DNA of 64,000 bases, taken from Mustelus asterias (lineage: Eukaryota). This document shows positions 1 to 64,000 of the stretch, piece after piece. The notes under the pieces were generated by a model that saw only the letters and a program-made list of their open reading frames with translations, was not told the DNA's origin and ran no database searches. Every line of letters starts with the position of its first letter. Position 1 is the first letter of the stretch. The stretch lies in contig NC_135830.1 of the NCBI RefSeq assembly GCF_964213995.1, positions 11,408,001 to 11,472,000 on the forward strand, written 5' to 3'. The translations under genes and the position numbers were made by a program.

Positions 1-168
1 TCCTCAATCCACGCTAACACTTTACCCCCAACTCCGTGTACCTTTATCTTATGCAGCAACCTTTTGTGAGGCACCTTATCGAATGCCTTCTGGAAATCTA
101 AATACACCACATCCACCGGTTCCCCTCTGTCAACTGTACTCATTATATCCTCAAAAAATTCCAGTAAA
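1..168 (-). mobile_element. CR1 LINE RT fragment (runs off window start)
   Basis: Minus strand reads LLEFFEDIMSTVDRGEPVDVVYLDFQKAFDKVPHKRLL, typical CR1 ORF2. Confidence 0.85.
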
Positions 169-2149
169 TGTCGGATAATTTTTTCAAACACACGCTCCAG
201 CTTGAATGATGTCTGTATCTAAACCCTTTATAACTTATGACAATTCATTGAGGTACAGCGGGGTCTAATGTTTTGTGTGTTTGGCAGAGAGTTTAGTCTG
301 AGTTCGAAGCTCAAACAGGCTCTTCACTGCAGACAGCTCACCATGGCAACACTGATAAGACATTTCATTGCACAGAATCGACTCAGAAACCCTTGCCTGA
401 GGCCTGGCTGTACTCAGTAGCCATTGATGATTTAACATGTTTTTGTGACTGTCTTGAATCAGTGACTTTAATGCTGGTGTTACTATTTTAAAATAAACTC
501 ATTCAAAATAATTTAATGCAGACTTTTATAAAGTATCAGATGAAGGAGTTCACAGGAGCCTGTTAATCGCTGGGACAACAATACAACAGGCATTGAGTGA
601 GGGACAGACGCGACCTGGAAACTGGAGGAGTGAATATTGGAAATACTGACCCTTCAGCACCCAGTGAATTCACACATGGCTCTGAGCTCCTAAACAGGGA
701 ACAGAAGCTCCTTTACAACTGTGTTTAGAGTCAGGAAGAACAGCGGTGAATGCTGGAAACGTGCTGTCAAATCAGAGATTGGTGTAAAACTGGGATCTGT
801 TCCTGAGTGAGAGCGAAACAGTGGGTTTAAAATTCCAGTCTGAAAAATGACTGGTATTTATTGTGTGATGATTTAATGTGTTTGCGATAGTCTTGAATCA
901 GTGACTTTAAAGCTGGTGTTACTAATTTAGAATAAAGCCATTTAAAATAAATCTGTGAAAAATCAGTTGGAGGAGTTAAGAGGAGCCTGTTAACCCTGGG
1001 ACAATTATACAACAGACATTGGATCTTCAGATAGAGAAGGAGCTGCAGTATGTTTCCAGGAATTCCCTGTTTAATTGAGAATAAGCAGCTTCTGGTCCCG
1101 GGTATAAACTGGCGGCAGCTTCTCGGCTGTTTCCGGTGACAGACCCGGCACAGCCAATGAGGGAGCTCTTGCTCAGAGCCGCCTCTGACACTCTCTCTCT
1201 GGTTGGAGGACCAGCTGTCCTTTCTCATTCTTCTTCAGAAGAGTCACATTGGACATGAATCATTAGCTCTGTTTCTCTCTCAACAGATGCTGCCAGACCG
1301 AGAGCTTTTCCAGCGTTTTCTGTTTTTATTTCACCATCTCCACCATTTCTTTCCTCCACTCCCAGTTTTCTCCCTCCCTCTCCTCTGTGTTCAGATCTCC
1401 AGCTCCTGCCTGCAGCCTAACAGTAAAATCAATGATTATCTCTCCTGGTCACTGGGACTCTGAAGCCCCGCCCCCTCGCTGTTGTGTCAAGGTGACCACA
1501 CGTGTGTTCTGCTCCCTGTTGAAACAAAATGGCAGCCATTAATCTGACCCTGGTCTGCAGCAGAATTCCTGGAGCTGCAAATGCAGGACCTGCAGGGTTT
1601 TATTCCAGATTTGCTACCAACCCTGGGTGTTAATGACCCACTGCATCCACCTGCCAGCTCCACCGCTCCCTCATATCTCGCTGCCTCTGCCACCACTTAC
1701 CGGCAGCAAATGGGAGAAAAATCTCTTCTTCACCATCACTCACCTTGGGCATGCTCCAAACAATCCAACGCTGTTATTGTGCATTCGTCTCCCATGATGT
1801 AGAGAGGGGACTTTCCCCATCACAGAGAATGCTGGGTATACTCACCACCATTTAAGTCCCAATTAGTTTTAATTATTTATTTGGTGTGACGGCACGGAGA
1901 CTGGGGTTAGAGTGACAATCAATAAAATTAGGAACTAAATACAGAAACCCAAGTTTACAGTCCCTCTCCAATCTGCCAGACAGTAGGAGATGGGAATTAG
2001 TGAAGAACGAGAGTGTCCACATAGCAGTGTGTTATAATCCAGGTCTGAAACTCCAAGGTGTTTTATAAAGTCATCCCAGATCATAAGCTTTGCATTTTGA
2101 CTTTGGTACGGGTAAGCATGAGATGTTTCACTCCAGGTATGATTCAAGT

Positions 2150-5100
2150 CGCGGGAGAGTGAGAACAGGAATCGGTGGAGAATGAATGCGTGGCTGAGGG
2201 ACTGGAGCAAGGGACAAGGATTTGGGTACTTGGATCATTGGGACCTCTTTAGGGGCAGGTGTGACCTGTTTAAAAAAGACGGGTGGCACTTGAATCCCAG
2301 GGGGACCAATATCCTGGCGGGAAGGTTGGCTAAGGCTACTGGAGAGACTTTAAACTAGAAAGGTTGGGGGGAGGGAATCGAAATGAGGGGACTGAGAGCG
2401 AGGAGGTTAGCTCGCAAATAGATAAGGAATGTAGACAGGGTAAGAGGGAGGTTAGACGAGTGATGGAGAAGGGAAGTGCTCAGGCTGAAGGTCTGAGATG
2501 TGTCTATTTTAATGCCAGGAGTGTAGTGAATAAAGTGGATGAGCTTAGAGCGTGGATTGCTGCTTCGAATTGTGATGTGGTGGCCATTACGGAGACTTGG
2601 ATGTCTCAGGGACAGGACTGGGTGCTTCAGGTGCTGGGTTTTAGATGTTTCAGGAAGGACAGGGAGGGGGGCAAGAGAGGGGGGGGGGAGTGGCACTGTT
2701 GATCAGGGATAGTGTCACGGCTGTAGAGAAGGTGGACGCCGTGGAGGGATTGACTACGGAGTCTCTGTGGGTGGAGGTTAGGAACAGGAAGGGGTCGGTA
2801 ACTTTGCTGGGTGTTTTCTATAGGCCACCCAATAGTAACAGAGATGTTGAGGAGCAGATGGGGAAACAGATCCTGGAGAGATGTAGGAATAACAGAGTTG
2901 TCGTGATGGGAGATTTTAATTTCCCAAACATAGATTGGAATATCCCTAGGGCTAGGGGTTTGGATGGAGAGGAGTTTGTTAGGTGTGTCCAGGAGAGTTT
3001 CCTGACACAGTATGTGGATAAGCCTACTAGAGGAGAGGCTGTACTTGATCTGGTGCTGGCTAATGAACCTGGACAGGTGGAGGATCTCTCGGTGGGTGAG
3101 CATCTTGGGGATAGCGATCATAATTCTATCTCCTTCACGATAGCATTGGAAAGAGATAGGATCAGGCAGGCTAGGAAAGTGTTTCTCTGGAGTAAAGGGA
3201 AATGCAGTGTCATCAGGGAGGCAATTGGACGGGTAAATTGGAAGGAGGCATTCTTGGGGAAAAGTACCGAAGGAAAGTGGAGGATTTTCAAGGAATGTTT
3301 GTCTGGAGCTCTGCATGACAACGTTCCGATGAGACAGGGGGGTGTTGGTAGGGTACGGGAACCGTGGTGCACGAAGGTTGTGATGAACCTGGTGAATAAG
3401 AAAAGAGAGGCGTACAGAAGGTTCAGAGAGCTAGGAGGTGTTAAGGATTTAGAGGAGTATACGGGATGTAGGAAGGAGCTTAAGAAGGAAATTAGGAGAG
3501 CGAGAAGGGGTCATGAGAAGACCTTGGCGGGTAAGATTAAGGAGAATCCCAAGGCTTTCTACAAATATGTCAAGAGTAAAAGGATGAGATGTGAAGGCAT
3601 AGGACCCTTAAAAGGTGAAGGGGGAAAAGTTTGTGCGGAACCGTTAGAAATGGCGGAGGTGCTTAATGAATACTTTACCTCGGTATTCACGGTGGAAAGG
3701 GATCTGGGTGGTTGTACTGCTGGTTTGCGGTGGACAGAAAGGATCGAGCATGTGGACATAAAGAAAGAGGATGTGTTGGAACTATTGAATGGCATCAAGG
3801 TTGGTAAGTCGTCGGGACCGGATGGGATGTACCCCAGGTTACTGTGGGAGGCGAGGGAGGAGATTGCGGAGCCTTTGGCGATGATCTTTGCATCGTCGAT
3901 GGAGACGGGAGAGGTTCCGGAGGATTGGAGGATTGCAGATGTGGTCCCTATATTCAAGAAAGGGAACAGGGACAGCCCGGGAAATTACCGACCGGTGAGT
4001 CTAACCTCAGTGGTTGGTAAGTTGATGGAGAGGATCCTGAGAGACAGGATTTATGATCATCTAGAGAAGTTTAGTATGATCAAAAGTAGTCAGCACGGCT
4101 TTGTCAAGGGCAGGTCGTGCCTTACGAGCCTGGTTGAGTTCTTTGAAAATGTGACCAAACACATTGACGAAGGAAGAGCGGTGGATGTGGTCTATATGGA
4201 CTTCAGCAAGGCGTTCGATAAGGTCCCCCATGCAAGACTTCTTGAGAAAGTGAGAGGGCATGGGATCCAAGGGGCTGTTGCCTTGTGGATCCAGAACTGG
4301 CTTGCCTGCAGAAGGCAGAGAGTGGCTGTGGAGGGGTCTTTCTCTGCATGGAGGTCAGTGACCAGTGGAGTGCCCCAGGGATCTGTTCTGGGACCCTTGC
4401 TGTTTGTCATTTTCATAAATGACCTGGATGAGGAAGTGGAGGGATGGGTTGGTAAGTTTGCTGACGACACCAAGGTAGGTGGTGTTGTGGATAGTTTGGA
4501 GGGATGTCAGAAGTTGCAGCGAGACATAGATAGAATGCAAGACTGGGTGGAGAAGTGGCAGATGGACTTCAACCCGGATAAGTGTGTAGTGATCCATTTT
4601 GGCAGATCCAATGGGATGAAGCAGCAGTATAATATGAAGGGTACCATTCTTAGCAGTGTAGAGGATCAGAAGGACCTTGGGGTCCGGGTCCATAGGACTC
4701 TTAAATCGGCCTCGCAGGTGGAGGATGCGGTCAAGAAGGCGTACGGCGTACTAGCCTTCATTAATCGAGGGATTGAGTTTAGGAGTCGGGAGATAATGCT
4801 GCAGCTTTATAGGACCCTGGTTAGACCCCACTTGGAGTACTGCGCGCAGTTCTGGTCACCTCATTACAGGAAAGATGTTGAAGCCATTGAAAGGGTGCAG
4901 AGGAGATTTACAAGGATGTTGCCTGGATTGGGGGGCATGCCTTATGAGGATAGGTTGAGGGAGCTTGGTCTCTTCTCCCTGGAGAGACGAAGGATGAGAG
5001 GTGACCTGATAGAGGTTTACAAGATGTTGAGAGGTCTGGATAGGGTAGACTCTCAGAGGCTATTTCCAAGGGTTGAAATGGTTGCTACGAGAGGACACAG

Positions 5101-5360
5101 GTTTAAGGTGCTGGGGGGTAGGTACAGAGGAGATGTCAGGGGTAAGTTTTTCACTCAGAGGGTGGTGGGTGAGTGGAATCGGCTGATGTCGGTGGTGGTG
5201 GAGGCAAACTCGTTGGGGTCTTTTAAGAGACTTCTGGATGAGTACATGGGATTTAATGGGATTGAGGGCTATAGATAGGCCTAGAGGTAGGGATATGATC
5301 AGCGCAACTTGTGGGCCGAAGGGCCTGTTTGTGCTGTGGCTTTCTATGTTCTATGTTCTA
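2150..5360 (+). mobile_element. Young CR1 (HER1-like) LINE, 5'-truncated within ORF1, complete ORF2 and 3' tail
   Basis: ORF1 esterase-like C-terminus (MNAWLRDW...DGWHLNPRGTNILAG) ending 2358; APE endonuclease (YFNARS, ITETW, GDFN, SDH) + RT (GVPQGS, FADD); (ttctatg)n tail 5341-5360. Confidence 0.95.
2462..5278 (+). CDS. CR1 ORF2 (APE endonuclease + reverse transcriptase), one frameshift in G10 run at 2679-2688
   Basis: ORFs 2364..2702 and 2645..5278 join at KRGGG|VALL; no other disruption seen. Confidence 0.85.
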
Positions 5361-6230
5361 AGTGAGCCACTGGGGAGCTTTTATCAAACAAAGTTTATTT
5401 AAAAATACAATTAACACATAGAAAGAAACTTAGCAAGAGCTTTTACCAATTACAAACAAGAAAAAAAACCCATGATATTGTGTAAACATTAACAGCTCAA
5501 TGTACTGTTCCAACACAACATTCTTATCAACATACACACATGGTTTTGGTTGAACACAGAAAATGCGGATACTCACGTGATTTTGCAGCTCTGCAACACC
5601 TGCTGTGAATTAGTCCTTTGGGTGGAGAATTGAAATGCTGACTTCCCCGTCCTGTAGCTCCCAGCACCGTCGAGGTAGAGATAGAGCCACTGCTTGCCTC
5701 GAGCTAGCAAACCACTCACAGCAAAATTTTCACTCCAGAAAGGCAAGAAAGACTGCTTCCATCGAGCCAGCAGAATTTCTAATACCAGGGAGAGACACAG
5801 AAATACTGCTTTTCAGTCTGGGATCTAACAGCTTCTACCTAAAACTGAAAGTGAATCCTTGGATTCCTCTGTGAAGGAACCACCTGACCTTGACCTGTCC
5901 ATCAATCTTCCCACAACAATTCAAAAGGGACATAAACTCGTAAAACTCCAGGACATTCCATTGGGCCCAAATTACAGATAAACAAAAAGGCCCATTGTGC
6001 TTTCATCAGACATCACGGCAACAATACAAAAACCCCCAGAGAATCAGGATTAAAATACCTTCCTTAAATGCACAGTAGTATCACAAGTGATCACTGCAGA
6101 ATTGACTTCACTGTAACGTGAGCTCACTGGTGTCTCAGGAAGGTGAGATGCCTGAATCAATCCTGTTTGTAATTTCAGGATTGCATTCTCATGGATATTC
6201 CAGATCATGTACTTTATTTATGGTGGCATT

Positions 6231-6545
6231 TTGATTTGATTTATTATTGTCACATGTATTAGTATACAGTGAAAAGTATTGTTTCTTGCGCGCTTTACAA
6301 AGCATACCGTTCATAGAGAAGGAAATGAGAGATTGCAGAATGTAGTGTTAGTCATAGCTAGGGTGTAGAGAAAAATCAACTTAGTGTGAGATAGGTCCAT
6401 TCAAAAGTCTGATGGCAGCAGGGAAAATGCTATTCTTGTGTCAGTTGGTACATGACCTCAGATTTTTGTATCTTTTTTCCAACGGAAGACAGTGGAACAG
6501 AGAATGTCCAGGATGTGTGGGGTCCTTAATTATGCTGCTTGCTGC
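6231..6545 (-). mobile_element. Rex1/Babar LINE 3' fragment
   Basis: Reverse complement of the 3' UTR/tail of the copy at 58820-59377; (tttga)n tail. Confidence 0.75.
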
Positions 6546-6569
6546 AGCTCCTTCCTTTTCAGAAGTTTA

Positions 6570-7040
6570 TAAGGAACAGGAGCAGGAGTCGACATTTCAC
6601 CCACCGGGATTGCTCTGCCATTCAATCAGATTGTGGCTGATCAGATTATGGCTGATTGCAGCCTGAAGTCCACATTCCTGCCTCACTCCCGATCCCTCGA
6701 CTCCCTTTTGATCAGAGCTCTGTGTAACTCAGCCTTGAATGTATTCAATGATCCAGCTCCAGTGCTCTCCAAGGAGAGAGAATTCCAAAGTGAATGAGAA
6801 GAAATTCCTCCTCACCTCCCTTATTATTAAATCCAGCCTCCAGTTTGAGATTTCCATGAGGGGAAACATCCTCTCAGCATCCAACCTGTCGAGCCCCCCC
6901 ATGAATTTTAGGTTTCAATAAGATCATCTCTCAATCTTCTAAACTCTGTGTGCGGACCCAACCTTTCCTCATAAAGTAACCCCTTCATCCCAGGAATCAG
7001 CCCAGTGAATCTTCTCTGAACTGCTTCCAACACAATTGTA
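6570..7040 (-). mobile_element. Old CR1 3' fragment
   Basis: Decayed match to CR1 ORF2 C-terminus/3' UTR (gaattccaaag, aagaaattcctcctc, cccttcatcccaggaatca). Confidence 0.65.
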
Positions 7041-7249
7041 TTTTGCATCTTTCACTGAAAACAGGACAAATATTTTGTTCAGAGTCTGGGCCATTTCCTT
7101 CATTCCCATGATTGTTCAGTCTTACCTGCTGAGGGACCAATCCTCACTTCAGCTGCCCTTTCCTATTTCACAAACTTGGAGAAATTTTATTGTGAGATTT
7201 TTCTTGTGACTTTCCCCTCAAACTCCATTTTCCAAGACATTCAATGATC

Positions 7250-7660
7250 TTAGAGAGGTAGGGAAGTTGGAGATGGGGCGCTAGTTTGCACAAACGGTGG
7301 GATCAAGAGTTGGTTCATTGAGGGGGAGGCTGATGTTGGCAGTTTTGCAGAGTGACAGGACCCGAGGCAAGGGAACAATTAAAACAATCAGCTGACACCG
7401 AGAAGGTGATGGTCAGCAACTTAGTGAGAATAGAGTGAAGGGAGCAGAGGGTGAGTCTCACGGAGGTGAGCTCTGGAGGGGATGAGAGGAGATAGGAGAA
7501 AAACTAAAGAAAGAGGCAAGTTTAAGGTTCAAGGAAGGAGGAGCTTTTAGAGACAGTCTGGCTCCATGGGCCAGTGGAAGGGAGTGAATCAGCAGAGGCA
7601 GCTGATCAGATTGTCTCAATCTTAGTGACAAAGAAGCTCCATGAGCTCCTCACACTTGTT
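7250..7660 (-). mobile_element. L2 LINE fragment
   Basis: Minus strand PTLDPTVCAN*RPISNFP motif typical of L2 RT. Confidence 0.6.
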
Positions 7661-7879
7661 GGAGGAGACAGGGGGGAGGGAGAGAATTTCAAAAGGAACT
7701 AACTTATGTTGGTGACAGTAAAAGGACTTGTCACACTGAGTTTAACACAAAGCTGATTTATTTATCCTTTATCCAGAATATTAACCTCCACCTGAAGTGG
7801 AATTCATTATGATCAGAAACAGACCCAAGAACATAGTTCAATCCTGGATGTTATTAACAGAAGAATCTAATCACAGTAA

Positions 7880-8104
7880 TTACATGTGAACTCTCAGGTA
7901 TGTCAACAGGTTGGGCAAACAGATAAATCCCTTCCTACACGCTGAGCAGGTGAACAGCCTCTCCCCAGCATCAGTGTGCTGGTTTACAGTGAGTTGAGCT
8001 GAACCCAGTCCCAAAGTCTCTTGTCAGTGTGAACACGTTGATGGGATGTTAGTTCCTCCAATTGTCTACAGCACTTCCTGGAGTTGAGCATTCAAACAGG
8101 TTTC
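7880..8104 (-). pseudogene. Decayed C-terminal zinc fingers cut off from the 9647-10201 ZNF
   Basis: Minus strand remnants [13 protein letters not shown] and [14 protein letters not shown] with indels; homologous to 53270-53450. Confidence 0.75.
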
Positions 8105-9654
8105 AGACAAGTGATCGGTTCCAGCTTTATTTCAGACTCAGTTGAAACAAAAATAAGACGTTTTAGTTGTTCAATTAAACAACAGCCTGTTCCATTTGAT
8201 TACTACCAAAAGCCTGTCTATGTTCGCAGAAAGGAGGTTCGATCTATATTTTCATTTGGAATTCGTGGGGATTTTTCTTCTGATCGCAATGCATTGCTGG
8301 GCACGATCAATGATCCAATCCAAAGTACGCATGAAATGGGGATGCCTGTTTCTCAAAATCCTCCACCTATTATAGTTAATAGGGGGAGAACATACATCGA
8401 CAACCCTGCAAAGCCCAGTGTATACAATGTTGTTTCAACTCACATATGTAATCTGATTGTAAATTCAAAGGAGACAAAATGGATGCCAGTCATTTGGAAA
8501 ACATACTTCCTCGGTGTGATTTGTACATGAGTGCAAGAATGAACCCTGGCCAACGATTTCAAAAAGTCCACACCACAAATTACGAGTATCAGATATCCAG
8601 TAAAGCAACCCCCAAAGAGGTCTTCAAAGTTTGCCATCTGTGAAAGCGCTTCAGCAAAGCGCATATTCAACTACTTAGAAAGGACATCACCAATAACTCT
8701 ATCAGATGCATCACCCACCACCAGAGTTTCAACCGGCCAGGAAACGCACAAGCTGTTGGCTCAAACATCATCCATCGAGAGCATTCCGAAAAGAAAAACA
8801 CGTTTATCTCCAGAAGTATTGCCTGCACTCACTCCCAGGACAAGTTGCAAGTACAGAATAACAATGACTCCCGTACAACATCGGTTGAGTGCTGGACACT
8901 TCTCAACTTGGGAGGCAGAAAACAATGAAGTCCTATACTACATGCAGAAGACCAGTGGTGGTGATATCTAAGGATAAGGCAGTTGCTCCAACACCTCATC
9001 AAGAAGATCCAGTCCAAATGAGCAGACATAAGATGCATGAAACCTGACTGTCTATTTCTCGAAATCCTCCACCTGATGCACCATCCACCACCACAGTTTC
9101 AACCGGCCAGGGAAAGCGCAAGCGTTTGGATGAAACACCATCCATCGAGAGCATTCCACAAAGAAAAATGAGTTTATCTCCTAAAATATTGCCATCACTC
9201 ACTCCCAGGACAAGTTGCAAGTACAGAATAACAAAGACTCCCGTACAACATCGGATGAGTGCTGGTCACTTCTCAGCTTGGGAGGCAGGAAACGATGAAA
9301 TCCTATACTACATGCAGAAGACCAGTGGTGGTGATGACCAATCTGAGGATAAGGCAGTTGCTCCAACACCTCATCAAGAAGATCCAATCCAAAGAACGCA
9401 TGAAATGGGGATGCCTGTTTCTGGAAATCCTCCACCTGATGCACCACCCAACACCAGAGTTTCAACCGGCCAGGAAAAGCGCAAGCTGTTGCATCAAACA
9501 CAATCCATCGAGAGCATTCCAAAAAGGTTTGGTTCTGCCTTTCAATTATCCTAATGAACAATGTTTGCATCTTCATAGCTGCTGACAGATAAAGTTAATA
9601 AAATACACATTCAGTTGCCTACAACAGTTAATAAACATTTGCATTACTAAAACA
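8105..9654 (+). pseudogene. 5'-truncated processed retrocopy of an unrecognised modular gene
   Basis: 11-bp TSD aaacaggtttc (8094-8104, 9655-9665); AATAAA 9630-9635 then A-rich remnant; long reading frame with 3 TGA stops and one 5-bp frameshift, stop at 9554. Confidence 0.8.
8705..9527 (+). repeat. Tandem ~365-370 bp duplication (about 2.2 units) within the retrocopy
   Basis: STGQ..K.L..T.SIESIP at ~8705, 9076, 9438; LTPRTSCKYRIT...YYMQKTSGG twice. Confidence 0.9.
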
Positions 9655-10201
9655 AAACAGGTTTCTCATCAGTGTGACTGCGCTGGTGTTTCCGCAGGTT
9701 GGCTAACCGAGTGAATCCTTTCTCACACTCGGGGCAGGGGAATGGCTTCTCCCCAGTGTGAACTCGCTCATGTGCCAGCAGGTTCGATGAGTGAGTGAAT
9801 CCCATCCCGCAGTCAGAGCAGAGGAACGGCCTCTCCCCAGTGTGAACTCTCCGGTGGTTCAGCAGGTTGTATGAATGAGTGAATCGCTTTCCACAGTCAG
9901 AGCAGATGAACGGCCTCTCCCCGGTGTGAATTCGCTGATGTGTCACCAGACTGGATGACTGAGTGAATCCCTTCCCACACACGGGACAGGTGAACTGTCG
10001 CTCCCCAGTGTGGTTTCGCCCATGAGCTTTCAGTTCAAATGAGTAACTGAATCCCTTCCCACAGTCCCCACATTTATAGGGTCTTTCTCCAGTGTGAACG
10101 TGCTTGTGTTTCAACAGGCCAGATGATCGGCTGTAGCCTTGTCCACACTCAGAGCACGTGTACGGTTTCTCCCCACTCTTAACAGTGCTTTTACCTTCCA
10201 T
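9647..10201 (-). CDS. C2H2 zinc-finger protein, 6 fingers, stop codon supplied by retrocopy tail
   Basis: Six intact CxxC...HxxxH fingers with TGERPF linkers; ATG at 10201; acceptor ttcacag| at 10304. Confidence 0.8.
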
Positions 10202-11039
10202 GTTCAAATTCTGATGATACTGAGGTTCTGATGAATTGGGCGACTCTCAGATCCTGATGTGATGTTCAAATTTCCCAACTGCAAATCCTCAACTTCCAAT
10301 ACCCTGTGAAATTGATTTAAAACAGAAAAAAAGAGAGTGAGAGAGAACCCACAAAACTCAAAGGCAAGTTGTGAAATTGAGCTGAATGAATCTGGTAATT
10401 TGTGGAGCTGGTACTAGGAAAAGATGACCATGAAAACAGCTGGATTGTCATAAAAACCCAACTAGTGTCCTTCAGGCGAGGAAACCTGCTCATGCAGTCT
10501 GGGCCTACACCAGGTCTGAACCAACACAAGACTCTGGGATCAATGAGGGGAGCAAGGAAGAGAAAGATAGAGAGGTAGGAGCAGGAAGTATTGAAGGCGA
10601 GGCTTTTATGTATCTCCAACTCGACCCGAGCTTTGAAGGAATCATTAGCTCACCCACCTAGAAGGTCCAGAGCATCAGGTGTGTGTGAACATGAACACTT
10701 CCAGGTTCCCCTCCAAGTAACACACCATCCTATCATGTCTGACATCCAGTGCTCGTTGAGCAGAAATGTCCTCCAATTCAATACTGGGAAGAGGAAAGCC
10801 ACTGTCTTCAGTGCTTGCAACAAAATCCACTCCTCTCTGTTGTAACTCTTTGAGGCTGAACCAGACAGTTCATAAGCTGGTTGTTAAATTTCATCCCAAG
10901 CTGAGGTTCTGATTACATATCACTAAGATTATTATATTAACACCTATAGCAGAGCTGGAGTTATTTTGCAATTCAGCAGAAACAAACCCAAATGAACTGG
11001 TTCAGTCTGAATATGATTCACGCCAAAATCCAATCACTG

Positions 11040-11980
11040 CAGTTACTTGGAATTTGTTGGTGTTTCAGCAGCCCGGATAAGGCAATATATCCCTTCCCAC
11101 AACAGGAGCAGGTGAACTGCCTCTTCCCAGTGTGACTGCGTCGATGAGTTTCCAACTTGGATTGATATTTGAGTCCCTTCCCACAGTCCCCACATTTAAG
11201 ACCATAAGACATAGGAGCGGAAGTAAGGCCATTCGGCCCATCGAGTCCACTCCACCATTCAATCATGGTTGATTTCAACTCCATTTACCCGCTCTCTCCC
11301 CATAGCCCTTAATTCCTCGAGAAATCAAGAATTTATCAATTTCTGTCTTGAAGACGCTCAACGTCTCGGCCTCCACAGCCCTCTGTGGCAATGAATTCCA
11401 CAGACCCACCACTCTCTGGCTGAAGAAATTTCTCCTCATCTCTGTTCTAAAGTGACTCCCTTTTATTCTAAGGCTGTGCCCCCGCGTCCTAGTCTCCCCT
11501 GTTAATGGAAACAACTTCCCTACGTCCATCCTATCTAAGCCGTTCATTATCTTGTAAGTTTCTATCAGATCTCCCCTCAACCTCCTAAACTCCAATGAAT
11601 ATAATCCCACGATCCTCAGACGTTCATCGTATGTCAGGCCTACCATTCCTGGGATCATCCGTGTGAATCTCCGCTGGACCCGCTCCAGTGCCAGTATGTC
11701 CTTCCTGAGGTGTGGGGCCCAAAATTGCTCACAGTACTCCAAATGGGGCCTAACCAGTGCTTTATAAAGCCTCAGAAGTACATCCCTGCTTTTGTATTCC
11801 AAGCCTCTTGAGATAAATGACAACATTACATTTGCTTTCTTAATTACGGACTCAACCTGCAAGTTTACCTTTAGAGAATCCTGGACTAGGACTCCCAAGT
11901 CCCTTTGCACTTTAGCATTTCCATGCCATCTCCCTGTTGTGACTACAATTATGTTCCAAAAGGCCAGATGATTGGTTGAA
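11040..11980 (-). pseudogene. ZNF pseudogene (paralogue of 21148-22446) interrupted by CR1 and truncated by SINE
   Basis: Finger remnants at 11040-11197 and 11916-11980; 11916-11980 matches 22317-22380; 3' flank 10935-11070 matches 21048-21187. Confidence 0.75.
11198..11915 (-). mobile_element. CR1 3' fragment
   Basis: QRDLGVLV...RPHLEYC...QRVVGLWNSLP; TSD cattt 11193-11197 / 11916-11920. Confidence 0.9.
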
Positions 11981-11981
11981 A

Positions 11982-12267
11982 AGCGCCAGGGACCTGGGTT
12001 CAATTCCCAGCTTGGGTCACTGTCTGTGTGGAGTTTGCATGTTCTCCCCATGTCTGCGTGGGTTTCCTCTGGGTGCTCCGGTTTCCTCCCACAGTCCAAA
12101 GATATGCAGGTTAGGTGGATTGGCCATGCTAAATTGCCCCTTAGTGTTAGGGGGACTAGCTTGGTAAGTGCATGGGGTTATGGGGTTAGGGCCTGGGTGG
12201 GATTGTGGTTGGTGCAGACTCGATGGGCCAAATGGCCGCCTTCTGCACTGTAAGATTCTATGATTCT
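11982..12267 (+). mobile_element. HE1-type V-SINE (5' truncated)
   Basis: B-box ggttcaattcc, V-domain gggtttcctc..gtgctccggtttcctccc, CR1-derived tail gattctatg. Confidence 0.9.
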
Positions 12268-12339
12268 CTGATTTTTAGCAACTTCTCAGCTGTCTTTATC
12301 CTCATTTCCATTCCCTTTGTCCCATTCCACTCCCCCTCC

Positions 12340-12473
12340 TCATAGTATGAATCTTTTCTGATTCTCTTTACTCTTAGCTGTGACGAAGGGTCATCCAGAC
12401 TGGAAACATTGGCTCTATTCTCTCCCCACAGAAGCTGTCAGACCTGCTGAGATTTTCCAGCATTGTCTGGTTT
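12340..12473 (+). mobile_element. Short Penelope-derived terminal repeat with degenerate hammerhead
   Basis: gtgacgaagggtcatccagactggaaacattggc...gacctgctgag..tttccagca; near-identical reverse complement at 32990-33086. Confidence 0.55.
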
Positions 12474-12474
12474 A

Positions 12475-12800
12475 GCTCCGCCCACTGACCGCGCATGCGC
12501 CCTGCACGGAACAAAGATGGCGGCCGCGGCACTGGGCCTGATCCCGGATAAAATCCCCGCAGCTGCAAACCCGGGACCCGCAGGCTCTTATTCGGCCCTT
12601 GCGGTCTACAGCGGGTGTTTGTGAAGCCTCCGCTCCCTCCCCACCCCGACTCCCGGCTCCATTCCTCCCTCCACCCCACCGACTCTCACCCGCTAAAAAA
12701 ATAGCATCTCCCTCACTCGCAGGGCTCCGAGCAAAGTGACACAACGCATGCGCCAGAGACAGCACCACGCCGGCGGACTGGCCTCCTGTGGAGTGAATAG
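12475..12800 (-). promoter_or_regulatory. CpG island / first exon and intron start of a minus-strand ZNF gene
   Basis: CpG-rich; NRF1 gcgcatgcgc, YY1 aagatggcgg; minus-strand donor gcgg|gtgaga at ~12690; homologous to 24350-24540 and 49250-49310. Confidence 0.65.
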
Positions 12801-13038
12801 GGCACTTTCACACCCGCAGCGAATGCTGGGTGATAACTGCACCATTGAAATCTCAAAGGGTTAATACAAAATAAAATTGTTAACATTTGAGATAAATTAA
12901 CAAAATATTGTGAATTGGTGATCTGCTGTACTCCATTTCTGAAAGTTCTGCTGTGGATCCCACACAGAGATATCAAAGCTTTTATACCGTTTCTCCTCTC
13001 CTTCCTTGATGGTGCTGATTCTGGCTGGGTTCAATCGT

Positions 13039-14545
13039 GATGTGGAGATGCCGGCGTTGGACTGGGGTAAACACAGTAAGAGGTCTTACAACACCAGGTT
13101 AAAGTCCAACAGGTTTATTTGGTAGCACAGGCTTTTGGAGTGGTCCTCCTTCAGGTGAGTGAAGAGATGTGTTCACAAACAGGGCATTCATAGACACAGA
13201 CTCAATTTACAAGATAATGGTTAGAATGCGAGTCTTGACAGGTAACCAAGTCTTTAAAGGTACAGACAATGCGAGTGGAGAGAGGGTTAAGCACAGGTTA
13301 AAGAGGTGTGAATTATCTTCAGCCAGGACAGTTAGTGAGATTTTGCAAGCCCAGGAAAGTCATGGGGGTTACAGGTAGTGTGACAGGAACCCAAGATCCC
13401 GGTTGAGGCCATCCTCATGTGTGCGGAATTTGGCTATCAGTTTTTGCTCAGCAATTCTGCGTTGTCATGTGTTGTGAAGACCGCCTTGGAGAACGCTTAC
13501 CCGAAGATCAGAGGTTGAATGCCCGTGAGTGTTCCCCGACAGGAAGAGAACACTCCTGCCTGGTGATTGTCGAGCGGTGTTCAGTCATCCATTGTCGTAG
13601 CATCTGCATGGTCTCGCCAATATACCATGCCTCGGGACATCCTTTCCTGCATTGTATCAGGTAGACAATGTTGGCCGAGTCGCAAGAGTATGTACCATGT
13701 ACTTAGTGGTTGGTATTCTCACGTGAGATGATGGTATCCTTGTCGATGAGCCAGCACATCTTGCAGGGGTTGCTGTGGCAGGGTGGTGTGGTGACTTGGT
13801 CTCTCCTGAAGGCTGGGTAGTTTGCTGCGGACAATGGTCTGTTTGAGGTGCGTCAATGCCAGATTCATCAGCCGCACTCACAAGACAGTCCCGAACGACA
13901 CCCAAGCACAACGCAATGCCATCCGCGCTCTCAAGACCAACCGCAACATTGTCATCAAACCAGCAAAGGGGGGGGGGGCACTGTCATACTGAACAGAATG
14001 AATTACTGCAAAGAAGTGAGCCAACATTGAACAACGAGGAACACTACAGACAGTTATCCGCAGATCCGACCTGTCAACGCAACAGACTGATCAAGACCTT
14101 TGATTCAGACCTCCAAAGCACCCTCCGTGCTCTCATCCCACGTACTCCCCGCATTGGAGATCTCTACTGCCTCCCGAAGATACACAAGGCCAACACACGC
14201 AGTTGTCCCATCGTATCAGGCAATGGGACCCTATGTGAGAACCTCTCCGGCTACGCCAAGGGCATCCTGAAACCCATTGTACAAAGAACCCCCAGCTTCT
14301 GTCGTGATACTACGGACTTCCTACAGAAACGCAGCACACATGGAGCAGTTGAACCAGGAGCACTCCTCGTCACAATGGATGTCCCAGCACTCTACACCAG
14401 CATCCCCCACAATGATGATATTGCTGCAACTGCCTCAGTACTCAATGCTGTCAACTGCCAATCTCCAGATGCAATTCTACAACTCATCCACTTCATCCTG
14501 GACCACAATGTCATCACCTTCAACAACCAGTTCTTCATCCAGACA
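13039..14545. mobile_element. Penelope-like element with internal inversion
   Basis: Minus 13039-13848: GIY-YIG (CDSANIVYLIQC...WYIGET) + 3' repeat; plus 13850-14545: PLE RT (IVIKPA.KGG, LYCLPKIHK, MDVPALYTSIPH). Confidence 0.85.
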
Positions 14546-14573
14546 CAAATTCGCACCTCAATATGCCAACATA

Positions 14574-14825
14574 TGCGATTCCCGGCTTGGGTCACTGTCT
14601 TGTGGAGTCAGCACGTTCTCCCCGCGTCTGCGTAGGTTTCCTCCGGATGTTCTGGTTTCCTCCCACATTCCGAAAGAGGTGCTGGTTAGGTGCATTGGCC
14701 ATGCTAAATTCTCCCAAATTCAGTGTACCCAAACAGGCACTGGAGTGGGGCGACTAGGGGATTTTCAGAGTAACTTCATTGCAGTGTTAATGTAAACCTA
14801 CTTGTGACACTAATAAATAAACTTT
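14574..14825 (+). mobile_element. V-SINE variant with non-CR1 tail
   Basis: V-domain followed by tail ...cttcattgcagtgttaatgtaaacctacttgtgacactaataaataaac. Confidence 0.8.
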
Positions 14826-14864
14826 TTAAAAAAACAGCAGTAATGACAGTAGAAGGCAATCTCT

Positions 14865-15500
14865 GTAGTCACTTGTGATCTCACTGGTGTCTAACCAGGT
14901 TGAATGACTGAATGAAGCTCTTCCCACACTCAAAACAACTACTCCCCTGTGTGAGCTCACTGGTGTCTCAGCAGGTTGAAAGGGCAAATCCTTTCCCACA
15001 AATGGAGCAGGTGAATGACATCACCCTTGTGTGAATGAGCATAAGATCATAAGACATAGGAGCAGAATTAGACCACTCGGCCCATCGAGTCTGCTCAGCC
15101 ATTCAATCATGGCCGATATTTTTCTCACCCCATTCTCCTGCCTTTTCCCCATAACCCCTGATCCCCTTATTAATCAAGAATGAGTTGGTGTTTCAACACT
15201 TCGTGTCTGCTTTTAAAATTTTTACACATTTAGAACATTTTTAGTGTTAAGAAATTAAATTTCAGTGAGGCAGAATAGAAATCATAGAAACCCTACAGTG
15301 CAGAAGGAGGCCATTCGGCCCATCGTTTCTGCACCGACCACAATCCCACCCAGGCCCTACCCCCACATATTTACCCGCTAATCCCTCTGACCTCCGCATC
15401 TCGGAATTCTAAGGGGCAATTGTTAACCTTGACCAATCAACCTAACCCGCACATCTTTGGACTGAGAATGACAGAGCGAATCCCTTCGCACACACAGGTT
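14865..15500 (-). pseudogene. Highly decayed ZNF remnants interrupted by CR1 tail and SINE
   Basis: Finger-coding motifs (ctggtgtctcagcaggttg, cctttcccaca, ggagcaggtgaatg). Confidence 0.55.
15283..15464 (-). mobile_element. HE1-type V-SINE 3' half
   Basis: Reverse complement of tail of 29785-30114. Confidence 0.85.
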
Positions 15501-16339
15501 AGGGTCTGGAATGCACTGACTGAACGTGCGGTGCAGGCAGATTCAATTCAAGCATTCAAAGGGGAAATTAGACATTATCTGAACAGGAAGAATGTGCAGG
15601 GATACAGGGAGAAGGTGACAGAATGGAACTCGTTGAGTTACGCATTCGGAGAACTAGTGCAGACACAATGGGCCAAATGGCCTCCTCCTGCACCAAAACT
15701 CTTCAGTGACTCTGAAATCTTTAAAAGCCTAAAATGCTGGAATAAAACTCAGCAGGTTCAGCAGCATCTATGCAGAGAGAGAAACAGAGTTAACATTTCA
15801 GGTCTGTGACCTTTCCTGTGAACTGGGGAAAGTTAGAAATGTAACAGGTTTGGGTGGGACAGGGACTAAAGGAAGGTCTGTGAGAGGGTGGAAGACAGGA
15901 GAGATTTAATGAGAGAAAAGTGAATCCCCCCCAAAGAGCCAAAGGGAATGGAGATGGAGCGAGAGAAGAAACAGAGAAACAGAAGCTGTGTCTGGAGCAG
16001 GGGGGCTGACGACTGAAAGAAGGAAAAATGAAACAATCAAAGGAAAAGAAACAGAACGGGCTGAGAGTTTACTCTCTGAAACTGTTGGACTGAATGTTGG
16101 GTCCAGAAGGCTGTAAAGTGTGGAGGGGGCGGGGTGAGTGGGAGGATCTTCTCCTGGGCCTGCTCCAGACCCTGGTTAAAGCAGTAATCTGTTGATTCAG
16201 GATGGGTGGGGCTGAAGGGGGAGGCGGGGGTCACTCTGGTTGATCTTCTGTGGTCTTGTTTGTGCCCAGGTGGCCCTGAAGAGGGAGATTCTGTTGGGAC
16301 TTTGTGGCTGATTTTGGTCTTTTAGTTTGATTGAACCAC

Positions 16340-16543
16340 AAGTTTGGGGAAACGAGGAGGAAGAATGTTCCAGAGAAACTGGAATTATCTGTTTTGAATT
16401 TCTATTCTGCATTGATAGTGACACTGACCCTGTCAACTCCTTTTTTTAAATTAGAAGGGAAGGATTTAATGATAGAAAATTAAAACCAAACATCAGGTCA
16501 AAATTTGACAGGGTCACTCGATTCACCAGGACCTGAATTTCAC
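16340..16543 (+). pseudogene. Orphan ZNF exon leader (intron end + 5' of exon), fingers lost
   Basis: Homologous to 52440-52640. Confidence 0.55.
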
Positions 16544-16646
16544 AGAATCATGGTGCAGGAGACCATTTGGCCCATCGTGTTTGCACTGGCCCTCCAAATG
16601 AACTTCATGGCTTAGTGCCATTCTCCTGCCTTTTCTCCATACCCTT

Positions 16647-17288
16647 TGTTAGGGAGCTTTCCTCGCTGTCCCATTCCTCACTCCCCTGAGAGTCCAGACA
16701 AATAGTTTCAAAGTTTAAAATTGGCCTTTATTCAATCTATAGCAGGGGAAACCTGTTTCCACACGTGACATACAGGCTCCCAGAACAAAGGAATACAACA
16801 GCAATTATATCTTTAACATCAACTATAAGTCATGAACACACAAATCAAAGTTGTAAACGTATTCAAAGGTACTCAATATCCAATCCCAACTAATAGTTCT
16901 GATTACTTCATTTGTTTTCCGCAGTCGTGTTTAACCAATTACAGCAGCCCTACGCTTGCTTAATCACAATATTCAATCAACAGGGCACGTGCACATAGCT
17001 ACATTATCAATAAACACATGTCTGTGTCCTTGACTGTCTGGCACCCTGAGTGGTGGCTTATGACTTCTGTCAAAACACACTGCAGTCCTGGGCTGTTATC
17101 TGAAAGCAGTGATGTTGTAGTTACAGCCTCTTGTGGGCCATCAAAGGCCCCATGTTGATTATTTTTGCAGCTGTGCCTTGCAGCTCCAGCAGTTTCCCAG
17201 GAACTTTGCTGCATTGAATGATTTTTAACCCTTTCGCCATCTATCCCAGGTATTAGTCCAGTCGACCTTCTCTGACCTGCTTCTTACA
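16647..17288 (-). mobile_element. Solo LTR (Gypsy-like, 642 bp)
   Basis: tgtta...ttaca termini; 4-bp flanks cctt/catt; minus-strand TATA (~16805) upstream of AATAAA (~16728). Confidence 0.65.
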
Positions 17289-18292
17289 CATTTACATTCC
17301 TTTCTTAAGCAGATGAATAATACTCCAACTGTGGTCACACCAGTGTTCTGTATAACTAATGAATAACGTCCCTTCTTTTGTAATCAATCCCCTTCACAAT
17401 AAACAATGACATTCTATTAACTTTCCTGATTACTTGCTGTACCTGCATACCAGCCTTTTGCGATTCATGTACAAGGACACACAGATCCCTCTGAGTCTCT
17501 CACTATTTTGATGATATACTTTCTTTTCATTCTTCCTCCCAAAATGGACAATTTCACATTTGCCCACATTATTCTACATTTACCTGTTCTTTGCCCACTC
17601 GCTTAACCTATCTATGTCCCTTTGTAGCCTCTTTACATCCTTTTCATTACTTACTTTTCCAGCTACCTTTATATCATCAGCAAATTTAGCAACCATACCT
17701 TCAATTCCTTCATCTGAGTTATTTATATAAATGGTAAAAAGGTTGAGGTCCCAGCATTGATCCCTGTGGCACACCGCTCGTCACATCCAGCCAACTGGAA
17801 AAAGACCCATTTACGCCAATCCTGTTTCCTGTTAAGTCGCCAATCTTCTTTCCGTGCCAATATGTTACCATTCCCCCAGCCCCACTAGGAGTTTTCATTT
17901 TCCACAATAACCTTTGATGTGATAGCTTACAAATGCATTCTGGAAATCTCAGTACATTCACCTTTCTGCACCTTTGGTTCCCCTTTATCCACAGCACATG
18001 TGACTCCTTCAAAGAACTGAAAAAATAGGTTGAATATGGTTTCCCTTTCTCAAAACCATGTTGACTCTTCTTCATGGCCTGATTTTTTCTCACTGCCATG
18101 CTGTAACATATTTAATAATAGCTTCTAACATTTTTCCTACGGCATGTTAAGTTAACTGTCCTGTAGTTTCCTGCTTTTTGTCTCTCTCCTTCTTTGAATA
18201 AAGGAGTTACATTTGCTACTTTCTAATCGAATGGAACTTCCACCAAAACCGGGGTATTTTGGAAAATTAGAACAATGCATCAACTATCTCAC

Positions 18293-18446
18293 CCGTCATT
18301 TCTACCCCTCTTCAGCTAAAGAACAGCCATATGGCCTCGAAATGTCAACTCTGTTTCTCCCTCCACAGGTGCTGCCAGACCTGCTGAGTCTTTCCAGCAT
18401 TTTCTGTTTTTATTTCAGATTTTCAGTATCTGCAATACTTTGCTTT
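18293..18446 (+). mobile_element. Short Penelope-derived insert
   Basis: 8-bp TSD tatctcac (18285-18292 / 18447-18454); gctgccagacctgctgag..tttccagcattttctgttttt motif. Confidence 0.6.
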
Positions 18447-18780
18447 TATCTCACGAGCTACTTCTTTTAAGAGCTGAGAATGAAGTCCATCGGGACCCAG
18501 GCATTTGTCAGTCCACAGCTCCAACTATTTGCTCAGTGCAACTTCATAAGTGACAGCAGTTTTCCTGAGTTCCTCTCTCCCTTCCACACCCCGATAAGAT
18601 ATTACTTCTATCCTCGATACTATCGGGCAGAGTACTATAGTGAAGACTGATACAAAGTACCTGTTGAATTCATCTGCCACCTCCTCACTTTCCATTATTA
18701 ATTCCCTGGAGTCACTTTCTCTTCGACTAACATTCACTTGGATAACTCTTTTTTATTTAAATATCCAGAGAAATGTTTAC

Positions 18781-20277
18781 AGAACAAAGAGAATTATAGC
18801 AGAGGAACAGGCCCTTCTGCCCTCCATGGTCCTGCACCGACTATGCTGCCCGACTGAACTAAAACCCCCGACCCTTCCAGGGACCATATCCCTCTATTCC
18901 CATCCTATTCATGTAAAAGTCAAGACGCCCCTTAAAAGTCACTACCGTATCCGCTTCCACTATCTCCCCCGGCAACGAGTTCCAGGCACCCACTACTCTC
19001 TGTGTAAAAAATCTGCCTCGTACATCTCCTTTAAATCTTGCCCCTCGCACCTTAAACCTGTGCCCCCTGGTAATTGACTCTTCCACCCTGGGGAAAAAGC
19101 TTCTGACTATCCACTCTGTCCATGCCTCTCATAATCTTGTAGAATTCTATCAGGTCGCCCCCCTCACCTCCGTCGCTCCAGTGAGAACAAACTAAGTTTC
19201 TCCAACCTTTCCTCATAGCTAATGCCCTCCATACCCGGCAACATCCTGGTAAATCTTTTCTGTACCATCTCCAAAGTCTCCACATCCTTCTGGTAGTGTG
19301 GCGACCAGAATTGAACACTATATTCCAAGTGCGGCCTAACTAAGGTTCTACAAAGCTGCAACATGACTTGCCAATTTTTAAACTCAATGTCCCGGCCGAT
19401 GAAGGCAAGCATGCCGTATGCCTTCTTGACTACCTTCTCCACCTGCATTGCCACTTTCAGTGGTCTGTGTACCTGTACACCCAGATCCCTTTGCCCATCA
19501 ATACTCTTAAGGGTTCTCCATTTACTGTATATTTCCTATCTGTATTAGACCTTCCAAAATGCATTACCTCACATTTGTCCGGATTAAACTCCATCTGCCA
19601 TTTCTCCACCCAAGTCTCCAACTGATCTATATCCTTCTGTATCCTCTGATGGTCCTCATCGCTATCCGCAAATCCACCAACCTTTGTGTCGTTCGCAAAC
19701 TTACGAATCAAACCAGTTATATTTTCCTCCAAATCATTTACAGATATTAGAAACAGCAAAGGTCCCAGCACTGATCCCCAAGGAACGCCACTTGTCCCAG
19801 CTCTCCATTCAGAAATGCACTCTTCCACTGCTACCCTCTGTCTTCTTTGATCGAGCCAGTTTTGTATCCACGTAGCCAGCTCACCTCTGATCCCATGCGA
19901 CTTCACCTTCTGCACCAGTCTGCCATGAGGGACCTTGTCAAAGGCCTTACTGAAGTCCATGTAGACAACATCCACTGCCCTACCCTCATCAATCATCTTC
20001 GTCACTTGCTCGAAAAACTCGATCAAGTTCGTGAGACACGACCTCCCCTTCACAAAACCATGTTGCCACTCACTAATACGTCCACTTATTTCCAAGTGGG
20101 AATAAATCCTGTCTCGAAGAATCCTCTCCAATAATTTCCCTATCACTGATGTAAGGCTCACCAGCCTGTAATTACCTGGATTATTCTTGCTCCCCTTCTT
20201 AAACAAAGGAACAACATTGGCTATTCTCCAATCCTCTGGGACCTCCCCGGTAGCCAATGAGGATACAAAGATTTCTA
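18781..20277 (-). mobile_element. Younger CR1, 5'-truncated
   Basis: RT ORF pieces 19457..20326, 19164..19454, 18859..19086; same subfamily as 33910-35462. Confidence 0.92.
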
Positions 20278-20619
20278 ATTTACTATCCATCTTTATATTT
20301 CTAGCTGCCTTTCTCTCGTACTCCAATTCTTCTCCTTATTTAATCTTTTTATCATTCTTTGCTGTTTATATTCTGTCTAGTTTTCTGACCTGCCACCCAT
20401 CTTTGTGCAATTGTTTACTTTTTTCTTTAAGTTTTATACTATCTTTAACTTTTTTCGTGAACCACGGATGGTGGGTTGTCCCCTTGGAATTTTTCTTCCT
20501 CATTGGAATGTATCTGTTCTGGGTTTTCTGAAATAACCCTTTCAAATCTGCCACTGCACCTCTATTGACCAGTTCCTTAACCTCATTTGCCAGTTCACTT
20601 ACATTGAACACAGTTCGGT

Positions 20620-21035
20620 CCTCGATGTGATTAACAGAAAAGTCCAATCACTGTGGTTAGTTGTAAACTCGCTGGTGACTCCGCAGTGTGGATGACTGAG
20701 TGAATCTCTTCCAAAACTCAGGGCAGTTAAATGGTTTCTCCCCAGTGTGATCAGCTCAGAAGACTGAGTGAATCCCTTCCCACACTCAGAGTGGGTGAAT
20801 GGCCTTCCCCCAGTGTGAGTGCGCCACTGAGTTTCCAGCTCTGACAGGTAACTGAGTCTCTCCTCACAGTCTCACATTTCCATGGTCTCTCGCTAATGTG
20901 ACTGTGGTTGTAAACAGTGCTGTTTCCTTCCAGGTTCAAAAATCTCTGCTTGTTATGTTACGATAAATTGTGTGGCTCCATCCAATCCTGATCTGATGTT
21001 TTGTGTGAGTTTCCTGACCCCAAATCCTCCCATTC
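20620..21035 (-). pseudogene. Decayed ZNF exon
   Basis: NLEGNSTV...SERPWKCE leader and finger remnants with indels. Confidence 0.7.
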
Positions 21036-21147
21036 TCAGACCAACAATATTAACACCTACAGCAGGGCTGGAGTCACTTTTCAATTCAGCAGAAACAGAC
21101 CCAAATGAACATGGTTCAGTTTGAATATGATTCACAGCAAAATTCAA

Positions 21148-22446
21148 TCACAATAGTTCCTTGTGAATTCGCTGGTGTTTCAGCAGATTTGATGACTGAC
21201 TGAATCCCTTCCCACACACAGAGCAAGTGAACGGCTTCTCCCCAGTGTGAACTCGTTGGTGAGCCTGCAGCGTGTGTGAGTGAGCAAAGTCCTTCCCACA
21301 TTGGGAACAAGTGAACATCCTCTCCCCAGTGTGAATCCGTTGGTGGATTGCTAGGTTGGATGATTGACTGAACCCCTTCCCACACTGGGAACAGATGAAC
21401 GGTCTCTCCCCAGTGTGAACTCGCTGGTGTGTCCACAGATTGCCTGAGTGTGCAAATCCCTTCCCACACTGGGAGCAGATGAAAGGCTTCTCCCCAGTGT
21501 GAGTTCGCTGGTGTGCCAGCAGGTGAGATGAGTCAGTGAATCGCTTCCCACACTGGGAGCAAGTTAACGGCCTCTCCCCAGTGTGAACTCGCAGGTGTAT
21601 CAGGAGGTTGGATGAGCGAGCAAATCCCTTCCCACACTGGGAGCAAGTGAATGGCTTTTCCCCAGTGTGAACTTGCTGGTGTAATGTTAGGTTAGATGAC
21701 TGACTGAATGCCTTCCCACAAACAGAACAGCTGAATGGTCTCTCCCCAGTGTGGATCCTCTGGTGTATGTGTAAGCTGGATGACTGAGTGAATCCTTTCC
21801 CACACTGGGAGCAGATGAACGGCCTCTCCCCAGTGTGAATTCGCTGGTGTGTCAGGAGGTTGGCTGAGAGCGCGAATCTCTTCCCACATTGAGAACAGCT
21901 GAATGGCCTCTCCCCATTGTGAACGCGCTGGTGTTTTGTTAGCATGGATGATGCTTTGAAGCCCTTCCCACACACAGAGCAAGTGAATGGTCTGTCCTCA
22001 CTGTGAATTCGCTGGTGTTTTGCTAGGTTTGATGACTGATTGAATCCCTTCCCACACACAGAGCAGGTGAATGGTTTCTCCCCCGTGTGAGTTCGCTTGT
22101 GCAATGCTAGGCTGAATGACCGATTGAATGCCTTCCCACACAGAGAGCAGGTGAATGGCCTCTCCTCAGTGTGAGTCCTCTGGTGTATATGTAAACTGGA
22201 TGACTGAGTGAATCCTTTCCCACAGTGGGAGCAGGTGAATGGCCTCTCCCCTGTGTGACTACGTTGATGAATTTCCAGCAAGGATGGGGATTTGAATCCC
22301 TTCTCACAGTCCCCACATTTCCACAGTTTCTCTCTGTTGTGACTGCAATTATGTTCCGAAAGGTCAGATGATTGGTTGAAGGCTTGTCCACACACAGAAC
22401 ACTTGTACAGTTTCTCTCCACTGTGAATGGTGCTATTTTCTTCCAT
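21148..22446 (-). CDS. C2H2 zinc-finger protein, 15 tandem fingers, no effector domain
   Basis: Uninterrupted ORF, ATG 22446, acceptor ttcacag| at 22556. Confidence 0.9.
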
Positions 22447-22984
22447 GTTCAAAATACAATGATATTCAGGTTACAATAAATTGGCCGACTCCATAAGGTA
22501 CTGATACCAGGCTTGGTTTCAGTTTCCAAACTGCAAATCCTCCTCTTCTAATACCCTGTGAAATTGAATTAAAACAGAAAAAGGGAGTGAGAGAGAACCC
22601 ATAAAAACACAAAGGCAGGTTGTGAAATTGAGCTGAATGAACCTGGTAATTTGTGGGGACAGCACCAGGAAAAAGTGACCACGAAAACTGCTGGATTGTC
22701 AAAAAACCCAATTGATTTCCTAATGTCCTTCAGGGAAGGGAACCTGCCATCCAGTCTGGGCACTATGGGAAAAGACAGAGAGAAATAGGAGAGATCGGGA
22801 ATGAAGGAGAGGGATTTTATACATCTACAACTCAATGAGAACATTGATAGAATCTCCCAAACCCTCAACCTCCACCACCTCGAAGGACCAAGATAGCAGG
22901 TAAATGTGAACATCATCAACTCCAAGTTCCCCTCTTGTCTGATATCCAGTACTAAAAAACAGAAATTTCTTTCAAAAAATACTG

Positions 22985-23540
22985 GGAAGTCTGAACCCAT
23001 TGTGTTCAGCCCCGACTACAAACTCCACTCCCTCACCAACAACTCTATCCCTCTTCCTGGCAATTGGCTGAAGCTGAACCGGCTGTTCACAACCCTGGTG
23101 AAATATTTCACTCTAGGATGAGCTTCCAGCCACATATCCACATCATCATCAAGACTGCTTATTTCCACCTTCATTCATAGAAATCCTACAGTGTGAGGAG
23201 GTCATTCGGACCATCGAGCCTGACAACAATCCCACCCAGGCCCAATCATCCCCATTTATCCTACGTATTTACCCTGTTAATCCTGCTGATGCCAAGGGTT
23301 AATTTATCGTGGCCAATCCATCTAACCTGCACATCTTTAGACTGTGGGAGGAAACCAGAACACCCGGAGGAAACCCACACAGACACGGGGGGAATGTAGA
23401 AACTCTGCACAGACAGCGACCTGAGGCTGGAATTGAACCCGGGTCCCTGGCGTTGTTAGGCAGCTGCACTAACCACTGTGCCACCGGGCCACATGTCAGT
23501 GCCATCGCCCGACTCCAGCCCAGTCTCAGCTCATCTGGAA
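22985..23540 (+). mobile_element. L2 fragment containing an HE1-type SINE (23175-23489, minus)
   Basis: L2 3' ORF motifs (gagcttccagccacatatcc, aagactgcttatttccacct); SINE V-domain. Confidence 0.65.
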
Positions 23541-23818
23541 CTCTCACCCATTCCATTGTGACGTCACACCCTCACCCATTCCATTGTGACATCACACTCT
23601 CACCCATTCCATTGTGATGTCACACACTCACCCATTCCATTGTGATGTCACACTCTCACCCATTCCATTGTGATGTCACACACTCACCCATTCCATTTTG
23701 ACCTCACACTCTGACCCATTCCATTGTGACGTCACACCCTCACCCATTCCATTGTGACGTCACACCCTCACCCATTCCATTGTGACATCACACTCTCACC
23801 CATTCCATGGTGACGTCA
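23541..23818. repeat. 28-bp minisatellite, 10 units, palindromic CRE core
   Basis: Unit ctctcacccattccattgTGACGTCAca; perfect TGACGTCA in 4 units. Confidence 0.95.
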
Positions 23819-24081
23819 GGGCTTCACTCTCCGATCACAATCCCTGCCGGCCTCCCACATGCAGCCTCAATGGCGGCAGTCAGCCCGGGTCTAACACTAC
23901 AAGCTACCGCTCCATTTGGTACAAAGGGGGGGACCGGGAAGTTCATTTCCGGGGTTTGGGTTTGAACAACATGTTTACAAAGTCTCTCCACCCACCCGCC
24001 ATATTTATCATTCCCCGCGCGCCGCCCTCTACCTCGTATTGATCTCGCTTCCAAATTAAAACCGTCCGTCGCCATTACTCG

Positions 24082-24236
24082 CACTGCGCATGCTTCAGGT
24101 CCCGCCCCTCAGTCACTCCGATTGGTTGGAGGACCAGCTGCTCCCGCACTGTCCTCCAGCCCCGCCCCCTCTTCCTATTGGCCCGGAGCTGCCGTCAATC
24201 AGCCCCCGGGTAGTGTGATGTGGAGCATGCGCAGTG
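24082..24236. promoter_or_regulatory. Bidirectional promoter cassette 1 in CpG island
   Basis: Inverted NRF1-like ends cactgcgcatgct/agcatgcgcagtg, two GC boxes, two ATTGG boxes; between divergent ZNF genes. Confidence 0.75.
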
Positions 24237-25064
24237 TGTGTATGCAGCCAGTGAGTAAGTGCCGGGTGAGCGGGAAGGATGGCGTCGGAGGGAAAGAAAT
24301 CAGTGGTGTCGGCCACAAAAACCAGAACAGAGGCGGTCGTGTTAAATATCAAGCGGGTGAGTAACGTCTGAGTGCGGAAGGGTGCTGGAGCCGGTGGGTG
24401 TGTGCCGATGTTTCAGATAATCCTCGATAGAGGCCTCAATCCCGGAATGAGAAGCAGCCGGTTCAACGGTTGAAAGACCCGGATACCGACCGCCATCTTT
24501 GTAGGGGGCAATGTGTAGAAAAGCGCATGCGTAGCGCCATCTTTATCAGTAGCAGTGCACCAGCGCGCGTGCGCAGTGCTCCCTTCAGCAGGAGGACTGA
24601 GTGATGGATTTTGGAAACTCTTTTACAAGGGGATGGTTTACACACAGCAAACTCAAATCAAGAGAATTATTTGTCTCTTCTGAATGGAATTAGCAGTTAG
24701 AATGTTTATTGATCTATCTAATACTGGGAGCCATGAACACACAAACTTCTTATTGTTCTGTTCTCTACCTGAAGGCAGGTCTGACCCACAATGTCAGGAT
24801 CTCTGCTATGGGTCGGGCAAAGAGGCAGAACCCAAATCCACCCCAGCCAGAATGGGGATTGAACCCCGTGCTGTCGGCACCAATCTCATCCACACCGGCC
24901 AGCTAGACCCCACAAGGAACCAGGCTACAGTGGCAACAGAAACTTTTATATCCGCTACCCGTGGAGCCATGGATAGTGATGGGAGAGGCTCCAAATTGTT
25001 TCCATCATATGACTGACCAGGAATCTCTCCTGCTCTTATTGTCTATCATTGGTGTATGTTCGAA

Positions 25065-25380
25065 GGGCAGCATGGTGGCACAGTGGTTAGCACTGCTGCC
25101 TCACAGCGCCAGGGATCCAGGTTCGATTCCTGGCCCGGGTCACTGTCTGTGTGGAGTTTGCACATTCTCAGTGTGTCTGCGTGGGTTTCCTCTGGGTGCT
25201 CTGGTTTCCTCCCACAGTCCAAAGATGTGCAAGTTAGGTGCATTGGCCATGCTAAATTGCCCTTTAGTATCAGGGGGACTAGTCTGGGTCAATGCCTGGG
25301 GATAGGGCAAGGGCAGGATTGTGGTCGGTGCAGACACGATGGGCCGAATGGCCTCTTTCTGCACTGTAGTGATTCTATGA
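25065..25380 (+). mobile_element. HE1-type V-SINE, full length
   Basis: A-box tggcacagtgg, B-box ggttcgattcc, V-domain, CR1 tail. Confidence 0.92.
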
Positions 25381-25979
25381 ATGATTTACAGTTTGGCCAC
25401 ATTATGAACACACCTTCCTCGGCCATGTACTCTGAGTGGGACTGGAAACCAGAGCTTCTGACTCAGAAGAAGGGTCACTCCCCACTGCACCACATCTTCA
25501 CAGTGCACAATCCAGACTAATAAATCTAACAGGAAAACAGGAGACATTTCTTTTCACAAACAGTTGTTAAAATGTGGAACTGACTGGAAGTCGTTGAGAC
25601 AGATAACTTAGATTTTTTCAAAAGGAAACTAGATGAGAATGAGAGAAAAGAGAAGCTGAAAGGCTGAGATGAGGTTAGCAGAATGGGAGGAGACTCGTGT
25701 GGAGTAGAAACTCTGTACAGACTAGATTGCCCGAATGGCCTGTTTGTGTATTATATCGTCTATGTAATTCTTTGTGAAATTATTTTGCAGGGTAATGGAA
25801 GAGGAGGATTTGCAGTCAGGAAAAACAAACCAAACTTTGTGTCACAATTGGAAAGTCAATTCATCAGGATGTGAAGATTTGTACACCTGAAGGGACTTAA
25901 TTGACTGTCTCAGCAGGAAGCTGGTGAGAGTCTGTAAACCTGCTCTTCCTGTGGGAAGGGATTGATACAGTTGGTAAAC

Positions 25980-27320
25980 ATGCTGACACGACAGCGAACT
26001 CGCCATAGTGAGAGTCCGTTCATCTGCTCCGTGTGTGGAAAGAAGTTCATGTGTTCGTCCAACCTGCTGGCTCACCAACTCGATCACATTGATGAGGACC
26101 CTCTTCAAAGCTCTGACTCTGGGGACAGCGTTGAGACGCCTGAGGAACAGGTCCAACACCAGCTCCTTCACACTGACGAGAGACCGTTCAGTTGCTCCCA
26201 CTGCGGGAAGAGGTTCAGCCAGTCCTCTCGCCTTGCAGAGCACCAGCTCCTTCACACACACGAGAGACCGTTCAGCTGCTCTCACTGTGGGGAGTCATTC
26301 AGCGACTCAGTGCATCTCACTGAGCACCAACAAGTTCACACCAAGGACAGGCCATTCAGCTGCTCCCAGTGTGGGAAGAGATTCACTCAGTCCTCCCACT
26401 GCACTGAGCACCAGCTCATTCATTCTGATGAGAGAAGTTTTAAATGCTCAGAGTGTGAGAAGACCTTTAAAACGAACAATAGTCTCCTGAGACACCAATG
26501 CACTCACAGTGGGGAGAGGCCGTTCCCGTGCTCTGTGTGTGGGAAGAGATTCAATTATTCATTCCATCTTCTGAGGCACAAACTTGTTCACACGGGGGAG
26601 AAACCATTCACCTGCTCCGAGTGTGGGAATGGATACACTCGCTCATCTCACCTTGTGATTCACCAACGAATTCACACCGGAGAAAGGCCGTTCACCTGCT
26701 CCGAGTGTGGGAGGGGATTCACTCGTTCAACGCACCTTGTGATGCACAAGCGGATTCACATTGGGGAGAGGCCATTCTCTTGCTCTGTGTGTGGGAAGAG
26801 ATTCACTCAGTCATCCGCCCTGCGCACACACAAGCGAGTTCACACCGGGGAGAGGCCGTTCACCTGCTTCGTGTGTGGGAAGAGTTTCCCTCGTTTGTCC
26901 CATGTTGTGATACACGAGCGGGTTCACACCGGGGAGAGGCCGTACATTTGTCATGTGTGCGGGAGGGCCTTTACTTGTTTACACCACGTGCAGAAACACC
27001 AGCTTGTTCACACCGGGGAGAAGGCCTTCATCTGCTCCGTGTGTGGGAAGCGTTTCCCTGAGTCCTCCAGCCTCCAGAGACACGAACGTATCCACACTGG
27101 GGAGAAGCCCTTCACCTGCTGTGTGTGTGGGAAGGGATTTGTTCAGTCGTTCGACCTGGTTAAACACCGGCGAGTTCACACCAGGAAGAAGCTGCTCACC
27201 TGCTCTGTGTGTGAGAAGAGATTTACTCGGACATCCCGCCTGCTGAAACACCAGAAACTTCACATCTTACCGACAAAGCTGGACTCTGCTGTTGCTGCTG
27301 AGAATCACACCCAGAACTGA
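25980..27320 (+). CDS. C2H2 zinc-finger protein, 14 canonical + 1 degenerate finger
   Basis: Uninterrupted ORF; first ATG 25980; acceptor tattttgcag| at 25790. Confidence 0.88.
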   Translation: MLTRQRTRHSESPFICSVCGKKFMCSSNLLAHQLDHIDEDPLQSSDSGDSVETPEEQVQHQLLHTDERPFSCSHCGKRFSQSSRLAEHQLLHTHERPFSCSHCGESFSDSVHLTEHQQVHTKDRPFSCSQCGKRFTQSSHCTEHQLIHSDERSFKCSECEKTFKTNNSLLRHQCTHSGERPFPCSVCGKRFNYSFHLLRHKLVHTGEKPFTCSECGNGYTRSSHLVIHQRIHTGERPFTCSECGRGFTRSTHLVMHKRIHIGERPFSCSVCGKRFTQSSALRTHKRVHTGERPFTCFVCGKSFPRLSHVVIHERVHTGERPYICHVCGRAFTCLHHVQKHQLVHTGEKAFICSVCGKRFPESSSLQRHERIHTGEKPFTCCVCGKGFVQSFDLVKHRRVHTRKKLLTCSVCEKRFTRTSRLLKHQKLHILPTKLDSAVAAENHTQN

Positions 27321-27588
27321 ACCTTTTCTCCTTTCTAACTCGAGATTATTTCAGTCTCATACCTTCAGTTACTCTCATGGACAAGTCCCAGCTCCCCATA
27401 CCTACCAGAGTGTCTCTCCCAGCCTCGAGATCCAGGGAAGGTTTCGGTAACATTCCTGGGATCAATGAACACAAAACACAGTTTGTGAATCACTTTCAGC
27501 TACTGGGCTCAGTGTGTGTCTCACAGGATCTCACTCACCTTCTGTATGTGAATGGAATGTCATGTTTGCAAACCAGGTTTAAACTGAA

Positions 27589-28185
27589 TTTGATTTGATT
27601 TATTATAGTCACATGTATTAGTATTGTTTCTTGCACGCTATACAGACAAAGCATACCGTACATAGAGTACATAGGGGGAAAGGAATGATTTGATTTATTG
27701 TCACATGTATTGGGATACAGTGAAAAGCATTGTTTCTTGTGAACTATACAGACAAAGCATACTGTTCATAAAGTACAAAGGGGAGAAGGAAAGGAGAAGA
27801 TGTAGAATATAGTATTATAGTCATAACTAGGGTCTGGAGAAAGATCAGCTTAATACGTGATAGGATCATTCAAAAGTCTGATGGCAGCTGGGAAGAAGCT
27901 GTTCTTGAGTCGGTTGGTACGTGATCTCAGACTTTTGTAAGGTGGAAGAGAGAATATTCGAAGTGCGTGGGGTCCTTGATTATGCTGGCTGTTTTTCTGA
28001 GGCAGCGGGAAGTGTAGACAGTGTCAATGGATGGGAGGCTGGTTTGCGTGATGGACTGGACTACATTCCCAACTGTTTGTGGTTTATTGCGGTCTTGGTC
28101 AGAGCAGGAGCCATACCAAGCTGTGATATAACCAGAAAGAATGCTTTCTATGGTGCATCTGTAAAAATTGATGAGAGTCGTAGCC
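27589..28185 (-). mobile_element. Rex1/Babar LINE 3' fragment with duplicated tail
   Basis: Minus strand FYRCTIESILSGYITAWYG; two tandem (tttga)n-ttattgtcacatg tails. Confidence 0.8.
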
Positions 28186-29228
28186 TTTTAGATCAGAGCT
28201 GAGGAGAAGGGAGTTCTGAATCGACTGTATTATCTCTGTTCTCCAGATCGAATGACTATTTTAAAAATGTAATGGTATTTTCTTCAAGAAACACATTCAC
28301 AGCCCAAAGACTTAACTGCTGTGTAACTTACGTCAAAGATTCATAAAATTAAAGATACAACAATGGAAATATGTGACAATCCTGTAATAACAATAAACAA
28401 ATTGATCAGGTAACAGGAAAGTGTTGGACATGATATTAAAAGAAGGAACATTGAATTAAAGTTACAGACCAATACACCATTCCTATGTTACAGGCTCTGA
28501 AATGCATATAAATTTTATCATTTCAGTACTTCGTTGAGCACTGGAACCATGTGAGGAATTACTCTGTCTGTATTATTGCAGTGCAGTTAATAAAGTCAGT
28601 AAAAGACAATCGGTTGTTGGGAATTTGATTATCTGGTGTTTGAAACCACAAGATTCAATATTTAGAGTCAACAAGATGAACAAGGAAATACATCAGGGCC
28701 CAAAACTCCAGCTGGATATTCACAGGAGAAAGTCTGTTATTTAAAACCTCAAGTGGACAGAAGAAAAATCTCAACTAAAAACCCTCCAATCATTTGTAAA
28801 CATGTTTCAAATGCTGAGAGATTTCAACAGTGAGTTTCCATCACATTGAAGTCAATGGAAGGTGAGAGATGGTTCAAGGTTCCAGTTAGAAATGTAACTT
28901 GATGTTTCCATTGCCTTACATTGGTAGATTCAGGAATTCACACTAACATTTTAAATCTCTACTTTTTTCAGACTGGAAACTTAAACCTGCCGTTTCACTC
29001 AGTCAGGAACAGATCCCAGTTTTACACCAACCTCTGATTTGACAGCACGTTTCCAGCAATCACCGTTGTTCTTCCTGACTCTAAACACAGTTGTAAAGGA
29101 GCCTCTGTTCCATGTCTAGGAGCTCTGAAACATGGAAGAGAGCGGCTGGGACACATTTCTTACACACCTCAGGATTTACCCACATGTTCAATCCTAACTG
29201 CAGCATTAGCCAAATCCAACTCCTGCAC

Positions 29229-30271
29229 TCATTTGTGAACTCGCTGGTGTCTCAGTAGGTTGGATGATGGAGTGAGTCCCTTTCCCACACACAGAGCAGG
29301 CGAATGCACCCTCCTCAGTGTGAACTTGCTCATACACCAGCAGCTCAGATGAGTCAGCAAATTCCTTCCCTCACCTGGAGCATCTGAACAGCCTCTCCCC
29401 GGAATGAACTTGCTGGTGTGCCGACAGACTGGATAACTGAGTAAATCCATCTCCACAAATGGAGAAGGTGAAAGTTCTCTCCTCAGTGTGACTGTGTTGA
29501 TCATTTCCCAGTTGAAACGGGTAAATGAATCCCATCCCTCAATCCCCATATGTCCATGCTTTCTCCATGGTGCTGGTGTCCTTGTGTCTCTCCAGGTTGG
29601 ATGATCAGTCAAAGCTTCATCCACACACACAACACGCATACAGTCTCTCCTCGCTGTGAATGCTGTGATGTATTTTCAGGATGTGTAACCGGTTAAAGCT
29701 CTTTCCACACTCCGTTCACTGGAACACTCTCACTCGGGTGTGTCTGTGTCTCGGTGCTTTTCCAGTCACACTGATATTTGAAATAGGGCGGCACGGTAGC
29801 ACAGTGGTTAGCACTGCTGCTTCACAGCTCCAGGGACCTGGGTTCGATTCCCGGCTTGGGTCACTGTCTGTGTGGAGTTTGCACATTCTCCTCGTGTCTG
29901 CGTGGGTTTCCTCCGGGTGCTCCGGTTTCCTCCCACAGTCCAAAGATGTGCTGGTTAGGTTGATTGGCAATGCTAAAAATTGCCACTTAGAGTCCTGAGA
30001 TGCGTAGGTTAGAGGGATTAGCGGGTAAATATGTGGGGGTAGGGCCTGGGTGGGATTATGGTCGGTGCAGAGTCGATGGGCCAAATGGCCTCCTTCTGCA
30101 CTGTAGGGTTTCTATGAAATCTTTTCCCACAGACAGAACAAACAAACATTTCCCCTTCCACATTGAAAGGTTAATGATATTCAGGTCCTGATGAATCGAG
30201 TGATTCTGTTAGATCTCAATGTGATGTTTGGCTATAAGTTCCCTCCCTGTAAATCATCCCCTGCTAATACC
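29229..30271 (-). pseudogene. ZNF pseudogene interrupted by SINE
   Basis: Leader and MEK-type fingers with lost Cys/frameshifts; acceptor cccag| at 30272. Confidence 0.8.
29785..30114 (+). mobile_element. HE1-type V-SINE, full length, young
   Basis: A/B boxes, V-domain, tail; TSD tgaaat 29779-29784 / 30115-30120. Confidence 0.95.
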
Positions 30272-30644
30272 CTGGGAATAGAGCTCAGAAGAATCATCAA
30301 CAACCAGCCTCTTGTGCTGTTTGGGTTTCTGTTTCTCTTCCTGTACAATGTAACCCTGCCCTCATGTTCTACAGACATCCATTTCCCAAACACTGATCTG
30401 CTCGAGGGGGTTCCACCAACCCAAATGTCTGCCTCTGTACCAGGGTTAAATTCACGGCTGGGTGGCCTTGGAAAGGGAGCACGTGGTGTCCACTGCCACT
30501 GCCAGGCCTTCCATGACTGGTAGGCACTTGTGGGGTCTGGGCTGCATCATCAATCCCGGCCCCCCAGTAATGACATTTTAGTCTCATTAGTTACCTTTCA
30601 CCCTCATTCTGTTTCATGTCAAAGAATCATAGAATCCGTACAGT

Positions 30645-30936
30645 GCAGGAGGCCATCGGCCCATCGAGTCTGCACCGACCACAATCCCACCCAAGCCCTA
30701 TTCCCGTAACCCCACATATTTACTCTCCTAATCCCCCTGACACTAGGGTCAATTTAGCATGGCCAGTCAACCGATTCTGCACATCTTTGGACTGTGGGAG
30801 GAAACCAGAGCACGCGGAGGAAACCCACACAGCCACGGGGAGAACATGCAAACTCCACACAGACAGTGACCCAAGGCCAGAACTGAACCCAGGTCCCTGG
30901 CGCTGTGAGGCAGCAGTGCTAACCACTGTGCTGCCC
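30645..30936 (-). mobile_element. HE1-type V-SINE
   Basis: Reverse complement of HE1-type consensus seen elsewhere in window. Confidence 0.9.
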
Positions 30937-31549
30937 ATTTACTTTTGGTTTATATTAAACAACATTTTAATTAATTTTGATACATTTTCTTTGAAGTTCT
31001 GTCTTTTTGTTACAATGATGTTTTGAGGAGATTTCACTTGTTAATTAGTTTATTTGTTTTCCTGGTATAAAAAACAGAACACAGATCAGAGACCTCACTG
31101 ACTTCAACCCAAAGTGGAACCACAGGAAGAGGAGACTCCACAAACATCCCTATTCTCAATGATGGGTCCAGCACATCAAGACTGGGTTTTGTGTTTACTG
31201 AGGCCGAGTGTGTTATCACTACCTTCACTGATTCCCCAGGTGAGGAGAGATGCTCTGGAGGGTCTGGGTCCAAGAGAATAGCTGAAGGTCCGCAACTGAA
31301 ATGATCCAGACAGTGAGAAAGGAGAAAAGAAATACTCACAAATGGAGCAGTCAGTAACAGGATATCGAATAATCTCCTTTTATCCTGGAGAAATGAAGGA
31401 CCCGACTGTGTGTCTGAAATAATATTAGTTCATTTGACACACATCGGATACTAAACTGCAGCAAGTTATGGAGATTATTAACATCAGCATGAAGAAACTC
31501 CAGCTCTCAGGCTGAACATGTTTCAGGCTTGGATGTGATTAATCTGGAA

Positions 31550-31790
31550 TTAAAAGTCAACTGATGACCACGAAACCATTGACAATTGTCGGAAAAACCC
31601 ATCTGGATCACTAATGTCCTTTAGGGAAGGAAATCTGCCGCCCTTACCTGGTCTGGCCTACATGTGATTCCAGAGCCACAGCAATGTGGTTGACTCTGAG
31701 ATGGCCTCTGCAATGGAGGGTAATTAGGGATGGGCGATAAATGCTCGGCCCAGTCAGCGACCCTCATGTTCTGTAAAATGAATTTTTAAA
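31550..31790 (+). mobile_element. Second SINE-like family (unidentified), 3' part
   Basis: cctttagggaaggaaatctgcc...ttagggatgggc.ataaatgct; reverse copy at 57893-58180, fragments at ~10380-10510, 22630-22760. Confidence 0.65.
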
Positions 31791-31817
31791 GATAACAGCA
31801 GAATCCAAATCCTTCTG

Positions 31818-32842
31818 TCATTTGTGAACTTTCTGGTGTCTCAAAAGGTGGGATGAGTGGATGAATGTCTTCCCACAGTCAGAGCAAAGGAATGGCCTCT
31901 CCCCAGTGTGAACTCGCTGGTGTGTCAGAAGATTGGCTGAATGAATGAATCCTTTTCCACACGTGGAGCAGGTGAACGACCTCTTCCCAGTGTGAACTCG
32001 CTGGTGTTTCTGGAGGCTGGATGACAGAGTGAATCCTGTCCCACACACTGTGCATCTGAATGGCCTCTCCCCATTGTGAACTCGCTGATGTGTCAGCAGG
32101 TCAGTTGTGGTTCTATAAGTCTTCTCACACTCAGAGCATTTGAAAAGTCTTTTATCCGTGTGAACCAGTTGGTGTTTAGCGAGGTGGGATGATCGTGCAA
32201 ATGCCTTCTCACACACAGCACAGGTGAATGGCCTCTCCCCAGTGTGAACTCACTGGTGTATCAGCAATTCACTTGTGGTTTTATATCTCTTCTCACATTC
32301 AGTACATTTGAAAGGTCTGTTATCAGTGTGAACCAGACAATGTGTAGTAAGGTAGGATAATCGTGTGAATCCCTTCCCACACACACAGCAGGTGAATGGC
32401 CTCTCCCCAGTGTGAGTGCATTCATGTTCGATGAGGTTCTGTGATCGTATGAACCCCCTCCCACAGTGAGAGCAACTGAACTGTCTCTCAGTGTGAACAA
32501 CCTGGTGCGTGACCAGGTCCTCCGAGCTTTCAAAGCTGCTTTCACAGTCCGAGCGGTTTAACAGCCTCTCATCAAGATGAACTTGCTGGTGTGACAGCAA
32601 GTGGGATGACCGAATGAATCCCTTCCCACACATGGAGCAGGTGAATGGTCTCTCCCCAGTGTGACTTCGTCAATTATGTTTAAGCTGGGAAGGGTAACTG
32701 AACCCCTTTCCATACTCCCCACATTTCCAAAGTTTCTCCATGGTGTCGGTGTTCTTGTGTCTCTCCATTTTGGATGATCAGTTGAAACCTCGTCCACACA
32801 CAGAACACATGTACAGTTTCTCCCCGCTGTGAATGGTGTAAT
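31818..32842 (-). pseudogene. ZNF pseudogene with in-frame TGA stops, fused directly to promoter cassette
   Basis: ORFs 32250..32633 and 31818..32216 in one frame separated by HQ*VH; further stop upstream. Confidence 0.8.
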
Positions 32843-32972
32843 GCTCCTCATCACAATGCCCGGGGGACTCATTGACTGCTGCTTCGAACCAATAGGAAGA
32901 GGGGGTGGGCCTGGAGGACCGAGCGGGAGCAGCTAGTCCTCCAACCAATCAGAGTGAATGAGGGGCAGCACT
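32841..32972 (-). promoter_or_regulatory. Promoter cassette copy (reverse orientation, CpG-decayed)
   Basis: Reverse complement of 49890-50015. Confidence 0.75.
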
Positions 32973-33170
32973 GAGCCTGGTTCCCCTTCAAAACCAGACA
33001 ATGCTGGAAAGTCTCAGCAGGTCTGACAGCTTCTGTGGAGAGAGAATAGAGCCAATGTTTCCAGTCTGGATGAGCCTTCATCAGAGCCTCATTGGCTGAA
33101 ACTGCATAATTTTGAAAGCTGCTTTGTGTCAAACACCAGGAGAAAACTGGACCTTTCTGTTTGTGCCTTT

Positions 33171-33293
33171 AAACAGATGGAGCCCTGTGGGTGCGGAGCA
33201 AACAGATGGAGCCCTGTGGGTGTGGAGCAAACAGATGGAGCCCTGTGGGTGCGGAGCAAACAGATGGAGCCCTGTGGGTGTGAAGCAAACAGA
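33171..33293. repeat. 29-bp minisatellite, ~4.2 units
   Basis: Unit aaacagatggagccctgtgggtgcggagc. Confidence 0.95.
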
Positions 33294-33909
33294 TCAACAT
33301 TTGTCACTGAGATGTGGAAGCATGAGAGTAATTCACAACAATTAAAGGCTGATTTAATGGAATAACTGGGCAGACAGGGAATATCACAATTATTCATAGA
33401 ATGACAATAGAATCCTACAATGCAGAAGGAGGCCATTCAACCCATCAAGTCTGCACTGACTCCCCAACAGAGCATCTTACCCAGGCCCATCGAGAGTCTC
33501 CAGATATTACCCCTCCCGCCTGGTAGAGATATCACCTCAGCTCAGGATTTTAATCCAAGGACCCTCACGATGACTATTACACGGAAGTGATGATAATTAC
33601 TCAGACTACTTCTTATGCCGTTTGCAACAAATTGGAGACCAAATGCCGGGAGAAACATTAAATTTTAGGGACAAACTCATCAGCATCATGTTACTCTCCA
33701 CCTGTGTGGCAATCAGAATGCCAAAATGTCCTACTTCACCATCTTTGATATGGACAGGATCTTGGTGTGACATCACCATCGTTGATACAGCCAGAATGAA
33801 CTGTTGTGGATGCTAGTTATGCTTGTCCGCAGTCTCACCATCTTTGCAGAATGGCCCTGTGTCGGCTTCACAGCCATCCTGGGACAGTGAAGAGTTTGCA
33901 CAGCCTTTA

Positions 33910-35462
33910 GCTGGGGTCTTGAGAGAAATCTTTGTATCCTCACTGGCTACAGGGGAGGTCCCAGAGGACTGGAGAATCACCAATGTTGTTTAAGATGGGT
34001 AGCAAGAATAATCCAGGTAATTACAGGCCAGTGAGCCTTACATCAGTGGTAGAGAAATTATTGAAGAGGATTCTTCGAGACAGGATTTATTCCCACTTGG
34101 AAATAAATGGATGTATTAGTGAGAGGCAACATGGTTTTGTGAAGGGGAGGTCGTGTCTCACGAACTTGATCGAGTTTTTCGAGGAAGTGACAAAGATGAT
34201 TGATGAGAGTAGGGCAGTGGATGTTGTCTACATGGACTTCAGTAAGGCCTTTGACAAGGTCCCCCATGGGAGACTGGTGCAGAAGGTGAAGTCGCATGGG
34301 ATCAGATGTAAGCTGGCAAGGTGGATACAAAACTAGCTCGGTCACAGAAGACATAGGGTAGCAGTGGCAAGGTGTGTTTCTGAATGGGGGGCTGTGACAA
34401 GTGGTGTTCCTCAGGGATCAGTGCTGGGACCTTTGCTGTTTGTAATGTATATAAATGATTTGGAGGAAAATGTAAGTGGTTTGATTAGTAAGTTTGTGGA
34501 CGACACAAAAGTTGGTGGATTTGTGTATAGCGATGAGGACCATCAGAGGGTACAGCAGGATATAAGTCAGTTGGAGACTTGGGTGGAGAGATGGCAGATG
34601 GAGTTTAATCCGGACAAATGTGAGGTAATGCATTTTGGAAGGCCTAATACAGATAGGAATTATACAGTAAATGGCAGAACCCTTAAGAGTATTGACAGGC
34701 AAAGGGATCTGGGTGTACAGGTACACAGGTCACTGAAAGTGGCAATGCAGGTGGAGAAGGTAGTCAAGAAGGCATACAGCATGCTTGCCTTCATCGGCCA
34801 GGGCATTGAGTTTAAAAATTGGCAAGTGATATTGCAGCTTTATAGATCTTAGTTAAGCCGCACTTGGAATATAGTGTTCAATTCTGGTTGCCACACTACT
34901 GGAAGGCCGCACTTGGAATGTATGGTCAATTCTGGTCGCCACACTACCAGAAGGATGTGGAGGCTTTGGAGAGGGTACAGAAAAGATTTACCAGGATGTT
35001 GCCTGATATGGAGGGCATTAGCTATGAGGAGATGTTGGAGAAACTTGGTTTGTTCTCACTGGAGCGACGGAGGTTGAGGGGAGACCTGATAGAAGTCTAC
35101 AAGATTATGAGAGGCATGGACAGAGTGGATAGTCAGAAGCTTTTTCCCAGGGTGGAAGAGTCAATTACTAGGGGGCATAGGTTTAAGGTGCGAGGGGCAA
35201 GGTTTAAAGGAGATGTGCAAGGCAGATTTTTTAGACAGAGGGTGGTGGGTGCCTGGAACACATTGCCGGGGAAGGCAGTAGAAGCGAATACGGTCGTGAG
35301 TTTTAAGGGGCGTCTTGACAAATACATGAATAGGATGGGAATAGAGGGATATGGTCCCCGGAAGGGTAGGGGGTTTTAGTTAAGTCAGGCAGCATGGTCG
35401 GTGCAGGCTTGGAGGGCCGAAGGGCCTGTTCCTGTGCTGTAATTTTCTTTTTTCTTTGTTCA
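33910..35462 (+). mobile_element. CR1, 5'-truncated, with internal ~49-bp tandem duplication near 34857-34953
   Basis: RT ORF pieces 33932..34336, 34364..34852, 34864..35379 and 3' tail. Confidence 0.92.
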
Positions 35463-35931
35463 TTCAAGACCAATCCACTAACTGTCCCATTGGCGATTCT
35501 GATTGGGATGATCTCTGAGGCTAAACTGGACTGATCGCAAACCTCCACCTTTTTGTTCCAAAACTGTATTCCCAAACTCCCATGTCCCCATTAAAATTAC
35601 CTACTTCCACCTCCATAATATCATCCATCTCCATCTTTGCCTCAGCTCTGTTGTTGATGCCTTCATTGTGTATCTATTATCTCGAGACTGATGTATATTC
35701 CATCACATATATGGCTGACCTCCCATCCATATCCCTCCATCATCAGCATGTCATCCACTTGCACAAGTCCTGTTCACCCATCACCCCTTTGCTCATTGAT
35801 CTAAATTGACCATTGGTACAGTTATGCCTCTGTTTTAATATTGTCACTCTGTTCAATTCCCTGCATTATCCCTGTAAACCTTTGTAGATCGCCTGATCCC
35901 TGCAATCCTCCCAATTTCGTGTGTTCCTTCC

Positions 35932-36260
35932 CGGGTGGCACAGTGCCTCACAGCTCTAGGGACCCAGTTCAATTCTGGTCTTGGGTCATTGTCTGTGCGG
36001 AGTTTGTATGTCCTCCCTGTGTCTGCGTGGGTTTCCTCCGGATGCTCTGGTTTTCTCCCACAGTCCAAAGATGTGCCGGTTAGGTGAATTTGCCATGCTA
36101 AATTGCCCCTTAGTGTCCCAAAATGTGTAGCTTAGATGGATTAGCCATGGGAAAGGTGTGGGGTTACGGGGATTGGGTGGGGGAGATGGCCTGGTTAAGA
36201 TGCTCTGTCAGAGAGTCAGTGCAGACTCAGTGGCCTCTTCTGCACTGTAGGGATTCTATG
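35932..36260 (+). mobile_element. HE1-type V-SINE following an L2 remnant (~35590-35930)
   Basis: V-domain and CR1-type tail. Confidence 0.85.
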
Positions 36261-36463
36261 AGGAGGCTGATATTTGGGGATTGCAAGCTGATCTGTGGGT
36301 CAAATGGGAAAAACGGTTGTGAGTTCTCTGGTTCAGCCCCAGGCACTGGCGAGGAGAAGGATGGAGTTTTTGGCTAGGGGACAGAGTCTGTGTCTGACAC
36401 AGAATATAAAAGCTTCATTCTTCCCAGTGTTTGATCTGAGATTTCTGTTACTCAGGAAATATG

Positions 36464-36582
36464 ATGTGGAGATGCCGGCGTTGGACTGGGGTAAACCCAG
36501 GGGCTTGGAGCTCCGAAAGCTTGTGTGTCTTTTGCTACCAAATAAACCTGTTGGACTTTAACCTGGTGTTGTTAAATTTCTG
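36464..36582 (+). mobile_element. Short Penelope terminal-repeat insert with inverted 5' segment
   Basis: 14-bp direct flank actcaggaaatatg (36450-36463 / 36583-36596); matches 13039-13130. Confidence 0.8.
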
Positions 36583-36855
36583 ACTCAGGAAATATGTCAG
36601 ACGCTCAATGTGAGAATTCAGAGTCAGTGGAGAGGGTCAGGAGAAGTGATGTTGAGGGAGAGCTGGCTGTCAAACCCACTTCACTGATGGAGATTCTGAT
36701 CACTGCTCTGAACACCTCCTTCTTTGGCTCGGTAAACACTTGTTCTGTCTGATGTTGTACACACGTGATATCCCTCGGGAGATTTTGTTTCTTTAACTCT
36801 ATTGTTGAGGGTTTTATGTGGATGGTTCCGGTGTGGGAGGGTGGATTTTATTGTT

Positions 36856-36940
36856 CCCGCCCACTGAATACCTCGTCAGAACCGGGAACTGAAAGTGAAA
36901 GTGAGGAGCTAAGATTCCCGCCGGCTCTAATATAGAGTGT
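36856..36940 (+). promoter_or_regulatory. Putative promoter of the BTB gene: GC box, ISRE/IRF-E, TATA-like
   Basis: cccgccc 36856-36862; gaactgaaagtgaaagtga 36886-36904; taatatag 36928-36935; donor cag|gtaagg at 37009/37010. Confidence 0.6.
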
Positions 36941-37019
36941 TGCCGATTCAAACGTTCAAATCATTGGTGAGAACTCAGCACTTTACTGTAACATTTTTCG
37001 GTAATACAGGTAAGGAGCG

Positions 37020-37272
37020 GGAGAAACAGAGAGATTGCAAGAGACAGGGATAGGGAGAGCTGGAGTCACCGAGAGAGACAGAAAAGGGAGAGGGGGTAAG
37101 ACACTAAACAGGAAGTAGAGCGGGAGAGAGGCAAATACATAGAAGAAGGTAGAGATAAAAAGAGGGAGAGACAGAGAAAGAGACAAGAGAGGCAGATAGA
37201 GGGATGGGAAGAGCGGTAGAGACATAAAGCACTTGAAAGAGACAATCAGAGAACAGGAGAGACAGAGAGAGG
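37020..37272. repeat. Purine-rich (GA) low-complexity tract
   Basis: Almost only A/G. Confidence 0.85.
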
Positions 37273-37951
37273 GAATCAATCTTATATCAGTCAGGAGGAT
37301 TGAAATTATTCCTTGTTGTACAGGAGGCCAGATTGATCACTCTTCGTTGAGTGAGCCGCGATTTTTATTTAAACATTCTCATGAAACTCCACTGTACCTT
37401 CCAAGGCCAATATATTCTTCTTGTGTTGCAATGCCCAGGATTGAACATAGTCCTCTTGGTGGAGTGGAACCAGATCTCCATATCACTGAAGCACAATGTC
37501 AAACATTTGTATTCCAGCTCCAACAATCCATTATCTTTTAAAATATTTTTCTTTTCTATCTGTCAAGTAGATTTGGATTCTTAAATCACTGTTCATCCAT
37601 TCCTAGTTTCCCACCATTCAGAATGGAGTTCCCTCCACTAAAGTTTGATCCGATCACTTAAGCTGTCAATGCCCCTTTGCAACTTTCTCCAATTTTCTGA
37701 TCCCATCTATATTACTTATTTTACCACCTTACTTAATGTCATCAGCAAACTTAGATATGTGTCTCTTTAGTCTTTCACCTGACTTGTTTATAAATGTAGT
37801 GAATAGTTGAGGCCCCAGTACAGATCCCTGGCAGAGGGCTAGCCTGAGGGGGCTCCGTCAGTCACATTCTGCTCTCCATTGGTATCCATTATCCCTGCTC
37901 ACTGTCTCCTTCCTCCTAATCAGTTATTGACTGTTTGCATTTCACTGACAG

Positions 37952-39265
37952 ATGATGGATGTCACTGGGCCATCGGAGAGTCTCGATCACCAAACCAGTT
38001 TCATTAATACTCTCTCTGCCCTGTTCAACAAGAAGGATTTCAGCGACATCAAACTGGTTGTGAACAAAAAGCTCAAACTGAATGCCCACAGGTTCATCCT
38101 GGTCGTGCGAAGTGACGTCTTCAGGACCCTGTTGGACACTGAGCGTTGGTCGGATGCTAAAGGCGGGACTGTCCACCTCACTGAGGAAGAGGAGTGCCTG
38201 GATCACTTCCAGGACTTCCTGAGGTATCTGTACAGTGGGAGTGTCACCCTCAGCACCGAGAATGTGCAGCCCCTTCACCGTCTGTCAGAGAAGTACAATG
38301 TCCAGGAGCTGAGAGAAAGCTGCCAGCAGTTCATGTTGGCCAATGTGGCTGCCCCGGGCTCCTCCAACCGCACCATCACATGGCAGAGATATGCTAAGCT
38401 GACTGGCCTGACCCAACTGGAAGAGAAATGCCTCCGGTTGATAGCCTGGAACATTGGCAGCGTCATAAAGTCTCCAGACTGGACATCGTTGGAACGCCAT
38501 GAACTATCTGCTCTCCTCCAAAGGTCTGACCTGGTGTTAGAAGATGAAGTGATCCTTTTCCAAGCCCTGGTGAGTTGGCTCTCTCTGCATCCTTCCCATA
38601 TTAAGAAAATGCTGCACCACATTCGCTATCCTATGATGCCCCCAGAAAAACTGTTTGATCTCCATGCCACAGGAAGCCTACCCAAGGCAATTTCTACTTA
38701 CCTCCACCAGGAGAGTTTACTGGTCTACCAAGTGCACCTTTTGCCCACAGATGCCATCAGCCAGCACCATGATATCAGCACCATCCCATTTACCATGAGA
38801 CTTTATACATCAGGAAGTTTCAGCCACCTCTGGGACATCAAAGGATATCAGATGATGAATCAAACATCTATTGGGACATCGTTCTCAACCAGCCATTTCA
38901 AACTAAAGACTCAATGGCATGTTACTTTTTTCCCAAGAGGTCAAAGGACCCATTGGTCAAGGAACAATTATCCCTATTGCAAGCAAAATGCTGAGATTCA
39001 GCAAGAGGATGAGTTGTCCACTCTCTCTGTCTCAGTGAGTAATTGTGATCCAGCTGGCAAGACACATTCTCACAAGCTGAGCATTCTGCTTTACCAATGT
39101 GTCAATGGTGTGTGGTTTGTGAATGATGTGAAGACTCTCCAGGTCCCACACTCAGAGAATGCTGAGATTAAAGATCTGATCCCCTTGTCAGAACGAGATA
39201 AATACATCAGCAACGACACAATGAAGCTGCACCTCATTGGACAGACCACCTGGAAGAAATGTTAA
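37952..39265 (+). CDS. BTB/POZ-BACK protein, BTBD17-like, single coding exon, no signal peptide
   Basis: FSDIKLVV..LNAHRFIL..RSDVF..FLRYLYSG (BTB); IAWN..LLQRSDLVLEDE..LFQAL..WL..IRYPMM (BACK); acceptor tgacag immediately before ATG. Confidence 0.88.
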   Translation: MMDVTGPSESLDHQTSFINTLSALFNKKDFSDIKLVVNKKLKLNAHRFILVVRSDVFRTLLDTERWSDAKGGTVHLTEEEECLDHFQDFLRYLYSGSVTLSTENVQPLHRLSEKYNVQELRESCQQFMLANVAAPGSSNRTITWQRYAKLTGLTQLEEKCLRLIAWNIGSVIKSPDWTSLERHELSALLQRSDLVLEDEVILFQALVSWLSLHPSHIKKMLHHIRYPMMPPEKLFDLHATGSLPKAISTYLHQESLLVYQVHLLPTDAISQHHDISTIPFTMRLYTSGSFSHLWDIKGYQMMNQTSIGTSFSTSHFKLKTQWHVTFFPRGQRTHWSRNNYPYCKQNAEIQQEDELSTLSVSVSNCDPAGKTHSHKLSILLYQCVNGVWFVNDVKTLQVPHSENAEIKDLIPLSERDKYISNDTMKLHLIGQTTWKKC

Positions 39266-39269
39266 GAGA

Positions 39270-39625
39270 TTAAGGCAAGATTAAATTGAGGTGTTCAAGT
39301 CATGAATGGTTTTGACAGGATAGATGGGGAGGAACTATTTGTACCAGCAAGAGGGTTGGTAACCAGAGGATGAACTGATTTAAAATAATCTATAAAGAAA
39401 CAAGTTGAGGAGACGTCTATTTGACACAGTAAGATGTGAACTGGTTGGTGTGCACTGCCTGACTGGGTTATGGAATAGATTCAATAATTACTTTTGAAAA
39501 ACAATTGGATATATACTTAAAGTGGAAAAAGGGGAAAGATTCAAGTAGTGGGATTAATTTGATAACTATTTCAAAGAGACAACTCAGGTACGATGGATTG
39601 AATGGTCTCATTTTGTGTTGTATAA
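39270..39625 (+). mobile_element. Old CR1 3' fragment in 3' UTR of BTB gene
   Basis: Decayed gaggtgttcaag..atgaatggttttgacagg..tagat and gatgg..tgaatgg tail. Confidence 0.55.
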
Positions 39626-40045
39626 TTCCACAATTCTCTCACGCTTCCACTGAACTGCAGACCCTCATCTCCTGGTACTCTTCTAGTTTAACTTATATCA
39701 TGTCTGCACTTGTGTCCCGACCCCATTATTGTTTGCAAATGAATTCCAGAAATATAATTATTTTAAGAATTATTTTACAACATTTTTTATTTCATTTAAA
39801 ATGTAATTGCAGATTATTTGATACCTATTTTTTTTTAAATTCCACTTTGGTCATATTGTTACCAAGGCAATCATGTCCGCCAGTTAGAAAGAGCATCTGA
39901 CAATGAATACCATCAAAACCCTTCATAATTTTATACATCACCATTAAAGCTCCCTTTAAATCTCTCTGTTTACATTACAAAACCTCTAAGGTCTTGTTGC
40001 ATTAGACAGTGTCTTGGTTCCTGAAAAACGAGGCTAGTTCTCTGT

Positions 40046-40215
40046 TGTACTGTACTCCATATTGTTGCACTGTACTCTGTATTGTTGCACTGTGCTCTGT
40101 ATTGTTGCACTGTACTCTGTATTGCTGTACTGTGCTCTGTATTGTTGCACTGTGCTCTGTATTGTTGCACTGTACTCTGTATTGCTGTACTGTGCTCTGT
40201 ATTGTTGCTCTGTAC
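40046..40215. repeat. 20-bp minisatellite (~8.5 units) with 60-bp higher-order repeat
   Basis: Unit tgcactgt(a/g)ctctgtattg(t/c). Confidence 0.95.
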
Positions 40216-40614
40216 CAGACTAAGACTCCATTTATATTATACAAGACCATATCTCAAAGATTGCAGCACTAGATCAGGTCTCTGCTGATAATACACTTGC
40301 AACTTTGTACATTTATATTAAGTAGACATTTCTCTGTTCATTTTACACTAGATCATGACTCTGTTTACTCTAGGTAAACTCTGGCCAGAATTTTATGGCC
40401 CCACCACAGCTTGTCTCCCTCCAGTGAAGGCGATGAACCATTTAAATCTCCATTTAGTTCAATTGGACAATAATGTACCACTGACCAGGAAGGGCCATAC
40501 AATCCTGATTCCCATCTCTGGTTATTTTAATCTGCGCCCTGTCTCAGTTATTACTATCTTATTATTATTGCATCTGAGCCTTTTCATACTACTCCAGACC
40601 CTGTCTGTTCATAT

Positions 40615-42428
40615 TAGAGTCATAGAGGTTTACAGCATGGGAACAGGCCCTTCGGCCCAACTTGTCCATGCCGCCCTTTTTTTTAAAACCCCGAAGCTAA
40701 TCCCAATTGCCCGCATTTGGCCCATATCCCTCTACCCATCGTACCCATGTAACTATCTAAATGCTTTTTAAAAGACAACATTGTACCCACTTCTACTACT
40801 ACCTCTGGCAGCTTGTTCCAGACACTCACCACCCTCTGTGTGAAAAGATTGCCCCTCTGGACACTTTTGTACCTCTCTCCTCTCACCTTAAACCTATGCC
40901 CTCTAGTTTTAGACTTCCCTACCTTTGGGAGAAGATATTGACTATCTAGCTGATCTATGCCCCTCATTATTTTATAGATCTCGATAAGATCACTCCTCAG
41001 CCTCCTACGCTCCAGAGAAAAAACTCCCAGTCTATCCAGCCTCTCCTTATAACTCAATCCATCAAGTCCCGGTAGCATCCTAGTAAATCTTTTCTGCACT
41101 CTTTCTAGTTTAATAATATCTTTCTATAATAGGGTGACCAGAACTGTACACAGTATTCCAAGTGTGGCCTCACCAATGTCTTGCACAACTTCAACAAGAC
41201 GTCCCAACTCCTGTATTCAATATTCTGACCAATGAAACCAAGCATGCCGAATGCCTTCTTCACCACTCTGTCCACCTGTGACTCCACTTTCAAGGAGCTA
41301 TGAACATGTACCCCTCGATCTCTTTGTTCTGTAATTCTCCCCAACACCCTACCATTAACTGAGTAAGTCCTGCCCTGGTTCAATCTACCAAAATGCATCA
41401 CCTCGCATTTGTCTAAATTAAACTCCATCTGCCATTCGTCAGCTCACTGGCCCAATTGATCAAGGTCCTGTTGCAATTGGAGATAACTTTCTTCACTGTC
41501 CACTATGCCACCAATCTTAGTGTCATCTGCAAACTTACTAACCATGCCTCCTATATTCTCATCCAAATCATTAATACAAATGACAAATAACAGTGGACCC
41601 AGCACTGATCCCTGAGGCACACTGTTGGTCACAGGCCTCCAGTTTGAAAAACAACTCTCTACAACCACCCTCTGGCTTCTGTCAAGAAGTCAATTTTGTA
41701 TCCATTTAGATACCTCACCCTGGATCCCGTGAGATTTAACTTTATGAAACAACCTACCATGCGGTAGGCCTTTTCAAAGGCCTTGCTAAAGTCCATGTAG
41801 ACAACATCAACTGCACTGCCCTCACCTACCTTCTTGGTTACCCCTTCAAAAAACTCAAATCACATTTGTGAGACATGATTTTCCATTCACAAAGCCATGC
41901 TGACTTTCCCTCTTCAGTCTTTGCGTCTCTAAATGCATGTAGATCCTGTCTCTCAAAATATCTTCCAACAATTTACCTACCACAGATGTGAGGCTCAGTG
42001 GCCTGTAGTTCCAGGCTTTTCCCTGCAGCCCTTTTTAAACGAAGGCACAACATTTGCCACTCTCCAATCTTCAGGCGCCTCACCCGTGACTATCGATGAT
42101 TCAAATATCTCAGCTGGGGACCCGCAATTTCCTCCCTCGCCTGCCACAATGTCCTGGGATACACTTCATCAGGTCCCGGGGATTTATCTACCTTGATGCG
42201 CTTTAAGACTTCCAGCACCTCCTTCTCTGTAATATGTACACTCCTCAAGACATCACTATTTATTTCCCCAAGGTCCCTAACATCCATGCTTTTCTTAACA
42301 GTAAATACTGATGGGAAATATTCATTTAGGATCTCACCCATCTATTGTGGATCTGCACATAGATGACCTTGTTGATCTTTAAGAGGCCCTACTCTCTCCC
42401 TTGTTACTCTTTTGCCGTTAATGTATAT
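40615..42428 (-). mobile_element. CR1, 5'-truncated, degraded
   Basis: ORF2 pieces 42090..42341, 41444..41668, 41105..41428, 40683..41099. Confidence 0.92.
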
Positions 42429-42454
42429 GCCCTGTTTGTGAACACAACTCCCAC

Positions 42455-42491
42455 TCACCTGATGAAAGAGCAGCGCTTTGAAAGCTTGTGG
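42455..42491 (+). ncRNA. Minimal type-I hammerhead ribozyme motif in Penelope terminal repeat (42435-42550)
   Basis: tcac-CTGATGA-a-agagc/gcttt-GAAA-gctt-gtgg. Confidence 0.6.
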
Positions 42492-42638
42492 CTTGTGCTA
42501 CCAAATAAACCTGTTGGACTTTAACCTGGTGTTGTGAGACTTCTTACTCAGTTACTGTGCCAGGCACGTTGTAACTTAAATAACTGCACTCCCTGCCTTT
42601 GTTAAACACTGTTTCTAGACCATGTTCATATTTCAAAG

Positions 42639-42912
42639 CATAGAATCCCTACAGTGCAGAAGGAGCCTGCACTATCAATTATCCCACCCAGGCCATAGCC
42701 CCGTAACCCCACATATTTACCCAGCTCGTCCCCTTGACACTGAGGGAGAATTTAGCATGGCCAATCCACCTAACCTGCACGTCCTTTGGACTGTGGATGG
42801 AAACCCACGCAGACACGGGGAGAATGTGCAAACTCCATGCAGACAGTAACCCAAGGCTGGGTCCCTGGCACTGTGAGGCAGCAGTGCTAACCACTGTGCC
42901 ACCATGCTGCCC
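42639..42912 (-). mobile_element. HE1-type V-SINE with internal deletions
   Basis: Head and tail match. Confidence 0.85.
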
Positions 42913-43984
42913 TATATTTATGTTAAACCAGGTTGTGTCTCAGTTTATGTTACACTAGACAATTGCTCTATTTTACACTTAACCCTTCCTTATTAATAAT
43001 TAGACAATTAGACAATAATTAAACATCTCTATGTTTAAATCATAAGAGGCCCTGGTTTTATTACCACTGAAGACCATGTCTCTGCTTATAATTCACAGGG
43101 ATCATTCTTAGTTACTGTTTCATTCGATTACATCAGCTTATATTAGCCTGGATCATTTCTTTTAAAACTGCACTAGACCACACCTCAGTTTCAATTTTAC
43201 AATTAATCCTTTCTCATTTATGGTGCATTAAATCATGTTTCTAACTGTAAGGTCTGGGTGGTTGGACTTTAATTTAATTGCACCAGTTTTATATTGTATC
43301 TAATAATAACTAACAAGGTCAAGGAAGTCATTTTGATACTAACATATCCAAAGGGGCCATTTTGTTTTCTGTATTAACCACATGTATTGATCAGATCACT
43401 GTGTGAAGGGAGTAACCAGTCATGAAACAGATGCCTGTACAGGTAATGAGCCTTGATTATGGTATAAATAATGAATCAATAATCATATTGGAAAGACTGG
43501 TTTTTCATTCAAAACTCGTTAGCTTCAGTTATTGTATGTCTCTGCGTTTGTGCAGACATCTGTTCTAACAATAAAGGACCCCTGATAAAGGTCCCAGGGA
43601 ATGGCACATCACAATCCTTTAGTTTGACCCGGTGGGTGGAGAATTGGTGAAACTCAACAGATTTTAGCTCTCTTGTGTTCTTGTCTGCTATACTGAGGCT
43701 GGGTGGCCACTGTTACCAAGAACTAATTAGATTAACTCAAGTAGCAGCCCTGAGTCAATTATTAACGGAGGAAAAGGTTGACTCTGACACAGGGTGCTGG
43801 CCACTCAGGGGTGAAAAGCGAAGGCTCCGTAATGATTTGTGGCTGGCTGATTACAGAAGACACTCACTCGAGGCAAGAATCACATGTCCACCTCAGCAAG
43901 TGGGACTGTATCTGAGACAGAGTCTTGAGAGGGGAACGCTGTGATGGATCAACACCGAGACAAAGTTGTAAAAATCATTGTCTG

Positions 43985-44115
43985 ATTTGATTTGATTTAT
44001 TATTGTCACATGTATTAGGATACAGTGAAAAGTATTGTTTCTTGCGCGGTATACAGACAAAGCATACTGTTCATAGAGAAGGAGAGGATGCAGAATGTAG
44101 TGTTACAGTCATAAG
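43985..44115 (-). mobile_element. Rex1/Babar 3' tail
   Basis: Matches 6231-6355. Confidence 0.75.
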
Positions 44116-44699
44116 AGTCAGAATAAAGTTTTAGAAGCATAGAACGAGAGTAAAAGAATTAGAAGGTGTGCTGGGCACAGCTTGCAAGAAGTCACCTTGC
44201 TCCTGCGCCATCTTGGAAGTTTTCCTGAATTGTTATGCAAACCTCTTTCCTTTAACAATAATGTTAATGTTAATTTAATGTTATAAAATTTATTATCCAC
44301 AGAATCCTGTCCTGCCTTAATTAAGTCTTGTTTGAACAGACATTTTCTTCTCATGGGGTGTGGGTGTCACTGGCTGGACCAGTATTTTTATTGCCTATTC
44401 CTAATTGCCCTTGAGGTGGTGGTGAGCTGCCTTCCTGAACCGCTGCAGTCCCTGTGGTTTGAGGGACACTCACAGTGTTGTTGGGGAATTTGAGTCACTC
44501 ACAGATTGGGGCGGCTGAGGTTAGTTGTGTTACTGATCAGAAAATCAGAATACAGTCAGATAACACAGGTGGGAAAGACAAAATCTACTCTGATGTGTTT
44601 TAATCAAATCTGATTTATCCAGAATATTACACTACAGCCCAGTTCGGGGAGTTATTAACATCAGCAGAAACAAACTCCAACTGTCAGAACTGAAATATA

Positions 44700-46750
44700 G
44701 AAAATTCACTGAACAACAGGAGGCCATTCAGCCCATCAGGTCTGTGCTGGCTGGAAAAGTACTGTCCAGTTTCACCCTACTTTCCAGCTCTTGATCTGTC
44801 CCTCTGTGTGTTACAGAATCTCAACTGCCTATCTGAGTTCCTGTTTAATGTGATGAGGGTTTCTGCCTCTCCCGTCCTTTCAGGCAGTGAGTTCCAGATC
44901 CCCATCACTCTCCGGGTGAAATGATTCCTCCACGAACCCTCCCAATTCTTCAATCCTTTATTCACTAGATTTGAAAATTGAACAGATTGGAATTATATTA
45001 AAAATTCATCAACTGGCTTCAGCTTTCTGCCACACTGCTTTACTAGACATATACTTTTATAACTGATTAATCTGGTGACCAGAACTGTGCTCAGTACTCC
45101 AGCTTGCTCTAACTAGCATTTTATAAATATAAACAGAATATGCTGGATAACCTCAGCAGGTCTGGCAGCATCTGTGGGGAGAAACAGAGTTAATCTTTTG
45201 GATCTAAATGATCCTTCTACAGAATGTTTTATGAAGCGTTTTATAAACATAGAAAATAGGTGCAGGAGTCGGCTATTCGGCCCTTCGAGCCTTCACCACC
45301 ATGCAATATGATCATGGTAGATCATGGACTTACAGTATCACAGTCCCGCTTTCTCTCCATACCCCTTGTGGTCCCTTTAGTCACAAGAGTCACATCCAGC
45401 TCCCTCTTGAACATATTTAACAAACTGGCCCCAACAGCTTTCTGTGGGAGAGAATTCCACAGGTTCACAACAAGAAGTTCTTCCTCATCTCAATCTAAGA
45501 TTGTAACCCCTAGTTCTGGACTTCCCCAACATTGGGAACATGTTGGGACAGCATCGAGCCTGTCCAGTCCCATCAGGATTTTAAATGTTTCTATGAGATC
45601 CCCTCTCATTCTAAATTCCAGTGAGTAAAAGCCCAGTCGATCCAGTCTCTCTTCATATCAGTCCTGCCATTCCAGGAATCAGTCTGGTGAACCTTCGCTG
45701 GACTCCCTCAATAGCAAGAATGTCCTTCCTCAGACTAGGAGACCAAAAATGCACACAATACTCAAGGTGTGGCTTCACCAAGGCCCTGTACAACTGCAGC
45801 AAGACATCTTTACTCCTGTACTCAAATCCTCTTGCTATGAAGGCCAGCATGCCATTAGCTTTCCTCACTGCCTGCTGTACCTGCATGCCAACCTTCAGCA
45901 ACTGTCCCACCATGACACCCAGGTCACGATGCACTTCCCCTTTTCCTAAACTGCCACCATTCAGATAATAATCTTTCTTCCTGTTTTTGCCACCAAAGTT
46001 GATAACCTCACATTTATCCACATTATATTGCATTTGCCAAGTATCTGCCCACTCAGCCTGTCCAAGCCCCCCTGTAACCTCTCAGGATCCTCCTCACAGC
46101 ACACACTGCCACCCAGCTTAGTGTCGGCTGAAAATTGGAGATATTGCATTCAATTCCTTCATCACAATCATTAATGTATATTATGAACAGCTGGGGTTGC
46201 AGCACTGAACCTGCCGCACCCACTCGTCACTGCTTCCCACTCTGAAAAGGATCCATTTATTCCCACTCTCTGCTTCAGTTTGAGCATAATCTCCCTCCTC
46301 TTATACACTAGGCTTGGGCCAAATGTCTTCTTGACCACCTGATTGAGACACTGATCAGCCTTGATTGAATGGCAGAGCAGACTCAATGGGCTGAATGGCC
46401 TAATTCTGCTCCTACATCTGATGGTCTTATGATCTACCTGTCCAGCCTCCTTCACAGATGCCTGGATGTTGACTCCAGGTTCTCTCTGATCCTCTATAAT
46501 TCTCAGCATCATCCCTTTACTGTTCATTCCCTTGTCTTGTCTAATGTCCCAAATTCATTCTCTCTCACTGCTCCAGATCGAATTCCATGTGCCATTTTTC
46601 TGCCCATCTGACCAGCCCACTGATATCTTCCTGCAGTCCACGGCTTTCTTCTGGATTGTTAAACACAAATACAATTGTTGTATCATCTGCAAACTGGATC
46701 ATGAGCCTTACATTTAAGTCAAAGTCGTTGATATATACCACAAAACTGTG
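44700..46750 (-). mobile_element. Nested CR1 3' fragments (old copy ~44700-45125 and 46280-46750; younger copy ~45246-46275)
   Basis: RT C-terminal motifs KPHLEYCVHFWSP, QFADDT, WAEKWHMEF. Confidence 0.8.
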
Positions 46751-46776
46751 GAACCTCACTGGTAACCAGACACTAT

Positions 46777-47925
46777 TCAGTCCTGGATGTGATTAACAGC
46801 AGCAAGAACAGCAGAATCCAACCCCTGCTGTCGCCTGTGAACTTGCTGGTGTTTCAGCAGGTTGTTTGACTGAGCGAATCCCTTCCCACACATGGAGCAG
46901 TTGAACGGCCTTTCCCCAGTGTGAACTCGCTGGTGTTTCAGCAGATTCTGTTCACTTTTAAATCTCTTCTCACAATCAGAACATTCAAAAGGTCTCTGAT
47001 CAGTGTGAACAAGTTGGTGTGTAGTCAGGTGGGATGACTGAGTGAATCTCTTGCCGCACAGGAGGCAAGTGTACGGTCTCTCTCCAGTGTGAACTCGCCG
47101 GTGTATCAGAAGGTCAGATGTATCAATGAATTCCTGACAACACACAGGGCAGGTGAACGGCCTCTCCCCAGTGTGAACTCGATGGTGTCTCAGAAGGTGA
47201 GCTAATCGAGTGAATCCCTTCCCACAGAGAGAGCAGGTGAATGGCCTCTCCCCAGTGTGAGTGTGCTGGTGTTTCAGAAGATCCTTTTTGCTTTTAAATG
47301 TTTTCTCACATTCAGAACAATTGAAAGGTCTCTGATCCGTGTGAACAAATCGATGTTTCAGGAGCTGGGATGAACAAGTGAATCCCTTCCCACACACGGA
47401 GCAGATGAATGGCCTCTCCCCAGTGTGAGTGCGTTGGTGAATCAGTAAATCCTTTTTACTTTTAAAGTTCTTCTCGCAGTCAGAACATTTAAATGGTCTC
47501 TGATCAATGTGAACACTTTGGTGTGTCAGGAGGTGGGATGACTGAGTGAATCCCTTACCACACACTTTGCAGATGAATGGCCTCTCCCCAGTGTGAGTGT
47601 GTTGGTGAATCATCAAATCCTTTTTACTTTTAAAGCTCTTCCCACACTCACAACATTGAAACGGTCTCTGATCAGAGTGAACCTGGTGGTGAGTCCGGAG
47701 GTTTGATAAAGCATTAAATCCCTTCCCACATTGAAGACAGGTGAATGGCCTCTCACCAGTATGGACATGCTGGTGTGTGTACAGGCTGGATGACTGAGTA
47801 AATCCCTTCCCACACACAGAGCAGGTGAATGGCCTCTCCCCAGTGTGAATACGTCGATGGGTTTCCAACTCAGATGGGTAATTGAATCCCGTCCCACAGT
47901 CCGCACATTTCCACGGTTTCTCCAT
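46777..47925 (-). CDS. C2H2 zinc-finger protein, 13 fingers
   Basis: Uninterrupted ORF starting MEKPWKC. Confidence 0.9.
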   Translation of the reverse strand: MEKPWKCADCGTGFNYPSELETHRRIHTGERPFTCSVCGKGFTQSSSLYTHQHVHTGERPFTCLQCGKGFNALSNLRTHHQVHSDQRPFQCCECGKSFKSKKDLMIHQHTHTGERPFICKVCGKGFTQSSHLLTHQSVHIDQRPFKCSDCEKNFKSKKDLLIHQRTHTGERPFICSVCGKGFTCSSQLLKHRFVHTDQRPFNCSECEKTFKSKKDLLKHQHTHTGERPFTCSLCGKGFTRLAHLLRHHRVHTGERPFTCPVCCQEFIDTSDLLIHRRVHTGERPYTCLLCGKRFTQSSHLTTHQLVHTDQRPFECSDCEKRFKSEQNLLKHQRVHTGERPFNCSMCGKGFAQSNNLLKHQQVHRRQQGLDSAVLAAVNHIQD

Positions 47926-47926
47926 G

Positions 47927-48051
47927 ATTATTGACAGGCTATCGGGTGTAGGCGGGATGCAGATTTGAGCTCACTATCAGATCAGCCATGATGTTATTAA
48001 ATGGCGGAACTGGCCTGTGGGGCCGAATGGCCTATTGCTGCTCCTTGTTCA
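47927..48051 (+). mobile_element. 125-bp CR1 3' tail inserted at the ZNF start codon
   Basis: TSD catg 47923-47926 / 48052-48055; agatcagccatgat..ggggccgaatggccta tail. Confidence 0.75.
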
Positions 48052-49472
48052 CATGGTGCAGGTGTCCTCCTGTCTCTCCAGGTTATATAATCAGTTGAAA
48101 CCAGGTCCACACACAGAACACGAGTACGGTGTCTACCTGATGTAAATGTGCTATTTCTTTTCACGCTGTGTGACTGGTTAAAGCTCTGTTCCAGCTGACT
48201 GTGGAAAAATAACTGAGATGTCTGTGTCTCGGGGCTTTTCCAGTCACACTGATGTTGAATAATTCCACATTCATAGGCCTTTGATATTCAGATCCTGAAG
48301 AACCATGTGACACTGTCAGATCCCGAGACCTTTGGTTTGAATCGCCCGTCTGCAGATATTCTGGAAAAGGAGTTTACATTGAATTACTTTGAATATACAA
48401 GACACAAACAAGCCATTCAGTTTAATTCTTTATACTTGACACATCTTCTCCTGTCCCACAGACCTCATCTCAGCCTTTCAGTTGATTTTTCTATTTCTTT
48501 TTCTCTTGTGTGTTTCTCCCATTTCCTTTTGAAACAATCTCAGCACTTTCCTCAACTCATTTCTATGGTAATTCTAAACCTGTGAGTGAAGAAATTTGTC
48601 CGTATTGCTTCTTGGATTTATTGGTAACTATCTTGTATTTATGACTCTGTTTATTGATCGTTCCTTCTTTTAGACTCTGTCACAAGTGGAACATTCTCTC
48701 CACATTTCCCCTGTCCAAGCCACTAATAATTTGAAAGACTTTTATCAGGTCACTGCTCGATAGGAAAAAACTTCAATCCATTTAATCTTTCCTGAAAGCT
48801 ATAATCTCTGTTTACAAAAATCATCACAGTCAATGCAGAACAGAAATCACAGAGAGACAAACATTTCTCTTGGGGTTGAGTTCTCTGTGTAAATCGTCAA
48901 CTTGTAACAATGTGTAAAAGCAGTTTTCAAACATCTCAGTGTCAGTCCACAATAGAAATGCTGAACAGACAATTCTCTTTCCTCCACTCTCAGTTTTCTC
49001 CCTCCCTCTCCTCTGTCTGGGTTCAGTTCTCCAGCTCCTGTCTGCAGACTGACAATAAAACCAATGGGTCTTACTGGGGGTGTTGGGTCCTCCAGCGGGT
49101 GTTTGTGAATCCTCCCCGCCCACCTCCCAGGGTTTCCTTCCTTCCCAGAGATCAGAGTCCTCATTGATTTGAGGCCAAAGTGTAACCTCTTATTTATTGT
49201 CCCCCTCCCCCATCCTCTGATGTGAACCATCCTCCAGTGGCTGAGCCAGGATGGGGCCGTTAACCTGGGCCTGTTCCCGGGAGAAGCCCCGCAGCTGCAA
49301 ACCAGGGAGCTGACAATGATTCTGAAGGGTTTGTGGATCCACAAAGTGTTTCCAAATCCTCCCAGATGTCCAGCCGCCTGCGGTAAAGCCAGGGCCTGTT
49401 TCCTGGGCCAGAAGTTGGTGCTGTTTCCAGTGCAGCCGTGGTTTCCATTCCTACCCTGTGCTCATAATCTCC

Positions 49473-49613
49473 GTAAGAAGTTTAACAACACCAGGTTAAA
49501 GTCCAACAGGTTTATTTGGTGGCTTTTGCTACCAAATAAACCTGTTGGACTTTAACCTGGTGCTGTTAAACATCTTACTGTGTTTACCCCAGTCCAACGC
49601 CGGCATCTCCACA
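49473..49613. mobile_element. Penelope terminal-repeat fold-back insert (51-bp arms, 4-nt loop)
   Basis: Arms 49473-49523 / 49528-49578, 3 mismatches; 11-bp TSD tcataatctcc 49462-49472 / 49614-49624. Confidence 0.85.
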
Positions 49614-49721
49614 TCATAATCTCCCCCAGAACCCTCCCCAATACCATGACTGACACTGAGCATGCTCAGAGCGCACACCCACACCACCTGATGTGGAGGT
49701 GCCGGTGTTGGACTGGGTGAG

Positions 49722-49758
49722 TCACCTGATGAAGGGGCGGCGCTCCGAAAGCTCGTGA
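49722..49758 (+). ncRNA. Minimal type-I hammerhead ribozyme motif in Penelope insert (49689-49810)
   Basis: stem I tcac/gtga, core CTGATGA, stem II ggggc/gctcc, GAAA, palindromic AGCT, UC cleavage site. Confidence 0.7.
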
Positions 49759-49861
49759 TTCCAAATAAACCTGTCGGACTTTCACCTGGTGTTGTGACTT
49801 GTTACTGTGCTCACCACACCTGCGCAGTGCGTTCCCAGGCTCCCCAGCGCCTTATCATCTT

Positions 49862-50023
49862 TGCGCATGCTCCACTCCCAGCCTGGACTCGCCCCTCATT
49901 CACTCCGATTGGTTGGAGGACCAGCCACTCCCGCTCGGTCCTCCAGCCGCGCCCCCTCTTCCTATTGGTCCGGAGCTGCCGTCAATCAGTGCCCGGGCAT
50001 TGTGATGTGAAGCATGCGCAGTG
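49862..50023. promoter_or_regulatory. Bidirectional promoter cassette 2 in CpG island
   Basis: Colinear with 24082-24236 (NRF1-like ends, ATTGG x2, GC-rich); between divergent ZNF genes. Confidence 0.75.
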
Positions 50024-50259
50024 TCATTGCTGTCCTTGGCGCTTGTTTGTCCCGGAGAAGCGGAGTCAGCGTTAGGCGGTGGCTGGGAGGATTTGGAAAC
50101 ACTTTGTGGATCCGCAGGCGGGAAGGAGCTCGAGCCGGCGGGTTTTCAATGGGAATTTTAAATGGCGCGGATCCAGAGCCCGAAAGAAAACCGGAAACAT
50201 AAATGGATCCGGGCGGTGAGGCTTCATAAACACCCGGTGTCGGCCAGGTGCCGGATCTC

Positions 50260-50565
50260 GGGCATGGGTGACACAATGGTTAACACTGCTGCTTCACAGC
50301 GCCAGGGACCCGGGTTCAACTCCCAGCCTGGGTCACTGTATGTGCGGAGTCTGCACATTCTCCCCGTGTCTGCGTGGGTTTCCTCCGGGTGCTCCGGTTT
50401 CCTCCCACAGTCTGAAAGATGTGCTGGTTCGGGTGCATCGGCCGTGCTAAATTCTCCCTCAGTGTTACCCGAACAGGTGCTGGAGTGTGGTGACTCAGGG
50501 ATTCTCACAGTAACTTCATTGCAGTGTTAATGTAAACCTACTTGTGGCACTAATAATTAAACTTT
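50260..50565 (+). mobile_element. V-SINE variant with non-CR1 tail
   Basis: HE1-like head + V-domain + tail as 14574-14825. Confidence 0.85.
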
Positions 50566-50729
50566 AATCCCTCAATTTACAAGACAAAATCCTCAGACGT
50601 TAACATCTGCCATCTTTATTAAGGGCAAAACCAAATGGATAACCCTCAGCAGAGAAAAACATCAGAGATAGAGTTTATTGTGAAAACAGTGGGTTGTTGT
50701 AAAACAGGAGGTCAGAATTATAGCCAACA

Positions 50730-52100
50730 ACAACTTCTATTTATAACATCATAAATCATCCCAGTGCACTTCACACAGGCGGCACAGTGGTTAGCACTGC
50801 TGCCTCACAGCGCCAGGATTCGATTCCCGGCTTGGGTCACTGTGTGGAGTTTGTACATTCTCCCCCGTGTGTGCGTGGGTTTCCTTCGGGTACCATGTTT
50901 CCTCCCACAGTCGGAAAGATGTGCTGCTTAGGTGCATTCACCCAAACAGGTGCTGGAGTGTGACGACTTGGGGAATTTCACAGTAATTTCATTGCAGTGT
51001 TAATGTAAGTCTTACTTGTGACTGATAAATAAACTTTGAGGAACATTATAAAACAAAGTGAGATTCCCAGATTCATCAGGAGATATTAGGACAGATGACC
51101 AAAAGCTTGGACAAAGAGGTGAGTTTTAAAGAGAGGCTTAAAGGAGGAAAGTGAGGTAGAGACAGAGGTGGGAATTCAGATCCTGGGGCTGAAGAACTGA
51201 AGACACACCACCAGTAGTGGAGCAATTACAGTAGGGAATGTACAAGAGCAGCACTGATATCTCAGATGTTTGTGGGAAGATTACAGAGATCGGGAGGGCT
51301 GAAGCCATGGAACGATTTGAAAACAAAGATGAGAATTTTACAATCAAGGTGTTGCATGACTGGGAGCCAAGGCAAGTCACGGAGGACAGGGGTGATCAGG
51401 GACTTGCTGTTAATTAGGAAAGGGTTGGCAGACTTTTGGATGACTTCACGTTCCCATGTGTAAAATGTGGGAGGCCTGGAAGAGTGCGATGGAACAGTTG
51501 AGTTTGGAGGTAACAATGGCCTGAATGAAGGTTTGAGTAGCAGATGCACTGAGGCAGAGTTGAGGGCATGTGATAGAATAGAATAGAATAGAAACCCTAC
51601 AGTGCAGAAGGAGGCCATTCAGCCCATCGAGTCTGCACCGACCACAATCCCACCCAGGCCCTACCCCCACATATTTTACCCGCTAATCCCTCTAACCTAC
51701 ACATCCCAGGACTCTAAGGGGCAATTTTTTAACCTGGCCAATCAACCTAACCCGCACATCTTTGGACTGTGGGAGGAAACCGGAGCACCCGGAGGAAACC
51801 CACGCAGACACGAGGAGAATGTGCAAACTCCACACAGACAGTGACCCGAGCCGGGAATCGAACCCGGGACCCTGGAGCTGTGAAGCAGCAGTGCTAACCA
51901 CTGTGCTACCGTGCCGATGTTACCGAGGTGGAAATAGGCAGTCCCAGAAACTTGGGATCAAATGGGACACCAAGTTATGAACAAACTGGCTTAATTTCAG
52001 ACATTTTCCAGGAAGAGGGATTGAGTGGATTGCAAAGGAACAAGACTTGGAAGGGGGACCAAAAACAATGGCTTCAGTATTCTTGATATTTAATTGAGGT
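50730..52100 (-). mobile_element. L2 3' fragment containing V-SINEs at 50777-51037 (+, variant tail) and 51572-51916 (-, HE1-type)
   Basis: Minus strand ITPVLRDLPWLPV..LDCKILIFVFKS L2 motif; SINE V-domains. Confidence 0.75.
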
Positions 52101-52841
52101 TAATTAGTCAACAGGAAGAGAACCAGAAAGCAGAATAGGCCCCGAGACTGAAACCAGGTTTAACTTAGTTAGAGAGGGAGGTTTAGAGAAACCCCCTTCA
52201 CAATTTCTCATCAAATCTCTAAACAGTCAGTTCTGGACACAAAGTTAATATCTGCTATTCTGACTGATCGGGTCGGGGTGATTCAGATTAATGTTTTCTC
52301 ATGTGTTATGAATGAAGTGAATCATCGAAAATACTATCTCTAGTTGTACACATTTTTTAAAAGGATACTGAAATGATTATCTGTTAATTTATTTGGATTT
52401 CAGTTCAGGGAGGAGGGAGAATGTGTGGGATGGGGATCTGCAACTTTGGGGGTTCGAGAGGAAAAAATTCCAGAGAAACTAGAATTGTCTGTTGAGAATT
52501 TCTATCCTGGGCTGTCAGTGATGACTTTTATTGACGGTTTTTACAGCTATTAGAAGTTGAGGATTGCAGTCGGGAATCTCAAACCAGACATCACATCAAG
52601 ATCTGACAGAATCACTCGATTCATTAGGACCTGGATATCATCGTACTTGGAAAGTGGAAGGAGAAATGTTTGTTTGTTTTGTCTATGGGAAAAGATTTCA
52701 AACATCAGTGTGACTGGAAAAGCACCGAGACACACGCACACCCGAGTGAGAGTGTTCCAGTGAACTGACTGTGGAAAGAGCTTTAACCAGTTACACAGCC
52801 TGAAAATACATCACCATTCACAGTGAGTAGAAACTGTACAC

Positions 52842-53570
52842 ATGTTGTGTGTGCGGACGAGGCTTCAACTGATCATCAACCTGGAGAGACATGATGACAC
52901 CGACACCACGGAGAAACCGTGGATATGTGGGGACTGTGGGAAAGCATTCACTTGTCCATCCAAACTGGAAACACATCGACGCACCCACACTGGGGAGAGA
53001 CTCTTCACCTGCTCCATATGTGGGAAGGATTTCACTCAGTCATCCAACCTAGCATTACATCAGTGTGTTCATACTGGGGAGAGTCCGTTCAGCTGCTCTG
53101 TGTGTGGGAAAAGGTTCATTCAGTCATACAATTTGGCATTACACCAGCGAGTTCACACTGGGGAGAGGCCAGTCACCTGCTCCGACTGTGGGAAGGGATT
53201 CACTCGGTCATCCCACCTATTGACACACCAGCTTATTCACACTCGGGAGAGACCTTTTAAATGCTCTGACTGTGAGAAGTGCTATAAAAGTTCTAGTGAA
53301 CTGATGTCCCATCAACGTGTTCACACTGACGAGAGACCATTCAGGTGCTCTCACTGTGAGGCTGGGTTCAGGCAATCATGTAGCCTCATTGTCCATCAGC
53401 GAGTTCACACTGGGGAGAGGCCATTCACCTGCTCCGAATGTGGGAAGGGATTCACTCAGTCCTTCAACCTGCTGAGACACCAGCGAGTTCACACCGGGGA
53501 GAGGCCGTTCACCTGCTCTGAATGTGGGCAGGGGTTCACTCGGTCCTCCAGCCTGCTGAGACACCAGTGA
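52842..53570 (+). CDS. C2H2 zinc-finger ORF, 7 fingers + truncated 8th; possibly decaying
   Basis: Paralogous start ATG is ACG here; upstream ATG in frame via 1-bp deletion; ends at HQ*(TGA)VH; AATAAA ~53766. Confidence 0.6.
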
Positions 53571-53879
53571 GTTCACACCGGAGAAAGGCTCTGAGTGTGG
53601 GAATGGATTCACTGATTCATCCAACCTGCTTAAACACCAAAGAATTCACAAGTAACACAGTGATTGGAATCTGCTGTTAATCCTGTCCATGACTGTAATA
53701 TGTTCATTGGGTTTGTTTTTGTTGATGTTAATGAACTCTAGCCAGTTGTACTGTTTAACATTCTGAATAAAAGTCAAATAAATTATCTTTGTGTTCAATG
53801 CCACGTTGAATCTTTTTAATATCATCAACACAATTGAATTCCTTTTGTGGTGCTCTCCCGTTGATCTTCCTCTATCTTC

Positions 53880-54275
53880 ACCTCCCCACAAGTGCTCATG
53901 GAGGAGAAACTCATGATCTTCTTTGTCACTAGGATTGGGACAATCCAATCAGCTGCCTCTGCTGCTTCCCTCCTTCCCCTAACCCACTGAACCAAACCTC
54001 CTCTAACGCTCCCTTTTGTCTGCGCTCTGAACTCTGATCTTTCTGCAGTTTCTCTCCCACCTCCCCTCGTGTCCTCTTAGAGCTCATCTTGTCCATGAGT
54101 CCCATCTCCTGATCCTTCAGTCCTATTCCCACTGAACTACTGACAGCACGACTTCTCCATAATAGCTGCTATTGTTAATAGCTCCCTCCTTCAAATCCAA
54201 TATCATCATCCACTTCTCTCCAAAATATCCTTGACACATGCCCTTGTAAACTACCATTCAATCTCCCCTTCCTCA
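53880..54275 (+). mobile_element. L2 fragment
   Basis: Reverse-complement homolog of 7250-7660. Confidence 0.55.
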
Positions 54276-54899
54276 TATTGTGAATTGTTGTACCTTTCTC
54301 ACAGGTGTATAGAAAAGTTTATTTTGTTTGTTCAGAATCTGTGGAATTTTGTGCCTTTATTCACTTGTGAAGTATCTTGAATATCCACCTTTATCTATTT
54401 TATACAAACTTATCCAAATCTAAAAGCAGTTTAGTGGGAATTGGGTGAACAGAACAGAAGGTGGGTCTCCTGGACACGATGAGCTGCTGAGAGGAGATGG
54501 AATGTTACAATCCCAGCTGATGTTACTATTGGACAGGACGGTCCAAGAATAAAACCCTGACTCAAGTGACCATAACTTTTACCTTTTTGTTTTAGAAATG
54601 TGGATGAACAGAGTCACTGGACGGCCAATTAGCTTTTAACAAAACATCTATTAAACATGAAAAGATTGACAATAACTGAAGACCTTTTCATCCCACCCTC
54701 CTCCTGCTGCAGCGAACACAGTGAGGGAGCTCCCTCTTATGGTGCTGTGAGATAATTGGTCTCTACCTGGGAGATCACTGAATTCTCAGATGACGAAAGG
54801 ATCTTATTGGAGAATTGTGCTGCCGTAATTTTCTTGTTGCTATTATTTTTCATTTTAATATACTTTAATACAGATGGACCCATTCACAAATCGATAACA

Positions 54900-55125
54900 A
54901 TCTCAGAAACAGCAACAGGCAAACTCGCAGACACACAGACACATTGACAGACACTGGGAAACTCACAAACATATCTCCAGATATACATAATCTCAGACAA
55001 ACATCTACAGGCAAACTGGCAGACAAACACATTCACAGACATGCAGACGAAAAAATATTCAGACTTACACAAACACATGCACAGACATACACATTATCAC
55101 ACACACTCTCACAAACACGGAGACT
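54900..55125. repeat. CA-rich low-complexity tract
   Basis: Degenerate (CAGA/CACA)n. Confidence 0.7.
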
Positions 55126-55311
55126 GAGACCATGAAGGGTTGATGTTAATCTCATTCTAATATCCACCTGCTGGACACTAAAATAATAACAGAAGCAAAT
55201 CTGAGGCTCAGTGTGTGGGTTTTACTATGAAATGAGATAATGTATAAATATATCCCCTATTGCTCAGGGTGGGAGTGGAATTGATGATTTATCTGCTGTC
55301 TGTGATTGCCT

Positions 55312-56618
55312 TGAACAAAGAACAAAGAACAGTACAGCACAGGAAACAGGCCCTTCGGCCCTCCAAGCCTGTGCCGCTCCTTGGTCCAACGAGACCAACC
55401 GTTTGTATCCCTCCATTCCCAGGCTGCTCATGTGACTATCCAGGTAAGTCTTAAACGATGTCAGCGTGCCTGCCTCCACCACCCTACTTGGCAGCACATT
55501 CCAGGCCCCCACCACCCTCTGTGTAAAAAACGTCCCTCTGATGTCTGAGTTATACTTCGCCCCTCTCAGCTTGAGCCCGTGACCCCTCGTGATCGTCACC
55601 TCCGACCTGGGAAAAAGCTTCCCACTGTTCACCCTATCTGTACCCTTCATAATCTTGTATACCTCTATTAGGTCTCCCCTCATTCTCCGTCTTTCCAAGG
55701 AGAACAACCCCAGTCTACCCAATCTCTCCTCATAGCTAAGACCCTCCATACCAGGCAACATCCTGGTAAACCTTCTCTGCACTCTCTCCAATGCCTTCAC
55801 GTCCTTCTGGTAGTGCGGCGACCAGAACTGGACACAGTACTCCAAATGTGGCCTAACCAGCGTTCTATACAGCTGCATCATCAGACTCCAGCTTTTATAC
55901 TCTATACCCCGTCCTATAAAGGCAAGCATACCATATGCCTTCTTCACCACCTTCTCCACCTGTGTTGCCACCTTCAAGGATTTGTGGACTTGCACACCTA
56001 GGTCCCTCTGTGTTTCTATACTCCTGTTGACTCTGCCATTTATTGTATAACTCCTCCCTACATTATTTCTTCCAAAATGCATCACTTCGCATTTATCCGG
56101 ATTAAACTCCATCTGCCACCTCTCCGCCCAATTTTCCAGCCTATCTATATCCTGCTGTATTGCCCGACAATGCTCTTCGCTATCCGCAAGTCCAGCCATC
56201 TTCGTGTCATCCGCAAACTTGCTGATCACACCAGTTACACCTTCTTCCAAATGATTTATGTATATCACAAATAGCAGAGGTCCCAGTACAGAGCCCTGCG
56301 GAACACCACTGGTCACAGACCTCCAGCCGGAAAAAGACCCTTCGACCACTACCCTCTGTCTCCTATGGCCAAGCCAGTTCTCCACCCATCTAGCCACTTC
56401 TCCTTGTATCCCATGAGCCTTAACCTTCTTAACCAACCTGCCATGTGGGACTTTGTCAAATGCCTTATTGAAATCCATATAGACGACATCCACGGCCCTT
56501 CCTTCATCAACCGTTTTTGTCACTTCCTCAAAAAACTCCACCAAATTTGTAAGGCACGACCTCCCTCTTACAAAACCATGCTGTCTGTCACTAATGAGAT
56601 TGTTCCGTTCTAAATGCC
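55312..56618 (-). mobile_element. Young CR1, 5'-truncated, RT frame still open
   Basis: ORF 55264..56544; (gaacaaa)n tail. Confidence 0.93.
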
Positions 56619-57892
56619 AAATAACAAATATTAAATTGTAGAGATTATAAAGTTTGAATTGTAATATCTAATGGTGTAAAGTATCTGGGAGCAGAGTGGG
56701 TGTGATGAAGGCTGGAATACAGACTGGGGGAATGAAGATGAAACTGCTGTGCAGAGTGAATGGTTCTTGTTTTAGGGAGGGATGGATGGAGAGAGAGAGA
56801 GAGAGAGAGGAAGTGTGAGGTGGATTGTGGGAGAGATGGATGGATGGGGCTGAATGTGAGAAGCTGAAGTTTACATTTGAAGAGGTTCCCAGTGCCTCTG
56901 AGCAGCTGAACTGGGGAAGCTTTTGGCCAGACTGTGCTGCTGCTGCTGCAGTTTCCCCTCCTGGCCACGAAGGATCGCTGTAACTCTACCGGCCATTGCT
57001 GTTCCCACTGTCAACTCTTGCCCGCTCCAGCCCGCCCGCAGCTCATACAGGAACTCACTGACCAGGAGCGGAGTGGAATTGGAGATGATCAATGATTCCA
57101 AAATGAAACTGGATGGATGATTGAAATTGATTTGAAGGAAATCAACTTGCAGGGGAATTGGAATCTAGAAGGGGAATAGGATTGACAGGATTGCTCTACA
57201 GAGAGTAATCATGGACTCGAGTTGCCAACCCGACCTCTAACTATTGCAGAACACGCTGGAGGAATGAAAGAAAACAGATGCTCACAGGGTTGTAAAAGGA
57301 TAGAACTGAGTCTAAAACACCAATATGTTTTCATGGTCGTACATTTAAAATCAGATTATTGGAGATTAAAACTAAACCAATGGCATTGCTAAAGATGTTG
57401 GTGTTTCTCCTGCGAAGGTTGCAGCAAAGGAGGGAGCTTGTCAGAAATCAGTACCTTCTAATGTATTTATGATGGGTGAAAATAGAGACATGAGGGATTA
57501 TGAAGGAATTGTAAATTCCACCTTGTCCTATACAGTAAATAACACATTTTTCTTCTCTTTAGTTCTGAAAGAGTCACACAGATTTGAAACATTATCTCTA
57601 TTTTCTTCCTACAGTTGTTGCCAAACCTGCAGTTTTTCCAGCATTCTCTGTTTTTGTTTCAGAATCCATCATCCACAGAATTTTGCTTTTATGAAGCATT
57701 TATATTTGAAGGGGAAATCACTCCATTTTTGTCCAAGAGCCTAGAAAGATTGTTATCCTGTGAGATACTGCCTCAGTTCAGGGTTTATTGGGAAAAGATT
57801 TAGACTTTTCCAAAAGTTCTCTGAAACAAAATGTATTGATTTTGAGACATTGATTGGAAGTGTCTGTCTATCCCATTGTGTAGATTTTTTTT

Positions 57893-58180
57893 AAAAATTC
57901 ATTTATCAGATGTGTGCATCACTGGCTGCACCAGCATTTATTTCCCATCCCTAATTGCCCTCCGTTTCAGAGGACATCTAAGAGTCAACCACATTTCTGT
58001 GGCTCTGGAGTTGCATGTGGACCAAACCAGGTAAGGATGGCAGATTTCCTTCCCGAAAGGACATTACTGAACCAGATGGAGTTTTTCCGATAATCGACAA
58101 TGGTTTCATGGTCATCAGTAGATTCTTAATTCTACATTTTTTTATTGCATTCAAATTTCACCAGCTGCTGTGATGGGAAG
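57893..58180 (-). mobile_element. Second SINE-like family copy
   Basis: Reverse complement of 31550-31790. Confidence 0.65.
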
Positions 58181-58289
58181 TGTGTGTGACATTCAGGAGA
58201 GTGAACTTAAACTACACTTTGGTCATTGATTTGAATTGTGTGTCTATCTCATTTGTGTAGAGTTAAAACTACAATTTGGGTATTGATGG

Positions 58290-58600
58290 AGTCCAGAACT
58301 AGGGGTCATAGATTGAGGATAAGGGGTAAAACTTTTACACCTTTTTGAGGTGAGGAGAAATTTCTTTCCCTAGAAGGTGGTGAATGTGTGGAATTCATCA
58401 TCACAAAATATAGTTGAGGCCAAAATGTTGTCTGATTTCAAGAAGAAATCAGATATAGCTCTTGGGGCTAAAGGGATCAAGGGATATGGGGGGAAGGGGA
58501 TCAGGATATTGAGTTTGATGATCAACCATGAGCAAAATGAATGGCGGAGCAGGCTCGAAGGGTTGAATGGCCTACTCCTGCTTCTAGTTTCTATGTTTCT
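58290..58600 (+). mobile_element. CR1 3' fragment
   Basis: VVNVWNS..VEAK.LSDFKK..KGIKGYG and tttctatgtttcta tail. Confidence 0.8.
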
Positions 58601-58819
58601 AAATGTGTGCCTATCATTGTGCAGTGTAAATTTAAACTACGCTTTAATAAAGGGGACAGTTATCGGCTTACTGATTAGAGATTTTATAGTGGGGAATTAT
58701 ATAGTCGGTGATATTGTTTTTCATGTTCTAAAACCATGTTCATGGTTCAGAAGATGTTCCTGTGAGTAAAACAATCCCTCATCTATTTGTGCTCCAGTGA
58801 AGCAACAAATTTCTTCACC

Positions 58820-59377
58820 CAGAGGTGCCTCTACTTTCTCAGAAGACGAAGGAAACTTGACATATCAGCTACGACTCTCACCAACGTTTACAGATGCACC
58901 ATAGAAAGCATTCTTTCTGGTTGTATCACAGCTTGGTATGGCTCCTACTCTGCCCAAGACCGCAAGAACTACAAAGGGGGTTGTGAATGAAACCCAGTCC
59001 ATCACGCAAACCAGCCTCCCATCCATTGAGTGTCAACACTTCCCGCTGCCTCGGAAAAGCAATCTGCATAATTAAGGACCCCACGCACCCCAGACATTCT
59101 CTCTCCCACCTTCTTCTGTCAGAAAAAGATACAAAAGTCTGAGGTCCCATACCAACCGACTCAAGAACAGCCTCTTTCCTGCTGCCATCAGACTTTTGAA
59201 TGGACCTACCTCACACTAAGTTGATCTTTTGCTACACTCTAGCTATGACTGTAACACTACATTTTGCACACACTCCTTTCCTTCTCTATGAATGGTATGC
59301 CTTGTCTGTATTGTGCACAAGAAACAATACTTTTCACTGTATATTAGTACATGTGACAATAATAAATCAAATCAAAC
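58820..59377 (+). mobile_element. Rex1/Babar LINE 3' fragment
   Basis: QRCLYFLRRRRK..TLTNVYRCTIESILSGCITAWYG; tail aataaatcaaatcaaa. Confidence 0.85.
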
Positions 59378-60210
59378 TAACATGAGTAAAGATATTGATA
59401 TCCACCCTGGTAATGGACAGTGCAGAGGCAGGAAAAGTGCTGGAAACATTTCAAGATAAAAGTCCACCACCAGAGGAAATAAGACCTCAAATAGTGAATG
59501 ACAATTGACACTGAGTAGCTGCTATTGCTGAGACAGAACAAGAAATAACAACAACAGGAGTTCAGAGAAATGGACAAATTATTTTTTTTTAAAATATTTA
59601 AACCCCCCCCCAATGATTGGAATGAGTAGTTTGTGAGTGATGAGGAAGATTCAAAATGTTAGAAAACAAAATGAAAGTCCAGAATGAAGAAGCTTCGACA
59701 TCACTGGAAAGAAATTAAATAAAACTCAATCTGAATTAGATCAGGAGAAACTCCAGGATTATGAAATGTTCAAAGAACAAACAGGAGCAGCAAACCATTT
59801 TGCTTAAACATCAGAAGTATTTGAATGACATTCTGGAAATGGCTGAAGAAAATTTGGACCAATGACCTACAGCAGATTAGCGTGTGGAATGAGAACAAAA
59901 GTCTGAGCATTTATAGACAGGGGCTGGTAAATGAAAGTTTTACCTTGGAGAATAACTGGAGCTGAGGAGAATTCTCCCAAGGGACAGTGGTATGTTTATT
60001 GTGGTCTAGACAGAAATAAATAACTTCCAGATTGTGCCTTGTGAGAGAATCTGGGCATGTAAAAAGTAAACCTGAACACATCACACACAGTTATAAATAA
60101 TAGTGTTAAATTAAAAGAATTAAAACAAAATAGTATTATGTACAATAAAGTTCATTTTGGTAAAAAGAATTGTGTAGCTTTGTTGGTTTAAAGAAGGTAT
60201 TCAGCTTTCT

Positions 60211-60600
60211 TTAATGAGGAAGTGACAATGCCAAGGCCGGACCTTGTTTCCTCCTTGGTCGAAATGTAACCCCTGTCCACATCTCCACTTCATTCTTCCA
60301 CTGGTCTTATGGTTCAGACTCCGAGAACATCGGTGGGAAATCAGACCCTGACAATTCCCACTCACTTTCAGCCATCCTCACAAAAGCTGCTGGGATTGTA
60401 ATCTTCTGCCTGAAATTTTATTTTTCTTGAGTTTCCAACATTCAGCAAGAATTCTGTGACCATCTATTATTCCTGACAGTCTTATGGTGAAGGAAGAAAC
60501 TGGAGCCAATCTTTACTTGGAATAGATTTATTCAGAGTGAAACATTACAGGTGTATACTTCCTAACTCCACTCCTTGTCACTCTCTCTTTATATGTGGTC
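60211..60600 (-). mobile_element. Decayed LTR retrotransposon 5' end (partial LTR + gag N-terminus, Copia/GalEa-like)
   Basis: Minus strand TATA ~60590, AATAAA 60532-60527, then MAESEWELSGSDFPPMFSESEP*DQWKNEVEMWTGVTFRPRRKQGPALALSLP (60375-60211). Confidence 0.55.
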
Positions 60601-60659
60601 GCTCAATTGATGCGATTAACAGCCACAGCGCATCGAATCACTGTAACTGCCTTGGTGTC

Positions 60660-61712
60660 TCAGCAGTTTGGATGAACAAGTGAATCCCTGCCCACACACA
60701 CAGCAGGTGAATGAATCTCTGCGTTATGAAATCGTTGGTGTCTCAGTAAATTGGATAAATCATTGAATCCTTTCTCACACACGGAGCAGGTGAACGGTCT
60801 CTCCCCATTGTGAACTCGTTGGTGTGTCTGTAGGTGGGATGACTGAGTGAATCCTTTCCCACACTGAGAGCAGGTGAATGGCTTCTCCCCAGTGTGAACT
60901 CGTTGGTGTCTCTGCAGGTTGGATGAATCACTGAACCCCTTCCCACAGTCAGAACAGGTGAATGGCTTCTCCCTGGTGTGAACTCTCTGATGTCTCAGCA
61001 GATCGTATGACATTCTAAAGCACTTTGTGCAGTGAGAGCAGCTGAACGGTCTCTCCTCAGTGTCCAGCAGCACAGATTGTATGAAGCAACTCCCACAGTC
61101 AGAGCATTTAAAATGTGTCTCATTGGTGTGGGTGCCTCGTTGTCCCAGCAGACTGTCAGACTGACTGAATCCCTTCCCACATACGGAGCAGGTGAATGGC
61201 GTCTCCCTGGTGTGAATGCGTCGATGTCTCACCAGACTTGATGACTGAGTGAATCCCCTCCCACAGTCAGAGCAGCTGAACGGCCTCTCCCCGGTGTGAA
61301 TGCGCTGGTGTGTCAGCAGGAGGGATGAGTGAGCGAATCCCTTCCCACAGTCAGAACAGGTGAACAGCCCCTCACCGGTGTGAAAGCTCTCGTGATTCCT
61401 CAAAGCAGATGCCCGTGTGAATCCTTTCCCACACTGAGAGCAGGTGAATGGTCTCTCCCCAGTGTGAACTCGCTGGTGTATCAGCAGGTTGGATGAATCA
61501 CTGAAGCCTTTCCCACATTCAGAGCAGGTGAACGGCCTCTCCCCGGTGTGAACTCTCTGGTGTCTGTGCAGGGTGGATGAATCAATGAATCCTTTCCCAC
61601 ACATCGAGCAGGTGAATGGCCTTTCTCCGCTGTGACTGCGTTGATGAGTTTCCAGTTCACAGGGAGCACGGAATCCTTTCCCACAAACCTCACATTTCCA
61701 GGGTTTCTCCAT
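60660..61712 (-). CDS. C2H2 zinc-finger protein, 10 intact + 2 degenerate fingers, frameshifted tail
   Basis: accATGg start MEKPWKC at 61712; open to 60660. Confidence 0.8.
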   Translation of the reverse strand: MEKPWKCEVCGKGFRAPCELETHQRSHSGERPFTCSMCGKGFIDSSTLHRHQRVHTGERPFTCSECGKGFSDSSNLLIHQRVHTGERPFTCSQCGKGFTRASALRNHESFHTGEGLFTCSDCGKGFAHSSLLLTHQRIHTGERPFSCSDCGRGFTQSSSLVRHRRIHTRETPFTCSVCGKGFSQSDSLLGQRGTHTNETHFKCSDCGSCFIQSVLLDTEERPFSCSHCTKCFRMSYDLLRHQRVHTREKPFTCSDCGKGFSDSSNLQRHQRVHTGEKPFTCSQCGKGFTQSSHLQTHQRVHNGERPFTCSVCEKGFNDLSNLLRHQRFHNAEIHSPAVCVGRDSLVHPNC

Positions 61713-62346
61713 GGTGCTGGTGTCCTTGTTGTTTCTCCTGGTTTGATGATCAGTTGAAGCCTCGTCCACACACACAGAACACGTGTACAGCTTCTCTCCA
61801 CTCTGAACGGTATGATGTTTTTACATGTGATGCAACTCAGTGCTTTTCCAGTCACACTGACGATTGACATCTTTTCCACAGACAAACATTTCTACTTCCA
61901 CATTCAAAGGTTGAAGAATAATCGAGTGACTCAAGTCAAGATGTTTGTCCTGAGTTTTGCATCTGCAAACTTTTCCCTTGTAATACCTGTAAAGAGAGTT
62001 TACAAAATTAAGCAGTCAGTCCGGGATAGAAATTCTGAACAGACAATTCTAGTTTCTAAGGAATATTCTTTCCTCCCTCAATCCTCAAAATCTGCTAATC
62101 TCCACACCACACAGTCTCCCTCTATCCCCACTCTGCTGTACGTAATTCTACACCTTTGCAATTCTGCTGATGGACAGATCTCTGTTAACGGCTTCCTGTC
62201 TTGGACTCAGAGATAGTAAGAAATAGGAACAGAAGCAGGCCATTCACCCCATCAAGCCTACTCTGTCACTCAATATGATTAAGGTGAAAGGTGTCCCCCC
62301 CCACCCCTTGTCTTGCCTTTTCACAACACCAGCGGCCACAATCAAA

Positions 62347-62667
62347 GGATAGATTCCCTGCAGTCAGAAGGCGGCCATTTGGCCGATCGAGCCTGCACCA
62401 ACAACAATCCCACTCAGGTCCTATCCCCGAAACCCCACATATTTACCCTGCTAATCCCTCTAACATACACATCCCGGGACACTAAGGGGCATTTTGACAT
62501 GGCTAATCCAACTAATCTGCACATCTTTGGACCATGGGAGGAAACCAGAGCACCTGGAGGAAACCCACACAGACAAGGGGAGAATGTGCAAACTCTGCAC
62601 AGCCAGTGACCAAGCTGGGAATTGAACACAGGTCCCTGGAGCTGTGAGGCAGTCGTGCTAACCATGT
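62347..62667 (-). mobile_element. HE1-type V-SINE
   Basis: V-domain and tail. Confidence 0.85.
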
Positions 62668-62689
62668 GATCATTTCTGCCAATTCTAGC

Positions 62690-62925
62690 ATGCTACCACC
62701 ATGAAACACATCCGCTCACCACCCCAATCAGCATTCTGCAGAGACCGTTTCCTCCATGATACCCGGTCCACTCCTCCATCACCCTCAACCCCTCATCCCA
62801 CTTTACATGCCCACGCATTCGCAAAAGGTGCAATAGTACATCCTCCTTGTCCAACACTCCTAACACTCCCTTCAGGTGAAGCAGCATTTCATTTGTATCT
62901 CCTTCAATTTAGTCCACTGCATTAC
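62690..62925 (+). mobile_element. Old Penelope-like fragment
   Basis: KHIRSPPQSAFCRDRFLHD resembles the PLE RT-to-endonuclease linker. Confidence 0.5.
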
Positions 62926-62927
62926 TT

Positions 62928-64000
62928 ATTAGGACTTATTAGGGAGAGTCAACATGGCTTTGTGCGTGGTAGGTCATGTTTGACCAATCTATTAGAGTTT
63001 TTCGAGGAGGTTACCAGGAAGGTGGATGAAGGGAAGGCGGTGGATGTTGTCTACCTGGATTTCAGCAAGGCCTTTGACAAGGTCCCTCATGGGAGTTTAG
63101 TTAGGAAGGTTCAGTCGCTAGGTATACATGGGGAGGTAGTAAATTGGATAAGACACTGGCTCAATGGAAGAAGCCAGAGAGTGGTTGTGGAGGATTGCTT
63201 CTCTGAGTGGAGGCCTGTGACTAGTGGTGTGCCGCAGGGATCGGTGTTGGGTCCATTGTTGTTTGTCATCTATATCAATGATCTGGATGATAATGTGGTA
63301 AATTGGATCAGCAAGTTTGCTGATGATACAAAGATTGGAGGTGTAGTGGACAGTGAGGAAGGTTTTCAAAGCTTGCAGAGGGATTTGGACCAACTAGAAA
63401 AATGGGCTGAAAAATGGCAAATGGAATTTAACGCAGACAAGTGTGAGATATTGCACTTTGGAAGGACAAACCAAAGAAGAACGTACAGGGTAAATGGTAG
63501 GACTCTGAAGAGTGCAGTTGGACAGAGGGATCTGGGAATACAGGTACAGAATTCCCTAAAAGTGACGTCACAGGTGGATAGGGTCGTAAAGAGTGCCTTT
63601 GGTACATTGGCCTTTATAAATCGGAGTATCGAGTATAAAAGTTGGAGTGTTATGGTAAGTTTATATAAGGCATTGGTGAGGCAGAATTTAGAGTATTGTG
63701 TGCAGTTTTGGTCACCTAGTTACAGGAAGGATGTAAATAAGATTGAAAGAGTGCAGAGAAGGTTCACAAGGATGTTGTCGGGACTTGAGAAGCTGAGTTA
63801 CAGAGAGAGATTGAATAGGTTGGGACTTTATTCCCTGGAGCGTAGAAGATTGAGGGGAGATTTGGTAGAGGTGTATAAGATTTTGATGGGTATAGATAGA
63901 GTGAATGCAAGCAGGCTTTTTCCGCTGAGGCTAGGGGAGAAAAAAACCAGAGGGCATGGGTTAAGGTGAAAGGAGAAAAGTTTAAAGGGAATATTAGGGG
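62928..64000 (+). mobile_element. Young CR1, 5'-truncated, runs off window end
   Basis: GLIRESQHGF...FADD...TRGHGLR open frame. Confidence 0.93.

Follow-up and report, generated by a model that had tools for sequence, protein, structure and literature searches.

At positions 8105-9654 of the window (the whole 64-kb stretch of DNA that was analysed), a processed insert of 1.55 kb lies between two copies of an 11-bp repeat at the end of a zinc-finger (ZNF) gene. This raises the questions of what the insert was copied from, how it arrived there and whether it still has a product. It had been read from its letters as the retroposed mRNA of a lineage-specific Ser/Thr/Pro-rich host gene, and spliced junctions, intron-bearing paralogs and relatives found only in elasmobranchs support that view. 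The account proposed here with good confidence is that the insert is a full-length intron-free mRNA copy, from a shark-and-ray gene family of likely NUP153 descent, likely written by a LINE via its poly(A), likely non-coding and likely spread passively.

Boundaries and copies of the insert

Direct reading of the letters confirmed the repeat that had been claimed: AAACAGGTTTC is exact at 8094-8104 and at 9655-9665 (both plus strand), and the only other occurrence in the 64 kb is a minus-strand one at 16748. The 5' copy was present in all 12 of the other ZNF-flanked loci printed. The repeat is not due to chance, since the zinc-finger tail becomes continuous when the insert and one 11-mer are deleted, and since two unrelated loci carry the same insert between 10-bp repeats of their own. 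The AATAAA reported at 9630 was found at 9630-9635, with a second one inside the insert at 9597-9602, and the A-rich stub said to follow it lies at 9649-9654 (+). This stub was read as the remnant of a poly(A) tail, and unbroken A-runs of 8-9 nt occupy its place in the C18 and C1 copies described below and in three ZNF-flanked copies. A TT/AAAA-like nick is the consensus of L1-type retroposition; the target-site duplications (TSDs) of the window-type, C18 and C1 insertions all start with AA, a loose fit to this consensus.

The insert is antisense at the stop codon of its host, a C2H2 zinc-finger ORF with six fingers (9647-10246, minus strand). The only change to the host protein was the addition of two residues at its end, and the ORF free of the insert would stop at the first codon past the target site, where it runs into a decayed finger. 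A 438-aa single-exon frame within the ZNF cluster (37949-39265, +) has, by inspection, the look of a BTB/BACK-domain protein.

A search of the same genome with the first 596 bases of the insert returned 43 matches (40 of 46 candidates were scored), most of which carried the same flanks as the window copy. Thirty loci matching the left flank were fetched. Sixteen were 92-100% identical and all ran on into the insert, and the other 14, at 70-76% identity, were ZNF paralogs without it. The 16 loci are one insertion duplicated together with its flanks by segmental duplication; some of them are near-identical small contigs that may be uncollapsed haplotypes. Contig depth in runs X3 and X4 (organism B) gave a rough estimate of about five copies per single-copy exon. 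An exact empty site with a single 11-mer was not found, none of the 16 near-identical flanks being empty. Contigs from sequencing runs crossed the 5' junction under organism labels A and B and the 3' junction under A, B and C, so the insertion is not an assembly artefact; the runs used behave like DNA and are uninformative on expression.

Two further copies, at C18:86.89 Mb and C1:80.85 Mb, were independent insertions, with unrelated flanks, their own 10-bp TSDs and A-tails of 8-9 nt. Their identity to the window copy over the first 600 nt was 96.7% and 94.3%, respectively; their 5' ends lay within about 15 nt of that of the window copy, and their 3' ends at the identical base. The 5' truncation previously assumed is contradicted by three independent insertions that start within about 15 nt of one another. 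These nearly shared ends, and a leader resembling units upstream of the C5A and C5B genes, indicate that the copy is full-length. Many dispersed copies, which had been named as evidence against a retrocopy, were not seen: only two further independent full-length insertions were detected, the 16 copies being duplicates of a single one. Three independent insertions and a structure derived from exons were thus found, which is not the pattern of a SINE or other non-autonomous element.

Exon structure

The insert mapped piecewise onto loci on C5 and C1, in the order leader-A-B-C-D-E-F-G-B'-E-F-G-B-E, followed by 123 nt from the start of the intron behind exon E. The C5A borders at the insert junctions had the canonical AG or GT at the exact position in 10 of the 11 printed, and the eleventh, the donor GT of exon A, lay one base further on. 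As its pieces are joined at the GT-AG exon borders of intron-bearing C5 genes, the insert is a real processed pseudogene: the introns of its source are precisely absent in comparison to the paralogs, a poly(A) signal, a tail and a TSD are present, and the coding sequence is disabled.

The non-coding leader (8105-8141, +) is the putative first exon, and exon A of C5A starts at an AG acceptor at the matching place. Upstream of the C5A/C5B genes, on the same strand, are nine units that resemble the leader (7-9 mismatches in 32 nt). A tandem array of nine leader-bearing units, spaced by about 10 kb and 95-97% identical, occupies C5:108.23-108.36 Mb. An ISRE-like motif was found 53-63 nt upstream of four of the nine leader units, against a background of 3%, in units that are duplicates of one another and hence not independent.

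The remaining exons are all on the plus strand. Exon A, the first coding exon (8142-8311), was 72.5% identical to exon A of C5A/C5B and matched the basking-shark protein XP_078397533.1 at 66% (aa) over 70 aa. At C16:75,965,115-75,965,297 (L143), a lone exon-A homolog has both acceptor and donor; the 50 kb fetched there contained none of the other family exons, and this homolog could hint at the origin of exon A. The first copy of exon B (8312-8368) had an 87.7% identical counterpart on C5, flanked by AG and GT. No intron-bearing genomic copy of exon C (8369-8581), which contains compensating frameshifts, was present in the assembly, although a homologous stretch exists in a catshark gene model, in isoform X1 (XP_038656217.1) and not in isoform X2. 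Exon D (8582-8704), 90% identical to a truncated C5A exon, is the candidate homolog of the NUP153 exon with the 'TARRILQSLEKMSSPLA' segment.

Module 1 (exons E, F and G; 8705-9006) has borders matching C5 donors and acceptors and carries a 5-bp deletion, placed after 8965 (the earlier estimate was ~8968). Module 2 (9007-9381) consists of a diverged exon B' followed by E, F and G, and contains a TGA at 9045. A last B exon and a terminal E exon (9382-9526) were recognised by mapping to the C5 loci. Exon F encodes the family-invariant motif GHFxAWG..E...YYM. In independent insertions, the last B exon departs from the first at a shared site.

The final piece (9527-9649) was identical at 119 of 122 bases to the intron behind exon E of C5A, which opens with a GT donor and runs on into a GT-rich tract. 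As these 123 nt are the start of that intron, the source mRNA had read through the exon-E donor, past a stop at 9552-9554, and ended at an intronic poly(A) site, with cleavage at ~9649 behind the AATAAA at 9630. The internal tandem modules of 363-370 bp, a point absent from the sequence-only reading, are blocks of exons. The block B-E-F-G starts and ends in the same phase, so its in-frame repetition is possible. Among 13 mapped copies, both independent ones had one module, seven ZNF-flanked copies had two and two had three; the remaining two were broken off after the start of a third module. The insert would thus record a short isoform that consists of repeated exon modules, ends at an intronic poly(A) site and has neither the zinc finger nor the FG tail.

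Other elements were observed in and around these copies. In a subset of the duplicated copies (L038 and L039, on C988 and C145; also C131 and C172), a 1.2-kb LINE reverse-transcriptase fragment lies inside exon C; it matches the CR1-like ORF of the window at 56% (aa). That ORF is an 877-aa open endonuclease-reverse-transcriptase frame at 2645-5278 (+), labelled CR1/L2-like by inspection. The last E exon of the C1 retrocopy is split by a SINE-like insertion (L014). A similar element at C14:40,829,786-40,829,872 (L028) is followed by about 87 nt of this same last E exon, as if the piece had been carried along from the C1 copy.

Coding capacity

The frame had been described as open from the first inserted base to a stop at 9554. 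The stop was confirmed (TAA, 9552-9554), and the coding start was corrected to 8153. The codon at 8153-8155 is ATA in the window and ATG in C18, C1 and C5A; ATA was present in all 11 ZNF-flanked copies translated and ATG in both independent copies. No copy out of 13 had a complete open frame from start to end. The three TGA codons noticed earlier were found at 8528, 8540 and 9045. In comparison with both independent copies, the window copy has lost one base after ~8467 and has gained one or more at ~8542-8546, and the TGAs at 8528 and 8540 fall inside the out-of-frame stretch between these two frameshifts. Both frameshifts were common to the window and three other aligned ZNF-flanked copies; the TGA at 9045 is TGG in the C182 copy. 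The lesions are older than the segmental spread, which favours passive amplification. A Pfam scan of the insert frames gave nothing meaningful, and the window copy is likely dead and non-coding.

A copy of this kind might still be functional as RNA: positioned antisense in what is presumed to be the 3' UTR of a multiplied ZNF gene, it might give antisense or small RNA against the family and thereby favour its own amplification or the loss of its parent. Such a role would agree with the antisense placement directly at the ZNF stop codon, with an AATAAA on the minus strand at ~8126, close to where the insert ends on the far side and with none deeper inside, and with junction-spanning contigs under three organism labels. 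It is nevertheless judged improbable, because flanks and insert diverge equally among the duplicates (about 96-98%), some copies bear the secondary LINE insertion or 3' breaks, and the surviving targets are only 72-90% identical in exons.

Relatives in sharks and rays

A HMMER search with a profile of the modules found 15 relatives in 1.84 billion representatives. The 14 named ones all came from sharks or rays (basking, white, horn, whale, bamboo and cat sharks, and an electric ray); one was unnamed. Their RefSeq labels were uncharacterized, FLO11-like or Nup153-like, and the family proteins are mostly of low complexity. The gene can thus no longer be called unrecognised, as it had been, now that HMMER has found relatives and the family can be traced, with the qualification given below, to NUP153. 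Word-based protein searches for longer relatives, with a 168-aa frame and with the family alignment, found none, the full HMMER search alone having recovered the family, and the ESM Atlas yielded no usable feature match for relative P0002, all structure rows being below the bar. The unnamed relative (P0015, 83 aa) has the exon order F-G-B-C, a junction absent from the retrocopies of this genome; this would put exon C inside the repeated block of a related parent.

Four intron-bearing family loci were found on C5, where a RanBP2-type finger exon and others follow exons E, F and G. The loci are placed around a thymidylate-kinase exon (108.117 Mb), a viperin exon (108.091 Mb) and an IBR exon (108.020 Mb), which were read, from the known vertebrate gene order, as probable parts of CMPK2, RSAD2 and RNF144A. 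The mapping of this neighbourhood used 144 of 630 candidate frames and is hence partial. CMPK2 and RSAD2 are linked, and the pair was called a likely conserved antiviral unit in the accessible portion of a fish interferon study (10.1101/693333).

A second viperin (RSAD2) exon lies at C5:107,910,971-107,911,120 (L077), just upstream of C5D. It is 94% identical in protein to the exon at 108,090,697-108,090,846, in opposite orientation, and may be a co-duplicated fragment or part of a second viperin. At C5:107,958,570 (L044), the junction of the penultimate and last exons of C5D would create a stop codon, so C5D may have lost its basic tail. Dispersed intron-containing pieces of C5A were also observed, at C1:34.720-34.725 Mb, C1:105.584-105.588 Mb and C1071:71.3-74.9 kb (5.2, 3.6 and 3.6 kb, respectively); they are 96-97% identical and bear exons E-F or the zinc-finger exon.

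Relationship to NUP153

NUP153 is normally treated as a single-copy nucleoporin, and in this genome NUP153 proper is located on C2. When the family profile was compared with the PDB, the top 11 matches were NUP153 zinc fingers. An hhalign comparison of the family with 18 NUP153 proteins aligned the last 81 columns (96.7%, E 4e-10), and a second alignment gave 96.2%. Of 25 family proteins scored with a NUP153 profile, 17 exceeded every one of 40 local shuffles made from their own sequence. An F.FG segment and a basic tail were present in C5D and in five database proteins, and absent from the insert and the C5A/B subfamily. Exon phases also agreed: in the family as in NUP153 the penultimate exon is of phase 1-2 and the last of phase 2-stop, and exon D and its NUP153 counterpart both start and end in phase 0. 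With exon D as the query, the NUP153 exon ranked first of 6903 peptides (score 53, next 46), and exon D scored 4.5 bits against the NUP153 profile (shuffle maximum 2.7); in hhalign, exon D alone aligned to NUP153 weakly (probability 7%, E 0.005). Overall, the expected NUP153 exon ranked first for four of seven query exons and not for the other three, for one of which it was second.

Since exons A, B, C, E, F and G had no match in NUP153, the family is possibly chimeric; divergence may have made the module exons unrecognisable, or they may come from elsewhere. The Nup153 N-terminal domain PF08604 was detected in none of the 15 family proteins and none of the three insert frames. Each family gene has one RanBP2 zinc finger and not the four of NUP153, and the insert has none; on these comparisons the insert is not a NUP153 ortholog. 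Descent of the family from NUP153 is very probable. In mammalian NUP153 tails, the VFTFG segment presumably corresponds to the capsid-binding residues 1409-1423. The family has a VFQFG segment that aligns with it, which the insert lacks. A human NUP153 FG peptide of residues 1409-1423 binds the HIV-1 capsid, according to the accessible text of one report (PMC9537594).

Search for the direct parent

The independent retrocopies were 94-97% identical to each other, compared to 72-94% to any intron-bearing exon. No near-identical parent was found by DNA searches, by a search with exon F (47 of 47 candidates scored) or by one with the basking-shark protein (97 of 97). Consequently, the steps that involve a multi-module short isoform and the loss of the parent are argued from paralogs. 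C5A and C5B were rejected as the direct parent: they have no exon C and a truncated exon D, their exons E and F are only 72-84% identical, and their distal AATAAA reads TTATAAA. The matches at C1:34.72 Mb, C1:105.58 Mb, C1071, C14 and C16 were rejected as fragments only. In runs X3 and X4, which represent one sample, the long loose ends among those listed matched C5A- or C5C-type introns. In trees, one clade (99/98) united the retrocopy modules with C5A and the C1 fragment, and within it the modules formed a group of their own; the C5D row of the protein tree is out of frame in exon F and its position there is meaningless. The C5 cluster (108.2-108.45 Mb) contains 99% duplicates and an assembly gap at 108,400,834, so a parent in unassembled sequence is conceivable. 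It is somewhat probable that the direct parent was lost or rearranged, and quite possible that it resides in sequence missing from the assembly.

Against C5A, the terminal exon E had 19 differences in 89 bases, whereas the adjoining intron had 3 in 122 (Fisher p 1e-5). This discordance is not accounted for by simple descent, and conversion between paralogs was assumed. Positive selection was rejected as its cause, synonymous sites differing from C5A as much as replacement sites (pS 0.12-0.37 and pN 0.08-0.28 for exons D, E and F). Total dN/dS against C5A was about 0.6-0.8, with a mis-framed B exon included.

Alternatively, back-splicing or exon repetition might have produced the repeated modules in the RNA of a gene with a single module, C5A for instance. 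The G-then-B order is non-collinear with C5A and C5B, which have one block each, the assembly contains no multi-module gene, and the intron piece at the 3' end matches C5A at 97.5%, all of which such an origin would accommodate. It is very improbable all the same: the difference between the first and last B exons at one site in independent insertions implies different templates, the retrocopy modules cluster apart from C5A and the C1 fragment, and a basking-shark gene model has the same repeated layout (A-B-E-F-G-B-E-F-G-B-E). Least credible is the earlier suggestion of a non-autonomous mobile element or a viral mRNA, to which the fixed ends of three insertions and the 18 loci in the assembly might point, as the pieces correspond to exons of chromosomal genes whose introns are GT-AG, the relatives are annotated in sharks and rays as host proteins, and there are three independent insertions only.

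Proposed history and significance

The history preferred here, a retroposed and passively spread mRNA of this family, starts from C5, where four loci of the family, all with introns, flank CMPK2-RSAD2-RNF144A. Exon phases, and four matched segments that are collinear, point to a NUP153 duplicate as their origin. This duplicate, made at the DNA level, would have founded the family before the split of sharks and rays and would have retained a single N-terminal exon and a single zinc finger along with the FG/basic tail. One member may then have acquired tandem genomic copies of the frame-symmetric block B-E-F-G, and its short isoform would read past the exon-E donor to an intronic polyadenylation site, without finger or FG tail. 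The short isoform was retroposed at least three times, as the window-type, C18 and C1 copies attest. Heritable retrocopies require expression of their source in the germline or early embryo, which must therefore hold for this isoform. The window-type copy landed at the ZNF stop codon and was multiplied together with its flanks, all ZNF-flanked copies examined being without the ATG; duplicates later gained or lost modules and took up a LINE. The direct parent would since have been lost or rearranged, or lie in unassembled sequence.

The insert resembles other processed pseudogenes in its lack of introns, its poly(A) remnant, its 10-11-bp TSD, its disabling mutations and its later segmental duplication. 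It differs in that its template was an intronically polyadenylated multi-module isoform and in that the direct parent is absent from the assembly. Segmentally duplicated LINE-made retrocopies have an example in the equid LCORL retrocopies, as far as the accessible text describes them (PMC10249811). The closest RefSeq layout is that of XP_078397533.1 (basking shark LOC144680443), which has the same first exon, repeated modules and no zinc finger, but lacks exons C and D and falls outside the E-F tree clade of the retrocopies and C5A. Full-length family members share with NUP153 an N-terminal exon, a RanBP2-type finger closest to those of NUP153, the F.FG segment and an RKIKTAV tail; the order of these parts and the exon phases agree as well. 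The Pfam domains of NUP153 are PF08604 and PF00641, with PF10599 in many tetrapod members. The family proteins, in contrast, have 160-810 aa instead of about 1450, one finger instead of four, few of the FG repeats, a new conserved GHFxAWG motif, no Pfam Nup153 match and a location adjacent to viperin.

The accessible literature on NUP153 in combination with sharks, paralogs or viperin contained no description of a NUP153-derived family in elasmobranchs. An elasmobranch-wide family of shortened NUP153 paralogs beside viperin is likely new, the retrocopy itself being ordinary in kind. Retrocopies such as retroCHMP3 and those of APOBEC3 are likewise duplicated, truncated copies of virus-used host factors or antiviral genes; in the accessible parts of those studies they are expressed and tested, whereas the insert here is broken (10.1101/2020.08.30.273656, 10.1101/2021.04.27.441704, PMC7263822). 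A putative antiviral role of the family, suggested by linkage to CMPK2-RSAD2, is offered as a hypothesis only. A bolder version, regarded as rather unlikely, is that this fast-turnover NUP153-derived cluster in the CMPK2-viperin locus encodes interferon-linked nuclear-pore decoys or competitors that kept the F.FG segment and basic tail, the parts of NUP153 with which viruses and import factors interact, and that the retrocopies are the sole record of a lost germline-expressed member without the tail. The position of the family at the CMPK2-RSAD2 pair and the capsid-binding FG segment of NUP153 make the decoy hypothesis directly testable. For the family, the retrocopies preserve the exon structure, the start region and the intronic poly(A) site of a gene that is missing from the assembly; its absence means either that the gene was lost recently or that the assembly has a hole.
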